Of a stretch of DNA of 64,000 nt, positions 1 through 64,000 are shown piece after piece. Position 1 is the stretch's first letter. Each line of letters begins with the position of its first letter. Source of the stretch: Thermomicrobiales bacterium. GTDB taxonomy: Bacteria > Chloroflexota > Chloroflexia > Thermomicrobiales > UBA6265. A program made the translations under genes and the position numbers. The DNA lies in the NCBI GenBank assembly GCA_020432165.1, contig JAGQGU010000041.1:40115-104114 (forward strand), read 5' to 3'. Below the pieces are notes generated by a model that worked only from the letters and a program-made list of their open reading frames with translations, did not search any database and was not told where the DNA came from.

Positions 1-11
1 AATCGATTCGG

Positions 12-1316
12 ATGCTGCAAGCATTGCTGCGTACCGACACCCAGAGCCCTCCCGGCAACGAAATCCGCTCGGCGGAAGTGATCCGCGAAGAGTTGGCCGC
101 GCACGGTATCGAGAGCGAATTCCTGGAGGCAGCACCGGGCCGCGTCTCCATTGTTGCCCGACTGACGGCGGCAAACCCAACCGCTCGGCCGGTTCTGTTG
201 ATGGGACATATCGATGTAGTCACGGTCGAACCCGAGAAATGGACGCGTGATCCATTTGGCGGTGAGCTTGACGATGATGGTTTCCTGTGGGGTCGTGGTG
301 CCCTGGACATGAAATGTCAGGTCGCCGGCGAACTGGCTGCATTTATTGCCCTCAAGGAATCCGGAGCAGCGCTAACACGCGATGTCATCTTTGTGGCCTT
401 CGCCGACGAGGAAGCTGGCGGCACATATGGTGCGGATTGGGTCTACAAGAACCATCTCGACAAGATCGATGCCGAATTTGCGATCAATGAGGGCGGCGGC
501 ACTCCACTGGAGATTGCCGGACGCACCTTCTACACCTGTCAGGCTGGCGAGAAGGGAAGCTGCGGACTCAAGATGACCGTACGTGGCTTGCCGGGTCACG
601 CCTCGGTACCGATTCAGGGTACTGCCTTCCAGAACCTCAGCAAGGCACTGGAGCGACTGGATGCATGGCAACACCCAACGGTCATCACCAAGAGTGTTCG
701 CCTCATGCTGGAGTCGCTTGGGAACGCGATCGGTGGTGATCTCGCTGAGCAGGTCACAGCCATTCTGAGCCAGGACTCACCCGATTGGTCCGAGCTCGAG
801 ACTCTCCCCTTGCCGGATGACTATAAGTCTTCCTTCAAGGCCATCACGCGCAACACCACCGTGCCGACCATGATCAGCGGTGGGAAGCAACTGAATGTGA
901 TCCCCGGAGAAATCACCGTCTGCATCGATTGCCGCCTCCTGCCGGGTGCTGACCCCGATGCCGTGCTGGCGGAAGCCCAGGAGATCGTTGGCGATCTTGC
1001 CGAGATGAGCTTCCTCTATGAGACACAGGAGGTCGGGATTGAGGCCGATCCGGCAAGTTCATTCTTCGATGCGATTCAGGCCACCATGTCCACGATGATA
1101 CCGGGTGTTACCGTGATTCCAACCCTTATCTCTGGTGGCACGGACGCCGCTCTCCTACCCGGAATCAAGGTGTATGGATTCTATCCATTCCCGTCGACTG
1201 ACCGGCTCGCGATCTACGATCCTCTGGTCCACGGACACGATGAACGCATTCATGTGGATGATCAGGTCTTTGCTACCGAGTTTGTCTATCGGCTCCTGTG
1301 GCATGTGGCCGTATGA
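12..1316 (+). CDS. M20 family metallopeptidase (ArgE/DapE/ACY1/CPG2-like); possibly 5'-truncated by window edge
   Basis: 434-aa ORF; M20 blocks in translation (LLMGHIDVV, GRGALDMK, FADEEAGG, INEGGG, HGHDERI); frame stays open upstream of the first ATG to nt 3. Confidence 0.85.
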   Translation: MLQALLRTDTQSPPGNEIRSAEVIREELAAHGIESEFLEAAPGRVSIVARLTAANPTARPVLLMGHIDVVTVEPEKWTRDPFGGELDDDGFLWGRGALDMKCQVAGELAAFIALKESGAALTRDVIFVAFADEEAGGTYGADWVYKNHLDKIDAEFAINEGGGTPLEIAGRTFYTCQAGEKGSCGLKMTVRGLPGHASVPIQGTAFQNLSKALERLDAWQHPTVITKSVRLMLESLGNAIGGDLAEQVTAILSQDSPDWSELETLPLPDDYKSSFKAITRNTTVPTMISGGKQLNVIPGEITVCIDCRLLPGADPDAVLAEAQEIVGDLAEMSFLYETQEVGIEADPASSFFDAIQATMSTMIPGVTVIPTLISGGTDAALLPGIKVYGFYPFPSTDRLAIYDPLVHGHDERIHVDDQVFATEFVYRLLWHVAV

Positions 1317-1966
1317 GTGACAACCAAAAACAGGCACTCGTACTCCGGGGTGGCTGGGATATTCACGATCCGAAAAACACCAGCCGTCGCTTTGCCGAGC
1401 GGTTGAAGACACACGGGTACGCGGTCAACTGCACGAATAATCTCGCTGAACTCGACGATGCTGGGGCGTTAGCGAAGAACGACCTGATCGTTATCTGCAT
1501 CACGATGGGCGAGATCACCGATACGCAGGAGCAAAACCTGCTGGCGGCAGTTCGGGCGGGCACTGGTCTCGGCGGCTGGCACGGCGGCATGGGCGATTCG
1601 TTCCGCACCCGCACCGACTATCAGTACGCGGTCGGTGGCCAGTGGGTCAAACACCCGGGAGATCGTCTGGATTACACCGTGCAGATCGTAGAGGAGCATG
1701 AGATTACCGCTGGTGTGCAGGATTTCGCTATGTGCAGCGAGCAGTACTACATGCACGTCGATCCCGCGATCGAGGTGTTAGCCACCACCACATTCACGGG
1801 TGAGCACGATGCCTGGATTGATGGTGTGGTGATGCCTGTCGCCTGGACCAAGTGCTATGGTGCAGGCAAGGTCTTCTACTGCAGCATTGGTCACAGTGAT
1901 GCGGATTTTGAGCAAGCCGATGCCGCCCGGCTGGTCGAGCAGGGACTGATCTGGGCGACGCGTTAG
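1313..1966 (+). CDS. ThuA domain-containing protein
   Basis: ATG 1313 overlaps upstream stop (ATGA); ThuA-like blocks GLGGWHGGMGDSF, EQYYMHVDP, VAWTKCYGAGKVFYCSIGH. Confidence 0.7.
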   Translation: MSDNQKQALVLRGGWDIHDPKNTSRRFAERLKTHGYAVNCTNNLAELDDAGALAKNDLIVICITMGEITDTQEQNLLAAVRAGTGLGGWHGGMGDSFRTRTDYQYAVGGQWVKHPGDRLDYTVQIVEEHEITAGVQDFAMCSEQYYMHVDPAIEVLATTTFTGEHDAWIDGVVMPVAWTKCYGAGKVFYCSIGHSDADFEQADAARLVEQGLIWATR

Positions 1967-2334
1967 TTGTTGCCCTGGTCCGGCTTGTAGCTCAGATGCG
2001 CGATGGTCAGCAGGAAGGCACCGTCTTCTTCGCAGGTCACCTCGTGCCGAATTCTTGGCGCGACGACAGCGATATCGCCAGCGCGCATCTGCCGCGGCTC
2101 ACCCTGGATCGTCAACGTGAAGGCCCCTTCCAACACCTGCACGGTAATGGGACCTGGGGCACTGTGCTCATGCAAGGTACCACCCGCGAGTGCCGTTACC
2201 ACGATCACACGCAGGGTTTCACCCTTCACCAATATCTCCGCCCGGTGACGGGCGGCACTCTCCGGATCGGGAGGATACTGCGAGATCTCATTGTTGAGGT
2301 TGAAGATTTCGTAGACACGGTCTTCAGCGGACAT
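1963..2334 (-). CDS. cupin domain protein
   Basis: ORF trimmed to ATG 2334 (MSAEDRV...) preceded by AGGAGG; cupin motifs GGTLHEHSAPGP..VLEG and GD..VAPRIRHEV; overlaps stop of upstream LLM gene by 11 nt. Confidence 0.7.
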   Translation of the reverse strand: MSAEDRVYEIFNLNNEISQYPPDPESAARHRAEILVKGETLRVIVVTALAGGTLHEHSAPGPITVQVLEGAFTLTIQGEPRQMRAGDIAVVAPRIRHEVTCEEDGAFLLTIAHLSYKPDQGNN

Positions 2335-3130
2335 CTTGTGCCTCCTGTGCTTTTCGCGCAGCATCGCGCCACTGCACCAGTTCGCGTAGCGGCCCCAGAT
2401 CGTAATCCGGACCACTGATACCCATCGTCAGCAGGGTCACGCCATTGGCGACGTACTCATCGGCCTGCTCCAGATGCTCTTTGTTGATACCACCGCTGTG
2501 GACAATCTCACGCGGATCACGACCGATAGCTGCGCAATGCTCTTCCAGAATGGCACTCTTGGCAGCCATATCCTTCGGTGAACCAAACGCGTGCCAGATA
2601 TCGGCATACTGTGCCGCCAGCTTCAGCGTCACCTTGGGTCCTGATCCACCGACCATCAGCGGGATACGGCCATTCACCGGACCAGGGTTGAGCTTGCTCA
2701 AGCGCTCCTGAATCCTGGGAAGATCACGTCTAAGATCCTGCAGTCGGCTGGGAGCAGTCCCAAACTCATAGTCATAGTTGAAGTAATCGCGTTCAAACCA
2801 GCCCGAGCCAATCCCGAGTATGAACCGACCGTCACTGATATGGTCAATAGTGCGGGCCATATCGGCCAACAGATGCGGATTGCGATAGCTGTTGCAGGTG
2901 ACCAGTGAACCAAGCATGGCGTTGCTGGTGACTTCCGCCATCGCCCCAAGCTGGGTATAGGCCTCGAAGTGCGCACCATTGGCATCACCCGAGAGTGGGT
3001 AGAAATGATCCCAGTTGAAGATCACATCCACACCCAGCTCATCCGCCGCAATCCAGGCCTTGCGAATATCGGCGTAAACGGCGTGCTGCTGCTGAATTTG
3101 AGCAGCGACCTTGATCTGATGGTGCGTCAT
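2324..3130 (-). CDS. LLM class (luciferase-like) F420/flavin-dependent oxidoreductase
   Basis: 268-aa ORF; luciferase-like blocks DHISDGRFILGIGSGW and IPLMVGGSGPK. Confidence 0.8.
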   Translation of the reverse strand: MTHHQIKVAAQIQQQHAVYADIRKAWIAADELGVDVIFNWDHFYPLSGDANGAHFEAYTQLGAMAEVTSNAMLGSLVTCNSYRNPHLLADMARTIDHISDGRFILGIGSGWFERDYFNYDYEFGTAPSRLQDLRRDLPRIQERLSKLNPGPVNGRIPLMVGGSGPKVTLKLAAQYADIWHAFGSPKDMAAKSAILEEHCAAIGRDPREIVHSGGINKEHLEQADEYVANGVTLLTMGISGPDYDLGPLRELVQWRDAARKAQEAQDVR

Positions 3131-3141
3131 GATGTTGCTTT

Positions 3142-4575
3142 CTACTCGCCGTCAGGTGTTTCCGATTTCCGAACAGCTTTCCAGGGTGAGTTCTCGCGGG
3201 AGACGGTACCAGTCGACTTCCAGGGATTGTTCGGCCATGTCGCTTCAGCCGCGCGTGCCGGATTGTCGCTCGCCATATCCTCTTCGGTCAGAATGCGTGG
3301 TGCTTCCTCAAACTCGATCGGCGCTTCGTCCTCGTCACTATCTGGCGCGGACGGTTCTTCGATATCACCATCACCGGCGTAGGTGACATCGCTGACAATT
3401 TGCAGGCCATCATCATTACTATATGTGTGCTCGGCACCCTCGCGATCAAGCGCGCGATTCAGCATCCAACGCCAACCGCTGCTGGCACTGGCCGATGGCT
3501 CAATCTGATAGCTGGCACGTCGCTGCGCAACAATATCGGTCAGAATCACCTGCAAGCCAGCCGCTACCGGGATGGCCAGAACGGCGCCGATCACCCCCAT
3601 GAGCTGGGTACCGGCAAGGATCGCGACAAAGACGCTTAGCGGTGTCAGGCCAACGGCACCACGCATCACACGAGGTACCAGGAACCAGTTCTCCAGTGTT
3701 TGCATGAGGAGAATAATCAGCGCAACCATGATGGCTTTATCAAAGCCCATTGTGAGCGCGACGACGACCGCAGGCACACCACCGATCCAGGGACCGACGA
3801 TCGGCAAAATCTCGGTCATACCCGCCCATAATCCGAGCAGCGGCCAGAAATCCAGACCGATAATGCCGTAGGAGACTGTGGCGATCGTGCCGATGATGGC
3901 GCAGAGAATCAGCTGGCCACGCAGCCACCCACCCACTTTCGCTTCGACATCCGACCACAGCGCATTCACCCGATCCCGCAATCCCGGCGAGATCTGGTCG
4001 GTGATCACCCGCCGCACAAGACTCTTTTCCAACAGGTAGTAGAAAGTAATCACAAGTGTGGTGATCACCGAGGTAATACCACCAACAACTGAACTACCGA
4101 TGGTCAGGGCGGCGGCGGCGGCATCGCCGGAGACCGACGTGGTCGCTGCAGTATCGCCCTCGATCAGATCAATGCCTTGCTGCAATAGATCGACGCCGGT
4201 GCCATTCAGTAACGGATTACTGCTTTCGCTCCAGTCGTCCCGCAACGAACGCATTTGATCCGGGAACTTATCCTGAAACTCGGTCCATTGATCGGAAACC
4301 ACCGGCACAATCACCATCACCAGCGCGACCAGGGCAGCAAGTACGCCCACGTAACAGACAGCAATACTGGCTGCGCGCGGAATTCCCCGCTTTTGCAGAC
4401 GTTGGACCGGACCTTCGAGGATGGTACCGAGCAGGAGCGCCATCAGCACACTGACAATGAGTGAACCGAGGTTGGTGAGGAGCGCAAACACCACCAGCAC
4501 CAACAGCAAGCTCATTGGTGTGAGCTTCGCGGGGGCATCGTTGTTTGGGGGAGGAAGAGCGGATCGGGCAGCCAT
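3142..4575 (-). CDS. AI-2E family transporter (PerM/UPF0118) with acidic C-terminal tail
   Basis: 477-aa ORF, multiple TM helices; family block TEILPIVGPWIGGVPAVVVAL...LENWFLVPRVMRGAVGLTPLSVFVAILAG; ~110-aa D/E-rich tail. Confidence 0.8.
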   Translation of the reverse strand: MAARSALPPPNNDAPAKLTPMSLLLVLVVFALLTNLGSLIVSVLMALLLGTILEGPVQRLQKRGIPRAASIAVCYVGVLAALVALVMVIVPVVSDQWTEFQDKFPDQMRSLRDDWSESSNPLLNGTGVDLLQQGIDLIEGDTAATTSVSGDAAAAALTIGSSVVGGITSVITTLVITFYYLLEKSLVRRVITDQISPGLRDRVNALWSDVEAKVGGWLRGQLILCAIIGTIATVSYGIIGLDFWPLLGLWAGMTEILPIVGPWIGGVPAVVVALTMGFDKAIMVALIILLMQTLENWFLVPRVMRGAVGLTPLSVFVAILAGTQLMGVIGAVLAIPVAAGLQVILTDIVAQRRASYQIEPSASASSGWRWMLNRALDREGAEHTYSNDDGLQIVSDVTYAGDGDIEEPSAPDSDEDEAPIEFEEAPRILTEEDMASDNPARAAEATWPNNPWKSTGTVSRENSPWKAVRKSETPDGE

Positions 4576-4601
4576 GCGAATCCTGTTCGGGTAATAAAGT
4601 T

Positions 4602-4631
4602 CGCCTTGGTCGACCTTAGCCGACCAAGGCG
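4602..4631 (-). terminator. stem-loop downstream of 4653-5021 gene
   Basis: perfect 11-bp stem CGCCTTGGTCG/CGACCAAGGCG with 8-nt loop, 22 nt after the minus-strand stop. Confidence 0.5.
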
Positions 4632-4652
4632 TTGCGATATCTGGAGAGAACG

Positions 4653-5021
4653 CTATCCAAGTGAGCGTGGTTTCCAGTATTGCGCATCCAGCGGATCAAC
4701 GGGATGTTCCTTGTTCATACGCAGATCAAACTCGGCGTCGTTCCACACGGTTGGGAACTGATAGACTTCCTGCCCATTCACCACCAGGCGACGGCTGGCC
4801 CCGAAGGGACGTGCGACCGAGAAAATATCGCGCGGTGGTCGCCCTACGACCTCGGCCTGGAACCATCCATGCTCGGGACACTCGCCGGCATGCAATTGCC
4901 ACTGTGTATGTGGCGACACCGATCCGAGCGTGCGGATCATGGTGTGCTTTAGCGCGCCACCGCAAATCGGGCAGCGAAGCGGCGTTTCAACATTGAACTG
5001 GTCTCGCGAATCGGCACTCAT
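4653..5021 (-). CDS. hypothetical protein with zinc-ribbon-like Cys/His pairs
   Basis: 122-aa ORF; CPICGG ... CPEHG; no family recognised. Confidence 0.5.
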   Translation of the reverse strand: MSADSRDQFNVETPLRCPICGGALKHTMIRTLGSVSPHTQWQLHAGECPEHGWFQAEVVGRPPRDIFSVARPFGASRRLVVNGQEVYQFPTVWNDAEFDLRMNKEHPVDPLDAQYWKPRSLG

Positions 5022-5170
5022 TGGTATTCCTTGGTCCCACCCGGTATTCCTGCATATCTCCGGCTATTCTACCACTGCCATTTAGGCGGGGTCGTATGAA
5101 GTCGCATGGTAAGGACCTGCCAGTGATACGCTTGAACACGTAGAATTGGGAGAAACGAAAGGATACGACG

Positions 5171-5575
5171 ATGGACTCCAGCACGCTCATCAACAATCTG
5201 GTAGAGACCTACAAAACACTGAACACAACCTACCGCAAGGCCACACCCACCGATGCCCTGACAAGCATTATCACGAGAATGCGCAACGACGAGGTGCAGT
5301 TCAGCCAGGCATTGAAGGACCGTATCACTGGCATCGGCACCGCCGGAGGCCCGGGTCGGGAATATGTCGATGGTCTGGATACCACATTGGCCCAGCTTAT
5401 CTCCCAGTTCGGCACCGCGCGCGCCACGACCCTGAATCTCCTCAAAGGGATCCATGAAGATCGCGTGTGGGATCAGCCGCTGGACGATGGCAGCACCATT
5501 CGCGCCCATGTACAGGATTTGGTTACCAGCGACAAGAATCAGCTCGCCAGACTTAGCGCTGCGGTGAACAGCTAA
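5171..5575 (+). CDS. hypothetical protein (possibly DinB-like helical bundle)
   Basis: 134-aa ORF of balanced composition, AGGA ~8 nt upstream; TAATG overlap with next gene; preferred over antisense ORF 5069-5509. Confidence 0.5.
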   Translation: MDSSTLINNLVETYKTLNTTYRKATPTDALTSIITRMRNDEVQFSQALKDRITGIGTAGGPGREYVDGLDTTLAQLISQFGTARATTLNLLKGIHEDRVWDQPLDDGSTIRAHVQDLVTSDKNQLARLSAAVNS

Positions 5576-6015
5576 TGCAGGCTCTGGCCGAACGTTCCCA
5601 TGCGCTGGCGACCCTCGGAGATTTCCGTTGGCTCCGCGGACACGTGAGCACCTTCTTCGTCGGCATGGTTCTACTGATCTGCATCAACCTGGTCATCGGT
5701 GGTAGTAATCTGTGGGCTTACACCGCCACAGGTATTTGGATCCTGCTGCTGGCGGTCCACGGTATTGTCGTGGCCATCGCACGCCTGACCGCGATGCTTC
5801 TGGCGGATACCGATGAAGAGGAGGTCGTGCTGTTACCGGTTAAGGACGCCGTGTTTGTCAATGTCACACCTGATCCGACCGCAACCTGGGTCGACACGAA
5901 CGTCCCCACCGAGTCCAATATGCCACCACCTACAAATGATGAAACTGTGAGTTGGCAGATCGCGACCGATGCCGCCCGGGGCAAACGTGGTCAATCCCTG
6001 GAGAATCCTGAATGA
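5575..6015 (+). CDS. 2TM-domain membrane protein
   Basis: 146 aa; two adjacent hydrophobic helices ([34 protein letters not shown]); ATGA overlap with the NUDIX gene. Confidence 0.55.
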
Positions 6016-6461
6016 CCCTGACACGCGATTTCACCGTGGCCGTTTTTGTTGTGCATCAGGGGCAGGTGCTCCTGCATCCTCACAAAAAACTCAACATGTG
6101 GCTTCCACCGGGCGGGCATATCGATGCACCAGAGCTTCCGGATGAAGCTGCGATCCGCGAAGTGCAGGAGGAGGCGGGTATCACCGTAGAACTCCTCGGC
6201 GATCGCGGCATCCAGACGGATGATCCGGAAATGCCGCTGCAGCTGGTGCGACCAGAGGGGATACAGTTGGAGAATATTTCCGACGATCATCAGCATATCG
6301 ATCTGATTTACTTCGCCAGGGTGATTGATCCACCCAGAATTGGTATGCCAGAGGTACTGGAGCCGATGGCCTGGTTTGGCGAAGGGCAGCTATCGTCGCT
6401 CGATCTCAGCGCCGAGGTACTTGCCTGGGCAACACGCGCATTAGCAACAGTTGCGGATTGA
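6012..6461 (+). CDS. NUDIX hydrolase
   Basis: Nudix box [24 protein letters not shown] (GX5EX7REUXEEXGU). Confidence 0.85.
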
Positions 6462-6474
6462 GAAACAATGCAGA

Positions 6475-6499
6475 GGCGGATCCCGCATGAGGATCCGCC
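6475..6499 (+). terminator. stem-loop after NUDIX operon
   Basis: 9-bp stem GGCGGATCC/GGATCCGCC with 7-nt loop; second hairpin TCGACGG-GAATA-CCGTCGA at 6504-6522. Confidence 0.5.
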
Positions 6500-6540
6500 C
6501 GAATCGACGGGAATACCGTCGATAATATGGGGAGATATCT

Positions 6541-7443
6541 ATGAAAATTGGCGTGCAATTACCAGAGGTCGAATACGCCTATACCTGGCCGCAATACGCC
6601 GAGATGGCGCGCGTGGCCGAGGAGATCGGGCTCGATTCGCTCTGGGTTGGCGATCACCTCATGTACCGCTATAGCGATCCCGCCAAATCACCCCGTGGTC
6701 CCTTCGAATCCTGGACCACCCTCTCCGCCCTGGCAGCAATAACCTCGCGCGTGGAACTGGGACATCTCGTGGCCAGCGCGCTCTTCCACACACCGCCGAT
6801 GATCGCGAAAATGGCCGCGACCGTTGACCAGATCAGCGGCGGTCGCTTCATCCTAGGACTCGGTGCCGGTTGGCACGAACCCGAATATCGTGGCTTTGGT
6901 ATCCCCTACGATCATCGCTTCAGCCGTTTCGCCGAAGCGTATGCGGTGATTCGGGAACTGCTCTCCACAGGCGAAAGTTCGCTGCATGGTGAGTACTACA
7001 CGATCGAAGATGCTCTGCTCTTTCCGAAGCCGGTGCGTCCGGGTGGTCCGCCGATCATGATCGGCAGCTTTGGCCAGAAGATGCTGGAACTCACACTTCC
7101 GAATGTGGAGATGTGGAACGCCTGGAGTCAGGACTACGGTGGCACCTTCGAAGGACTGCAAGCGCTGCTGGATCGCATCGATAGCGTTTGTGAGCAGGTC
7201 GGCCGTGATCCCTCCACGCTGGTCAAGACAGTCGCTCCCCTCATCGGTATGCCGGGAGCACGCGGTCGCCTCAGCGAATACGGCGCACCACCCGCATTGG
7301 ATGGCACCGATCCACATAAGCTCGCCGCCGATCTGCAGCGCTTCGAGGAGATGGGTGTAGCGCACCTCCAACTCGTGCTCGATCCGATCAATGCCGAAAC
7401 CATCGCGCAGATACAGGACGTTCTCTCAATCCTGCGGGGGTAG
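6541..7443 (+). CDS. LLM class F420-dependent oxidoreductase
   Basis: 300 aa; blocks DSLWVGDHL, DQISGGRFILGLGAGW, PPIMIGSFGQK. Confidence 0.8.
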   Translation: MKIGVQLPEVEYAYTWPQYAEMARVAEEIGLDSLWVGDHLMYRYSDPAKSPRGPFESWTTLSALAAITSRVELGHLVASALFHTPPMIAKMAATVDQISGGRFILGLGAGWHEPEYRGFGIPYDHRFSRFAEAYAVIRELLSTGESSLHGEYYTIEDALLFPKPVRPGGPPIMIGSFGQKMLELTLPNVEMWNAWSQDYGGTFEGLQALLDRIDSVCEQVGRDPSTLVKTVAPLIGMPGARGRLSEYGAPPALDGTDPHKLAADLQRFEEMGVAHLQLVLDPINAETIAQIQDVLSILRG

Positions 7444-7451
7444 CCCTCACC

Positions 7452-7482
7452 GGCGGACAGACCTTTGGCCGTCCGCCTCTAC
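7452..7482 (-). repeat. GTAG-headed hairpin (REP-like) / terminator between convergent genes
   Basis: minus strand reads GTAG-A-GGCGGAC-(12-nt loop)-GTCCGCC; sits between the stops at 7443 (+) and 7494 (-). Confidence 0.3.
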
Positions 7483-7493
7483 GTGGATCAAGG

Positions 7494-8687
7494 TCAATCC
7501 TGCGCGGCTGATTTGCCCTCTACATATGGGCCCTGGTGGTTCATATCGTGGAAGGCCGGCACAAATGGCAACGCCAGACCCAAGAGGGCGTATGCCACAA
7601 CCAGGCAGGTAATGCCTGTATGAATACCGTAGTGTTCGATGATGAGACCTGCCGCCGCGATACCGACCGGAGTAATCGCGGCGGTAATGGCCGAGAATGT
7701 CGCAAACACACGGCCGCGTAGTACGACCGGTATATGCTCGAAGCGGATGGTGACGCTCATCGGATTCGCCGGTCCGGCGCTGAATCCGACAAGGAACATT
7801 GCCAGAAGTAGCACAGGCAGCGAAGTTGTAAAGAGAAAAGCGCTCAACCAAAGCCATTGAGTGGAGAAACCGATGAGCAGAATCTCCCGTCGATGCTTGA
7901 GCCAGCGGTGTCCCATCACACCATAAAGCATGGCACCGCTGAGCGTGCCGACCCCCACCGCGGAGATGAGCACGCCAAGCCGGGTAGCGGTATCCCAGGT
8001 TTCATATGCGAAGACCTGCAAACCCACACCCCAGAAACCATTTGAGACAAAGTTCGAGATACCGAAGAGTAATGCCATTGCCAGAAGCACGGGAGTCTGG
8101 CCGATGAAGCGAAAGCCCTCCTTCATCGACTCCAGATAGGGTTGGCGTTGGGTGTGACGATCTTGTGGATTGGGTGGCGCGAAGAAATATACGCCGGCTG
8201 CCGAAGCAAGGAAACCACCGACCGTAAGCCATAACACATTGACGGGACCGATAAATGCAATGAGTGCACCCGCAACCACCGGGCCGACCATGGACGATGC
8301 ATTGTTGAGCACCTCGAATGCCGAGTTCATCTGCTCAGCGCGTAGTTCAGCCTGCTTCTGGAAACCGGGCAACAGCATGCGTCGCGCTGTTACACCCGGG
8401 ATATCCAACATCGCTCCCAGAAAAACGAGCACAAGGATGAGCGGATAGGTCAGCAGATCGAGCATATGCAGAATGGGAATAGCCAGCACAGCCAATGCCG
8501 AGATGACATCGCTAATAATGCTCATCTTCCGGCCACCCAGGCGATCGACCAACGGGCCACCGAATACACCACTCATCGCCATTGGCAAGGCGGCCGCCAT
8601 GCCGGTAAAGCCCGTCTGACTGGCGGAGCCGGTCTCCTGCAAGACAAACCAGGGAATGGCCACCGCAGCCATGGTGTTGCCGATCAT
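7494..8687 (-). CDS. MFS transporter; N-terminus apparently interrupted (possible pseudogene)
   Basis: 397-aa ORF, many TM helices, MFS loop GGPLVDRLGGRKM; same frame continues upstream through a single TGA (8757-8759) to ATG 8807. Confidence 0.7.
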   Translation of the reverse strand: MIGNTMAAVAIPWFVLQETGSASQTGFTGMAAALPMAMSGVFGGPLVDRLGGRKMSIISDVISALAVLAIPILHMLDLLTYPLILVLVFLGAMLDIPGVTARRMLLPGFQKQAELRAEQMNSAFEVLNNASSMVGPVVAGALIAFIGPVNVLWLTVGGFLASAAGVYFFAPPNPQDRHTQRQPYLESMKEGFRFIGQTPVLLAMALLFGISNFVSNGFWGVGLQVFAYETWDTATRLGVLISAVGVGTLSGAMLYGVMGHRWLKHRREILLIGFSTQWLWLSAFLFTTSLPVLLLAMFLVGFSAGPANPMSVTIRFEHIPVVLRGRVFATFSAITAAITPVGIAAAGLIIEHYGIHTGITCLVVAYALLGLALPFVPAFHDMNHQGPYVEGKSAAQD

Positions 8688-8949
8688 AGAGTACCCGTAC
8701 CAGTCAGAAAGACCGATACAGGCAGAAAACGGGAACGGGCAACTGGGTTCAATGTCTCACTCCCAATCTTGCCCCCAAGATAGATGTACGGATGTGAGAG
8801 TGAGCATGCCAAACGACTCTGGCGCTGTCAAGAGCTTGTGCAAAAACACCAAATATCACTTCCCATATCAGGAAAGCTCTCTCCTCCATCCACCTTCATC
8901 CCGGTGTAGCATTGACATAGAGGCTGGCGCGACCTGATGGAGATGCGTA

Positions 8950-9885
8950 GTGCGACACGTTCAGAAACCAACCGCTTCGGATATGGATCGCGCTCGCGTC
9001 GCGGTGCGTCAGCATCTCGCGACCACGCCACTCCTGCCGATTAGTCGTTACGAGTGGTTGAAGCTGGATTCACAGCAGCCATCCGGGGCATTCAAGGTGC
9101 GAGGCGCGATCGCAGCGCTGAGTCGCTTACCCAGGGGAACAAACGTCGTCACCGCCAGTGCCGGTAATCACGGTATTGGCGTTGCCTGGGCGGCGGACAC
9201 TCTTGGTCACCGCGCCACTATCGTAGTGCCGGAGAACGCATCACCGCGCAAACTCGCCGTGCTGGAAGAGATGGGTGCCAGTGTTATTCGCCATGGCACA
9301 ACCTTTGACGAAGCCGAAGCACACGCAGTTATGCTGGCCGAGTCCGGTCTCACCTATGTCTCGGCGTACAACGATCCCCATGTGATTGCTGGTCAGGCGA
9401 CCGTTCTGGACGAGCTTGCCGATCGCATCGAAGGGAACTTCACCATCTTTGTACCCGTGGGTGGCGGTGGATTGGCTGCCGGGATGGCGATTCGCGCGGA
9501 CATGATCAAGGATCGTGCGATTCGAGTGATTGGTGTGGAGACCGAGTCATCGCTGGCTGTGTCGACGGCCATGCGTGCTGGTAAAACGGTGGAGATCGAG
9601 ATCGCACCGTCGCTTGCCGATGGTCTGGCCGGGAATCTGGAAGGCGGCGCGATCACCGCAGAGATTCTGCGCGAACGCGGGGTCGAGATGATCAGTGTCT
9701 CGGAGAAGCAGATCGAAGCAGCCATTCGCACGCTCTATCTGCGGCACGATCTCCGCGCCGAAGGTGCAGCCGCAGTCAGCTTCGCCGCGATGAAAGCCTA
9801 TCCGGTCGATGGCGATATGGTAGCAATCATCTCCGGCCGCAATATCGACGAGAAGTTGTTGAAGGATATCGTTGGGAAAAGATAG
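8950..9885 (+). CDS. PLP-dependent threonine/serine dehydratase family protein
   Basis: GTG start with GGAG ~8 nt upstream; PLP-lysine motif SGAFKVRGA, SAGNHG, glycine loop VGGGGLAAG. Confidence 0.8.
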   Translation: MRHVQKPTASDMDRARVAVRQHLATTPLLPISRYEWLKLDSQQPSGAFKVRGAIAALSRLPRGTNVVTASAGNHGIGVAWAADTLGHRATIVVPENASPRKLAVLEEMGASVIRHGTTFDEAEAHAVMLAESGLTYVSAYNDPHVIAGQATVLDELADRIEGNFTIFVPVGGGGLAAGMAIRADMIKDRAIRVIGVETESSLAVSTAMRAGKTVEIEIAPSLADGLAGNLEGGAITAEILRERGVEMISVSEKQIEAAIRTLYLRHDLRAEGAAAVSFAAMKAYPVDGDMVAIISGRNIDEKLLKDIVGKR

Positions 9886-9907
9886 ATAGTCCCCGAACCC
9901 ATGAACA

Positions 9908-9934
9908 AGCCCCGGAGATAAACTCCGGGGCTAC
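9908..9934 (-). repeat. GTAG-headed hairpin (REP-like), also a bidirectional terminator
   Basis: minus strand reads GTAGC-CCCGGAG-TTTAT-CTCCGGG; 10-bp perfect stem; between the convergent stops at 9885 and 9954. Confidence 0.45.
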
Positions 9935-9953
9935 GTTTATCCGTAAACTCGTA

Positions 9954-11261
9954 TTACCACCGCGGCAGATGCTCGGTCCAGTTGGGATCAACAGTCCGCT
10001 GCATGTGACCAACATCATCGCGATCACGATAGGGGATGCGCAGAAAGAGCTCGTGCTGTCGCTGCAGACCCGCGCGATCGATCTCGATACCGAGACCCGG
10101 CGCATCGGGAATCGCCAATGAACCATCCTCAAAGCGAATCTTGCCGCCGACGGCGAACTCATCGCCCGCATCCAGCCATGGATAGTGGGTATCGACATCG
10201 TAGGTGAGCGCGCGCGTCGCCGCTGCGACGTGCGTCATCGCCATCAGGCTGATGGCAAAGTGGGTGTTGCTGTGCATGCTCATACCGATGCCGAAGACTT
10301 CGCAGATACGCCCAAGCTGCGTGGTGGCGCGAAGTCCGCCCCAATAGTGATGATCGCCCAGAATCACCTGCACGGCATCGTGTTGGAGGCTCTCCGGAAT
10401 CTGGCTGAATTCGGTGACGCACATATTCGTCGCTTGCGGCAAATCGATCCCCTGAGCCAGCAAGGCTGCCCGCACCTCACCCATACCGGGAATCGAGGCC
10501 GTTGGATCCTCGAAGTACTCGAGCTCGTTTTGCAGATCTTGCGCCACCTTGATGCTTGTTTCAACGGTCCAGGCGCAATTCGGATCGATACGGATCGGCA
10601 TGTCCGGACCAAACTCAGCACGCATCTGCCGCACCGATTCGATTTCCAGCGCTGGCTCCAGCACGCCGCCCTTGAACTTAATGCTCTTGAATCCGTGGGT
10701 GTCTATCATCTGTCGGGCCTGACGGGTGACTTGCTCCGGTGTCATCGCCTCACCATATTCGTCAGGGCGTTTGTCCTCACCTTCACCACCGCCGCCAGCA
10801 TGTTTGTAGAAGAGATAGGCGCTGAAACTGACACGATCCCGCACCGGACCACCGAGCAGATCAACCACACGCACTCCGAGCGAACGACCGGTGAGGTCAA
10901 GCGCAGCCACCTCGATCGGGCTGAACGCCCGAGGGATAGTCATGCCAGGCTTACGCACATCGGTGCGGAAGTTACGCAAAATGGGATCGATACGATCATC
11001 GTCATCAGCGAAATGCCCCTCCACCACGCGCATGATCGCAGCCTGATCGGTGCTATCGATGCCAACGATATGGGGCGCAATCGCCTGCAAGTCAGCCAGG
11101 AGCGTCGTCGAATACGCTTGCTCTCCCCAGCCGGAGAGTCCGTTCTCGCCAACAAGCTCGACGATTATGCGGTTCACATAGGGCTCGTGGATACCCGGGG
11201 CGTTGCGCAAGGGGGGATCCGCCATGGCTATGGGAGTGACATTCATCTGCGTAATCTTCAT
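9954..11261 (-). CDS. gudD: glucarate dehydratase (enolase superfamily)
   Basis: 435 aa; collinear with GudD as I recall it: KFKGGVLEP, IRIDPNCAWT, YFEDPT, ATNMCVT, HSNTHFAISLMAMTHVAAA. Confidence 0.85.
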   Translation of the reverse strand: MKITQMNVTPIAMADPPLRNAPGIHEPYVNRIIVELVGENGLSGWGEQAYSTTLLADLQAIAPHIVGIDSTDQAAIMRVVEGHFADDDDRIDPILRNFRTDVRKPGMTIPRAFSPIEVAALDLTGRSLGVRVVDLLGGPVRDRVSFSAYLFYKHAGGGGEGEDKRPDEYGEAMTPEQVTRQARQMIDTHGFKSIKFKGGVLEPALEIESVRQMRAEFGPDMPIRIDPNCAWTVETSIKVAQDLQNELEYFEDPTASIPGMGEVRAALLAQGIDLPQATNMCVTEFSQIPESLQHDAVQVILGDHHYWGGLRATTQLGRICEVFGIGMSMHSNTHFAISLMAMTHVAAATRALTYDVDTHYPWLDAGDEFAVGGKIRFEDGSLAIPDAPGLGIEIDRAGLQRQHELFLRIPYRDRDDVGHMQRTVDPNWTEHLPRW

Positions 11262-11356
11262 AGGGAACTCCTGCGCTGGTTGACGGCTATTTCTGTCGTC
11301 ATGGTGCGCGTGTACACTACCGGTGTCAACAGACTTCTCGTATGGAGAAATGCACC

Positions 11357-12286
11357 ATGACCGATATCCGTACCGCCCTTCACAGCGCTCTCGCCTTCCC
11401 GATCACGCCTTTTGACGCGAACGGGAGGGTCGATCTTGACGCGGTCCGACTGAATGCCAGCTTCGTGGCGAACTCTCGCTGTGGAGCAATTGTCGCACCA
11501 AGCGGTACCGGCGAGATCTTCGCGCTCACACCAGAGGAGTCCACAGACATCGTGCGGGCAACCGTGGAAGTTGCGGGAGAGACACCGGTTATCGCCCCGG
11601 CCGGTTTTGGGCCAGTGCTGGGTGCGCGGATGGCCGCGGAAGCCGAGGCGGCTGGTGCTGCCGCGATCATGGTGGTGGCCCCCTACTATGCCAAACCGAG
11701 CGCGGATGGACTGGTGGAGTATTACAAGCAGATCGCCAGCGGCACAAGCCTGCCCATTCTTCCGTACGCTCGCGATGCTGCCCTCTTCACCCCGGCGATT
11801 CTGGAGAAGCTCTGCAACGAACTGCCACAGATCATTGCCTTCAAGGATGGTCGCGCCGATGTTCGCCTCTTTACGCAATTACGTGATCACGTAATTCACG
11901 CCTGCGGTGAGGATCGACTTATCTGGCTGGGTGGCTCCGGTGATGATCTGGTTGGCCCCTACTTTGCCACGGGTGCGGTGGGCTACACCAGCAGTCTCGC
12001 CTGCTTCTGGCCGGAAGCTTCTATGGAAATCTACGATCTCGCTGCAGCCGGTGATTACGCTGGCCTGCGCGCCTATCACGATCGCGTTGTCCGCCCGATC
12101 TATCAGATGCGTCAGCTCAAGCCCGGGTATGAAGTCAGTGTCATGAAAGTCGCGATGGAGATTTTGGGGTATGTTGCTGGTCCCAGCCGGGCACCATTGG
12201 CGAACCTGACGACTAACGAACGCCGCCAGCTCGCCGGGATTCTGGCCGAGTTGCAGGTACCGACGCGAGCTGACCGAGGGTTGTAA
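11357..12286 (+). CDS. kdgD: 5-dehydro-4-deoxyglucarate dehydratase (DapA/DHDPS family)
   Basis: start moved to ATG 11357 (GGAG upstream); blocks FPITPF, SGTGE, AFKDGRAD; divergent from gudD. Confidence 0.8.
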   Translation: MTDIRTALHSALAFPITPFDANGRVDLDAVRLNASFVANSRCGAIVAPSGTGEIFALTPEESTDIVRATVEVAGETPVIAPAGFGPVLGARMAAEAEAAGAAAIMVVAPYYAKPSADGLVEYYKQIASGTSLPILPYARDAALFTPAILEKLCNELPQIIAFKDGRADVRLFTQLRDHVIHACGEDRLIWLGGSGDDLVGPYFATGAVGYTSSLACFWPEASMEIYDLAAAGDYAGLRAYHDRVVRPIYQMRQLKPGYEVSVMKVAMEILGYVAGPSRAPLANLTTNERRQLAGILAELQVPTRADRGL

Positions 12287-12312
12287 CGGCGCTTCAGGAT
12301 AACGCCATCCTC

Positions 12313-12438
12313 GTGTAGCACCGTCCCGGTGTAGCGCCGTCCCGAAGTGGGCGGCGTCCTGGCGTCCCGAAGTGGGCGGCGTCCTGGCGTCCCGAAGTGG
12401 GCGGCGTCCTGGCGTCCCGAAGTGGACGGCGTCCTGGC
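12313..12438 (+). repeat. left REP-like arm plus 4 x 25-bp tandem array
   Basis: two GTGTAGCRCCGTCCCG heads (12313-12344), then 4 head-to-tail copies of GTCCCGAAGTGGGCGGCGTCCTGGC (12339-12438; 4th copy has 1 mismatch). Confidence 0.85.
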
Positions 12439-12453
12439 GTTCCGGCGAATCTA

Positions 12454-12972
12454 TTACCGATCATGAAACACATCCTGCCCCCAGCGCGCAGGATTCTCAT
12501 CTATATAGTTTCTGATCATATCAAGTTCACGATCGTTCCTAACGATATGATCGTGGTATCCCTCCTGCCAAAACCGATGCTCATAAGGTGTCCATCCTTG
12601 ACCTCTCACCCCATCTATATAGCCGGTGGTTGTTCTGGTCTTCCACCAATGCACTGCGTCGATTAGTGAAAGCTCTGGAAGGGACCCTGTTCCACCAAGA
12701 TTGATCCCCAAGAGTAGATGAACGTGATTCGGCATGACGACAAATGCATCCACAACAGCCTGTGGGTGACGGGGAGTTAGAGCGGCAGTGGTTTCGGTGA
12801 TCATTCGACCGGCATCGTTAAGCTGCATCGCGCCCTCTCGGACACAGCCGAACAGATGCACACGATTGTGAACACAGATGGTCACAAAATAGTAGCCCGG
12901 AGTGCGATAGTCATAATCCCGCAATCGCACCCGGCGAGTTGTGCCTGGTCGTGCATCCTCCGGACGATTCAT
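12454..12972 (-). CDS. REP-associated tyrosine transposase (IS200-like Y1/HUH transposase)
   Basis: ORF trimmed to ATG 12972 (MNRPEDA...); motifs YFVTICVHNR, HUH motif MPNHVHLLL, C-terminal Tyr block MIRNYIDENP. Confidence 0.85.
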   Translation of the reverse strand: MNRPEDARPGTTRRVRLRDYDYRTPGYYFVTICVHNRVHLFGCVREGAMQLNDAGRMITETTAALTPRHPQAVVDAFVVMPNHVHLLLGINLGGTGSLPELSLIDAVHWWKTRTTTGYIDGVRGQGWTPYEHRFWQEGYHDHIVRNDRELDMIRNYIDENPARWGQDVFHDR

Positions 12973-12976
12973 CGAG

Positions 12977-13080
12977 CCTCTCTCGCCGGCCATTTCAGGC
13001 CTCTCTCGCCGGCCATTTCAGGCCTCTCTCGCCGGCCATTTCAGGCCTCTCTCGCCGGCCATTTCAGGCCGGCGCTACAC
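12977..13080 (-). repeat. right REP-like arm plus 4 x 23-bp tandem array
   Basis: 4 perfect head-to-tail copies of CCTCTCTCGCCGGCCATTTCAGG (12977-13068), then CCGGCGCTACAC; on the minus strand the outer unit reads GTGTAG-CGCCGGCC-TGAAAT-GGCCGGCG. Confidence 0.85.
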
Positions 13081-13089
13081 AGATCGGGG

Positions 13090-14751
13090 TTACACGATTC
13101 CGGGCAAATCCAGGCCCTTCTCCCGGGCACACTCGATTGCGATCTCGTACCCGGCGTCGGCGTGACGCATGACCCCGGTAGCGGGGTCGTTCCAGAGCAC
13201 GCGACCGATACGTTCAGCGGCGGCATCGGTACCATCGCAAACGATAACCACGCCAGCGTGCTGGCTGAAGCCCATACCCACACCACCGCCGTGATGAATG
13301 CTGACCCAGGTGGCACCACTGGCGGTGTTGAGCAGCGCGTTCAGCAGCGGCCAGTCGCTGACGGCATCAGAACCATCACGCATGCCTTCGGTCTCACGGT
13401 TCGGACTGGCGACCGAGCCGCTATCGAGATGATCGCGACCGATCACGATGGGGGCCTTCAGCTCGCCATTCTTCACCATCTCGTTGAAGGCAAGCCCCAG
13501 GCGATCGCGATCACCCAGACCCACCCAGCAAATGCGTGCTGGCAGTCCCTGGAACTTGAACGCATCCCTGGCCATATCCAGCCAGCGATGCAAGTGCGGA
13601 TCGTCCGGAATCAGCTCCTTCACCTTGGCATCGGTCTTGTAGATATCCTCAGGATCGCCACTCAGCGCAACCCAGCGGAAAGGGCCAATACCCCGACAGA
13701 AGAGTGGGCGAATATAGGCAGGCACAAACCCTGGAAAATCGAAGGCGTTGCTCACGCCCTCCTCGAACGCCATTTGGCGAATGTTGTTACCATAATCGAC
13801 CGTCGGAATCCCCATCGCATGAAAATCGAGCATCGCCTGCACGTGCACTGCCATGCTCTTGCGGGACTCACGATTCACCGTGGCAGGATCGCTCACCCGC
13901 ATCTCCTCCCACTGCGCCACGGTCCAGCCAATGGGGAGATAGCCGTTCACAGGATCGTGCGCTGAAGTCTGGTCGGTGACAGCATCGGGGTGAATTCCTC
14001 GCTGAACCATCTCCGGCAAAATCTCGGCGGCATTCCCAAGTAATGCGACGGAGATCGCCTTGCCTTCGGACTTCGCCTGATTGAGAAGTTCAAGTGCGTG
14101 ATCGAGATCCTTCGCCTGCACATCGATGTACCCCGTACGCAGACGCATATCGATACGACTTTGCTGGCACTCGATCGCGAGCATGCTTGCTCCCGCCATC
14201 GTGGCCGCACGTGGCTGGGCGCCACCCATGCCACCGAGACCAGCGGTGAGTATCCAGCGTCCATCCCAACTGCCACCGTAATGCTGACGCGCCATTTCGG
14301 CAAAGGTCTCATAGGTACCCTGAACGATGCCCTGACTCCCGATATAGATCCAACTGCCGGCGGTCATCTGCCCGTACATGGCGAGACCTTTGGCATCCAG
14401 TTCATGGAAGTGCTCCCAGGTAGCCCAGTGCGGCACCAGATTGCTATTGGCAATCAGCACCCGCGGCGCATCGACATGGGTGCGAAAAACGCCGACTGGT
14501 TTGCCGCTCTGCACCAACAGCGTCTCGTTATCCTCAAGTTCCTTGAGCGTGGCAATGATCTGATCAAATGCTTGCCAATTACGTGCGGCCTTACCAATAC
14601 CGCCGTAGACCACCAGGTCTTCCGGACGCTCGGCAACGTCGGGATCGAGATTGTTCATCAGCATGCGTAGCGGCGCTTCCGTCAGCCACGATTTTGCATT
14701 CAGCGTGGTACCGGTCGGGGCGTGAATAACACGAGGTTCGGTGGCAGTCAT
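13090..14751 (-). CDS. hutU: urocanate hydratase
   Basis: 553 aa; urocanase blocks [34 protein letters not shown]. Confidence 0.95.
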
Positions 14752-14946
14752 AGCGGCTCCGTGGTGGTGTTTGGATACGAATCTTTGCTCTCATTGTACC
14801 GCCGTTGGCGGCCTGGTCGGGTATCAACAACATCGAATCCCAATCCCCTCGACAGCAAGCGTGCGGTGCCTGAATATTCGATAGAAGGCATCACCTGAGA
14901 TCGCCGCCTGCACCTATGCCGTCGACCGGCTGGAGTTTTATTCCCC

Positions 14947-16143
14947 ATGGCGATCGCCCCCGAGCCCATTAGCACCGCGGCGGAAAAGAACGCCTGGCAT
15001 GGCATCTACGCGTTGTCATTGGTCGCCTTCGCGATGACGACAGCGGAAGTGCTGCCAATGAGCATGCTGCCGCTCCTCGCGACTGGTCTCGATGCCAGCG
15101 AGGGATTGGTCGGACAGGCAATCACAGCCACCGCTATCGCCGCCATTATCTTCAGCCTCTCCATCGGACGCATTGTCGGTCACAGGGATCGACGATTGGT
15201 GATGATCGTATTCACGGCGGCACTGGTCGTCTCCAATGTAGGTGTCGCACTCTCTCCGAACGTATGGACGATGCTGCTGTCGCGCATGATCCTGGGTGCA
15301 ACCATTGGCATCAACTGGGGGCTGATGCCATCGGTCGGATTGCGCATCGGACCTCCCGGTCACGTCGCCCGGGGCCTCTCCATCGTTGTGGCCGGGGCTT
15401 CGCTCTCGGGGCTCGTCTCCGCACCATTGGCATCGCTGCTGGGAAACCTCCTTAGTTGGCGCGTCGTCTACCTGGCGGCCACCGCGATCGCAGCCCTCGC
15501 TGTCCTTGGACTGATTCGCTACCTGCCCTCCATGCCACCGCAAGAAGCCACGCGTAAGGTCCATATCGGAGAAACGCTGCGCCTCCCCGGTCTGCTGGCT
15601 GGCATGCTGGGAATGATGCTGGCGTTTGGCGGATCACAGACCTTCTATACGTATTTGGTGCCGTATCTGGAAGATGTGGCCCATGTTGAGGGTGGAATGA
15701 TCTCCGTTATCCTGCTGGTGGCTGGTATTGCCGGATTGACAGGAAACTTCTGGGCGGCCAAGCCATTGCAGAAAAACCTCAGCCGCACATTCACTATGGC
15801 GGTGAGTATGTTGGCGGTGACGCTGGCATGTCTGCTCATTTTCGGCAAGAGTTTCATCATCTGCTTGCCATTGATCGCGGCATGGGCCTTCTTCCGCAAT
15901 ATCGTCGGTGTCGGTGGCAATGCCTGGGTAGCGCAGACCTTTCCCCACCACGCCGAAGGCGCTGGTGGGCTGCTGGTCACCTTCATTCAGGGATCGATGA
16001 TGCTTGGCGCGATGTTGGGCGGAATCCTCATCGATTCGGTTGGTCCCAAAGGTCCGCCAACGGCTGGACTCATCATCCTCACATTTGGTGCGGTATATCT
16101 GTCTTCGGCATTGCGTCCGCGATCGGATCTGGCACTGACATAG
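14947..16143 (+). CDS. MFS transporter
   Basis: 398 aa, ~12 hydrophobic helices, loop GRIVGHRDRR between TM2 and TM3. Confidence 0.8.
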   Translation: MAIAPEPISTAAEKNAWHGIYALSLVAFAMTTAEVLPMSMLPLLATGLDASEGLVGQAITATAIAAIIFSLSIGRIVGHRDRRLVMIVFTAALVVSNVGVALSPNVWTMLLSRMILGATIGINWGLMPSVGLRIGPPGHVARGLSIVVAGASLSGLVSAPLASLLGNLLSWRVVYLAATAIAALAVLGLIRYLPSMPPQEATRKVHIGETLRLPGLLAGMLGMMLAFGGSQTFYTYLVPYLEDVAHVEGGMISVILLVAGIAGLTGNFWAAKPLQKNLSRTFTMAVSMLAVTLACLLIFGKSFIICLPLIAAWAFFRNIVGVGGNAWVAQTFPHHAEGAGGLLVTFIQGSMMLGAMLGGILIDSVGPKGPPTAGLIILTFGAVYLSSALRPRSDLALT

Positions 16144-16172
16144 GCGCGTCGCTGTAGGGACAAGGGGAAACC

Positions 16173-16946
16173 ATGAGAGTTCTCTTCATTGCCGATATTG
16201 TGGGCGAGGAAGCCCTCGACTGGATCGTCTCGCGATTGCCAGAACTGCGTACATCCACGCAAGCCGATGTGGTCATCGCCAACGCCGAGAATAGCGCCCG
16301 GAGCGCGCCGAATCCCTATGTTGGCTTCGGCATCTCCGTAGACGGTGCGCGCAGGCTGCTCGCTGCCGGTGTCGATGTGGTGACCTCAGGAAACCATGGC
16401 TGGGATTCGCCTGATGCCGCCGAAGTCTATGCGCTGGATGGCGTGATTCGCCCGCTCAATGTGGGAAGCGAAAAACCCGGCAAGGGATTCTATACATTGG
16501 ATGTGCACGGTGAAGCACTTACGGTCTTGAATATGGCCGATACGGTGGCGATTCCCGGAGTTGAGCACCCGCATCACGCCTTCAATCGTCTGGATCTACT
16601 CGGAACAGTCGTTGTGGATTTCCATTCCGGCGATGTCATGCAGATCCTGGGATTTGGATTCGCCAATCAGGGCAAGGTTGCGGCCGTACTTGGTACCCAC
16701 ACCCATGAACCGACCGAAATCCTGCACATCACTGAGGGTGGCACAGCGATCGTGGTCGATGTTGGCATGACTGGTCGATCCGGCGGTTGGCAGGGAATCG
16801 ATCCACGCATCATGACCGCCGTCTATCTTGGTGAGGACACCACGTCGTTCGAGCCCTACGAGCTGGCCACAGGACCAATGGTGCTGGGCGCAGTGCTCGT
16901 AGAGATCGAAAACGGCAGAACCACGAGCATCACTCGCGTTCGCTAA
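16173..16946 (+). CDS. YmdB-like metallophosphoesterase (TIGR00282 family)
   Basis: 257 aa; MRVLFIADIVG, DVVIANAENSA, VVTSGNHGWD, GTHTHEPT motifs. Confidence 0.85.
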   Translation: MRVLFIADIVGEEALDWIVSRLPELRTSTQADVVIANAENSARSAPNPYVGFGISVDGARRLLAAGVDVVTSGNHGWDSPDAAEVYALDGVIRPLNVGSEKPGKGFYTLDVHGEALTVLNMADTVAIPGVEHPHHAFNRLDLLGTVVVDFHSGDVMQILGFGFANQGKVAAVLGTHTHEPTEILHITEGGTAIVVDVGMTGRSGGWQGIDPRIMTAVYLGEDTTSFEPYELATGPMVLGAVLVEIENGRTTSITRVR

Positions 16947-16949
16947 GAT

Positions 16950-17300
16950 CTAGACCTCGTCGTCGAACCAGGCACGCCCCGGGTAAAGCTGGATGTACTC
17001 CACCTGAATACCATCCTCACGCGTGAAAGCGCACTGGCAGAAACCGCCCATCTCGTGCGGGGCAATCACAATTTCCTTGCCCTCAATCGCGGCAGCGAGA
17101 TCATCAACGGTGTAGGCGATGTGCGGCTCAAACACGGCATCGGCAGCGTAGGTACCCTCCGGATGCAGGATCCATTCGATCCGCTGCGGATGATGGTTGG
17201 GATTATTGAGGAAGATCGTATTCACCGGAATCCATTCGGTGTCAGGTACATCTTCGAATACATGAATACCGAAGTGGTGATACTGCTTGTTGATGCTCAT
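16950..17300 (-). CDS. hypothetical protein (possibly VOC/glyoxalase-like)
   Basis: 116-aa ORF 33 nt downstream of the MauE-Trx gene; no firm motif. Confidence 0.45.
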   Translation of the reverse strand: MSINKQYHHFGIHVFEDVPDTEWIPVNTIFLNNPNHHPQRIEWILHPEGTYAADAVFEPHIAYTVDDLAAAIEGKEIVIAPHEMGGFCQCAFTREDGIQVEYIQLYPGRAWFDDEV

Positions 17301-17333
17301 GTTCTCTCCTCTGTGTCGGATTCGTTTAGTTCG

Positions 17334-18359
17334 TTACGCCGCCGGGGTAGTAATGCCAGCCTGAAGCTTCAGATCATCCACCAGGCGGCGGATGGTATCA
17401 ACACCGAGTGCGGGCTCCTGCCGAATGAAACCGTCGTGATCAACCAGAATGGCCGTCGGTGTCGCGCGTATCTCCAGCGCATCCTGCAGTTCTCCACCGC
17501 TGGCCAGATGAACTTCGGTCAGCTTTAGCTCATCGCTGAGAAACTGCAGCTCATCCTTCATCCCGACACCGAGAATGACGAAACGCATCACGTCGCCAAA
17601 CTGCTGCTGCCACTCGGCGATATCGGGCATGATCTTGATGCAAGCGCGGCAATGGCTGCTCACAAAGATAAGAAGCGAGGGCTTTCCCTTTGTGTGCGTG
17701 TCGCTGGCAGGAACACCGCTACCATCCAGCAATTCCAGTGTATGGTCAGCGGTTACATGCGCAAACGACTGCTCAATGGGTGGTTTTGGCATTCTGCTCG
17801 CGGGCAGGAGTGCCTGCAATTCGTTCACGCGTTGGGTAAGCGTCGCCACCGTCTGGCGCTGACGCCAGATCACCCACGCCATTGCTCCCAACGCAATGAG
17901 AGCAATACCTACTCCGAGCCGCAGCCAGGAAAGATCCTCCCAGATCGATGTCGATTCCTGGAACTGTGCCCACCAGAAAATCACCGCGGAGGCGAGCGTT
18001 AATCCGGCGTTCCTCGCCACTGTCACCATGCTCACCGGGCCGGAATCCAGCTGACCGAAGCAATGACAATCCAGCGCCTCTTTGGCATTGACGACTCGCC
18101 ACACAGCGAGCGTGAAAACCAGGAACATGATCGTCACCAGCACCGCCGCCCAGGGCAATGTCGGGGCGAAGATCAAACCGACTGCCAGCACAAGCTCAAA
18201 CCAGGGCAGCAGCAATGCACCGATGGGGATCAATGACTTCGGTACACCGAAGCCATCCATCGCCTCCTCCGAACCCTTACGATCCGGAATCTTGGCGATG
18301 CCCGAGACAAGCAGCACCCCGATAATGACCAGGCGCAATATCAACACAATGACGCTCAC
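17334..18359 (-). CDS. MauE/DoxX-like membrane domain fused to thioredoxin-like (TlpA-type) domain
   Basis: start set to GTG 18359 (GTGA overlap with racemase stop, GGAGGAGG upstream); N-terminal half has 4-5 TM helices; C-terminal LLIFVSSHCRACIKIMP CxxC block. Confidence 0.7.
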   Translation of the reverse strand: MSVIVLILRLVIIGVLLVSGIAKIPDRKGSEEAMDGFGVPKSLIPIGALLLPWFELVLAVGLIFAPTLPWAAVLVTIMFLVFTLAVWRVVNAKEALDCHCFGQLDSGPVSMVTVARNAGLTLASAVIFWWAQFQESTSIWEDLSWLRLGVGIALIALGAMAWVIWRQRQTVATLTQRVNELQALLPASRMPKPPIEQSFAHVTADHTLELLDGSGVPASDTHTKGKPSLLIFVSSHCRACIKIMPDIAEWQQQFGDVMRFVILGVGMKDELQFLSDELKLTEVHLASGGELQDALEIRATPTAILVDHDGFIRQEPALGVDTIRRLVDDLKLQAGITTPAA

Positions 18360-19063
18360 GAATCCTCCTCCAGCGCCCAATCGACGGCGGCCTGCGCATG
18401 AATACGCGATGTTGGGTAGAGCGGCACCCGCCATGCCTGATCAGGATCAATTAGCAATTCAATCTCGGTGCAACCGAGGATGAGTCCCTCGGCACCATTA
18501 TCAACCAAAGCCTCCATAATGCGAATGTATTCCGCCCTGCTCTCCTCGCGCACGATACCGAGGCAAAGTTCATCGTAGATCACGCGATGGATGATGGCGC
18601 GGTCCGCAGTTTCGGGAACAAGAACGGTATAACCGGCGGCCTCCAGGCGAGCACGATAGAACTCCTGCTCCATCGTGAAGGCGGTGCCGAAAAGTCCGAT
18701 GATACGTAGCTCAGGATTCTCAGACCGGACTCTCCCGGCAGTGGTATCGGCTAGATGTAAAAGCGGAATACTCACCGCAGCCTGCACGGCATCGGCAACC
18801 CGGTGCATCGTGTTGGTGCAGATGACCACGCACTCCGCCCCAGCCGCTTCAATCTGTCGTGCGGCCTGGGCGAGAGCCACACCGGCATCGTCCCATCGGC
18901 CCTCTACCTGCATCGCCTCGATCTCGGCGAACTCAACCGAGACCATCGCGATTTTGGCGCTATGTAGCCCACCAAGACGATCACGCACAGTCTCGTTGAT
19001 GATGCGATAGTATTCGGCTGTCGATTCCCAACTCATGCCACCAATGAGACCGATTGTCTTCAT
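18356..19063 (-). CDS. aspartate/glutamate racemase family protein
   Basis: 235 aa; MKTIGLIGGMSWEST, catalytic Cys blocks VVICTNTMH and LILGCTE. Confidence 0.85.
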   Translation of the reverse strand: MKTIGLIGGMSWESTAEYYRIINETVRDRLGGLHSAKIAMVSVEFAEIEAMQVEGRWDDAGVALAQAARQIEAAGAECVVICTNTMHRVADAVQAAVSIPLLHLADTTAGRVRSENPELRIIGLFGTAFTMEQEFYRARLEAAGYTVLVPETADRAIIHRVIYDELCLGIVREESRAEYIRIMEALVDNGAEGLILGCTEIELLIDPDQAWRVPLYPTSRIHAQAAVDWALEEDS

Positions 19064-19081
19064 ATCGTCTCCCAGAAGGAT

Positions 19082-20593
19082 CTATAGATTCGCCAGATAG
19101 CCACTGCGAACGAGAGAGGTCGCAGATTCCATATCTGCATGCATCCAGCGATCATGCTCCATGAAAGGCACCGATTGCCGTAGCGTACCGCGCACCTCTT
19201 CCAGCGTCTCGCTGGAAGTCAGCGGTGAATGGAAATCGCACCCTTGCGCGGCGACGAGCAGTTCAATCCCCAGCACAGCTTCGGCGTTGCGCAACATCGA
19301 TTGCAGCCTGCGCGCACCATGGGCCGCCATGGAGACGTGATCTTCCTGATTGGCACTGGTGGGAATGGAATCCACACTAGCCGGTGTTGCCCGCTGCTTG
19401 TTCTCACTCACCAATGCTGCCGCAGTCACCTGCGGGATCATGAAACCGCTATTCAGTCCCGGATTCGGTGTCAAGAACGCGGGCAATCCCGAAAGAGCAG
19501 GATCGATGAGCATGGCGATCCGGCGCTCGGAGAGCGAGCCGATCTCACATATAGCCAACGCCAACATATCTGCCGCGAATGCCACGGGCTCCGCGTGGAA
19601 GTTGCCACCGCTCAACGCTTCATCGGGATCACCCGCGAAGACGAGTGGATTATCGGTGACACCATTGGCCTCAATCTCCAGGGTAGCGGCCGCCTGACGG
19701 ACGATATCCAACGCCGCACCCATGACCTGCGGCTGACAACGGAGGCAATAGGGATCCTGCACCCGTGCATCATCAATACGATGGCTCTCCCGAATCGCAC
19801 TGCCAGCCATCAAAGCGAGCAATCTCGCCGCGACATCTTTCTGCCCGGCATGACCGCGGATTTCGTGGATACGGCTGTCAAAGGGAGTGTCGCTTCCCTT
19901 GGCGGCTTCGGTGCTGAGGGCACCGGTGACCAGAGCGGATGCGTGAAGTCGCTCAGTCTCGAACAGCGCCGCCAATGCATGCGCCGTGCTGAACTGCGTA
20001 CCGTTAAGGAGTGCCAGCCCTTCTTTTGGCCCCAGAGCAACCGGCTGCAATCCCGCCACAGCCAAAGCATCGCGCGATGACAAGCGTCCGGAAGGCGTAT
20101 CGCACTCGCTTTCGCCAATCATGGCCGCTGCCATATGACTGAGTGGAGCGAGATCGCCACTGGCACCGACCGATCCCTTCCCGGGAATCACCGGCGTAAC
20201 CCCGGCAGCGATCATTGCCTGCAAGAGCTGGACGGTTTCCTCGCGCACACCGGAATAGCCCTGTCCAATACTGCCCAGTTTCAGGGCCATGATCAATCGC
20301 ACAATCTGCGGCGATACCGATTCGCCAGTGCCAGCAGCGTGACTCATCACGATGTTGCGTTGCAGCGTGGAGAGATCAGCCTCATCAATGCGTACACTGG
20401 CCAACTTGCCGAATCCGGTATTCACGCCATAGACCGGTTCGCCACGCGCCACAATTCGCGCGATTGCCTCCGCTCCGGCACGAACGCGTGGCCAGGTGGC
20501 TTCATTCAGCACGGGCACCGCGCCAAAGTAAATAGATCGCCATTGATCGAGCGAAACCGAACCGGGTGTGATCTGCACTGATTCCACCTGCAT
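19082..20593 (-). CDS. hutH: histidine ammonia-lyase
   Basis: start trimmed to ATG 20593 (AGGAG upstream, 7 nt after hutI stop); MIO-forming ASG in [14 protein letters not shown]. Confidence 0.95.
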
Positions 20594-20600
20594 GCTCCTG

Positions 20601-21881
20601 TTAGTCAATTCTTCCACGCCAGACGCGTAACCAAAGCGGATTGCCACCGATGTTGTAGACCAGCTCGGCGGGTGTACCGACATCCCAAATCGCCAGATCA
20701 GCACGCTTGCCGATCTCAATCGTGCCTATACGCTCATCCCGCCGCAATGCCCGCGCGGCGTTGATCGTCACTCCCAACAAACACTCTTCCACCGTGAGGC
20801 CGAAGAGTGTCGCTGCCATATTCGTTGCCAGCAATAGCGAGTTGAGTGGCGATGTCCCGGGGTTGTGATCCGTGGCAACGGCCATGGGCACACCATACCG
20901 GCGGAATGCATCCACGGGTGGTTTCTGTTGCTCCCGAATGAAGTAGTAAGCACCTGGCAATATCACCGCCACAGTCCCGGCGGCAGCCATCGCCTGTGCG
21001 CCCGCATCGCTGGTGTACTCCAGATGATCGGCACTGGCTGCATGCCAATCCGCAGCAAGCTGTGCGCCACCAAGATCACTCAACTGATCGGCGTGAATCC
21101 GGATATCAACACCCAGATCCTGCGCCTTCTGCAACAGGGGTATCAGTTCGTCCGGTTGGAAGGCGATACCTTCACAAAACATATCGATGGCATCGAAGCC
21201 AGCCGCCGCACAGACGCGATCGACATCATCGTCCACCAGATGTTGGACCCACTCCGCGCGGCTCATGCCTGCATCCTGTGGCATCACATGAGCAGCCAGA
21301 TAGGTACGGTAGACATCCAACGGCAGTTGCTGCGTCATCGCTTTGGCACGGTTGAGCAAAAACGCTTCGGTTTCGGCGCGGACACCATACCCGCTCTTTA
21401 CTTCCACTGTGGTGATGCCCTGATCAATCAAGCGGCGAAAGCGCTTCTCCTCAGCACGATGATTCGGGGTATCAGCGCGCATACGCGCGGCATCCTCACC
21501 GGTCTCGCAGATGGCACAGGCAAGCTCGGCCTCAGCGTTCTCCTGAAGCGCAATCTCGGCTTCGGTAGCAGCGACGCTGCTGAGAATGCCACCACCGGCA
21601 CTCGCGATCTCCCCGTACGTCGCTCCGGCCAGCCGCATCTCGAACTCGGCGGCCCGATTGCCATCATAGACAAGGTGAGTGTGACAATCGATCAGCCCCG
21701 GAGTAAGTAATCTGCCCCCACAATCGATCTCTTCCGCATGATCGAACGCAGGCAGGTCGTTTTCAGCACCAACCCAGACGATCTCCTCGCCCAGGCAAAC
21801 CACGGCACCATGCGACAGCGTCGCAATACCGTCGACCATGGTGCAGAGATGCACGTTGCGAAAAACGAGGTGTGGCAACAT
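20601..21881 (-). CDS. hutI: imidazolonepropionase
   Basis: 426 aa; [27 protein letters not shown], amidohydrolase-fold metal ligands. Confidence 0.95.
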
Positions 21882-21920
21882 CCGCGATGCGATCCTTTCC
21901 AGCCGGACAATGGTCTCAGT

Positions 21921-24083
21921 TTACTCTGAACCCTGCTGAGCCAGTATGTGTACTGAGTCGCCGATGCTAGTCAGATCGGTAGAGAGCTGCGACGCCTGCT
22001 GCATGAGTCCATACCAGGCCATTGCTTGCGGTTCGTCGTTATCCAGATGCATCAAGGCATCCTTCATCCATATCACCGCGTCGCTCACCCTGGTCATGGC
22101 ATTGGGTGGATCACTACGATTGATCAGGGCAATCGAAATCTGGTCAAGCGCGCGATCCGTGCTGTGCACATACTCCTGAAATGCAAGAGATAACTCCTGA
22201 TTGATCTCCTGATCACGGATGATGCGGGCGTAAGCCTCCAACCGCAGAGTGGTCCAGACCATTGTTCGCAGCTCTCCCAGCAACTCGTCCATCGCATCGC
22301 GGTGAGACTCGCTGATATCTGGCTCCTGTACCGTCCTGCGAATAGCATCCTCGGCGGAGGCGCGTGCCACCCGGGCGATCGTGCGGCGTTGAGTGAGAAG
22401 CGGCAGATTAAGAGGGATATCACCGATCGATGCTGGCATTCCCAGATTGAACGAGTCACGAAATCGATCGATACATTCCGCCATCAGGTCTCGTAGTTGC
22501 AGTTGTTCCCAGGTCGGCCACAGCACAAAGGCGACACCAGCGATGGCACCACCCAGGGCCACATTCAGGGCACGATCGACAAAGGCATCTTGCGCGGAAA
22601 CGTGAGCCAACTGCAGCAAGCTGACAATATAGGCCGCCACCATTCCCATGCCAAAGGCAATATTGGAAGCACCGTAGAGACGCTGCAGATAGACAAGGAT
22701 GCCAATGACAAGGATCTCCAACCAAATCTGGCGGGGCAGCACGATGGCCAGTACGGTGCCGAGCACCAATCCACCGAATGTACCCAGCCAGGCTCCAGTC
22801 ATGCGGTTGAGGGTATCGCCATAGTAGGGTCGTAGAACGACAACGACTGTCACAGGACTCCAGTACCAGAATGGAATCTGCAGAAGATTCGCCAGTATGC
22901 CGGCCAACGCCACGCAGGCGGCGAGACGGACGGCGTGTCTTGCCATAGGAGAGCGGGCACGAATATTGAGCCGAATCAACTGCAGCGTCGCCCGCGCACG
23001 TTCCCGCATCGCACCGATGATCGCGCCCGGATGCACCCCGCCGATCCGCTTGTCACGTTGCTGATCAGCAAGGCGCTCGGTCTCCTCCAGGCGCCGTATC
23101 AGCACATTCGTTAGCTCGTCCCAGGAGCCCCGCTGACGATCATCACCCTCCGACCAACCATTACCGAGTGTTGTAGTCGCCGCACGGGCACGTCGGATCG
23201 CAGTATCCACTTCATCTGCTTCAACATGCCCGAGCAGGAACGCGCCAAGCACCTCCAATGTATCGGAAAGGCTCCGCCGCACCGCTTGCCAGGCGTCATA
23301 TTGGCCTGGATTCTGCGCCACCAGGGGTTCGGTGGCATCGGCCAGCGCCATCAATTCGGATTGCAGACGATGAATGCAGAGCAAGAACGGTGCGCGATCC
23401 GCCGGAGAACGATAAAGCGCGAAGGCTTGCTGCAATGCGGTCGCCTGGGTAATCGCCATCGCGGCGGGAACCTCGCCCCGCGTCTCGGGAGAGCGAATGT
23501 AGGCAGCAAGCTCTCGGAAGATACGGTCCAACGCGTGATCATCCGGATTTCGGGCGGGTGCTGGTGCGGCGGAAAGCGAGAGCAACGTCTGAACAATACC
23601 CGCGGCCAGCACGATACCAGCCGTGCCGAGCGCTCCAGGCAAGTCGTGAGGTCGATTCGATGCCACCAGGAGCGCGATGATCATGGTGGCGCCACTCTGG
23701 AGCATCCCGGGACCATACGCCGAGAGGAGTCCCACGATCAGCGCAAATATCGTCGCTGCAATGATCACAAGTGAGACGTGCCAACCCAAAAGGCAACCGA
23801 AAAAGACCGCGATCGTGGCACCGATAACGGTCCAAAACATACGCGGCGCTTTGGTGACATCCAGGCCGGGGCGATCGGACATACACACATTGAGTGTGCC
23901 GATACCGGCAATGAGGGCAGCGGTGGGATTCCCGAGGACGCTGGCAATAATGAGCGGAAGCATGACACCGATGGCATTCCGGAGTGCCATCGCGTGGGAG
24001 GTGGGGCGAAGTCTGCTGGTGATGTGTCCCCGAATCGCACGGCCAAACGAGGTGCCGTACCGAATGCCCTTCTCCATCACCAC
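21921..24083 (-). CDS. FUSC-like (fusaric acid resistance/aromatic acid exporter-type) integral membrane protein
   Basis: 720 aa with two clusters of TM helices separated by long helical soluble regions. Confidence 0.55.
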   Translation of the reverse strand: MVMEKGIRYGTSFGRAIRGHITSRLRPTSHAMALRNAIGVMLPLIIASVLGNPTAALIAGIGTLNVCMSDRPGLDVTKAPRMFWTVIGATIAVFFGCLLGWHVSLVIIAATIFALIVGLLSAYGPGMLQSGATMIIALLVASNRPHDLPGALGTAGIVLAAGIVQTLLSLSAAPAPARNPDDHALDRIFRELAAYIRSPETRGEVPAAMAITQATALQQAFALYRSPADRAPFLLCIHRLQSELMALADATEPLVAQNPGQYDAWQAVRRSLSDTLEVLGAFLLGHVEADEVDTAIRRARAATTTLGNGWSEGDDRQRGSWDELTNVLIRRLEETERLADQQRDKRIGGVHPGAIIGAMRERARATLQLIRLNIRARSPMARHAVRLAACVALAGILANLLQIPFWYWSPVTVVVVLRPYYGDTLNRMTGAWLGTFGGLVLGTVLAIVLPRQIWLEILVIGILVYLQRLYGASNIAFGMGMVAAYIVSLLQLAHVSAQDAFVDRALNVALGGAIAGVAFVLWPTWEQLQLRDLMAECIDRFRDSFNLGMPASIGDIPLNLPLLTQRRTIARVARASAEDAIRRTVQEPDISESHRDAMDELLGELRTMVWTTLRLEAYARIIRDQEINQELSLAFQEYVHSTDRALDQISIALINRSDPPNAMTRVSDAVIWMKDALMHLDNDEPQAMAWYGLMQQASQLSTDLTSIGDSVHILAQQGSE

Positions 24084-24153
24084 ATTACCCGCTATCGAAC
24101 CACCAGTGGTTCACTCTCCGCATTATACGGAAGTTCAAGGCAATCGGCGGCTA

Positions 24154-25275
24154 TTATCCAGCAACAAGCCCGTCATATGTGGTTGATTCGACATCTACAC
24201 GAAGCTCGGTCTCACCAAATGGCAACCAGAGATCAATCGGCCAGCGTCGCAAGGGTGCGATGACTCGATCCGTCGCCAGAACCGATTGGGTAGCAGCACT
24301 CTCCAGCGCGAGATGCACAAACTCCATACCGCGCCAACTCTGGAAGAAGTCGCCGATAACCGGTGCCCCTTCCGTAACAGCCTCGTAGAAGTTCTGGAAC
24401 TCGGAGATGTATCCCAGATCCTGCTGCGTCACCACGTACTTCTCGGTCTGACCATTTCGCCAGACGAGAATACGCTCATTGTTCACGCTCATCACACCGT
24501 TACTGCCATAAATGCGCACGCCATCTTCGTCTGGCGGCATGGGCAGACTCGGCGATGCCAGCATGAAGCTGCCGATGGCATCGTCACTGAAGCGGAGATT
24601 AGCGCTCAACTGGCTGGCACCACCGTGCGTCTCGTTCGCATCCTGCACCTGCGCGCTAATCGTATCGATATCACCCATCAACATGCGTAACATCGCGATC
24701 TGGTGAACACCACCATCGAGATGAGGTCCGCCCTCGTAGGCACCCTGCCAACGCCAGGGGGTGCTGCTGAACTCACCTGGACGTGGGATCAGCTGCTTCA
24801 AACGCCGGAAACTAGCGGTATGCATCCTGCCAATAGCACCCTGCTGAAGCAATTGCATGGCGAAACGGAGATCGTCCCGATAGAACCAGTTCTCAGCGAT
24901 CATCAGTACCTGATCGGCGTGATCATCAACCACTTCCCATAACGCATTCGCTTCGGTGAACGTGGCTGCCTGCGGCTTCTCACAGAGGACGTGCTTGCCG
25001 GATTCAAGTGCCACCGTGAGCACATCGGCGACAAGGGGAATAGGCAAGGAGATGAGCACCGCATCGATATCGTCGCGCTGCAGGAGCTCGTGGTAGGCAC
25101 GTGTGAACTGTTCCCGATCCGCACCGGAATAGTCGGCGAAGTGCTGTGCATGTTCGGTATTCAGATCGCAGAATGCCGCGACCCGGAATCGATCTCCCAG
25201 CGCCTGCAATGCCGGCCAATGGAGTTTTTCTACCGCGAGTCCGGTACCGATGATGCCGAGATTGAGAGTGGTCAT
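24154..25275 (-). CDS. Gfo/Idh/MocA family oxidoreductase
   Basis: 373 aa; N-terminal Rossmann LNLGIIGTGLA, EKP motif (HVLCEKP). Confidence 0.85.
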   Translation of the reverse strand: MTTLNLGIIGTGLAVEKLHWPALQALGDRFRVAAFCDLNTEHAQHFADYSGADREQFTRAYHELLQRDDIDAVLISLPIPLVADVLTVALESGKHVLCEKPQAATFTEANALWEVVDDHADQVLMIAENWFYRDDLRFAMQLLQQGAIGRMHTASFRRLKQLIPRPGEFSSTPWRWQGAYEGGPHLDGGVHQIAMLRMLMGDIDTISAQVQDANETHGGASQLSANLRFSDDAIGSFMLASPSLPMPPDEDGVRIYGSNGVMSVNNERILVWRNGQTEKYVVTQQDLGYISEFQNFYEAVTEGAPVIGDFFQSWRGMEFVHLALESAATQSVLATDRVIAPLRRWPIDLWLPFGETELRVDVESTTYDGLVAG

Positions 25276-25805
25276 GCGCGTCGTCCCATCACGATAATGC
25301 TGTCGTCTGGATAATCGGTATAGCGAAAGTCTGTGAGCAGATCCGTGAATCCATGAGCCAGATAGAGTGCATGTGTGCGCGGCTCCGTGGCCTCAACCGA
25401 GAGAAGTATCGGTTCCTGGACATCATTCAGGAACACATTAATCAGATGGGAACCGATTCCTTTACCCTGGAACTGCGGCAGTACCGCGATTTCGGCAAGT
25501 TCCAACGCATCCTTCAGCCATTCCTCGAGTCCGGCCGCGACCAGGTCTGGGGCGACCTCGTCATGCCACCATTGGCCAGCCTGGCTCCGGTAGCCATAAA
25601 TGAATCCGACAGGATTGTCATCGATTGCTGCCAGAAAGAGGCGGAATCCGGGCCAAAGGACGTGCTTGGGGAATGTTCCCTGGACAAACGCGATGGCATC
25701 CTCATTGGTGACCTGCGTTGCAGCGCTCCAGATTCCAGCAACGGCTCCCGCCACAGCAAGTGCCCGAAACGGTTCGATTTGAACGATGCTAACCGGTACT
25801 GACAA
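25272..25805 (-). CDS. GNAT family N-acetyltransferase
   Basis: start set to TTG 25805 with GGAGG 7 nt upstream; acetyl-CoA block VLPQFQGKGIGSHL; ATGA overlap with the downstream Gfo gene. Confidence 0.7.
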   Translation of the reverse strand: MSVPVSIVQIEPFRALAVAGAVAGIWSAATQVTNEDAIAFVQGTFPKHVLWPGFRLFLAAIDDNPVGFIYGYRSQAGQWWHDEVAPDLVAAGLEEWLKDALELAEIAVLPQFQGKGIGSHLINVFLNDVQEPILLSVEATEPRTHALYLAHGFTDLLTDFRYTDYPDDSIIVMGRRA

Positions 25806-25860
25806 TGAGAAGCCTCCTTGCTGCCATGTACATCCAGCGTAGCACGGGATGTTAACCGAC

Positions 25861-25886
25861 AGCACCCTGGCCGAAACCAGGGTGCT
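25861..25886 (-). terminator. stem-loop after LPNTG protein A
   Basis: perfect 10-bp stem AGCACCCTGG/CCAGGGTGCT with loop CCGAAA, 32 nt past the stop at 25918. Confidence 0.5.
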
Positions 25887-25917
25887 GCCTCTCAAACTAA
25901 CTCATACGGGTTCGGAT

Positions 25918-28900
25918 TCAGGATTCCGATCCACTGCGACGGACACGGATACCAGCCAGAACCACCGCTGCGGCCACCATCACGAGCGCGCTCCCCAGCA
26001 ATGCTGTTCCGATTCCGTCATTGCCACTACCTGTGTTTGGCAGACCAGTCACAGCTTGCGTGGCCGTGGCTGTCGCTGCAGGCTCCGTGGGTGTAGCTCC
26101 CGGCTCGGTCGGTGTTGCCGCAGGCACTGTTGGGGAGGGCGATGGCGATGGTGTGGTGCAGTCCGGCGCTTCCGCAAACGTATGCGTTACGACCACCGTA
26201 CTCGGGTCACCATCCACCGGTACCCAGCCGGTGCCCGTCAGATCACCCCAGACGTTCTTCGTTATATCAATGGTTGCGTAGATGACAACCGTCTTGCCTG
26301 CGCCAATCTCCGTCACGGTGGCGTAGCCGATACCATCGACGGGTTCTACCGATAGCGTTGCGTCGGTCGTACACGTCGCTTCCGTGAATGTGATCCCCGG
26401 CACAAGAGGGGTACGGCAATCTGGAGCGTCCGCGAAGGTGTGCGTTACTACCACCGTGCTCGGGTCACCATCTACCGGTACCCAGCCGGTGCCGGTCAGG
26501 TCACCCCAGAAGTTCTCCGTTATATCGATGGTGGCGTAGATGACAACCGTCTTGCCTGCGCCAATCTCGGTCACGGTAGCGTAGCCGATACCATCGACGG
26601 GTTCTACCGATAGCGTTGCGTCGGTCGTACAGGTTGCTTCCGTGAACGTGATTCCTGGCACAAGGGGGGTACGGCAATCCGGCGCCTCCGCAAAGGTATG
26701 CGTGATTCTCACACTGCTCGGATCTCCATCTACCGGCACCCAGCCAGTACCCGTCAGATCACCCCAGACGTTCTTCGTCAGATCGATCGTTGCATAGAGG
26801 ATGTAGGTCTTCCCCGCTCCAATCTCCGTCACCGTGCCATACCCGACACCGGTGACCGGCGATGCTTCGGCCTTGGCATCCGATGTGCAGGTCGCTTCCG
26901 TGAAGGTCACGATCGGTACAACTGGCGTGCGACAATCCTTGTCAGAGATATGGAAGGTCTGACTGACAACGTGTGATTGACCATCTACCGGCATCCAACC
27001 AGTCCCGGTCAGATCACCCCACGTGTTGATATCCGGATCGATTGTTGCATAGACGGTGACGGTGCCACCGGGCACGATGTCGCCTTCCGTCGTATAGCTG
27101 ATGCCATTGCCATCCTCAGGGACGCCCACTTCTGGTGTGACATCACAATCGAAGTCGACAAACGTCACCGGTGCCGGTGTCACCGCTCCGAGAATCCTGG
27201 TGCTTGCCGTGGCACAGATCTGGCCACCTCCAGGAATCGTCGGATCGCCCGCCGTTATCGATTCAGGTCGGGAATTGTTGGTTTCATATGTGCGCATCGA
27301 GCAAGCCTGGTTGGTGATCGTATCACCAGGTTCGCCCGTCACAATGCCACTGAAGGTAAGCGTGATTGTTGCGGGTCCGGACTGATAATCGATCCAGCCA
27401 TCCATATCCACACTGGCCGGCAAAGCGGTGACAGTGAGCGTATTGCCGTTCAGCGTGTAGCACGGATCACCGGCAAACTCTTCACCATCCACCGCGCAGG
27501 TAACTGAGGCGGGATCGAGTGTGAAGCCCTCCGGGAGCGGATCCGTGAGGGTGATATCGGACCATGTATCGGAAGTCGTTGTGACGACCACGGTATAGGT
27601 CACAGTCTCGCCGGACACGGCTGTCGCCTTATCAACGGTCTTTTCGATGAAATCGCCGCCGCCTTCCGGGAAGAGCTCGTAACATACCTTGCCGCCCCAC
27701 CCGGTGGTATTGCTGGCAATGCCTGGTCCCTGACCGCTGGGTGACGAGTAAATTGTCGCACAGTTCAGATAAGAGACCGCCTCTGGATTCGGATAGGCAG
27801 CGATGGTTACGGTTCCTCGCAATGGAGTCTCACCGTAGAAATCGACCCAGAATCCATCGGTGTAGCAATCGTAGTCGTAATCGTCACCAGTGATCACTTT
27901 GATGTCGATCGTGTTGCAATCAAACGTAAATGTCCCGCTATAGTTCCAGTCATTCATCCAGCTATCGGTGAACATGTCGCCGGTATCGATGGTCCAGATA
28001 ATGATGTCGTTGTCTTCGCTATCGGTGCTCCACTCGCCAGTCTTGCTGGGGGCATTGGCATTGCACAAAATAGGAGCTGAATCTTGGGTGAATGTGCCAC
28101 CGGGATCAGCGACGAAGACAAACTCACCCGTCTCTGTCCCAGACTGTTCTGGTTCACACGTGAAGAGGAGTGTGGCTGGAATAGTGAATTGCGCCCAGTC
28201 ATCCCAGCCGCTGATATCACCTGACTGATTGAAGGTAATGGTAATGACGCCATCCGCTGCAACTGCCGTACCGATGGGCTCATCCATACCTGTACTGGAG
28301 TTGTAGCTGTAGACAAGAACCGGCGCAGTTGAAGCAACCAACTTGTCTGTCTGATATGTGATGGTAACCACGCTGCCGGCCGGTATGGTCTCAGGCACGT
28401 CAAGGTAGATCCCAATCTCCTGATCGCGGATGTCGTATTCCACCCATTCCGCTACCGGATAGCCAGTTCCGATACATTCATCGCCGTATACCGTGAAATC
28501 GTGGTAATACCATGGTGAGCCGTTGTTATAAAGCTCAAGGTACATCTCCGGGGTGTAGTTGCTGGCCGCAGTAACACAGGCATTCCAGGTGATGGGAGCA
28601 TCGAAGACCAGAGTCAATACCAGTGGGCTTGTCGTGACAGTAAAGGTATTGACCGTTGTCAGCTTGATGCTGTTTGTGGATTGATCGATGGCGACACTAA
28701 ATTCATTGGAACTGGCGCTCACCAATGAGTCGACGGAGAATGTCCCGTCGCCATATCCAACCGAGGTGAGGGAAATGAAATCTGGATCGAACCCGGGATT
28801 GGCCTGAGCGGAGAATCCAACCGGGAAGGTAAGCGTCACCGTCATCTGGCTGGTGGTGGCATCGTAGGTGAATGGTTCAAGGACGTAGCCAGAGATCTGC

Positions 28901-29154
28901 TCCTGCGGCTGGACCGAAGGATCATCAGTTTCAGGCTCTTCACTCACATCCGTGGAGGTTTCGGTCGCCTCCGTGTTCTCCTCATCGGTTGCCGGTGTGC
29001 CCTGATCCCCGGAACTCTCGGCGGGAGCGCTCGCTTCCTCAGTCTGGACCGGTTGGGGTGTAGCCTCTATTTGTGCCCAGACGCTGGACTGAGATGACAA
29101 CATCAACATCAGCACCATAAGGAACGCCGGTATCCTCTTCCACCGTGGCTTCAT
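25918..29154 (-). CDS. LPXTG-type (LPNTG) cell-surface protein A
   Basis: 1078 aa; signal peptide ...SSQSSVWA|QI; acidic T/E/P linker; DUF11-like segment GETVTYTVVVTTTSDTWSDITLTDPLPEGFTL; 4 x ~86-aa Cys-bracketed repeats; PT-rich spacer; LPNTG (26029-26043) + hydrophobic helix + RVRRSGSES. Confidence 0.9.
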   Translation of the reverse strand: MKPRWKRIPAFLMVLMLMLSSQSSVWAQIEATPQPVQTEEASAPAESSGDQGTPATDEENTEATETSTDVSEEPETDDPSVQPQEQISGYVLEPFTYDATTSQMTVTLTFPVGFSAQANPGFDPDFISLTSVGYGDGTFSVDSLVSASSNEFSVAIDQSTNSIKLTTVNTFTVTTSPLVLTLVFDAPITWNACVTAASNYTPEMYLELYNNGSPWYYHDFTVYGDECIGTGYPVAEWVEYDIRDQEIGIYLDVPETIPAGSVVTITYQTDKLVASTAPVLVYSYNSSTGMDEPIGTAVAADGVITITFNQSGDISGWDDWAQFTIPATLLFTCEPEQSGTETGEFVFVADPGGTFTQDSAPILCNANAPSKTGEWSTDSEDNDIIIWTIDTGDMFTDSWMNDWNYSGTFTFDCNTIDIKVITGDDYDYDCYTDGFWVDFYGETPLRGTVTIAAYPNPEAVSYLNCATIYSSPSGQGPGIASNTTGWGGKVCYELFPEGGGDFIEKTVDKATAVSGETVTYTVVVTTTSDTWSDITLTDPLPEGFTLDPASVTCAVDGEEFAGDPCYTLNGNTLTVTALPASVDMDGWIDYQSGPATITLTFSGIVTGEPGDTITNQACSMRTYETNNSRPESITAGDPTIPGGGQICATASTRILGAVTPAPVTFVDFDCDVTPEVGVPEDGNGISYTTEGDIVPGGTVTVYATIDPDINTWGDLTGTGWMPVDGQSHVVSQTFHISDKDCRTPVVPIVTFTEATCTSDAKAEASPVTGVGYGTVTEIGAGKTYILYATIDLTKNVWGDLTGTGWVPVDGDPSSVRITHTFAEAPDCRTPLVPGITFTEATCTTDATLSVEPVDGIGYATVTEIGAGKTVVIYATIDITENFWGDLTGTGWVPVDGDPSTVVVTHTFADAPDCRTPLVPGITFTEATCTTDATLSVEPVDGIGYATVTEIGAGKTVVIYATIDITKNVWGDLTGTGWVPVDGDPSTVVVTHTFAEAPDCTTPSPSPSPTVPAATPTEPGATPTEPAATATATQAVTGLPNTGSGNDGIGTALLGSALVMVAAAVVLAGIRVRRSGSES
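26158..27180 (-). repeat. intragenic tandem array: 1 divergent (83 aa) + 3 x 86-aa Cys-bracketed repeats
   Basis: 258-bp period; units 26158-26415, 26416-26673, 26674-26931, 26932-27180; the first two differ at only a few positions. Confidence 0.85.
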
Positions 29155-29278
29155 CTCTCTTCTCTCCCTGATTGCATCCGACGGACATGCTGCTCCGGAG
29201 GAATAAAACAGACTTCCCCCAGATGTTCAGCTCATTGCCTGTGTCCAGCCGGATTCCGGACATGAGTATTGCTACCCG

Positions 29279-29313
29279 ATATTGTCTAGTACTACCGCTT
29301 TATTTGTCTATAG
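29279..29313 (-). promoter_or_regulatory. conserved 35-nt upstream element (putative promoter/operator) of LPNTG gene A
   Basis: minus strand CTATAGACAAATAAAGCGGTAGTACTAGACAATAT, ~125 nt upstream of the ATG; same element at the same distance upstream of gene B; TAGACA-18 nt-GACAAT. Confidence 0.4.
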
Positions 29314-29324
29314 GTACTACGCAA

Positions 29325-29352
29325 CGGCACCCCGGTCGAAACCGAGGTGCCG
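29325..29352 (-). terminator. stem-loop after LPNTG protein B
   Basis: CGGCACC...GGTGCCG outer stem with inner CGGT-CGAA-ACCG; 31 nt past the stop at 29383. Confidence 0.45.
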
Positions 29353-29382
29353 ATAACAATATCGAGATGCAACGAATCTGGA

Positions 29383-32103
29383 TCAGCGATCCAATTCGGT
29401 GCGTCGGATACGGATACCTGCCAATACCGCAGAAGAAACGATCATCCCGAGAGCACTCCACAGCATGACGGTTCCGATGTTTCCTGAGCCGCTACCGGTA
29501 TTTGGCAACCCGGTCACGCCTTGAGTCGCAGTCGCCGTAGCCGTTGCGCCCGGTTCAGTCGGTGTGGCGCCTGGCTCAGTCGGCGTTGCCGCAGGCACTG
29601 TCGGCGAAGGCGATGGTGTGGTGCAATCCGGAGCGTCCGCAAACGTATGCGTGATTCTCACACTGCTCGGATCACCATCTACCGGTACCCAACCAGTGCC
29701 AGTCAGATCACCCCAGACGTTCTTCGTCAGATCAATCGTTGCGTAGAGGATGTAGGTCTTCCCCGCTCCAATCTCCGTCACCGTGCCATACCCAACACCG
29801 GTCACCGGCGATGCTTCCGCCTTGGCATCCGACGTGCAGGTCGCTTCCGTAAAGGTCACGATCGGCACAACCGGCGTGCGACAATCCTTGTCAGAGATAT
29901 GGAATGTCTGACTGACAACGTGTGATTGACCATCTACCGGCGTCCAACCAGTTCCCGTCAGATCACCCCACGTGTTGATATCCGGATCGAGTGTTGCGTA
30001 GACGGTGACCGTACCACCACGCTCAACATCACCCTCGATCGTATAGCTGATGCCATTGCCATCCTCAGGGACGACCACCTGCGGTGTGACATCACAATCG
30101 AAGTCGACAAAGGTCACCGGTGCCGGTGTCACCGCTCCGAGAATCCTGGTGCTTGCTGTGGCACAGATCACACCACCTCCCGGAATCGTTGGATCACCCA
30201 CACTCAGAAGTTTTGGCCCCTGATCACCTTCCGTGGGCAAAGTGCGCTCGGAGCAAGCCTGGTTGGTGATCGTATCACCAGGTTCGCCCGTCACAATGCC
30301 ATTGAAGGTGAGCGTGATCGTCGCGGGTCCGGACTGATAATCGATCCAACCATCCATATCCACACTGGCTGGCAAAGCAGTGACAGTGAGCGTGTTGCCA
30401 TCCAGCGTGTAGCACGGATCACTGGCGTACTCTTCACCATCCACTACGCAGGTAACTGAAGCAGGATCAAGAGTAAAGCCTTCCGGAAGCGGATCCGTGA
30501 GGGTGACGCTCTGCCATCTGTCCGAGGTGGTCGTCGCGACGACCGTGTAGGTCACCGTATCACCACTCCTGGCAGTCTCTTTGTCCACCGATTTGGTGAT
30601 GGAATCACCACCACCATCCGGGAAGAGTTCGAAACATGGGAAGCCACCCCAGCCGGTGGCCGTACTCGCAACGGAGAACCCCTGCACCGACGGACCTGAG
30701 GACACCGATGCGCAGTTTACATACGAGGTAAAGCCATCCTCCGGATAGGCATTGATGGTGACAATGCCACGCACAGGTGTATCGCCATACAGATCGACTG
30801 CGAAGAAGTACGGGTAATCAGGGTAGCACTGGACATCGTAATCATCGCCGCTGAGAAGCTCGACTTGCAGCGAGTCGCAATCGAAGGTGAACATCGTGTC
30901 ACCAGTAGCCATCCACACCGAATCGTAGATTGAACCACCACTGAAGAGATCACCGCTATCGACCGTCCAGACGATGACATCGTTCCCCTCATCATCGGTG
31001 CTCCAGGCGCCGCTCTTGGAGGGTGCCTCGGCATTGCAGAGTACCGTGGTAGCTTTCTGCACGCTGGTGAGTCCGGGAACGGCAACGAAGGTCATCTGGT
31101 CGATATCGGCGGTAGCCTGGTCATTCTCACAGGAATAGATAAGGCTTGCCGAAATAGTGACATCTATGAAGCCAGCCCAGACTCCCGTTGTACTTGCTTC
31201 ATTAAAGGTGATGGTAATCACACCATCGGCGGCTTCGACGGTGCCGATCTGTACACTTCTCTGTTGGCCGTAATCGTAGGCATACACCGGAACTGGTTGG
31301 GGCGAAACCACCAGTTGATCCGCGGGATAGGTGATCGTAACAATAGCGTTGGGGGCAAAGACTTTCGGCAGAAGCATGCTTACGTATAATGACTGATCGC
31401 CGAATGTATAGACGGTAGAGTACACCTCCGGTATTCCCGTGCCTGGGCAGGGAGGCCCCGTGACTTCGACCATGCCAGACGTGTACCGGTCAACGGAGTC
31501 GGAGATCGTACCCCAGGCGGATGTCGGGTACCCACTGGGTGTGTCTGTACAAGCATCCCAGGTGATAGTGGTGCCAACAATCAACGTGAGCACAAGATCG
31601 CTGCCACTCACGGTGAGATCATCGACCAACTCGAGTCTGAGCGCCTGATTGTCCGCATCAAACTCAACATCAAACTCGTTCGAGGACGCGCTCACAAACG
31701 ACACCATCTCAAACGTCGCACCATCTCCATTCCAGTTCAACGTCAATGAGTCTTCTTTGGAGCCAGAGAATCCATCGGAAAATGTCAGCGGAATCGTTAC
31801 GTTGCCCGTGACAGCGTCATAGCTCAACGCCCCGATAGAGTAATTGCTGATATTTGCGAGTGGTTGAACCGCCGGGTCGTCAGCATCCAGATCGTCGTCT
31901 GAAACCGGGGTTTCCGATGCTGGTACCGTGCCGCTCTCCTGCGCTTCCGGTGTGTTGCTGGATGACTGATTGTTATCCTCAACCTCCTGCGTGGGCTCTA
32001 CCACCGGGGTCGATTGGATATCGGCCCAGACGTTTGCCTGCGATGATGCCAGCATCATCACTACCAGCAAGAGTGCCGAAAATCGCTTCCATCCTTGCTT
32101 CAT
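29383..32103 (-). CDS. LPXTG-type (LPNTG) cell-surface protein B (paralog of A)
   Basis: start trimmed to ATG 32103 (MKQGWKRFSALLL..., same RBS context as A); 906 aa; signal peptide ...SSQANVWA|DI; DUF11-like segment; 2 Cys-bracketed repeats (29623-30129); LPNTG (29494-29508) + helix + RIRRTELDR. Confidence 0.9.
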   Translation of the reverse strand: MKQGWKRFSALLLVVMMLASSQANVWADIQSTPVVEPTQEVEDNNQSSSNTPEAQESGTVPASETPVSDDDLDADDPAVQPLANISNYSIGALSYDAVTGNVTIPLTFSDGFSGSKEDSLTLNWNGDGATFEMVSFVSASSNEFDVEFDADNQALRLELVDDLTVSGSDLVLTLIVGTTITWDACTDTPSGYPTSAWGTISDSVDRYTSGMVEVTGPPCPGTGIPEVYSTVYTFGDQSLYVSMLLPKVFAPNAIVTITYPADQLVVSPQPVPVYAYDYGQQRSVQIGTVEAADGVITITFNEASTTGVWAGFIDVTISASLIYSCENDQATADIDQMTFVAVPGLTSVQKATTVLCNAEAPSKSGAWSTDDEGNDVIVWTVDSGDLFSGGSIYDSVWMATGDTMFTFDCDSLQVELLSGDDYDVQCYPDYPYFFAVDLYGDTPVRGIVTINAYPEDGFTSYVNCASVSSGPSVQGFSVASTATGWGGFPCFELFPDGGGDSITKSVDKETARSGDTVTYTVVATTTSDRWQSVTLTDPLPEGFTLDPASVTCVVDGEEYASDPCYTLDGNTLTVTALPASVDMDGWIDYQSGPATITLTFNGIVTGEPGDTITNQACSERTLPTEGDQGPKLLSVGDPTIPGGGVICATASTRILGAVTPAPVTFVDFDCDVTPQVVVPEDGNGISYTIEGDVERGGTVTVYATLDPDINTWGDLTGTGWTPVDGQSHVVSQTFHISDKDCRTPVVPIVTFTEATCTSDAKAEASPVTGVGYGTVTEIGAGKTYILYATIDLTKNVWGDLTGTGWVPVDGDPSSVRITHTFADAPDCTTPSPSPTVPAATPTEPGATPTEPGATATATATQGVTGLPNTGSGSGNIGTVMLWSALGMIVSSAVLAGIRIRRTELDR

Positions 32104-32226
32104 CTCTCTTCTCCCTCGATCCCCGATGCACACCCTAAGACGACCAGGAAATGATACAAACTCTCCCGATAGATTGAATTGATTACATATGTCCAGTCGT
32201 CTACCCGACGGGGTGGGTATGTACGA

Positions 32227-32261
32227 ATATTGTCTGGTACTCAGGGATTATTTGTCTATAG
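32227..32261 (-). promoter_or_regulatory. conserved 35-nt upstream element of LPNTG gene B
   Basis: minus strand CTATAGACAAATAATCCCTGAGTACCAGACAATAT, 124 nt upstream of ATG 32103. Confidence 0.4.
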
Positions 32262-32702
32262 AGAGCAGCCCTGGAAGTTGCCCAATTCCGCTTCCTCAAG
32301 CCCTCCGCGGAGCGCTCAACTATCCGCGGGGACGTGGCACCATCATTGATCATCCATGCAATCTGTGCCTTATCGGCACTGTCAATATTGTCCGTATACT
32401 ATTTGCGAACAAATTCACAAATGTAAATATCGTACGTACGAGCAATTCAGTGACAACGAAAGAATTGGACGTCCGTACATCTCGTCAGCCAGGTGTACGC
32501 ACTGTGACAATCCTGAACGTGCGTTGGCATCAGGGCACTGGCCTGGGGGATTGGACCACGGCATATGCTCGCCACACACATTGGCTGATACCGTGCCACT
32601 ACATCGCCCGCTATTCGATGTATTTGGCACAGTTATCGATGGATGGGCCGGGAGTCTCCTGCCCGTCGCGATAGCAAACGATCCCATCGGGAGGGAACCC
32701 GC

Positions 32703-33644
32703 ATGCATACGCTCCGATTACGGATGCGCACTTCTTTCTCTGCGCTTGTTTTGGTGGCATCCATCGCCGCACTCCTTGCTCCACTCACTGCCGTGCAAAA
32801 CGCTGCAGCGGAGCAAATCGATGTTATGGCGATCGACCAGGTTTACGTGCGCTCAGAAGCCACTACATCAAGCACCATCATTGGCGAACTTCAGGAGGGT
32901 GACTGGGTCACCACCACGGGCTATGAAGAGAATGGCTTCGTGGAGGTCTGGTACGGCGATTGGGTCGGCTATGTCTATGCCGACTACCTGGACTATTCAC
33001 CATCGACCTCAAGCGAAAGCAGCAGTTCCAGCGATAGTTACTGGGTCGATGCTGGCTGGCTCTATACCGCCGATAGCGTCAATCTTCGCAGCGGACCAGG
33101 AACCGGCGAGGGTATCGTCACCACCGTTCCAGCTGGTACGAGCATCTATCGCACAGGACTCATCACCAATGGATTCGCGGAAGTCGAGTCCGATTACGGT
33201 AGCGGCTGGATTCACACCGACTACCTGACCTGGGATGAGCCTGTCACCGAAACAGCTACCGCCACCAGTGGTTCGGCGATGGTCGACTTCGCGATGCAGT
33301 ACCTCGGATATCCCTATGTGTGGGCCGGCAACACGCCCAGCGGCTTCGATTGCAGTGGTTTCACGCAGTATGTCACCCAGAATGTGCTTGGTTACGACAT
33401 CACCCACAGCACGGATATTCAGGCCACCTATGGCACCTCGGTCGCCTGGGGTGAATGGCAGCCGGGCGACCTGGTCTTCTTCGTAGGCACCGGCGGTAGT
33501 GGCTACATCAGCCACGTCGGCATCTACATTGGCGATGGCCAGTTCATCCATGCAGAGAACCCGAGCACGGGTGTGGTTATCAGCAGTCTGTATAGCGATT
33601 ACTACAGCAACCACTACTACAGCTCAACGCGATTGGGCGAGTAG
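32703..33644 (+). CDS. NlpC/P60 (C40) peptidoglycan endopeptidase with two SH3b-like domains
   Basis: start ATG 32703 after GGGAGGG; signal peptide; SH3b-like segments (VYVRSEATTSS..., VNLRSGPGTGE...); catalytic block GFDCSGFTQYV ... ISHVGIYIGDGQFIHA. Confidence 0.9.
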   Translation: MHTLRLRMRTSFSALVLVASIAALLAPLTAVQNAAAEQIDVMAIDQVYVRSEATTSSTIIGELQEGDWVTTTGYEENGFVEVWYGDWVGYVYADYLDYSPSTSSESSSSSDSYWVDAGWLYTADSVNLRSGPGTGEGIVTTVPAGTSIYRTGLITNGFAEVESDYGSGWIHTDYLTWDEPVTETATATSGSAMVDFAMQYLGYPYVWAGNTPSGFDCSGFTQYVTQNVLGYDITHSTDIQATYGTSVAWGEWQPGDLVFFVGTGGSGYISHVGIYIGDGQFIHAENPSTGVVISSLYSDYYSNHYYSSTRLGE

Positions 33645-33658
33645 TACTGAACGAATCA

Positions 33659-33689
33659 GGGGCGTATGCAGACACGCTGCATCCGCCCC
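33659..33689 (+). terminator. stem-loop after P60 gene
   Basis: GGGGCG-T-ATGCAG-ACACG-CTGCAT-C-CGCCCC, 15 nt past the stop. Confidence 0.55.
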
Positions 33690-33805
33690 CCAAGTCCGCC
33701 CGTAGAGTCGGCCACAAGGCTCGACTTGTGGTGAATGATCGCTACCAAAGGTGTCTTCTCGGGCACCCACAACGGGTGCCGCTAGCCGCTCAGCGAGGCC
33801 CGTAT

Positions 33806-34789
33806 CTACTCCGACGCTCGTTTCGCATCGATATCGCCCAGCGGGATATCGAGAATGCGGGCGGCGTTGCCTCCAAAGATCATCTGCAGATGCTCATGCG
33901 GCATACCCATGAAACGGCAGATACGAATCTGATCCTGCAAATACCGAATAGCAAATCCACGCGGGAACCAGCTGGAATCCGAACCAAAGAGGATGCGCTC
34001 CGGTCCGATCGTTTCATAGAACTTGCGGAAAAGATCATCCAGCGTGAGGTTATACGGCATCCACCGTACCCACTGGTTACTACCAGAACTATCCACATTC
34101 ACATTCGGACAACTCCAGCAGAGGAAGAGCAGATCGGTCACGTGCTGGATACCGAAATGCGGGATGATGAAGTCAACCGTCGGAAAATCGCGCGCGACCG
34201 GCTCAAGCACGGCAGGTGAGATATTCGGGTGGTAACTCACACCACCAGCCGCACCCAGCATACCGAAGTGGCAAAGTACCGGGATACCCAGGCGTTCACA
34301 GGTCTCCCACACCGGGTAGAGGGAACGATCATTGATCAACACCGGAATCGTTGGTGCCAACAGCTTGAGTCCCTTGAGCCCAAGTTGGGTTACCGCCCGA
34401 TCCAGCTCCTGGGCTGCGTCCTCGCGAGTGATATCGAAGTGGGCGAAGCCGACGAAGCGATCCGGATACATCTGCACCACGCGTGAAAGCTCATCGTTAT
34501 CACGCCCGGTGACGAAACCGATGCGTTCCAAACCATACTTGTCCAGCTCGGCGACCCAACGCGCGGCTTGCTCCTCGCTGGTGTGCTCCTCCGTCTCCGG
34601 GTCGGGGAAATCGAAGGCCAGTCTCCACTGGGCACGGGTGCGTTCCAGCACCTGATTCCTCTGCGCCTCCCGCTCGGCTACTTTCGGATTCTCGATCTCT
34701 CCCTGTTTGCGGGTACGCAAGCTCTGGCTGGCATCACCACGAATAGGGAAATGGGCATGAACATCGATAACGTGCAGATCCTGAAACAT
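33806..34789 (-). CDS. amidohydrolase family protein (amidohydrolase_2-like)
   Basis: start ATG 34789 after GGGAGG; MFQDLHVIDVHAHF metal-binding start; hairpin GGCACCC-ACAAC-GGGTGCC (33762-33780) downstream. Confidence 0.8.
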   Translation of the reverse strand: MFQDLHVIDVHAHFPIRGDASQSLRTRKQGEIENPKVAEREAQRNQVLERTRAQWRLAFDFPDPETEEHTSEEQAARWVAELDKYGLERIGFVTGRDNDELSRVVQMYPDRFVGFAHFDITREDAAQELDRAVTQLGLKGLKLLAPTIPVLINDRSLYPVWETCERLGIPVLCHFGMLGAAGGVSYHPNISPAVLEPVARDFPTVDFIIPHFGIQHVTDLLFLCWSCPNVNVDSSGSNQWVRWMPYNLTLDDLFRKFYETIGPERILFGSDSSWFPRGFAIRYLQDQIRICRFMGMPHEHLQMIFGGNAARILDIPLGDIDAKRASE

Positions 34790-34875
34790 CGCGCAACCTC
34801 CCAAACGAGGATCAATATGATCACTTCTGGGAGCGATCGTATCAGGTTCGGCGAAGTTGTAAACCCTGTGTAGGA

Positions 34876-35409
34876 TCAGCCGGCGATCATCAAACCACCT
34901 TCAACGAATGTTGAACGGAGCGAGAGCGACACACCGCAATCGCAGTTTGCCTTCACGTACTGACCAAGGAATGGCTTCGCCGCCAGCCCAACAACGAGAT
35001 TGACCTCGTCAGGCTCATCCTGGGCGCGACCGTCGGTAAGCTCCAGCACATAGGGTTGATCGGGACTGCCATTAACGGTGGCGTATCCCACCAGACGCTT
35101 AATGTGTGGAGATCTGGCACTGAGCGGCTCCAGCACCATGAACTCGGTTGAGTCGATCTGGTACACGGATGCTTCCATCAAATGCACTTCCATCATCAAC
35201 TCGCCAGTGATTGTGGTGCCATCGGAAGTCACATCAATCTTGAAGGCATCTTCGCCGTAGATATCACGTAACGTCCCTTCACCAGTAATGGTGATTGGAT
35301 TCGCGACGGGTGACGCCGAAGGCGTTGCCGCGGGTGTACCAGCCAACTGGCGAAACACCAGAGGTGCGGCAACTACATGTGTCAGCAAAACCCGTCTGTT
35401 CATGACCAT
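34876..35409 (-). CDS. hypothetical secreted protein
   Basis: 177 aa; N-terminal NRRVLLTHVVAAPLVF... signal-like region followed by a PAATPSASP linker; 12 nt downstream of the metallopeptidase gene. Confidence 0.5.
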   Translation of the reverse strand: MVMNRRVLLTHVVAAPLVFRQLAGTPAATPSASPVANPITITGEGTLRDIYGEDAFKIDVTSDGTTITGELMMEVHLMEASVYQIDSTEFMVLEPLSARSPHIKRLVGYATVNGSPDQPYVLELTDGRAQDEPDEVNLVVGLAAKPFLGQYVKANCDCGVSLSLRSTFVEGGLMIAG

Positions 35410-35421
35410 TCTCTCAACGAA

Positions 35422-36528
35422 CTAATCGGCTTTGCTCAGATTGCAGCCGCGCAGGCCGTCGTCCAGACCCGTGTAGAACGATTGTCGACGCTGATCGGAT
35501 GAACCATGGGCTGTGATATCGTCCCAGTTGGTACCGGCCGCATCGCCGCCAAGCTCTGTCATCTGCTCGACCTCGGGGAGATCACTCTCGAGGAAGGTGC
35601 CGCGCGCAATCGTATCCTGCAGGAACACACCGCTCAGACAATCTGCCTGGAGTTCGTGCTCGATGGAGTAGTTCCCTCCGAAGAGCTCCGGGGACTTGGT
35701 CACATACATACCAGAAATATTCTGGATATGGTGCCCCCATTCGTGGGCAATCACCATCTGCCAGGCGATATCGCCGATGCGATCAATGATGAGTTGTTTC
35801 ATTTCCGGGTTGAAGTAAATGATCTCGTCTGCTGTGCAGTAATGGGCGAAAACCTCATCCAGATCATCGATAGGGCCACAGCCGGTTTGGGTACCAACCC
35901 GCTTAACACCGATCATGTCCACCGGAGAGCGATACTCCATGCCCCAATCCGAAAAGATCTGCGCCCAGAACATATCGAGTTCCTGGTAGAGCGGAGTGGA
36001 ATAGGCGGTGGTGTAGTTCACTGTGAAGCCGGCCTGGGCCTGAATGGCCGGAAGATCATCCGGTGTAAGATCGGGCATCCAGCGCCAGACCCCGCCGATC
36101 TCTGCCAACTGGACGGTAAGAGAGATATCGTCGCCATCCACGCTGGTGTATTCGTATTCCACCGTCGCGACATTGCCGAAATCCGTATCGGTGAGTGGAT
36201 AGGTAATATCCGAGAAGGTAATGCTATCAACAGTAATTACGTCTGCGGGAGCGCTCGGTGCGGCGGTCGGCCACCAATTGACGAATGCCTGCCGAGGTAT
36301 CAGCATGCGGGCCTGCGGCAACATAAGATCGTAGAGCAAATGGTAATCGCCCTCTCGCTGAGCCTGGCTCATGGAGACGAGTGAACGATTGATTTGTGTC
36401 TCCTCAGTGGCATTTGCAGCAGCGGTTGCGACGACGTTGGCCGAGAGAGTCGGACCAAAGAGAATGCCCAGGACAAAGAGGAACGGGACAAGAGTGCGGA
36501 ATAAACGGCTAATTCGGATGTGGTGCAT
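35422..36528 (-). CDS. membrane-anchored neutral zinc metallopeptidase (YpfJ-like)
   Basis: start trimmed to ATG 36528 (MHHIRISRLF..., TGGAG upstream); N-terminal TM; HExxH in VIAHEWGHHIQN, ELQADC, HGSSDQRRQSF. Confidence 0.8.
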   Translation of the reverse strand: MHHIRISRLFRTLVPFLFVLGILFGPTLSANVVATAAANATEETQINRSLVSMSQAQREGDYHLLYDLMLPQARMLIPRQAFVNWWPTAAPSAPADVITVDSITFSDITYPLTDTDFGNVATVEYEYTSVDGDDISLTVQLAEIGGVWRWMPDLTPDDLPAIQAQAGFTVNYTTAYSTPLYQELDMFWAQIFSDWGMEYRSPVDMIGVKRVGTQTGCGPIDDLDEVFAHYCTADEIIYFNPEMKQLIIDRIGDIAWQMVIAHEWGHHIQNISGMYVTKSPELFGGNYSIEHELQADCLSGVFLQDTIARGTFLESDLPEVEQMTELGGDAAGTNWDDITAHGSSDQRRQSFYTGLDDGLRGCNLSKAD

Positions 36529-36605
36529 AGTGCGACTCCAACTTGATCGTCGAAGAACAGGGTATCTACCAGAGGAATAACGCAGTATGCGGGTACTGTG
36601 TTCCA

Positions 36606-37190
36606 TTAACGCGCGTGGCAATGCGCCAGATGATCATTGACCACACCGATAGCCTGCATCATGGCATAGGCGGTGGTTGGGCCAACAAAGACAAATCCTG
36701 CCTTCTTTAACGCCTTGGCAAGGGCGGTGGATTCCGGGGTGGAACCGGGTACGTGGTGAATACTCTCCGGAGCTGGCGAATCTGTCACGGCATAGCTCCA
36801 GATGAGGGCATCCAGTCCACCCTGGCCCCGCAGCGCGATCGTCGCTTTGGCATTGGTGATCGCGGCGTTGATCTTCTGACGATTGCGAATGATGCGGGCA
36901 TCCAGCAGAAGTCGCGCAACATCGGCGTCGGTGAAGGCCGCCACATCCTCAGGAACGAAGTTGGCAAAGGCGTCGCGAATGCCTTCTCGTTTTCGCAGAA
37001 TGGTGATCCAGCTAAGCCCGCTCTGAAACGCTTCCAGCATCATGCGTTCATAGAGGCCGCGTTCGTCATGAACTGGCTTGCCCCATTCATCATCGTGATA
37101 GGCAATATACTCCGGGGCTGCACCAACCCAGGGACAGCGGAGCAATCCATCTTCACCAGCGACAACAGCACCATCGAGCACATCGGGCAT
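36606..37190 (-). CDS. tag: DNA-3-methyladenine glycosylase I
   Basis: 194 aa; CPWVGAAPEYIAYHDDEWG, EAFQSGLSWITILRKRE, VNDHLAHC Zn-site residues. Confidence 0.9.
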   Translation of the reverse strand: MPDVLDGAVVAGEDGLLRCPWVGAAPEYIAYHDDEWGKPVHDERGLYERMMLEAFQSGLSWITILRKREGIRDAFANFVPEDVAAFTDADVARLLLDARIIRNRQKINAAITNAKATIALRGQGGLDALIWSYAVTDSPAPESIHHVPGSTPESTALAKALKKAGFVFVGPTTAYAMMQAIGVVNDHLAHCHAR

Positions 37191-37314
37191 GTGTTTCTTC
37201 CTTCACGTGCTCCAATCGTACAGTCCCGAGGGCGTGCTGGCTATACCGACGAATCGTGGTAGGCTTTTGCGCGAGAGCACCGCTCACGTCATACCCGCTC
37301 ACGAGGTTGCGTTC

Positions 37315-37515
37315 ATGCAAAGATTCCTGCCCAAAACCCAAACTGGCCGCGATATCGGACTCCTGGCTGTGTTGATCGTGCCACTGATCATCGCCGGAGT
37401 GATTTGGGGTATGAATGGCGATTTCTGGGAAGATGTTGAGTTGGTAACACCAACTCCTGTTGTGACACCCGCCACACCGATGGCTTCACCAGTCGCCTGG
37501 TTGCAGCTTCCATAA
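37315..37515 (+). CDS. small hypothetical membrane protein
   Basis: 66 aa from ATG 37315 (GAGG 7 nt upstream); one TM (IGLLAVLIVPLIIAGVIWG); weak call. Confidence 0.35.
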   Translation: MQRFLPKTQTGRDIGLLAVLIVPLIIAGVIWGMNGDFWEDVELVTPTPVVTPATPMASPVAWLQLP

Positions 37516-37526
37516 CGAATAACGAA

Positions 37527-37560
37527 GAAACGTCCCGAGGATTGATCCCCGGGACGTTTC
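37527..37560 (+). terminator. intrinsic terminator-like hairpin
   Basis: 10-bp perfect stem GAAACGTCCC/GGGACGTTTC whose 3' arm ends in a T-run, then TC. Confidence 0.55.
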
Positions 37561-37600
37561 TCTAACAGCAGATTTGCGATGTGGTGTCATGTATAACATC

Positions 37601-37651
37601 GGTAGCAGGGGAGCTTGTCTCCCCTTGGGGCAGATAAACTGCCCCGCTACC
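37601..37651. repeat. REP-like doublet (two inverted GTAGC-headed hairpins closed by a GGTAGC/GCTACC stem)
   Basis: GGTAGC-AGGGGAG-CTTGT-CTCCCCT-T-GGGGCAG-ATAAA-CTGCCCC-GCTACC; each strand reads GGTAGC + 7-bp GC stem; lies 42 nt past the giant gene stop. Confidence 0.5.
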
Positions 37652-37692
37652 AGTCCGTGGGTGTGTCAGTACATCCGGAACGGCTCTAGCGG

Positions 37693-40600
37693 CTACGCCT
37701 GGCGGCGATTGCGCAAGGTCATGTAGCCACCCAGCAGCACTGTCGGCCAGATGAGCTGCGGCAAGACCTGCGGTGTGCCGGTATCGCTATCGCTCTCCTG
37801 ATTCAACAACCCAGCCGCATCGCCCGAGCCCGTATTCGGCGGACTCTTGGTGCCAACACAGTTGTAGACCCACACCTCGCTGAGCGTGTTGTTCTTGACC
37901 ACTACATCACCCGAGGCATTGACACTGTTCGATTGCGCGAAGCACCACTGCCCACCTACTTCAGTGAGTTTGTAGGTGCCAGCAGCCAGCATCGGGAACT
38001 GCGCGATACCATCGCCATTCGTGCTCACCTGCACCGGAGTACCGATGTAGTCGCCAGTCTTGGTATCGATCTGCTGGATCGAGAAGGCGATCGACTCTGT
38101 TGGTCGTGAGCATTCGTTCTTGTAGTCGTATCCGCGCTGACGCTCATTGATCGGGCAGTTAAACTTCTGCACCTGGATCGCTCCATGCGTCTCGTCATAG
38201 AGACTCGGCACCTGGAAGACATAGCAGGTAATCGTCGCACCCTCGCTCTGCGTGGTCGAGATTGATCCATTCACCGCCTTCTGGGTTGGAGCCTTCGGAT
38301 CCGATCCGCAGAAGAGATAGTTCAACGGAATATTGAATGGTCGTTCCGCCCAGATCGTGTACGTGCCAGCCGGAAGATCATTGAAGGTCGTCTTGCCGAC
38401 TACTCCACCATCGCCGGTAATCTGCTTGTAGCGATTGACGCCTTCTGCGCGTACGGTGATCTGATTGGTCAGCTGACCGGTGGCCATACAACTCGCCTGG
38501 AAGTCAGCGAAGCTACTCCCACTGAATCCCGGCGCGCACGTGTAACCTTCGACGTTGATGGTTACCGGTTCCGGTGCCGGAGGTTCGACGTAGTTGATCA
38601 CAATCACGGTGGTGAGCTGACCCGTGGCAACGCGAACACGAGCGGCGGAGTTGCCGGCGAGATCAGGCTTGGTTTCAGTGAGAAGGTAGATCCCTTCCCT
38701 CACCGTCAACTGGGCGCGACCTTCGGCATTGGTCGTGAAGGTGGCGTTGCTATCCGTGCTGCCATCTTCCGCAACCAGCGTGAAGGTTGCGACAGCAGGT
38801 GTACAACCGGCAGTCTGCTTCAGTTCATTGTTGCCCTGGGCACCACCCAGGAATCGGGTGCGCTCGCCTTCATCACCAGCCGGGCACTGGAACTTCTGCA
38901 CCTGCAGGGTGCCGGTATTCGCCGGTGGCTGGTTCTCGAAGACAACTCGCACTGTAGTGGTCTGACCCGGATTCACGTTGACCGTACGCGGCGTAGTGTT
39001 CAGCTTGTAGCCGAACGGTGCCTTGGTTTGAGTGAGTGTCCGTGAACCGGGTGCCAGCCCAGAGACCGTGGCCTGACCGGTGGCATCGGTGCAAATCTCC
39101 ACATTGCCAGCATTGGTCAAGGTGAAGCAGGCACCCTGGAGCGGTAGACCAACACTGTTCACCGCCTGAATCACCACCGCACCATTCTTGTAGCTGTGCG
39201 GCACCTTTACGGTTGTGGTCTCGCCATTCCTGATGGTCACCTGGATATCGGCAGCGATCTGCCAATCGGGCGATGGCGCCAACGACTCACGCAAGGTAAA
39301 GGTACCAACCGGTACATTCTCAAACGTAATCTGGGCTGGACTTACATCGGCGTTATCGCAGATGCGCTGCGTTACGGGCGTTGTGCCATCAAAGACCTGG
39401 TAGCAACCGCCAGCAACCGGATCGCCATTCGGATCGAGCGGAATCACCACCAGAGTGCCACTCTCGGCTGGCGGCTGCACCTTGGCATTCTGCACGGTAA
39501 TCTGCAGCGCACCACCGGCCGTGATCGTAACCGTACGGTTGGCGGCAACCTCGTAACCAGCAGTCGCAACGGTCTGCTTCAGCGTGTACTCGCCGGCAGG
39601 AACATTCGTGAAGCGGACACGCCCATCCACCGTCCCATCATCGGCATCGCAGAACGGACCAAATGTCGATCCGCCGGTAAGCGTGTAGCAGGCATTGGTG
39701 AGAATGAGCGTCGGCTCTTCCTTCGCCACCGTCAGCACCGTCAAACGACCAGGTCGCAGGCTCATGACGATCTCGAGATCGGTGTTCTCACCCGGATTGA
39801 TCGTGACTGTCTGCGTTGGCGCCGTCTGGAACTGGCCGGAAGGTGCCTGCTTCTGGACAACCTGATAGGTATCGGCAGCCAGATTCTCAAAGATCACCTG
39901 ACCATCGTTCGGATTGGCATCAGTAGCATCGCAGGCAGTGGCAATGGTCACGCCATTCTTGACCACGGTGTAGCAGGCATTCCCGAGCGGATTGCCATCG
40001 TCATCCATAGTGGTCACCGTCAGGCTGCCCGGCTGCGCAATGGCGGTCAACTCGAAGTTCAACTGGCTGGTCTCACCCGCTGTGATCTCGGCATTCTGAT
40101 CGGCTGGCTGCTGATAGCCGGTCGGCACCGTGCTCATGGAAACCGAATACGTATCTGGATCAAGATCAGTAATCAGCACCACACCATTGGTGCCATCAGC
40201 GTCGTTGCTATCACCATCGCAAACAGTCAACGTACCCAGCGCGAAGCACGCACCTTCCACATTGACACCGTTGGCGGTCGTGACGAGCTGCAGCGAACCG
40301 GTTTCTGGAAGAAGCGGCAGAACCAGATCGACTCCGGCGCCCTCACCCGCATCCACATGCTGATTGACCGGCACCACCACATCCACAGGACGATCAGGTG
40401 TGTACCCCTCTGCCAAACCAACTTCATACTGGCCGACCGGGATGTTACCCAGACCAATCACACCATCAATATTGTTTGTATCGTCGGCATCGCCATCGCA
40501 GAGATCAATCTGCGTCGCGCCACTGGTGGCCGTAATGCAGGCACCAACCACCGGCGTATCATCGCTGTATTTCACGGTGACATCGAGATTGCCAGTCGCA

Positions 40601-43600
40601 GGAGGTGTTTGCTCCAGTGCGATCGGCAACTGCGCGGTCTCGTCGGCCACGATGGTCACCGTCTGCGGATCAGGAACATTGAACCCGTCGGGAACGCTCG
40701 TCACCGCTATCTCGTGATCACCAGGGGTGAGATCAGTGACCGGAATCGCGCCATCAGCATCGTCGTCACAGATCTCGCTACCACCATCGACCGTGATACA
40801 CGCATCGCCAACCGGATTGCTATCGCCATCGACGAAGGTGACATCAAGGTTACCGGTTGCAGGAAGTGTCTGCTCCAGTGTGATCGGCAACTGCGCGGTC
40901 TCGTTGGCGACAATGGTCACCGTCTGCGAGTCAGGGACATCGAACCCATCGGGGACGCTCGTCACCGCTATCTCGTGATCACCAGGGGTGAGATCAGTGA
41001 CCGGAATCGTGCCATCAGCATCGTCGTCACATATTTCGTTGCCACCATCGACGATGATGCACACATCACCAACCGGATTGCTATCGCCATCCACAAACGT
41101 GATATTCAGCGCGCCGACTTCTTCCACCAGGGGCACAACGATCTCTGGCTCATCAGTCGAGACTGTCATATCTGCGGCAGGCTGGAAGCCATCGGGCGCG
41201 GAGGTCATGACCAGTTGGTGGTCACCTTCAACAACATCCGGAATCACAATCTGACCGGCGCCACCCTCATCGCAGATCTCGTCGCCGCCATCAAGGGTGT
41301 AGCAGGCATCGGCCAGCGAGTCACCGTTCACCTCGTCGACGGTATTGATCGTGAGATCAGCAGTGACCACCATGGGCGAGACCACAAAGACAACATTGGT
41401 CGAACCATCCGGGGCGATCGTCACTGTTTGGGAGACGGGATCAGCAAGGGTATAACCATCCGGCGCGGAGGTCATTGTCACCAGGTGCTCACCCGGAACA
41501 ACGCCCGTCACCTTACGCACACCATCGCCGCGATCACAGAACGGATTGCCATTATTGAATGAATAGCAGGCATTGCCAACAGGATTCGTTCCGTCCGTCG
41601 TGGAAATAGTGAATGTGGTGAGAGTTTTCGCCACAGTAAAGCTCAGGTTGCTACTTCCATCGGAGGCAACGTCAACCGTCTGCAATGCAGGATCGGGAAG
41701 ATCATGGCCAGTCGGCGCAGAAGTCATAACGACGGTGTGCTCACCGGGAGCAATGTCGTTGACGGTAAGGACGCCAGAGCCATCATCACAAACGGCTTCG
41801 CCGTTATCGATGCTGTAGCAGGCACCACCAACCGGGTTGCCATTCTTGTCGACGGTGGTGATAGCAAACGAGGTTGTGGTTGGTTGTTCAGGTACGAGAT
41901 CAATCGTTGTAGTCTCACCCGAAGTGAGCGTGACGGGTGTGGGGCCTGCCTGAATGAGCTCATCCGGTCCCTGATAGACCACGACCTCGAAATCGCCTTC
42001 CTGGAGACCCGTCATGCGAATCAGGCCAGGAGTGTCGTCGGTATCGTTGTCGCCGTTATCACAGGCGTACGGAATATCCAGCAGCCCGATAGCGCCAGCG
42101 GAGTCTATCTCCACACAAACCTGGGTATCAGAAGGAACGGTGACAGCCAGCGAAGCACCCTCGGCGACCTCTGTTGGCTCTTCCGTTGGAACCTCAGTTG
42201 GCTCTTCGGTGGGAACTTCGGTTGGCTCACCGGCAATCGGTGCGGATATGGTTACTGCCTTCTGAATATCGGCCTCAACCACAAAAGTGGTGTCAGCGGC
42301 GGTCTCATACCCATCTGGCGTGCGGGTCTCACGAATCGTTTGTTCGCCCACCGGGATATCGTAGATACCGGTCGTGCCATCGTCCGCAACAAAGCCATCT
42401 TCGTCGCATTGCTCGCCAAGCTTGTTGCCATCAGCATCGAAGACCGCGAAACAGGCACCGCCAACCGGATTGCCATTTTCATCAGTCAGATAGATGACGA
42501 TATCGCCCGTCTGTGGTGTCTCGGTGGGTGTGGCCGTGGCCTCTTCTGTTGGAGCTGCCATTACCGGTGCAATGATGGTAACCGCTTTCTGCACATCGGC
42601 TTCAACGACGAAGCTGGTATCCGGCGCAGTTTCAGAGCCATCAGGTGTCCGCGTCTGCTTAATGGTCTGCTCGCCCACCGGGATATCGTAGATACCGGTC
42701 GTGCCATCGTCCGCGACAAAGCCATCCTCATCGCACTGTTCGCCAAGTTTGTTGTTGCTGGAATCGAAAACAGCGAAGCAGGCACCACCAATCGGATTGC
42801 CATTCTCGTCCGTCAAATAGATGACGATGTCACCGGTTTGCGTGGGAACCTCAGTAGCTTCCTCGGTCGGAACCTCGGTTGGTTCTTCCGTGGCCTCTTC
42901 AGTTGGTATTTCAACCACGGTGGCATTGGACTGCACCGACTGATTCACTACCTGGTCCGCGGCCACGCTTACCGATGTGTCGGTCGCAGGCTCGTAGCCA
43001 TCGGGTGTGCGGGTTTCGTGCAGGGTGTAGTCGCCGACCGGGACTCCAAGCAGGCCGATGCGACCATCGTCGGCCACATCACCATCTTCATCGCAGGCGG
43101 AAGCAACCGAGTTGCCGTTCTCATGCTGAATCTCGAAGCAGGCACCGCCAACCGCGTTACCGTTCTCATCCTGGCGCAGCACGACCAGATCGCCCGTTTG
43201 GGTCGTCTCCGAGCTCACCTGAATGAGTCCTGCACCAGAGCTTACTTGCTGGGTATTGGCGCCAGTTTGCAGATCGATCTGCTGATCGTCCACCGGATCC
43301 TGACCGTCGGCGGGTGTGGTTTCCCGCAATGTATAGGTTCCCGATTGGAAGCCAGCCGGGAAGTTCAGCGTTGTTTGGCCATCGTTATTGCCATCATCGC
43401 TATCGCAGCCGCGACTCTGGCTGGCGCCATCCAGCACGAAACAACTCCCGCTCAGCGGATTGCCATCGGCATCCGTGCGCTGAACGGTGAGATTGCCATT
43501 ACCCAGAGCCTGAACATTCGTGACATTGCCATCGGCGTCAAAACTGATGCTATTGCTACCGGCGGAGAGATTCACGTTGCCGGTTACGCTGCCGGTATCG

Positions 43601-44202
43601 AGATTGATCTGGTAGTCAACCGGTCCATCGTTGCTGACATTAACGGAGGAGGCTACAAACCCACTGCCATCCTGGGCTAGGGCAATGGTGCCAAAGGAAC
43701 CATTCAGGGTGGCAACGCGCGCCACAGGCGAGACATTACTCTCCCTCGTAGCACTATTGAACTCGACATATACGCCGGTCTGATCGTCGGCAACATTCAC
43801 ATTACCGCTGCCGAGATCATATTCGGCTCCACTCGTATCAATACCGACAAGTTGCCAGGACGAGGAAAGAGGGCCGGTGGTGAATACACCTGTCCAGAAA
43901 CCGCCGTTCGACTGGAGCGTGGATGCCGAACACCCGGTGTCCCAGGCGTTACAGCCGAGCTGCGTCTGAAAATCGCCAACGAGGACAACGCGATTGAAGC
44001 TGGCGATATCGCGATCAAGTGGTTGCTGGGCGGCGAGCATGCTGGCCTGAGCAGCACTCATTGTCGTATTGGCGGAAGCCTCCGTAGTAATAAGAGGACT
44101 AAAGAGACTGATGAGCATGGCCACCAGGCCCAACAAATGCAGGAATCCGCCACTACTACGGGTCTGCAGCGCTTTGCTACGTGTGCCTGAGGTGCGTGCC
44201 AT
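37693..44202 (-). CDS. giant cell-surface protein with ~19 SpaA/Cna-B-like beta-sandwich modules and PPNTG C-terminal sorting signal
   Basis: 2169 aa; signal peptide ...TTEASA; repeated ~85-110-aa module (G.CF/Y ... CD.D..DG ... P.G.Y.L.ET..P.GY); PTEE linkers; PPNTGSG (37828-37842), 25-aa spacer, hydrophobic helix, RNRRQA. Confidence 0.9.
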   Translation of the reverse strand: MARTSGTRSKALQTRSSGGFLHLLGLVAMLISLFSPLITTEASANTTMSAAQASMLAAQQPLDRDIASFNRVVLVGDFQTQLGCNAWDTGCSASTLQSNGGFWTGVFTTGPLSSSWQLVGIDTSGAEYDLGSGNVNVADDQTGVYVEFNSATRESNVSPVARVATLNGSFGTIALAQDGSGFVASSVNVSNDGPVDYQINLDTGSVTGNVNLSAGSNSISFDADGNVTNVQALGNGNLTVQRTDADGNPLSGSCFVLDGASQSRGCDSDDGNNDGQTTLNFPAGFQSGTYTLRETTPADGQDPVDDQQIDLQTGANTQQVSSGAGLIQVSSETTQTGDLVVLRQDENGNAVGGACFEIQHENGNSVASACDEDGDVADDGRIGLLGVPVGDYTLHETRTPDGYEPATDTSVSVAADQVVNQSVQSNATVVEIPTEEATEEPTEVPTEEATEVPTQTGDIVIYLTDENGNPIGGACFAVFDSSNNKLGEQCDEDGFVADDGTTGIYDIPVGEQTIKQTRTPDGSETAPDTSFVVEADVQKAVTIIAPVMAAPTEEATATPTETPQTGDIVIYLTDENGNPVGGACFAVFDADGNKLGEQCDEDGFVADDGTTGIYDIPVGEQTIRETRTPDGYETAADTTFVVEADIQKAVTISAPIAGEPTEVPTEEPTEVPTEEPTEVAEGASLAVTVPSDTQVCVEIDSAGAIGLLDIPYACDNGDNDTDDTPGLIRMTGLQEGDFEVVVYQGPDELIQAGPTPVTLTSGETTTIDLVPEQPTTTSFAITTVDKNGNPVGGACYSIDNGEAVCDDGSGVLTVNDIAPGEHTVVMTSAPTGHDLPDPALQTVDVASDGSSNLSFTVAKTLTTFTISTTDGTNPVGNACYSFNNGNPFCDRGDGVRKVTGVVPGEHLVTMTSAPDGYTLADPVSQTVTIAPDGSTNVVFVVSPMVVTADLTINTVDEVNGDSLADACYTLDGGDEICDEGGAGQIVIPDVVEGDHQLVMTSAPDGFQPAADMTVSTDEPEIVVPLVEEVGALNITFVDGDSNPVGDVCIIVDGGNEICDDDADGTIPVTDLTPGDHEIAVTSVPDGFDVPDSQTVTIVANETAQLPITLEQTLPATGNLDVTFVDGDSNPVGDACITVDGGSEICDDDADGAIPVTDLTPGDHEIAVTSVPDGFNVPDPQTVTIVADETAQLPIALEQTPPATGNLDVTVKYSDDTPVVGACITATSGATQIDLCDGDADDTNNIDGVIGLGNIPVGQYEVGLAEGYTPDRPVDVVVPVNQHVDAGEGAGVDLVLPLLPETGSLQLVTTANGVNVEGACFALGTLTVCDGDSNDADGTNGVVLITDLDPDTYSVSMSTVPTGYQQPADQNAEITAGETSQLNFELTAIAQPGSLTVTTMDDDGNPLGNACYTVVKNGVTIATACDATDANPNDGQVIFENLAADTYQVVQKQAPSGQFQTAPTQTVTINPGENTDLEIVMSLRPGRLTVLTVAKEEPTLILTNACYTLTGGSTFGPFCDADDGTVDGRVRFTNVPAGEYTLKQTVATAGYEVAANRTVTITAGGALQITVQNAKVQPPAESGTLVVIPLDPNGDPVAGGCYQVFDGTTPVTQRICDNADVSPAQITFENVPVGTFTLRESLAPSPDWQIAADIQVTIRNGETTTVKVPHSYKNGAVVIQAVNSVGLPLQGACFTLTNAGNVEICTDATGQATVSGLAPGSRTLTQTKAPFGYKLNTTPRTVNVNPGQTTTVRVVFENQPPANTGTLQVQKFQCPAGDEGERTRFLGGAQGNNELKQTAGCTPAVATFTLVAEDGSTDSNATFTTNAEGRAQLTVREGIYLLTETKPDLAGNSAARVRVATGQLTTVIVINYVEPPAPEPVTINVEGYTCAPGFSGSSFADFQASCMATGQLTNQITVRAEGVNRYKQITGDGGVVGKTTFNDLPAGTYTIWAERPFNIPLNYLFCGSDPKAPTQKAVNGSISTTQSEGATITCYVFQVPSLYDETHGAIQVQKFNCPINERQRGYDYKNECSRPTESIAFSIQQIDTKTGDYIGTPVQVSTNGDGIAQFPMLAAGTYKLTEVGGQWCFAQSNSVNASGDVVVKNNTLSEVWVYNCVGTKSPPNTGSGDAAGLLNQESDSDTGTPQVLPQLIWPTVLLGGYMTLRNRRQA
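40576..41097 (-). repeat. intragenic 2 x 261-bp tandem duplication (87-aa module)
   Basis: 40576-40836 vs 40837-41097 align without gaps at high identity by eye. Confidence 0.8.
42239..42840 (-). repeat. intragenic 2 x 327-bp tandem duplication (109-aa module + linker)
   Basis: e.g. CACCGGGATATCGTAGATACCGGTCGTGCCATCGTCCGC at both 42349 and 42676; encoded modules ~88% identical by eye. Confidence 0.75.
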
Positions 44203-44287
44203 CTCTCATCTCCGCCTTACAACGCCAGTGTCGAGTTCTCCGAGGCTTGTGATCATGATAGCGTCCCGGTGACGCTTCAGTTCCTTT

Positions 44288-44323
44288 CCATGGCGGCGAA
44301 GGCTGATGCCCATGCCGCCATGG
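44288..44323 (-). terminator. stem-loop after aroA
   Basis: 10-bp stem CCATGGCGGC/GCCGCCATGG with 16-nt loop, ~100 nt past the aroA stop. Confidence 0.4.
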
Positions 44324-44426
44324 AGCGGCGACGCGATTGGGAAAGGGAAGAGTGAGGACAAGATGTCCGTTGATGCCGCCGCTCACTATCAGGAACGTCC
44401 GATAGCGGTATTTGGTTACATGCCCC

Positions 44427-45761
44427 TCAGATCAATCGATCGGTACCTGTGAGCGCGAGCAGGCGATCCCAGTAATCGGGGAAGGTCTTGGCGGTGCAAC
44501 CAGGATCGAGAATACGCACACCCGGCGCGCGCAAGCCGGTAACGCCAAAGCTCATGGCCATACGATGATCGTCGTAGGTCTCTATTTCCGCCGGGATGAT
44601 CGGTCCCGGATAGATGGTCATGCCATCATCGAATTCATCCACGCGTTGCCCGAGCTTACGTAGCTCTGTAACGACATCATGGACCCGATCCGTCTCTTTA
44701 AGACGATTGTGGGCGATACCACGAATGGTCACCGGACTATCAGCAAAGGGCGCGATGGCAGCAAGCGTTTGGGCGGTGTCGCTCACTTCGGTCATATCGA
44801 AATCACCGCCACGGAGCTTGCCACCCTCGGGGCCGCGCACAATCGTCTCGGTATCGCGAATATCCACGTCCGCACCCATCACCTCAAGAACGCTGACGAA
44901 ATCGAGATCGCCTTGCAGCGATTCGATCCCCAGACCTTCCACCCGGACGCTGCCACCCGTGATCGCCGCTGCGGCAAAGAAGTAGCTGGCATTCGAGGCA
45001 TCTGGCTCGATCTCGTAGACACGCCCGGAATAATGCTGCCCGGCCTCGACCCGAAATTCGCTATAGTCTTCCTCGATTTCCGCGACCACACCAAATGCAG
45101 CCATAACATCGGCGGTGATATCGATATAGGGTGCGGAGACAAGTTCGCCTTCAACCCGAATCGTCATACCGTTGCGCGCATACGGCGCGGCAATGAGCAG
45201 GCCGGTGAAGTACTGGCTGCTCTTGTCGCCAGCCAGAGACACGCTCTCACCCGCGATTCCGTTGGCGTGAAACTCCAGCGGCGGATAGCCATCAACCATC
45301 GTCGAACGCACATCCACACCCAGATCGCGGAGGGCGCCGATCATTGGCGCGATCGGGCGCTCACGCATACGCGGTACACCATCGAGCACATAATGCCCGT
45401 GCCCGAGCGCGACTGCCGCCGCCAAAAAGCGCACACTGGTACCACTGTTCCCGAGGAAGAGTGACGCTTCCCCAGCGGGGATAACCCCACCCTGACCACT
45501 TACGACAAAACTCTCGGCGGCAGGATCACTCACTACCCGGATACCGAGTTGATTCAATGCAGCTGCCATGTATTGGGTATCGTCCGAGAAGAGTGCCCCG
45601 GTCAGTGTGGATTCGCCTTCCGCCAATGCCGCAATCAGAAGAGCGCGATTGGTAATGCTTTTGCTGCCTGGCACCTTGACCGTACCGGTAACTGGTCGCG
45701 TCACCGGGGCGAGCTCGAGTACCTCGGAGCGGAACGATGAATTGTTGATGAGGTAGCCCAC
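44427..45761 (-). CDS. aroA: 3-phosphoshikimate 1-carboxyvinyltransferase (EPSP synthase)
   Basis: start set to GTG 45761 (GGAGG 6 nt upstream); VKVPGSKSITNRALLIAALAEG, LGNSGTSVRFL, DHRMAMSF. Confidence 0.95.
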   Translation of the reverse strand: MGYLINNSSFRSEVLELAPVTRPVTGTVKVPGSKSITNRALLIAALAEGESTLTGALFSDDTQYMAAALNQLGIRVVSDPAAESFVVSGQGGVIPAGEASLFLGNSGTSVRFLAAAVALGHGHYVLDGVPRMRERPIAPMIGALRDLGVDVRSTMVDGYPPLEFHANGIAGESVSLAGDKSSQYFTGLLIAAPYARNGMTIRVEGELVSAPYIDITADVMAAFGVVAEIEEDYSEFRVEAGQHYSGRVYEIEPDASNASYFFAAAAITGGSVRVEGLGIESLQGDLDFVSVLEVMGADVDIRDTETIVRGPEGGKLRGGDFDMTEVSDTAQTLAAIAPFADSPVTIRGIAHNRLKETDRVHDVVTELRKLGQRVDEFDDGMTIYPGPIIPAEIETYDDHRMAMSFGVTGLRAPGVRILDPGCTAKTFPDYWDRLLALTGTDRLI

Positions 45762-45831
45762 GAAAATCCTCCAGAAACAGCAACGCCGGGGATGATCCCC
45801 GGCGTTCATCATAAATCAGAATGGATGCGCT

Positions 45832-46122
45832 CTACAGCCGCTGGTACTCCTCGAGATCGAGCACGAAAACTGTGGCAGCAGCTGGCTTGCTGGATTGCCC
45901 CTGCACCGTCACCGGTTGACCGGCATGTGCATGCTGCTGAATCAGCCCCAACACCTGATCGATCTGCTCTTCATCGGCACCAATCATCAGCGTGGTATTG
46001 CCGCGACGCAGGAAACCACCGGTACTGGCGAGACGGGTTGCACGGAAATCTTCCTCCAGCAACGCATCCACAACAGCATCAGCATCTTCGTTCTGAACAA
46101 CAGCAATGATCAGCTTTTTCAT
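45832..46122 (-). CDS. darA: cyclic-di-AMP receptor, PII-like (DarA/YaaQ family)
   Basis: 96 aa; MKKLIIAVVQNEDAD...RLASTGGFLRRGNTTLMIG...ATVFVL, collinear with B. subtilis YaaQ as I recall it. Confidence 0.85.
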   Translation of the reverse strand: MKKLIIAVVQNEDADAVVDALLEEDFRATRLASTGGFLRRGNTTLMIGADEEQIDQVLGLIQQHAHAGQPVTVQGQSSKPAAATVFVLDLEEYQRL

Positions 46123-46203
46123 GACTACAACTCCATCTCAATCAACGCCTGGATGAGGTGATGATGCGTTCATAGTACCACGCACCATTCGGAGAAAAGC
46201 GCG

Positions 46204-46632
46204 CTATTTGCCGATTTTCCAGCGCTGGGCATCCAGATATCCCTGCAGAATCACCGCCGCAGCCATCGCATCAATATGCTCTTTCCGCTTCTCCCGACGC
46301 GTCTTTTGCTGAATAAGGGACTGCTCGGCAATGGCGGAGGAAAGCCGCTCATCGTAGTAGATGACCTCTCTCCCCAGAGCCGCACCCAACGCATCGGCCA
46401 CCCGCCGCACTTCCTGCGCCTGGGGACCTTCGCGACCAGAGAGCCCAACCGGCAATCCGACCACGATCCGCTCGATTCCGTATTGTTCAGCCAGTTTCCG
46501 CAGCTCAGCGGCCACGTCACCCTGCGCATTTACGGTGACGAGAGGGCTGGCAATACTGCCCATCTCATCACTAATGGCAACGCCAATGCGTTTGCCACCG
46601 ATATCCAGACCGAGGAGTCGTTCCAGCTTCAT
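46204..46632 (-). CDS. ruvX: Holliday junction resolvase-like nuclease RuvX (YqgF)
   Basis: start trimmed to ATG 46632 (TGATG overlap with upstream stop); LLGLDIGGKRIGVAISD, IVVGLP, DERLSS. Confidence 0.9.
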   Translation of the reverse strand: MKLERLLGLDIGGKRIGVAISDEMGSIASPLVTVNAQGDVAAELRKLAEQYGIERIVVGLPVGLSGREGPQAQEVRRVADALGAALGREVIYYDERLSSAIAEQSLIQQKTRREKRKEHIDAMAAAVILQGYLDAQRWKIGK

Positions 46633-48320
46633 CAATCGCCCGGACTCGCTGCCGGAGTGGGGTTCGTCTGCGAGAGATCGACAATTTGGATGTCGATACG
46701 ACCATCGTCGCGCGGCATACGCTTGAACCACCAACCCGGACTGATGGTGAGCTCGTAGCTCTCCCACTGCTCCACCTGATCCAGGCGAGCATGGGCAGCG
46801 TCCCACGATTTCCCAGCGATATCACCGCGAATATCGTTCATGAGATCGTCGCTCACCACCGCATATGCGGTAGCCGTGGCACTCACACGGAACTGCACAT
46901 TATCCGGCGATGATGCCAGCGCGAGCGGTGACTCCAGCACAACACTCTCCGGATCGATGGCATAGCCCTCTGGCACCTGTGCTTGCAGACTTTCCTGGAA
47001 ATACTCGGTGGTGAGTTGATCCACCTCGTTTTGGTCATAGATCAACCCGCTGGCATGCACGGTGCCACTCACGCTGATCTCCGCCGCACTATCGCCCACC
47101 TGTGCAGTCGTCTTATCCTTAGGTTGATCCGCCACCACCGAGGGTTCTACAACCGACTGACCCTCTGGCAACTGGCTATTCCAACCGGCAGCCGCAGCCT
47201 TCGTATAGTCGTTCACCAGCTTGTCGTCCAACGAGGTGATGTCGGCTTCGGCAACGATAGGCTCCTCAATATCGGTACCACCCTCGATGGCCGCGTCGCG
47301 ATTGCTGTAGTAGACACCGAGATCGGCAATTACGCCGGTGAGGATACCCGGCTCGGCGTTGCCAGCGCTGCCAGCTTCCGTCGCTGTCACTGAGACCGTG
47401 GCTTCGCCAGAGACGTTATTGGCGGCGGCGGGCACCTTAACATCGCTATCAGTGGTGTAGCTGGCACCAGCGTGAATGCTGAGGGTAGTTCCCGCAGGCA
47501 CAGTGACTTCTGCTCCGGTGGGATTGCGCAGAATCACCTCGCCGTGTGCGGTCTCCTGCGGAGTACGCTTCACACCGGTCGTCTTGACGGTGATCGTATA
47601 CGGCACATCCGCCTCAGCAGCCGTGGCGGGCACAGTGAATGCGATATCGCTGGGCAGGTTCGCTCCCTCCGCTGCTACCGCGTAATTGACCTCGGAGGTA
47701 ACGGACGTCGTCTTCGGGGTCGCTACCACGGTGACGTTCGGCAGTGCATACCAACCGGCAATCGTGGCGAATAAGCCGATGGAAACAACGACCGCGAGAA
47801 TCTTGCCAATCTTGCGGGCGGTCGCTCCGATAGCCGCATCACTATCTGTATCCAACTCGATGTAATCCAGCGAGCCGGTGCCGTTACCCTTGGGGCGATG
47901 GGACTCTTCACGATCCACATGACCCGGATCGGAACGACGCTTGCGCTTGCGTGGTTGATCGTCGTTTGGCTGCTGTACCCAGGTATCGTAGGCACGCGTG
48001 TTCCCGAGCAGCGTATCGGGTGGTCGCCACCCGCCTTTGGCAGCGGCCGCTTCGGAGGTGGTGCGGATACCGAACATGCTCGCGAGCTGATTACGCAGAC
48101 TGACATTGCTCTCAATGGTCAACTGCACACCCGCGCGCTCGGCGGTATCCTTCAGCGCCCGGAATTCTGCCACCGTGAGCAACACCGGGCACTGATCCGG
48201 CACCACCAGCACGATCGCCTCATCGACATGTCGGCGTACTTCGGTGAGTACGGCCGGCATGGAAGCGTCTGCATCAATCAGCACATGTGTTGGTGGCGGC
48301 GGATCCTGGCGCTTCGGCAT
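46632..48320 (-). CDS. hypothetical single-pass membrane protein (T/V/A-rich beta-type ectodomain)
   Basis: 562 aa; cytoplasmic N-terminal region with a KRKRR stretch, TM ILAVVVSIGLFATIAGWYAL; 1-nt overlaps with alaS stop and ruvX start. Confidence 0.6.
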   Translation of the reverse strand: MPKRQDPPPPTHVLIDADASMPAVLTEVRRHVDEAIVLVVPDQCPVLLTVAEFRALKDTAERAGVQLTIESNVSLRNQLASMFGIRTTSEAAAAKGGWRPPDTLLGNTRAYDTWVQQPNDDQPRKRKRRSDPGHVDREESHRPKGNGTGSLDYIELDTDSDAAIGATARKIGKILAVVVSIGLFATIAGWYALPNVTVVATPKTTSVTSEVNYAVAAEGANLPSDIAFTVPATAAEADVPYTITVKTTGVKRTPQETAHGEVILRNPTGAEVTVPAGTTLSIHAGASYTTDSDVKVPAAANNVSGEATVSVTATEAGSAGNAEPGILTGVIADLGVYYSNRDAAIEGGTDIEEPIVAEADITSLDDKLVNDYTKAAAAGWNSQLPEGQSVVEPSVVADQPKDKTTAQVGDSAAEISVSGTVHASGLIYDQNEVDQLTTEYFQESLQAQVPEGYAIDPESVVLESPLALASSPDNVQFRVSATATAYAVVSDDLMNDIRGDIAGKSWDAAHARLDQVEQWESYELTISPGWWFKRMPRDDGRIDIQIVDLSQTNPTPAASPGD

Positions 48321-50980
48321 CAGGCCGAAACCTTCCCGCTAACAATGTCGCTTACCGCGGCCAGTGCGGCCTGAAGACCGTCTGGATTCTTTCCGCCCGC
48401 CTCCGCGAGTTCAGGTCGGCCACCGCCACGACCGTCGATATGACTCGCGATCTCGCGAATAATATCGCCCGCCTTCACACCGCGAGCAACCAGATCCGGT
48501 GTCACCATGGCGAGCAAACTGGGCGAACCCTCAATGACTGCTCCCAATACGATCACACCGCTCTGGACCTTGTCCCGCGTGCGATCGCCCATCTGGCGCA
48601 GGCTATTCTTGTCCGAAACATCAACCGTGCTGGTCACCAGGGTGATATCGCCGATTGTGATAGCTGTGCTCAGGAGATCACCCGATTTCGCGCCTGCCAA
48701 TTGCCCACGCAAATCTGCGAGTTCCCGCTCCTGGAGACGAGTGCGATCCTGGAGGCTCTTGACCGTCTCAGGTACATCGGTCCATTGCACCTTGAGATCG
48801 CGGCCCATTTCTTCCAGCAGTTGCTGCTGGCCGAGCATGCGCTCGGTGGCGGCGAAGCCGGTAAGTGCCTCGATACGGCGAACACCACTGGCGACACTAC
48901 CTTCGGAAGTAATAATGAATGTCCCGATTTCACCGGTGCGGCTGACGTGTGTACCGCCGCAGAGTTCCATCGAAATATCATCGATCTTCACCACGCGCAC
49001 ACGTTCGCCATACTTTTCGCCGAAGAGCGCCATCGCGCCCGCAGCAATCGCTTCTTTCTGCGCCATTTCATCGGTGATTACCGGGCGATCGGCGACGATT
49101 TCCCGATTCACGATCTCGCTAATCGTCCGCACCTGGCTGGCCGTGACCGGTTCCAGCGATGTGAAGTCGAAACGGAGACGATCAGGCGCGACCAACGATC
49201 CCGCCTGATGCGTATCGGTACCGATGACTGTGCGCAACGCCTTGTGCAGCAGGTGGGTCGCGGTGTGATTACGTCGAATCTGGGAGCGACGATAGGCGTC
49301 TACCTTGGCGCTCACCGTCTCACCGACCCGGATGAATCCTTCCTGCACGGTCCCACGATGCACAAAGAGATCGGGAGTGGGCTTGCGCGTGTCATCGACA
49401 TCGAAGAGACCCGTTTCGGCGTGTATCTTGCCGATATCGCCGACCTGACCGCCGGATTCCGCATAGAACGGCGTGCGATCCAGCACCAGCTCGATCTGCT
49501 CGCCCGCTTCCGCCTGCTCCTGAGCGCCGTTGCTACCAAGGATGGCGACAATGGTCGCTTCCGCGGCCGTGGTCTCGTAACCGAGGAACGTTGTGCGGGG
49601 CTGAATGGCGGCGTAGAGCTCGCCCCAGTTACGCTCGCCAGTATTGAAGGCGGCGCCAGAGCGACTCGTTTCGCGCTGATGATCCATCGCGGCCTTGTAG
49701 CCGGCATCGTCCACGCTGAGACCTTCCTCAAGCCCAAGCTCGACGGTGAGATCGTACGGAAAGCCGTAGGTATCGTAGAGACGGAAGGCTTCCTCGCCCG
49801 GAATGATGGTCTCTCCGCGTTCCTTGAGCTCGGTCGTCAACGCCTGCAAACGGTTCATACCCGAGGCGAGTGTCTTTCCGAAGCTTGCTTCCTCGTAGGC
49901 CATGACCTTCATGATCTGACTGCGACGTTCTTCCAGCTCCGGGTGCCAGCCACCGAACTGATCGATCACGGCACTGCCGAGCTCGGCGATGAATTCGCCT
50001 TCGATCCCAAGCGTGCGCGCATGGCGGATCGCCTTGCGCATCACGCGCCGAAGCACGTAACTGCGCCCTTCGTTCCCGGGCAGCACGCCATCGCCAATGA
50101 GGAAGACAGAGCCGCGGGTATGATCGGCAACGATGCGAACTGAACGATCAATGGTCGGATCAATACCGTAGCTCACACCAGCGCGCTCGCAGATGCGATC
50201 GATGATCGGCTTGTAGAAATCGGTCTCGTACATGGTGCGGGCACCCTGCACGATCAGCACCAGGCGCTCCAGACCCATGCCAGTATCGACACACGGCTTG
50301 GCGAGCGGAGAACGCACACCATCGGCCGTCGTGTTGTACTGCATGAAGACGTTGTTCCAGATCTCAAGGTAGCGGGGGCAGTCGCATCCCGGGGCACAAT
50401 CGGGCGATCCACAGCCCCATTGCTCACCACGGTCGATGTAGACCTCACTATCCGGTCCATTCGGACCGGTGGGGCCAGCCTGCCACCAGTTATCTTCCAG
50501 TCGGCCAATGCGCTCTTCCGGCACGCCGATTTCATCGCGCCAGATAAGGAAGCTCTCCTCGTCATCCGGATGGATGGTGGGATAGAGTCGCTCGGCCGGG
50601 AAGTGCATCCACTCGGTGAGGAACTCCCACGTGTAGGCGAGGCTCTCATGCTTGAAGTAATCGCGCACGCTGAAGTTGCCCAACATAAAGAAGAAGGTGC
50701 TGTGGCTTTCATCGCCGACTTCATCGATATCGACCGTGCGGAAGCACTTCTGCACGGTGCACATGCGCGGAGCCGGAGGTGTCTCCAGCCCAAGGAAGTA
50801 TGGAATCATTTGCTGCATACCGGCAGTGGTCAGCAAGACGCTGGTATCGCCTGCTGGCGGAACCAGACTGCTGCTGCTGACATGCAAATGCTGCTTGCTT
50901 TCAAAGAACTCGACGAAACGCTGACGGATTTCGAATCCGGACATCCAGGGCATGCCGAACTCGTTCACCTGGGTAGACAT
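48320..50980 (-). CDS. alaS: alanine--tRNA ligase
   Basis: 886 aa; class II AlaRS blocks FFESKQH, TTAGMQ, FEMLGNFS-like FFMLGNFS, editing-domain HTATHLLH, CGGTH. Confidence 0.97.
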   Translation of the reverse strand: MSTQVNEFGMPWMSGFEIRQRFVEFFESKQHLHVSSSSLVPPAGDTSVLLTTAGMQQMIPYFLGLETPPAPRMCTVQKCFRTVDIDEVGDESHSTFFFMLGNFSVRDYFKHESLAYTWEFLTEWMHFPAERLYPTIHPDDEESFLIWRDEIGVPEERIGRLEDNWWQAGPTGPNGPDSEVYIDRGEQWGCGSPDCAPGCDCPRYLEIWNNVFMQYNTTADGVRSPLAKPCVDTGMGLERLVLIVQGARTMYETDFYKPIIDRICERAGVSYGIDPTIDRSVRIVADHTRGSVFLIGDGVLPGNEGRSYVLRRVMRKAIRHARTLGIEGEFIAELGSAVIDQFGGWHPELEERRSQIMKVMAYEEASFGKTLASGMNRLQALTTELKERGETIIPGEEAFRLYDTYGFPYDLTVELGLEEGLSVDDAGYKAAMDHQRETSRSGAAFNTGERNWGELYAAIQPRTTFLGYETTAAEATIVAILGSNGAQEQAEAGEQIELVLDRTPFYAESGGQVGDIGKIHAETGLFDVDDTRKPTPDLFVHRGTVQEGFIRVGETVSAKVDAYRRSQIRRNHTATHLLHKALRTVIGTDTHQAGSLVAPDRLRFDFTSLEPVTASQVRTISEIVNREIVADRPVITDEMAQKEAIAAGAMALFGEKYGERVRVVKIDDISMELCGGTHVSRTGEIGTFIITSEGSVASGVRRIEALTGFAATERMLGQQQLLEEMGRDLKVQWTDVPETVKSLQDRTRLQERELADLRGQLAGAKSGDLLSTAITIGDITLVTSTVDVSDKNSLRQMGDRTRDKVQSGVIVLGAVIEGSPSLLAMVTPDLVARGVKAGDIIREIASHIDGRGGGRPELAEAGGKNPDGLQAALAAVSDIVSGKVSA

Positions 50981-51304
50981 GAGGGTGTACTCCCGAAATT
51001 AAGGCTTAGGAACGGGTAGCTGCGATTGCTGGTGCGAACGCACCGCTGGTAGCCTCGGCCTCTCCTCCGAATGCACGGGAACTATGGTGATGTAACGAGA
51101 GGTGAGGCATGGGGTACGCGCACTCCCTGGAAAGATCGCTCATTCAGAAGAGCGACAACACAATCAACCCATGGCAGATCGCCGGGCTGAGAACTATTGT
51201 GGCAGAAAAGCGCAGGCCACGGCAATTGCTATGATGATGAGTATGCAGTCTCGCATGCTCCAAAGGGGAACACAACGCGGCCGACAATCATTGGAGGTAC
51301 ATCA

Positions 51305-51481
51305 ATGAAATACCAAAGCAGCGGCATTGTCTGGGCAGTGCTCGGCATCATCTATGGTGTCGGAGGTGTGTTGGTCAACCAGGGATGGTGGTGGATTGGC
51401 GGCTCGGCTTTCCTGGCGATTGTGGCGGTAACCACACCGATATGGCGGCAGTGGCTACCCGAAATTGATGAAAAGAAGTGA
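51305..51481 (+). CDS. small hypothetical membrane protein
   Basis: 58 aa from ATG 51305 (GGAGG upstream); two hydrophobic helices; weak call. Confidence 0.4.
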   Translation: MKYQSSGIVWAVLGIIYGVGGVLVNQGWWWIGGSAFLAIVAVTTPIWRQWLPEIDEKK

Positions 51482-51483
51482 CT

Positions 51484-51525
51484 AAAGCAAAGGGGCCGAG
51501 CTTTCATGCTCGGCCCCTTTGCTTT
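51484..51525. terminator. bidirectional terminator hairpin
   Basis: perfect 18-bp stem AAAGCAAAGGGGCCGAGC/GCTCGGCCCCTTTGCTTT, loop TTTCAT, A/T runs on both sides; between convergent stops. Confidence 0.7.
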
Positions 51526-52003
51526 AGTTCTCCAGTAGCGCCTTGATATCCGGTTCAATGCTGGATGGGACTTCCCGAGGGCCGTAGCGCTTCACCACAT
51601 TACCATCGCCATCGATCAGGAACTTGGTGAAGTTCCATTCGATGTCAGGACCACTTTCGGCCGGCTTCTCATCCTCCAGATAGAGGTAGAGTGGATCGGC
51701 ATTCTCGCCATTGACATCGATCTTGGCCATCACCGGGAAAGTGACGTTGTAGTTCACGCTGCAGAATTCCTGAATCTCTTCATTGGTGCCTGGTTCCTGA
51801 CCCCCAAACTGATTGCAGGGAAAGCCAAGAACTGTGAACTGATCGCCGCCGAACGTTTGCTGAAGCTGCTCCAGTCCTTCGTACTGCGGAGTCATGCCAC
51901 ATTTGCTGGCGGTGTTGACAATCAACAACGTCGTACCCGCATAGTCAGCCAACGGCTTATGTTCACCGGTTGCTGTTTCCACAATGAAATCGTGCACATT
52001 CAT
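51524..52003 (-). CDS. glutathione peroxidase (Cys-type)
   Basis: 159 aa; LIVNTASKCGMTPQY, LGFPCNQFGGQEPG, WNFTKFL. Confidence 0.9.
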   Translation of the reverse strand: MNVHDFIVETATGEHKPLADYAGTTLLIVNTASKCGMTPQYEGLEQLQQTFGGDQFTVLGFPCNQFGGQEPGTNEEIQEFCSVNYNVTFPVMAKIDVNGENADPLYLYLEDEKPAESGPDIEWNFTKFLIDGDGNVVKRYGPREVPSSIEPDIKALLEN

Positions 52004-52075
52004 ATCTGCATCCTTTCAGATCAGGTGAATCCCGGACGACTGCCCGGGATTCCATAGTAACGGAGGATGACTATC

Positions 52076-53647
52076 CTAGTGCATTGCCGCCATTGATGCT
52101 TCCGATGCGTGATCGGCACTGCTGCGCAGCGGGATCTCCTTCAGGAAGAGCGCAACCACGAAGGCAACAACGACGAACGGAACCGCCACCAGGAAGACAT
52201 CTGTCATCGCGTTGGTGAACGATCCCAGCACAATGCTGCGCATGGGTTCTTCCAGCGCCTGCATGGCGGAGATATCGTTGGCGCCAACACTACCGGCGCT
52301 GGCGGCACCAGCGGGCAGATCGACGCCTCGCAGAGCGTCCTCCAGATGCACAGACAAGCGGGTGTTCAGGATCGCGCCGAAGAGTGCGGTACCCACGGCA
52401 CCACCCAGGTTACGGGTGAAGGTGACGGCACTGGTCGCCACACCCATATCGCGCATCGGTACGGCATTCTGCACAGCCACCATGGTGGTTTGCATGGTGA
52501 ATCCAAGCCCCATACCAAAGAGTAGAACAAAGAACGCCAGGTGCCAGTATGGTGTGTCGATCTTGATAGTGCTCAGGAGGAGCAAGCCAGCCACGACAAT
52601 TGCCGCGCCCACGATCGGATAAATCTTGTACTTCCCTGAACGAGTAATCATCTGGCCGGAACCGATGCTCATGCTGAGCACACCGACCATCATCGGCATC
52701 ATCGCGAAGCCGGATCGGGTGGCGGAGAAGCCCATCACGCCCTGGAAGTAGATCGGGATGAAGATGATGCCGCCGAACATGGCGAGACCCATGATGAAGC
52801 CGTAGATATTCGCGATGGTGAAGATACCGTTACGGAACAGCCCCATCGGCAGAATCGGCTCGGTCTGCCGGAGTTCAACGAAGACAAAGACAACGGTCAG
52901 GATAATAGCCGCAGCCACAAAGGCCAATGCCCGTGGATCGCTCCAGCCGTAGTGTTCACCCGCCCAGTTCAGATAGAGCAGGAAGGTGCTCACCGCAGCG
53001 ACTACGAATCCGGCGCCCAGCCAGTCGATCTTGTGATCGCGGCGGACAACAGGAATCTTCAATGCAACCGAGGTGATGAAGAGGGCAGCAATACCAATGG
53101 GGACATTGATGTAGAAGATCCAGCGCCAGCTAATGACATCGGTCAACCAACCACCGATAAGTGGACCAGCCACGGAACTCACACCGAAAACGGCACCAAA
53201 ATAGCCCTGGTAGCGGCCGCGTTCGCGCGGCGGAATAACATCACCGATGATCGCCAGCGCGATGGACATCAGGCCACCGCCGCCGATACCCTGCACGGCG
53301 CGGAAGATGATCAGCATCGCCATATTTTGAGCGGCACCGCTGAAAACCGAGCCAATCAGGAAGATGATGATGGCAAGCTGGAAGATCTTCTTGCGACCAT
53401 AGAGGTCGCTGACCTTACCCCAAATAGGTGTGGAAGCCGTGCTTGCGAGCAAGTAGGCGGTAACCACCCAGGCAAGATGGTTCAAACCTCCCAGTTCACT
53501 GACGATGTGAGGCAACGCCACACCGACAATACTCTGGTCCAGTGCCGAGAGGAACATACCGCTCATAACACCGACCATCACTGCCAAGATTTGACGATGC
53601 GTCAGCGGTGCTCCCGGTGGCGTGATCGATTCTTCGACTGTTGACAT
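52076..53647 (-). CDS. MFS transporter, DHA2 (EmrB/QacA-like, 14-TMS) family
   Basis: 523 aa; [12 protein letters not shown] motif, ~14 hydrophobic helices; divergent from the TetR gene. Confidence 0.85.
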
Positions 53648-53665
53648 TGGTTCACTTTCTCCCTA

Positions 53666-53681
53666 CCGACCGGTTGGTCGG
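53666..53681. promoter_or_regulatory. candidate TetR operator palindrome
   Basis: CCGACC-GGTT-GGTCGG in the 58-bp MFS/TetR divergent region. Confidence 0.3.
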
Positions 53682-53705
53682 ATGATGCAGAGCGAACTAT
53701 ACTGA

Positions 53706-54374
53706 TTGCGGCGGAGTCCGTCAATACCTTACAGGAGATCATTTTCAGCAGTGGTAATTCCCAAAGCACAATCCAGTGAAGCACGAGACCGGGTGCTCAA
53801 CTCGGCCTATACGCTTTTTGTGCAATCGGGCTATACCGATGTCTCCATGCAGCAGATAGCGGATGCCGCTGCGATCACCAAGGCGACGCTCTACCATCAC
53901 TTCCGCGACAAGCAGGAACTCTATATAGAAACCATGCGGCTCGCTATTGATCGGTCGCAATGCTATTTCCGCGACAATCTGAACGATTCTGATGATCTAC
54001 GAGAAACGCTGCACGCCCTGGTGAACTACCACTTCGGCACACACAAAACGGATATGCAGCGCTTGTCATCCGACTTCAAACGCTATGTCGATCAGGAAAC
54101 GCAGGAAGCGTTCTGGCAGCAATACTGCCAACCCTGGGATTTCTTTTACCAGCCGCTGGCTGCCGCTATCGAACGGGGCGAAATTGTTCCGCAGGATGTG
54201 GATACGCTGGCACGATATCTCTTCGGAGCTATTGCGGGCGTGGCGATGACGCAGCATGTCCATCACCGAAGATCAATACCCGATACCGAGGAGATCGATC
54301 TCTACATCGACTTCCTGCTGCGCGGATTGGCTCCTACCCCAATGCCTCTCGCAAACGCTCAAGCGCGCGATTGA
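53706..54374 (+). CDS. TetR/AcrR family transcriptional regulator
   Basis: HTH block VSMQQIADAAAITKATLYHHFRDKQELY; start uncertain (TTG 53706 or GTG 53751). Confidence 0.85.
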   Translation: MRRSPSIPYRRSFSAVVIPKAQSSEARDRVLNSAYTLFVQSGYTDVSMQQIADAAAITKATLYHHFRDKQELYIETMRLAIDRSQCYFRDNLNDSDDLRETLHALVNYHFGTHKTDMQRLSSDFKRYVDQETQEAFWQQYCQPWDFFYQPLAAAIERGEIVPQDVDTLARYLFGAIAGVAMTQHVHHRRSIPDTEEIDLYIDFLLRGLAPTPMPLANAQARD

Positions 54375-55014
54375 GATCATCCTCCTCAGCAAATGGTGTC
54401 CCACCCGGTACCCGGATTGAGGATTGACCGATCACTTCAATGTCAGCGAGCGCCATCAATATCGGGTGAAGCGCGCCCGCCGACCTGCGGGCAGAGGCAA
54501 TGCGCGGCTTCGGCACGGATGATTTCCAGTCCGCACCCCAGGTTAATGTCAGCCATTGATCGACTGCCGGTTCAATCTGCCCCTTGTAGGCACGATCTGC
54601 AATGGCGCGCAACAGCCCCCCATCCGCTGCGATGGTCGCTGGATAGTTGATCGCCACTACGTCCCCTACTCGCTCTGACGCCATCGCCTGCAGCCGTTGC
54701 GCGATCATGGCACCCACCTCGAGTCCCACGATTGTCACTGGCTCTGTGATTTCGAGCGCATCCAGCACGGCGATCACGTCGCTCGCCAGGTCGTCGATCT
54801 GTAGTTGCACACCATGAATCGCCGAACTCGCACCGTGACCACGCAAATCGATGGTGACCACGCGGGCGGATTCCTCGAGTTCATCGGCCAGAGGTCGCAG
54901 GGCGACCCGATCCGATAGCAAGCCGTGCAAGAGCACGACCACCTGATCGCCCTCTCCCCGTATCTCATATGCGATCCGCACCAGACCGTTTTGCGCGAAT
55001 GAAGTTGTCGCCAT
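54334..55014 (-). CDS. alpha/beta hydrolase
   Basis: start trimmed to ATG 55014 (GAAGGGGG upstream); VVLLHGLL, nucleophile-elbow-like GLEVG; 41-nt convergent overlap with the TetR 3' end. Confidence 0.75.
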   Translation of the reverse strand: MATTSFAQNGLVRIAYEIRGEGDQVVVLLHGLLSDRVALRPLADELEESARVVTIDLRGHGASSAIHGVQLQIDDLASDVIAVLDALEITEPVTIVGLEVGAMIAQRLQAMASERVGDVVAINYPATIAADGGLLRAIADRAYKGQIEPAVDQWLTLTWGADWKSSVPKPRIASARRSAGALHPILMALADIEVIGQSSIRVPGGTPFAEEDDLNRALERLREALG

Positions 55015-55078
55015 AATTCCCCCTTCGCGCTCAATACTACCGCTCAAAAGTGCATGTGGTTGCCCCCATGATCCAGGT

Positions 55079-55137
55079 TTGACTTCCACGCTTCGTCGAC
55101 ACTACACTCTGCATGGATATATTGATACTTTGTATCA
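55079..55137 (+). promoter_or_regulatory. putative promoter (TTGACT-18-TACACT) and Fur-like 7-1-7 box
   Basis: TTGACT 55079-55084, TACACT 55103-55108, TGATACT-T-TGTATCA 55123-55137 just upstream of the RBS of the Fe-type ABC operon. Confidence 0.4.
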
Positions 55138-55157
55138 TTACTGAGGAGTACCATCCG

Positions 55158-56138
55158 ATGAAACGGCTCACAGTTACGCTCACTGCTGTCTTGTTCTTGC
55201 TCACTTCCCTGGTGTCATCGCCAGTATCAGCACAATCGCCGGAGGCCACAGCCTCTGCTCCGCGCACGCAATATCCTCTAACCATCGAAAATTGCGGTTC
55301 ACCACTGACATTTGCCGCCGCTCCCACGGGTGTCATCACCCTGGCCAACAACACCACCGAGATCATGCTCGCGCTGGGGTTGGAAGATCATATGGCAGGC
55401 ATCGTGGGCAAAATCAATAAACTTGATCTGGATTTGCAAGCCCGGGCCACGAGTGTAACCATCGTCGCGGAGACGGCATTCCCCTACCCGAGCCGGGAAG
55501 TCATTCTCGAAGCCAATCCCGACTTTCTGCTGAGCGGGTATGGTGGCGATTTCACCGAGAACGCATACGGTTCGCGCGAATACTACGCCGATCAGAATGT
55601 CGCGACATTCTATATGACCGACTCGTGTGGCAGCGGTGATCGCATTACTCTGGAAGACACCTACACCGATATCCTCACTCTCGGCCAGATCTTTGATGTC
55701 CAGGATCGTGCACAGGCGCTGGTGGCTTCAATGCAAGCTACGGCTGGCGACTATGTCAGCGATGATCCGGTGTCGGTATTCGTCTTCAGCGGCGATACGG
55801 TCGATTCCACCGCAACAATTGGTGGCGCACAGCTCCTGAGTGATCTCGTCTACCGTGCGGGCGGAGAGAATATCTTTGGTGATCTGGATGAGGCATGGAT
55901 GCCAGAGTCGAGCATGGAAGAGATCCTTGCGCACGATCCTGACTTCATCGTGATCACGCAATATGCAGCGATCGATCCGGATGACATCATCGCCTACTGG
56001 AAACAAGATCCGATCATGTCGCAGCTCTCCGCAGTGCAGAATGATCGCATCGTCGTCATCTCCACCACCTGGACCGTGCCGTCCATCCATAACGGTGATG
56101 CTATCCGGAAGATGCACGACGCCTTCTATGGCAACTAA
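55158..56138 (+). CDS. ABC transporter substrate-binding protein (iron-siderophore/cobalamin type)
   Basis: start ATG 55158 after GAGGAG; signal peptide MKRLTVTLTAVLFLLTSLVSSPVSA; followed by FecCD permease and ATPase genes. Confidence 0.8.
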   Translation: MKRLTVTLTAVLFLLTSLVSSPVSAQSPEATASAPRTQYPLTIENCGSPLTFAAAPTGVITLANNTTEIMLALGLEDHMAGIVGKINKLDLDLQARATSVTIVAETAFPYPSREVILEANPDFLLSGYGGDFTENAYGSREYYADQNVATFYMTDSCGSGDRITLEDTYTDILTLGQIFDVQDRAQALVASMQATAGDYVSDDPVSVFVFSGDTVDSTATIGGAQLLSDLVYRAGGENIFGDLDEAWMPESSMEEILAHDPDFIVITQYAAIDPDDIIAYWKQDPIMSQLSAVQNDRIVVISTTWTVPSIHNGDAIRKMHDAFYGN

Positions 56139-57231
56139 TTCACATACATCCGCCAGGGTTACCGGACGTACCGGCCCCTCCACCTCGCCGAAAGGTGGCA
56201 CAGCGATCCCCCTCTTGATTGCTGTGCTCCTTTTGGCCGCACTTCTGACCTCCATTGTTCTGGCGGTCGGATTGGGGCCTTCCAGCGCCGGACCAAATGA
56301 GGCTATCCGTATCCTCATCAATCGATTGACGCCATGGTCGCCGAGCATGGAAGAGATATCTCCGGGAACCCGCACTATCGTTTGGCAACTCCGAACACCT
56401 CGGGTACTCCTGGGGGCCATTACCGGTGCAGGTCTGGCCACGGTCGGTGTGGTGATTCAGGCGATTCTACGCAATCCTATTGCCGATCCATATATCATCG
56501 GCGTCAGTTCGGGCGCTGCCCTCGGGGCGGTATCGGTCATCGTTCTTGCTGGTGGTGCTTTAGGGTCATTTGGCACCGCGATTGGTGCCTTCGCCGGTGC
56601 CTGCATCGCATTCGCCACGGTCTTCATCTTCGCCTGGCGGGGAGGGTTGCTGAATCCTCTGCGCCTGGTTCTGGCTGGTGTCGCGATCGCAGCGATGCTT
56701 TCATCCTTTACCACCTTTGTCGTGCTCTACGGAGGTGATGACCGCATCCGCGGAGCGCTGCACTGGACGATGGGAAGCTTCACCGCTGCGCGCTGGCAAC
56801 ACGTCGCTATTTCCACACCGATCGTGCTGGTGGCGTTGGGTTGGTTCATGCTGCAGGGGCGAACCCTGAACGCTCTCGCCTATGGCGAAGAAACAGCGAT
56901 CACGCTGGGGATTCGCGTCAATCGGATCCGGCTCCTGGCCATCATCCTGTGTGCACTGGTGACCGGGGTGCTTGTCTCCATGAGTGGTCCCATCGGTTTC
57001 GTGGCGTTGATTCTGCCCCATATCACGCGACTGATCGTTGGTGGAGATCATCGGAAGGTATTGCCGATCGCGGCAATCACCGGTGCCTGTTTTGTCATCT
57101 GGGCCGATGTGGTGGCTCGTATGCTTATTCCGCCCACCGAACTACCGATTGGTGTCATCACCGCCGCTATCGGTGCTCCGATCTTTCTCATTCTGTTGCC
57201 TGCACGCACTCAATTGGGGAATACGCAATGA
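56128..57231 (+). CDS. FecCD family ABC transporter permease
   Basis: start ATG 56128 (11-nt overlap with SBP gene); LRTPRVLLGAITGAGLATVGV, NPIADPYIIGVSSGA, IGFVALILPH. Confidence 0.9.
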   Translation: MATNSHTSARVTGRTGPSTSPKGGTAIPLLIAVLLLAALLTSIVLAVGLGPSSAGPNEAIRILINRLTPWSPSMEEISPGTRTIVWQLRTPRVLLGAITGAGLATVGVVIQAILRNPIADPYIIGVSSGAALGAVSVIVLAGGALGSFGTAIGAFAGACIAFATVFIFAWRGGLLNPLRLVLAGVAIAAMLSSFTTFVVLYGGDDRIRGALHWTMGSFTAARWQHVAISTPIVLVALGWFMLQGRTLNALAYGEETAITLGIRVNRIRLLAIILCALVTGVLVSMSGPIGFVALILPHITRLIVGGDHRKVLPIAAITGACFVIWADVVARMLIPPTELPIGVITAAIGAPIFLILLPARTQLGNTQ

Positions 57232-58067
57232 CAATTGCCGCGCTCTCCGTCCGGAATCTCCAGTGGGCACCAGACAAACACCCGGTTCTCAATGGCCTCA
57301 GTTTCGATGTGGCCGAGGGTGAATGTCTGGGCATCCTCGGTTCCAATGGCAGTGGCAAAACGAGTATTCTGCGCTGCATCTATGGGGCGATTACACCGGA
57401 CTCAGGCATCATCTCGTTATTTGGCGACGATCTCAAAAGCTACTCATCGCCACAACGAGCCCGGGAAATCGCAGTGCTTCTCCAGGAGCATGGGCAAAGC
57501 TGGGATTTCACCGTCGAGGAAGTCGTTGAACTGGGTCGAACACCCCACAAGACCATGTTCTCCCGCACCAACGACAGCGACCGCCGTATCGTGCGGGAGA
57601 GCCTGGCCGCAGTGGATGCGTTGCCACTGGCATCGCGCTTGCTCAATTCACTCTCTGGTGGTGAGCGTCAGCGCGTCCTCCTGGCGCGTGTACTGGCTCA
57701 ACAGCCACGAATACTCCTGCTGGATGAGCCGACAAACCATCTGGATATCCGTTTTCAGTTAGAGCTACTCCAACATGTGAAGTCCCTCGGACGCACAACT
57801 ATCGCGGTACTCCACGACCTCAATCTGGCGGCGGCATTTTGTGATCGATTGCTCTTCCTCGATCAGGGAGTCGCGTTTGCTCACGGCCCCGCCGTCGAAG
57901 TACTCACACCCGAGAACATCGACCGCGCCTATCACCTGCAGGCGCACGTCATTCATGCGGATACCGGCCTGCTGGTGCAATATTGGCCAGCAACCTTTAC
58001 CAAGGAGAAAATCAGTGGATCGAACCTACTCTCAGGAAACCATGCTCCGTCTGGCGGAAGCGTATAG
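57228..58067 (+). CDS. ABC transporter ATP-binding protein (FepC/FecE-like)
   Basis: ATGA overlap with permease; Walker A GSNGSGKTS, signature LSGGERQR, Walker B ILLLDEP. Confidence 0.9.
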   Translation: MTIAALSVRNLQWAPDKHPVLNGLSFDVAEGECLGILGSNGSGKTSILRCIYGAITPDSGIISLFGDDLKSYSSPQRAREIAVLLQEHGQSWDFTVEEVVELGRTPHKTMFSRTNDSDRRIVRESLAAVDALPLASRLLNSLSGGERQRVLLARVLAQQPRILLLDEPTNHLDIRFQLELLQHVKSLGRTTIAVLHDLNLAAAFCDRLLFLDQGVAFAHGPAVEVLTPENIDRAYHLQAHVIHADTGLLVQYWPATFTKEKISGSNLLSGNHAPSGGSV

Positions 58068-58866
58068 CGAATCCATGATCCCGGCGCGTGCACAGGCCAT
58101 TCAGCGACTCACTCTCGAGTCCGGTGGGGTTGGTCTGGATGTTGGCTGCGGCGCGGGAGTCCCTCTCCTGCAACTTGCCCAGAGCATGGGAGAGGGGGCA
58201 CGTATTGTCGGGATCGATATCTCGACAAAGCAACTGGAGCTGGCTGCCGAGCGGATCGCCTCGGCTCCGCAAGGAGTAGAGATCGACCTGCTTGAGGCAG
58301 ACGCAACTGCTGAGCTGCCTTTTGCGAGCGATACGTTCGATTGGGTATGGAGTGAGAACGCCATCTGGGGAGGCATGATAGGCAAGCGGTATGAAACGAT
58401 CACCGAGTTGCAGCGGGTACTAAAGCCCGGAGGAATACTGGCGTTCTTCTACGGCAATATGTATCGCGCCATGATGCTCCCCGGATTACCGCAACTGGAG
58501 CATAAGCTCTATCGCGCCGATTCGGTGCGCTGGTTCGGTGGTGAACCCCTTGATCCGAACCGTTCCCATGAGAATGCGGGATATTGGTTCCGCGAAGCTG
58601 GCCTGAAGGATATACACGTCAGCACACACCTCGCGGAGTACACACAACCGCTACCAGATTGCGTTCGGGATCACCTTCAGCTGGTCTGGGCCAACAATTT
58701 CGGCGATGAGCTTGAATCATTCGCTCTCGACGCCGGTGTAACACCCGACCAATGGCTCCTCTGGAAATACATGACGACACCGGGAACAAAGCAATACCTG
58801 CTCGACCAACCAGATTTTCGAGTCATGAGAACCGCCACGCTTACCACCGGCGTCAAACCGCGGTGA
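58015..58866 (+). CDS. class I SAM-dependent methyltransferase
   Basis: GTG 58015 after AAGGAG (alternative ATG 58042); motif I LDVGCGAGV; overlaps the ATPase 3' end. Confidence 0.75.
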   Translation: MDRTYSQETMLRLAEAYSESMIPARAQAIQRLTLESGGVGLDVGCGAGVPLLQLAQSMGEGARIVGIDISTKQLELAAERIASAPQGVEIDLLEADATAELPFASDTFDWVWSENAIWGGMIGKRYETITELQRVLKPGGILAFFYGNMYRAMMLPGLPQLEHKLYRADSVRWFGGEPLDPNRSHENAGYWFREAGLKDIHVSTHLAEYTQPLPDCVRDHLQLVWANNFGDELESFALDAGVTPDQWLLWKYMTTPGTKQYLLDQPDFRVMRTATLTTGVKPR

Positions 58867-58958
58867 GTGAGCTCACTACTGAACGTGGTGATCGTGATCA
58901 CACCGCAATATTCCGGGTGACTCCACCTTCGACGCATCCCTCTCGTCTTTCCCGCCCC

Positions 58959-59014
58959 TTGACGTATATTTTAGCCTAGACTAAATTGTCGATATGAGAC
59001 TTAGCTATGGCTAA
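58959..59014 (+). promoter_or_regulatory. putative promoter (TTGACG-17-TAAATT) with two DtxR/MntR-like palindromes
   Basis: box 1 TTTAGCCTAGACTAAA 58970-58985 overlaps the spacer and -10; box 2 TTAGCTATGGCTAA 59001-59014. Confidence 0.45.
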
Positions 59015-59025
59015 ATCATCGATTC

Positions 59026-60000
59026 ATGAATGGCTGGAAAATGTCGGCAACAACATCGCGGAGAAACTTCATCGGGCTGGGGGTCACCGTCATCGCTGCG
59101 GGCGGGTTGAGTATCTGGCAAACCCAGAAACCGCACGCCCGCGCCGATGAGCGTCCCATTGTTACCTGCACAGTCGGCATGATTACGGATGTCGCGAAAA
59201 ACATCGGCGGCGATGCCTTCTATATCGATGGTCTGATGGGACCAGGAGTTGATCCCCATCTCTACAAGCCAAGCGCGGGAGATATCGTGCGCCTGGGGGA
59301 TGCGAATCTGGTGCTCTACGGCGGACTCCATCTGGAGGGACGCATGGTGGAGACATTGGAGAGCATCCACAACAATGGCACAACCGTCACCATTCCGGTC
59401 AGCGAGTCCATTCCGGTGGAGCAACGATTGATGGTGGGTGCCGACGCCTGGGATCCGCATGTCTGGTTCGATGTCTCGCTCTGGAACATCGTCGCGGGGA
59501 GAATCGCCGAAGGACTCCGGGAAACATCGCCAGAGGAAGAGGGTGCGATTACCGAGCGAGAGAACATCTACCGCCAAAAGTTGGTCGATCTCGACGATTG
59601 GGTGATGGAGACGCTTGCCACTGTGCCGGATGAAATCCGGGTGCTGGTGACCGCGCACGATGCGTTCAACTATTTCGGTCGTCGCTACGACGTCGAGGTG
59701 GTTGGTCTCCAGGGCCTCAGCACTGCCACCGAAGCGGGGGCGGGCGACGTGCAGGATCTGGCGCAGTTACTGGCCGACCGTAAGATTCCGGCAATCTTCG
59801 TGGAATCATCCATTCCACCTTCCACCATCGAAGCAGTTCAAGCCGCCACCAAAGCACGGGGGTGGGATGTGAAGATCGGTGGGCAGCTCTATTCGGATGC
59901 TATGGGCGAGGCAGGTACACCGGATGGCACCTACATCGGCATGATTCGCCACAATGTCACCACGATTACCGAGGCCCTGCTGGGCGAGAACGCATACTAA
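59026..60000 (+). CDS. metal (Mn/Zn-type) ABC transporter substrate-binding protein, Tat-type signal
   Basis: 324 aa; SRRNFIGLG twin-arginine signal; cluster A-I blocks DPHLYKPS, DPHVWFD, LVTAHDAFNYF, IFVESS. Confidence 0.9.
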   Translation: MNGWKMSATTSRRNFIGLGVTVIAAGGLSIWQTQKPHARADERPIVTCTVGMITDVAKNIGGDAFYIDGLMGPGVDPHLYKPSAGDIVRLGDANLVLYGGLHLEGRMVETLESIHNNGTTVTIPVSESIPVEQRLMVGADAWDPHVWFDVSLWNIVAGRIAEGLRETSPEEEGAITERENIYRQKLVDLDDWVMETLATVPDEIRVLVTAHDAFNYFGRRYDVEVVGLQGLSTATEAGAGDVQDLAQLLADRKIPAIFVESSIPPSTIEAVQAATKARGWDVKIGGQLYSDAMGEAGTPDGTYIGMIRHNVTTITEALLGENAY

Positions 60001-60011
60001 AGGAAGCTGGC

Positions 60012-60782
60012 ATGGGAACAAAGATGCAACATCCAATCGATGAACGCGCAGCGGTAACGGTGCACGATCTCACCGTGGCCTACCGCGAGGATCCGGTGTT
60101 GTGGGATATCGATCTCAGTATTCCCACGGGTTCGCTCACGGCCATCATCGGTCCAAACGGAGCTGGCAAGAGCACATTAATGAAAGCGATCCTGGGCCTT
60201 GTTCCTCCGGCTGCAGGCACGGTGGAGATTTTCGGCCACACCAGCGAGCGGCAACGACGTCTGGTGGGATATGTCCCCCAACGAGGATCTGTCGATTGGC
60301 AATTCCCCACAAACGCGCTGGATGTCGTCACCATGGGAACCTATGGCCAGTTGGGCTGGATCAGACGACCCGGTAAAGCCGAGAAACAGCGGGCATTGGC
60401 GGCACTTGATCAGATGGGGATGGCGGACTTCGCCGATCGGCAGATCAGTCAGCTCAGCGGAGGTCAGCAACAACGGGTCTTTCTGGCACGGGCACTGGTG
60501 CAGGATGCCCAGCTCTATTTCATGGATGAACCGTTTGTGGGGGTGGATGCCCGTACCGAAGCCGCGATCATCGAACTGCTCAAGAGTCTGCGTGACCATG
60601 GCAAAACCGTTGTAGTGGTCCATCACGATCTGGACAGCGCACCAAATTACTTTGATCACGTCGTGCTTCTGAATGTGCAGAAGATCGCCAGCGGACCGAT
60701 GGCCGAAACCTTTACCACCGAGAATATCGAACGAACCTATGGTCCGAGCAAGTCCGCGCGGACAAAGGTCGCCGCCTCATGA
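60012..60782 (+). CDS. metal ABC transporter ATP-binding protein
   Basis: Walker A GPNGAGKST, signature LSGGQQQR, Walker B LYFMDEP. Confidence 0.9.
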   Translation: MGTKMQHPIDERAAVTVHDLTVAYREDPVLWDIDLSIPTGSLTAIIGPNGAGKSTLMKAILGLVPPAAGTVEIFGHTSERQRRLVGYVPQRGSVDWQFPTNALDVVTMGTYGQLGWIRRPGKAEKQRALAALDQMGMADFADRQISQLSGGQQQRVFLARALVQDAQLYFMDEPFVGVDARTEAAIIELLKSLRDHGKTVVVVHHDLDSAPNYFDHVVLLNVQKIASGPMAETFTTENIERTYGPSKSARTKVAAS

Positions 60783-61699
60783 GCACGCTGCATGATCTCA
60801 TCTTCGATTACACGCTCCGCAATGTCGCACTTGGCGGCATGCTCCTCGGTATTGTCGCGGGAGTGCTCGGCGCCTTCGCCGTCCTGCGGCAGCAGGCATT
60901 GCTGGGAGATTCACTCAGTCACGCCGCCCTCCCCGGCATCTGCATTGCGTTCATGATCACAGGGAGTCGCGAGAGCCTGGTGCTATTGATCGGTGCCGGA
61001 ATCGCAGGCTGGATCGGTACGTGGATTCTGCTGCGCACCGTCAATGCCACCAAACTCAGCGAAGACACCATGCTCGGTGTTGTTCTGAGTGTCTTTTTCG
61101 GCGTCGGTATCCTGCTCCTCACCTATATTCAACAAACCAACAATGCCAACCAGGCGGGACTGGACAAGTATCTCTTCGGGCAGGCCGCCTCGCTGATCGC
61201 GCGGGATGTCTGGACCTTCGCTATCCTGGGTACGGCGTCACTCGCGATCGTTGTGCTCTTCTACAAGGAGTTCAAACTGCTCAGCTTCGATCCCGAATTT
61301 CTGGCCAGTCTCGGCCTGCCGCAACGCCGACTCGATCTTGCGCTGACCAGTTTGCTGGTCGTGGCTGTCATGATCGGCCTGCAGACGGTCGGCGTGGTCC
61401 TGATGGCGGCTATGGTCATTGGCCCCGGTACGGCTGCCCGCCAATGGACCGATAATCTGCGCACGATGCTGATGCTCAGTGGACTCTTTGGTGGACTCGC
61501 CGGTCTGATCGGTGCGGTTATTAGCGTGCAGGCAAGCCACTTGCCGACCGGTCCCTCGATCATCCTGACATTGACGATCATAGTGGTCGCCTCGATTCTC
61601 TTCGCTCCCCGGCATGGGATTGTAGCGGAGTGGTGGCGGAACCGCGCCCGAAGAGCTGCCTTTCAGGCGGCGCTGGAAAGTGGGGAGCGCCCGTCATGA
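60779..61699 (+). CDS. metal ABC transporter permease (ABC-3 family)
   Basis: ATGA overlaps at both ends; 306 aa, ~8-9 TM helices; GDSLSHAALPG motif. Confidence 0.9.
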   Translation: MSTLHDLIFDYTLRNVALGGMLLGIVAGVLGAFAVLRQQALLGDSLSHAALPGICIAFMITGSRESLVLLIGAGIAGWIGTWILLRTVNATKLSEDTMLGVVLSVFFGVGILLLTYIQQTNNANQAGLDKYLFGQAASLIARDVWTFAILGTASLAIVVLFYKEFKLLSFDPEFLASLGLPQRRLDLALTSLLVVAVMIGLQTVGVVLMAAMVIGPGTAARQWTDNLRTMLMLSGLFGGLAGLIGAVISVQASHLPTGPSIILTLTIIVVASILFAPRHGIVAEWWRNRARRAAFQAALESGERPS

Positions 61700-62820
61700 C
61701 CAGTGGCACTGTCATTCTTCTCACCGGCATCCTCTGCGCGATGGCGTGCGCCCTGCCTGGCACCTTTCTGATTCTGCGTCGTATGGCCATGATGACCGAT
61801 GCAATCAGTCACGCGATTTTGCCCGGACTCGTCTTCGGTTACTGGTTGGCGAATAGCCCTAATCTGTTGGTAGGCGCTGTTGGCGCGACTGGTGCTGCGA
61901 TCCTGACAGTTTCGCTGGTAGAAGCACTGCAGCGCACACGTCGGGTGGGTGGCTCGGAAGCGATGGGAATCGTCTTCCCGGCAATGTTTGCGCTCGGAAC
62001 AATCCTGATCTCGCGCTATTTCAGCAATGTCCACCTCGATACCGATGCAATTCTCTATGGCAACATCGAGTTCAGCGCGTTCGAGCGGCTGGTTATTGGG
62101 GGCGACGATCTTGGTCCACAATCGCTCTGGGTCATGAGTATTCTGCTGATCGTCAATATCGGGGTGCTCACCCTGCTCTATAAGGAACTGAAAATCAGCA
62201 CCTTCGATCCGGCGTTGACACAATCACTCGGTTTCAATCCGATCCTCATCCACTACCTGCTGATGCTATTGCTCAGCATCACCACCGTCGGCGCGTTCAC
62301 CGCGGTAGGGGCGATTCTGGTGGTTGCACTCGTCATCGTGCCAGCGGCAACGGCCTATTTGCTCACCGATCGTCTGATCGAGATGATGGTTGGCAGCGCC
62401 ATCATCGGTGCACTGGCTGCAATTGGCGGTTACTGGCTGGCGATGTGGATCGATGGCTCGATCGCGGGCGGTATCGTCACCATGGCCGGTCTCTTCTTCG
62501 CTCTGGCACTCCTCTTCTCCCCACAACAGGGATTGGTGGCGCAGCGTCGGCAGGCGCATCTTAACCGGCAACGATTCGCACTCGATATGCTCGTAATGCA
62601 TCTCTATACGCACGAACGCACTGCCGATGAGTACAGCGAAAGCAGCCTCGGTCATATCGGTGCCGCGTTGCACTGGAATCCGGATCAGGCAATGCGCACT
62701 ATCGGCCGGGCGGTTGATCGCGGTATGGTGGTACGAGCAAATGGCAACGTCGTGCTGACGGAGCAGGGTCGACACTACGTGCAGCGACTCTCGGTGATGG
62801 ACAGGGTACGAAGCGAATGA
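61696..62820 (+). CDS. metal ABC transporter permease (ABC-3) fused to a C-terminal DtxR-like winged-helix domain
   Basis: 374 aa from ATG 61696; TDAISHAILPG motif; ~90-aa soluble C-terminal extension (from ~62545) patterned like the DtxR N-terminal wHTH. Confidence 0.8.
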   Translation: MTSGTVILLTGILCAMACALPGTFLILRRMAMMTDAISHAILPGLVFGYWLANSPNLLVGAVGATGAAILTVSLVEALQRTRRVGGSEAMGIVFPAMFALGTILISRYFSNVHLDTDAILYGNIEFSAFERLVIGGDDLGPQSLWVMSILLIVNIGVLTLLYKELKISTFDPALTQSLGFNPILIHYLLMLLLSITTVGAFTAVGAILVVALVIVPAATAYLLTDRLIEMMVGSAIIGALAAIGGYWLAMWIDGSIAGGIVTMAGLFFALALLFSPQQGLVAQRRQAHLNRQRFALDMLVMHLYTHERTADEYSESSLGHIGAALHWNPDQAMRTIGRAVDRGMVVRANGNVVLTEQGRHYVQRLSVMDRVRSE

Positions 62821-63284
62821 GCGAGAAGAATCATACCTATCAGGTGAATGTCATTTGGACGGGCAATACCGGCACTGGTACAGCCTCGCCAGCGGCCTAC
62901 TCCCGTAGCCATGAAATCAGCGCCGAGGGGAAGCCGACGATTGTCGGCTCCTCCGATCCCGCCTTTCGCGGGGATCCTGCGCGTTGGAACCCGGAAGAGT
63001 TCCTGGTGGTCGCGCTAAGCCAATGCCATATGCTCTGGTATCTCGGCCTCTGCGCGAAGCATGGCATTGTCGTCACTGCGTATGAGGATGCCGCCAGCGG
63101 TATCATGCAGGAGCATCGTGATGGCAGCGGCGAGTTTACCGAAGTGGTCCTGCATCCGCGGATTACGCTAGCGGATATCTCCCGTCGTGAGGAAGCCGAT
63201 GCTCTCCATGAGGAGGCGCACCATATGTGCTTCATCGCACGCTCGGTGAACTTCCCGGTGGCGGTGGAAGCCGACTATCAATAA
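62817..63284 (+). CDS. OsmC/Ohr family protein
   Basis: ATGA overlap with permease; 155 aa; paired Cys context LSQCHM ... AHHMCFIARS. Confidence 0.85.
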   Translation: MSEKNHTYQVNVIWTGNTGTGTASPAAYSRSHEISAEGKPTIVGSSDPAFRGDPARWNPEEFLVVALSQCHMLWYLGLCAKHGIVVTAYEDAASGIMQEHRDGSGEFTEVVLHPRITLADISRREEADALHEEAHHMCFIARSVNFPVAVEADYQ

Positions 63285-63655
63285 CAAGGAATACCGTATA
63301 TACTGTAGCTGGTGGTGGCCATTGTGGTTAACCCCATTACTGGGGCGACCATGAAGGCACCTGTACCGAGAAAATGGATAGCGGTGCTGCAGCGACGGGG
63401 TAGACTCGGGCCTCGCAGCAGCGAAGCTGCGCGAGTTGCCCGGGTTCCAGTACTCGATGGGCGTCAATTCCGCCACCTACGCCGGAATTCTGCGCAGGAC
63501 GGCTACTTGAACCCGCCCAACTCGCCGCGACGTACCGTCGCTTGCGAGGAGCGGGTCTACCATCCGCCGCGAGACCTCCTTGAGGAGTCTTTTCTCGGAA
63601 CGAATGGCGTCAAGGTCGCCACTACCGTTGATATGCAACCTATCTATGGAGGTCA

Positions 63656-63874
63656 ATGATGGTCACCCAGCAGCTACGTAAAGTCGGTAATAGTTACGTT
63701 ATCACCGTCCCCAAGGCAGAGGTCGAACGACTCGGCGCCAAAGAAGGAGACTTTATCGCGTCCGATCACACATTGCTCGAAATGAAACCAGTGCTCAATG
63801 CTGAGCTCCAGGCGTTCAACGATCGCAATCGAGAGACGCTCACTTTGATGATGAAGTACCTGAAGGATAAGTAG
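63656..63874 (+). CDS. AbrB/MazE/SpoVT-type antitoxin
   Basis: 72 aa; swapped-hairpin block LRKVGNSYVITVPKAEVERLG. Confidence 0.75.
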   Translation: MMVTQQLRKVGNSYVITVPKAEVERLGAKEGDFIASDHTLLEMKPVLNAELQAFNDRNRETLTLMMKYLKDK

Positions 63875-63876
63875 CA

Positions 63877-64000
63877 GTGGAGCAACTCAGATTCCTGACA
63901 GTGATGGACATCGTTGCTCTCCACGAAGCTGCTATGGAGATGTCTGACCAACCCGCGACCGCACTTGTAAGGCCAGAATCGCTGGAGAGTGCAGTCGCAC
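63877..64000 (+). CDS. Doc (death-on-curing)/Fic family toxin, 3'-truncated by window edge
   Basis: my translation from GTG 63877, 2 nt after the antitoxin stop: VEQLRFLTVMDIVALHEAAMEMSDQPATALVRPESLESAVA, matching the Doc N-terminal pattern (L..D...IH......G.......L.SA). Confidence 0.6.
   Translation, partial: MEQLRFLTVMDIVALHEAAMEMSDQPATALVRPESLESAVA

Follow-up and report, generated by a model that had tools for sequence, protein, structure and literature searches.

The locus between a kdgD-like gene and hutU in the analysed window (the whole stretch of DNA under study, 64 kb) is very probably a REPtron, i.e. a single-copy, domesticated Y1/HUH gene of the RAYT (TnpAREP) type lying between its cognate REPs, in a genome called Thermomicrobiales-type (Chloroflexota) after the source labels of homologues. 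The RAYT gene occupies positions 12454-12972 on the minus strand, is flanked by inverted GTAG-headed hairpins and is adjoined on each side by a short tandem array; all of the sequence features reported in the initial annotation were found where it had placed them. The gene for urocanate hydratase, hutU (13090-14751, minus strand; TIGR01228, 973 bits), lies immediately upstream and runs in the same direction, and a DHDPS-family, kdgD-like gene (11342-12286, plus strand; Pfam DHDPS) converges on the RAYT 3' end, so that the convergent neighbours named earlier were confirmed. The kdgD-like gene scored 237 bits against the NCBIfam model for 5-dehydro-4-deoxyglucarate dehydratase, under the 278-bit cut-off, and an exact look-up of its protein gave no match. 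A sigma-70-type consensus scan found no promoter-like site of the RAYT gene's own between hutU and RAYT, a terminator scan found no terminator-like site with a T-run in the same interval, and no Rfam families were found in 12000-13400. The RAYT gene is probably transcribed by read-through from hutU.

The RAYT gene was delimited and classified using the ORF list, Pfam, NCBIfam, an alignment with 32 homologues, AlphaFold and Foldseek. Gene callers choose an in-frame ATG at 12993, within the last repeat unit, which gives a form of 179 aa; we favour the start that gives 172 aa, because the N-termini of the homologues line up there. The 172-aa reading frame with MPNHVHLLL and MIRNYIDENP was therefore retained as originally called. 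NHVH occupies residues 82-85 and YIDENP residues 156-161, FWQ is also found, and the protein ends 11 residues past YIDENP. No change was seen in H83, H85, Y156 or N160 in the 32 homologues. The protein carries the HUH motif and the catalytic Tyr in Y---NP, the class 2 TnpAY1 signature as defined in PMC6006769.

The protein scored 32.5 bits with Pfam Y1_Tnp. Among the NCBIfam models it matched NF047646 REP_Tyr_transpos at 61.3 bits (cut-off 80) and NF033573 IS200 at 26.8 bits (cut-off 55); the former was matched by 32/32 aligned family members and the latter by 17/32 only, more weakly. A profile search of the PDB ranked TnpAREP 4er8 at the top; a profile was required, as a single-sequence search of the PDB with the protein gave chance matches only. 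The AlphaFold model (pLDDT 89.6) has a Y1 transposase fold according to Foldseek, 4er8 being the best match by TM-score (0.60) as well as by rmsd (2.8 Å). Judged by its Y---NP motif, by the REP_Tyr_transpos score against that of IS200 and by the top PDB profile match, the predicted protein falls with the RAYTs within the Y1 family and not with IS200, as the initial annotation had proposed. By its motifs it is a class-2 Y1 transposase closest to Quentin subclass 2.4 / Bertels group 4, an assignment drawn from its own motifs and from inserts in its relatives, with subclass 2.7 ([ND]HVH, WQ, YI[LR][NQ]NP) also possible. The motifs listed for subclass 2.4 are NH[IFV]H, WQ and YIxNNP (Table 1, PMC6006769), and the protein has NHVH, FWQ and YIDENP. 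Long inserts rich in Pro, Gly, Ala and Thr follow the HUH motif in the relatives P0068, P0080, P0087, P0094 and P0110; a variable insertion between HUH and Y is a trait of subclass 2.4 (PMC6006769).

The REPs were delimited by inverted-repeat search and folding as ssDNA. The upstream REP (13053-13080, minus strand) begins 10 nt past the hutU stop codon and consists of a GTGTAG head and a perfect 8-bp hairpin, CGCCGGCC-TGAAAT-GGCCGGCG. The downstream REP (12329-12356, plus strand) is inverted relative to it and reads GTGTAG followed by CGCCGTCC-CGAAGT-GGGCGGCG, with one T.G mismatch or bulge. The two 28-nt arms match at 24/28 positions (86% complementary), the same count as first reported. Folded as ssDNA, the upstream arm reached -11.6 kcal/mol (z = -5.0; 0/200 shuffles as good) and the downstream arm -9.7 kcal/mol (z = -3.4; 3/200 shuffles as good). 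GT[AG]G-headed hairpins are thus present on both sides of the RAYT gene, which is the REPtron arrangement. The two REPs do not form a REPIN, a short-spaced inverted REP doublet: they lie 696 nt apart with the gene in between. At 37600-37652 there is a REPIN-like doublet, which belongs to another GTAGC family.

Outside each REP lies a further copy of the head. On the left, TRF (12313-12344; period 16, 2.0 copies), inverted pairing and alignment delimited a copy without a hairpin, TCGTGTAGCACCGTCCCG, at 12311-12328 (plus strand). Its segment TCGTGTAGCACCG (12311-12323) is mirrored at 11/13 positions by TCGTGTAACCCCG at 13097-13085 on the minus strand, and this right outer head (13085-13097) overlaps the hutU stop codon (13090-13092). 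The extra head that the initial annotation had placed at the left is therefore present, but it is not one-sided. As the outer heads are paired on both flanks, the inverted repeat extends to ~46 nt, of which 36/46 columns are identical in the alignment. The symmetry of the flanks, each with an outer head, a REP and about four units, is left unaccounted for by the REPtron reading and was counted against it.

In both arrays a partial REP unit is locally amplified; it consists of the loop, the 3' arm and a spacer of 8-11 nt. TRF placed the upstream array at 12976-13070 (minus strand), with 4.1 copies of the 23-nt unit CTGAAATGGCCGGCGAGAGAGGC at 100% matches, and the downstream array at 12338-12444 (plus strand), with 4.3 copies of the 25-nt unit CGTCCCGAAGTGGGCGGCGTCCTGG at 97% matches. 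On both sides the unit begins where the 5' arm ends and stops 8-11 nt 3' of the hairpin foot, and a complete stem exists only in the head-proximal unit, giving one full hairpin per array. A 3-nt microhomology, GGC, borders the upstream array, and a 7-nt direct repeat, CGTCCCG / CGTTCCG, the downstream one. Every upstream unit contains GAGAGG with an ATG 6 nt later; in units 1-3 this starts a 14-codon frame whose end lies in the following unit, and the final ATG shares the reading frame of the RAYT gene.

The number of units differed between assemblies (given below as upstream/downstream units). The initial annotation had each arm amplified exactly four times, and 4/4 was indeed found in the window and in L209, but assemblies with zero mismatches also gave 3/4 (L217) and 2/2 (L210, L211 and L215, all megahit k141 contigs; zero mismatches to the window in the 2/2 contigs, including L210 and L211). 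Four downstream units were also present in L218 and L219. Short-read assembly could have created the arrays, or at any rate their count of four, as an artefact, and the disagreement among zero-mismatch assemblies, the five contigs that end inside the arrays and the compatibility of the 2/2 form with a 4/4 genome at the k-mer level (k = 39) all point that way. Against this, every assembly has at least two units per side, a 98%-identical strain in another study's assembly (L001) has the same four upstream units, and the tracts, at 95 and 107 nt, are below common read lengths. These three observations indicate that the tandem structure is real and limit the uncertainty to the number of units, and we consider the artefact explanation unlikely. 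Collapse of the arrays on re-assembly, which the initial annotation had named as speaking against it, was seen in part: shortened forms exist (3/4 and 2/2), and at least two units per side were always kept. A concerted biological change between 2/2 and 4/4 was not accepted, because the 2/2 contigs all stem from a single assembler setting and show no mismatch to the window. That both flanks count four units is most likely a coincidence.

Hairpins of the same kind accompany related genes. The homologues in L002, L125, L126, L122 and L128 are flanked by GTAG hairpins or palindromes of their own. Of the 80 metagenomic loci, 36 had a perfect GT[AG]G hairpin no more than 350 bp from the gene, mostly with a GGG/CCC foot, and across the 80 loci the density of GT[AG]G hairpins was 1.45 per kb near the gene and 0.14 per kb far from it, a difference of ~10-fold. 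In 13 REPs of the window's family pairing was present in 100% of cells, with changes on both sides in 4/8 stem pairs, a covariation result that is biased because the 13 REPs were picked for perfect hairpin stems. The downstream REP matches an intergenic copy in L078 at 27/28 positions, with no RAYT within 8 kb there, and a REP downstream of a 58%-identical homologue in L220/L221 at 25/26 positions. REP sequences are thus far more strongly conserved than the proteins (25-27 of 26-28 nt, versus protein identities of 58% for L220/L221 and 63% for the homologue in the genome of L078). Near-identical REP copies also lie on separate contigs of at least two Chloroflexia MAGs (L065/L090 and L085/L119). 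The hairpins belonging to the relatives, together with the near-identical REPs that occur without a RAYT in Thermomicrobiales/Chloroflexia genomes, argue that the locus is a genuine REPtron. No further copy of the window's REP was found in the 64 kb. A pattern scan of the genome collection for GTAGCGCCGNCCNNNNNNGGNCGGCG returned at least 118 stretches, mostly chance matches in GC-rich genomes; among the matches listed, a complementary N pair was present in only 46/120, and none of these loci had a RAYT of the window's family. Partial-REP arrays adjoin the relatives in L205 (both flanks), L169 and L158, whole REPs are repeated beside those in L154 and L194, and arrays are absent in relatives at 54-63% protein identity.

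The proposed mode of action is drawn from characterised RAYTs, whose own proposed mechanism is modelled on IS200/IS605, where the hairpin is recognised with the help of a 4-nt guide lying 5' of its foot. The protein would bind the folded GTAG-headed hairpin on ssDNA, with GTAG as the guide, and would nick at a nearby CT or CA through Tyr156 to form a 5'-phosphotyrosine link; guiding of CT/CA cleavage by GTAG has been reported (PMC8266576). Strand transfer would come next, and REP units may be moved or multiplied in this way. The arrays may have been founded by duplications at the short direct repeats on the unit borders (GGC; CGTCCCG/CGTTCCG), and later expansion or contraction would most likely have come about by slipped-strand mispairing or unequal exchange. 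The main alternative for the arrays would be that the RAYT itself nicks and transfers strands, in line with the published model of BIME amplification.

That alternative regards the arrays as footprints of the RAYT acting in cis, which would nick inside the REP and 8-11 nt 3' of it and add one unit per round by strand transfer (the Ton-Hoang model). A single enzyme acting on both flanks would account for their similar copy numbers, the geometry of the unit on both sides is that of the 'iREP site plus linker site' model (PMC3333891), CT, the cleavage site of characterised RAYTs (PMC8266576), coincides with or adjoins the unit borders (GGC|CTG; TCCTGG|CG), and partial-REP arrays recur beside RAYT genes of the family, as listed above. 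The same borders, however, hold the direct microhomologies that ordinary slippage needs, and the ~10-fold concentration of REPs near RAYT genes means that gene-adjacent arrays are expected under a slippage or a RAYT model. The difference between 2/2 and 4/4, moreover, follows the assembler, all 2/2 contigs being megahit k141 products, and the k-mers of the 2/2 form (k = 39) fit a 4/4 genome. In-cis amplification by the RAYT is possible but doubtful. Reading the unit borders as CT sites was tried and rejected: the right-hand junction fits a cut after GGC and the left-hand one is ambiguous over 7 nt, so that no cleavage site can be inferred from the borders. It is very unlikely that the partial-REP arrays are direct in vivo footprints of nick-and-strand-transfer whose borders are the two cleavage sites and whose flanks change together (2/2, 4/4) in otherwise identical strains. 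If the footprint reading were true, the activity of group 4 RAYTs and their cleavage specificity could be read from sequence alone at this locus and at L205, L169 and L158; the cited literature yielded no biochemistry for RAYTs of that group.

Two further explanations concern the locus as a whole. The ends of IS200/IS605 elements are subterminal hairpins on the same strand, not inverted repeats. The 0.8 kb unit of ~46-nt terminal inverted repeats, arrays and gene might nevertheless be an autonomous IS200-like element inserted as a block at the kdgD-hutU junction, a view favoured by inverted flank similarity that reaches ~46 nt and overlaps the hutU stop codon, and by homologues whose neighbourhoods are unrelated to each other (murC-ddl, arginase, hsdM, ackA). 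We hold this to be highly improbable. The protein has Y---NP and not Y---Q, no tnpB lies beside the gene and no second Y1 gene occurs within the 64 kb window, the exact protein is encoded on eight contigs that all represent the same locus, the hairpins here are on opposite strands, as inverted repeats, and REPtrons reportedly do not move as a whole (PMC3333891). The other explanation assigns the hairpins and arrays mainly to host expression: their effect would be to stabilise the converging transcripts of hutU and the kdgD-like gene, or to attenuate them, and the upstream array would serve as a short-ORF leader throttling RAYT translation. The position of the upstream REP just past the hutU stop, that of the outer head and the downstream REP (~25 and ~43 nt, respectively, past the kdgD-like stop), the negative promoter scan ahead of the RAYT gene, the GAGAGG and ATG in each upstream unit with overlapping 14-codon frames in units 1-3, and the typical occurrence of REPs near the 3' ends of convergent genes (PMC3733652) are all consistent with this. 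The terminator-like T-run was not found in the scan, however, and relatives at 54-63% protein identity are without arrays, so that arrays are not needed for persistence of the gene; a mainly expression-related role appears improbable. Such a role is compatible with the REPtron reading.

As a REPtron the locus is an ordinary one, and its arrays are a local, assembly-dependent version of something already described. The initial annotation had considered a RAYT/REP system unexpected in such a genome, which did not hold: GTAG REPs and REPtrons have been reported in Chloroflexi, including Thermomicrobium roseum (PMC3733652), and group 4 RAYTs are common in Caldilineae (PMC5581495). Its view that tandem amplification around a RAYT is unusual was also abandoned, since variable numbers of tandem BIMEs border tnpAREP in E. 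coli, for which an amplification model exists (PMC3333891), and partial-REP arrays flank relatives of the gene. REPtrons exist even in species without dispersed REP families (PMC3733652).

The E. coli REPtron (subclass 2.2, Bertels group 2, 4ER8) likewise has a single-copy Y1/HUH gene with Y---NP, inverted GTAG-headed hairpins on both sides and a variable number of tandem units adjoining the gene. It differs in its motifs (DHLH/WE/YIHYNP in subclass 2.2, NHVH/WQ/YIDENP here) and in the repeated unit, which is a whole REP pair (BIME) in E. coli and a partial REP here. The short 8-bp stems here are also without the pair of conserved mismatches needed by E. coli TnpAREP, and the REP is rare, with no other copy in 64 kb, against hundreds in E. 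coli. With subclass 2.4 (Quentin et al. 2018), equivalent to group 4 (Bertels et al. 2017), the locus shares the motif set NH[IFV]H / WQ / YIxxNP and low-copy flanking repeats, the group 4 average being ~14 per replicon (PMC5581495); the known range of group 4 covers Cyanobacteria, Chlorobia, Caldilineae and various other phyla. In contrast to that group, the REP foot here is CGCC/GGCG and not three G-C pairs of one kind, and there is neither a double-foot REP nor a REP inserted in the gene.

The GTAG-23 sequences of T. roseum (Di Nocera et al. 2013), from a genome named for the same order, are likewise GTAG-tagged palindromes. They are described as blocks at few loci, largely clustered or reiterated and not spread out, and their target palindrome CCGSSCC(n3-4)GGSSCGG has no exact match to the hairpin here. 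The HUH/Y1 catalytic fold is shared with IS200/IS605 elements (IS608, ISDra2), but the Y---Q motif, near-identical multiple copies, the frequent tnpB, same-strand subterminal hairpins and movement of the whole element are all lacking at this locus, which with its Y---NP protein, single gene without tnpB and hairpins on opposite strands falls outside that family. The TIRYT / TIRtron systems (subclass 2.1) also have a Y1 gene between long inverted repeats (~46 nt here). A TIRYT, however, has ~238 aa and a C-terminal HTH, a tail that the 172-aa protein does not have, and the inverted repeats of TIRtrons read GGGG[AT][CG]A[CG] with no GTAG hairpin, while those found here are GTAG REPs.

The locus leaves knowledge of RAYT/REP systems unchanged. 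It adds a clean, intact REPtron of the group 4 / subclass 2.4 type from an uncultured Thermomicrobiales-type lineage, and biochemical work on a RAYT from outside the proteobacteria could make use of it. Amplification of partial-REP units is seen repeatedly next to RAYT genes of this family. For annotation, genes of this kind are mostly labelled 'transposase', and the 179 aa call at this locus begins within a repeat unit.

The RAYT ORF (12454-12972, minus strand) encodes 172 aa with the motifs MPNHVHLLL and MIRNYIDENP. The gene caller gave a 179 aa version starting at an ATG within the last repeat unit; the 172 aa start agrees with the N-termini of aligned homologues. The protein matched Y1_Tnp in Pfam, and in NCBIfam it scored higher for REP_Tyr_transpos (61 bits) than for IS200 (27 bits), both under their respective cut-offs. 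All 32 aligned homologues matched the NCBIfam RAYT model, and H83, H85, Y156 and N160 were invariant among them. The motif set NHVH / WQ / YIDENP carries the class 2 signature Y---NP and appears to fit the subclass 2.4 row in Table 1 of Quentin et al. 2018, equivalent to Bertels group 4 (PMC6006769). TnpAREP 4er8 ranked first in a profile search of the PDB. The AlphaFold model (pLDDT 89.6) gave structure matches to Y1 transposases only, 4er8 having the top TM-score (0.60) and, by a wide margin, the lowest rmsd (2.8 Å). Neither tnpB nor a second Y1 gene was found in the 64 kb window. The RAYT/REP identification made in the initial annotation was correct, as supported by the motifs, the profile ranking, the PDB profile and fold searches and the flanking hairpins.

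The two neighbouring genes converge, with the RAYT gene between them, and profile searches confirmed this setting as first described, with hutU at 973 bits and the DHDPS-family kdgD-like gene under the NCBIfam cut-off. Scanning with a sigma-70-type consensus found no promoter-like site before the RAYT gene, and no terminator-like site was found by scan after hutU, so that read-through from hutU is the likely source of its expression, judging from sequence.

Tandem Repeats Finder placed the downstream array at 12338-12444 (period 25, 4.3 copies, 97% matches), the upstream array at 12976-13070 (period 23, 4.1 copies, 100% matches) and a third, head array at 12313-12344 (period 16, 2.0 copies). 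The 28 nt arms (12329-12356 and 13053-13080) were 86% complementary and, as single-stranded DNA, folded at -11.6 kcal/mol (z = -5.0) on the right and -9.7 kcal/mol (z = -3.4) on the left. Because only the head-proximal unit of either array formed a complete stem in this folding, each flank holds one complete REP and about three headless partial units. The ORF, arrays, inverted arms and hairpins of the initial annotation were thus all recovered in place, while its "extra head", assigned to the left flank only, proved to have a mirror copy. These outer heads, of the GTGTA(G/A)C type and one per flank, are TCGTGTAGCACCG at 12311-12323 (plus strand) and TCGTGTAACCCCG at 13097-13085 (minus strand), 11/13 identical, and they extend the flank inverted repeat to ~46 nt (36/46 identical, counted manually on the alignment). 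The right outer head overlaps the hutU stop codon, and the last two hutU codons fall within the repeat. ACGGCGCTTCA at 12286-12296, directly after the kdgD-like stop codon, showed 91% complementarity with the left REP head (TGTAGCGCCGT) and could be either a head that has degenerated in inverted orientation or a chance match.

Similar hairpins accompany homologues from Thermomicrobiales MAGs. Three GTAG-CGCC hairpins flank a gene with 63% protein identity between murC and ddl (L002), two head-out doublets of GTAG-GGAAGGGG flank P0034 (L125, 50%), one doublet of GTAG-TCTCGGGC flanks P0010 (L126, 52%), and long GTAG-ended palindromes flank P0022 and P0021 (L122 and L128, 49%). At 36 of 80 metagenomic RAYT-family loci, a perfect GT[AG]G hairpin lay no more than 350 bp from the gene, and hairpin density was 1.45 per kb near the gene versus 0.14 per kb beyond 600 bp. 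The REP downstream of a 58%-identical homologue (L220 957-985; L221 1585-1612) matched the window left REP at 25/26 positions. Upstream of that homologue (L221 860-890), and also at L002 9848-9868, lies the hairpin CGCTGGCC-TGAAAT-GGCCGGCG, near-identical to the window upstream REP stem-loop, with the same loop and without the GTAG head; in the homologous murC-ddl REPtron it overlaps the murC stop codon. Pairing was kept in every cell of 13 window-family REPs, with both-sided changes at 4/8 stem positions, a count biased by their having been picked for perfect stems. The P0021 gene is also flanked by three copies of a composite element of ~110-125 nt with GTAGGCCCGTCC... and ...GGGTCTAC at its ends (L128 9760-9990 and 10675-10790).

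No further copies of the window REP occur in the 64 kb window. Among the matches listed in a genome-collection scan, which covered genomes other than that of the window, an intergenic REP at L078 5308-5335, on another contig of the Thermomicrobiales MAG with the 63%-identical homologue, matched the window downstream REP at 27/28 positions, with no RAYT within 8 kb; in two Chloroflexia MAGs, copies of GTAGCGCCGACC...GGTCGGCG were listed on different contigs. In relatives, therefore, the REP family is dispersed. REP sequence is far more conserved than protein (25/26 and 27/28 where RAYTs are 58-63% identical). In the host genome the REP is rare at best, in agreement with the low copy number of group 4 flanking 16-mers, which average ~14 copies per replicon (PMC5581495). 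The same genome-collection scan, run with a 26-nt pattern, also found GTAGCGCCGGCCCCCYGTGGCCGGCG on at least five contigs (L028, L038, L044, L068, L073) of one Planctomycetales MAG, CAYLLT01; there appears to be, in this unrelated phylum, a true dispersed family of REPs whose stem is similar.

The taxonomic surprise initially attached to the locus is unsupported. A 2013 study had already described GTAG REPs from Chloroflexi, including Thermomicrobium roseum GTAG-23 elements grouped in blocks at a few loci (PMC3733652), and group 4 RAYTs occur commonly in Cyanobacteria, Chlorobia and Caldilineae (PMC5581495). REPtrons are known from species without dispersed REP families, and REP clusters can be reiterated in tandem together with flanking DNA (PMC3733652). 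Nor is amplification as such unusual, as had been claimed: E. coli tnpAREP is bordered by tandem BIMEs of variable number (PMC3333891), and comparable arrays adjoin RAYT genes of family relatives. These comprise ~3 units on both flanks (L205 1265-1330 and 2132-2210), a perfect 4.2-copy repeat of a 13-nt head fragment (L169 1499-1553), three arm-plus-loop units with a full REP at the end (L158 1599-1668), and repeats with the whole REP inside the unit (four 68-nt units at L154 406-680; 49 nt x 2.6 in L194). The locus belongs to an already described kind of REPtron, and only the amplification of partial rather than whole REP units on both sides sets it apart.

Array copy number was not reproducible between assemblies, and the "exactly four-fold" symmetry first proposed found no support. 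Upstream/downstream units numbered 4/4 in the window and in the 100%-identical L209, 3/4 in L217, at least 3/4 in L218, at least 2/4 in L219, 4/at least 2 in L001 (a 98%-identical strain from another study) and 2/2 in three megahit k141 contigs (L210, L211 (= L216) and L215). Five contigs ended within an array. Assembler collapse can explain the 2/2 form, since every 39-mer in it also occurs in the 4/4 sequence, which no longer holds for 49-mers and above; L210 and L211 had zero mismatches to the window. Collapse of the arrays on re-assembly, named initially as a refuting outcome, was partly borne out, with 2/2 in the megahit contigs and 4/4 in L209, though the 2/2 form may instead be a true polymorphism.

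By analogy with characterised RAYTs, the protein would bind the folded REP on single-stranded DNA, GTAG would guide cleavage at CT or CA, as it does in those enzymes (PMC8266576), and strand transfer would follow (PMC3333891). The published amplification model adds one unit through two nicks, one within the REP and the other at a linker site on its 3' side (PMC3333891). The unit geometry agrees with this model, making RAYT nicking and strand transfer a candidate origin of the arrays. Slipped-strand mispairing would instead act at the short direct-repeat microhomologies that bound them: upstream, GGC stands before the first 23-nt unit and at the end of every unit; downstream, CGTCCCG opens each 25-nt unit, with CGTTCCG after the last. 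We lean towards slippage for the expansions and assign the founding event to neither candidate.

The window also holds a second hairpin family, GTAGC-N-GGGGNAG-YTTRT-CTNCCCC, with no RAYT for it in the window. It occurs as a singlet at 9908-9934 (minus strand), just 3' of an ORF ending at 9954, and as a head-out doublet, REPIN-like in appearance, at 37600-37652; a similar unit follows ftsZ at L002 ~13246. Two large tandem repeats were seen at 26158-26850 (258 nt x 2.7, 85% identity) and 40576-41102 (261 nt x 2.0, 88% identity).
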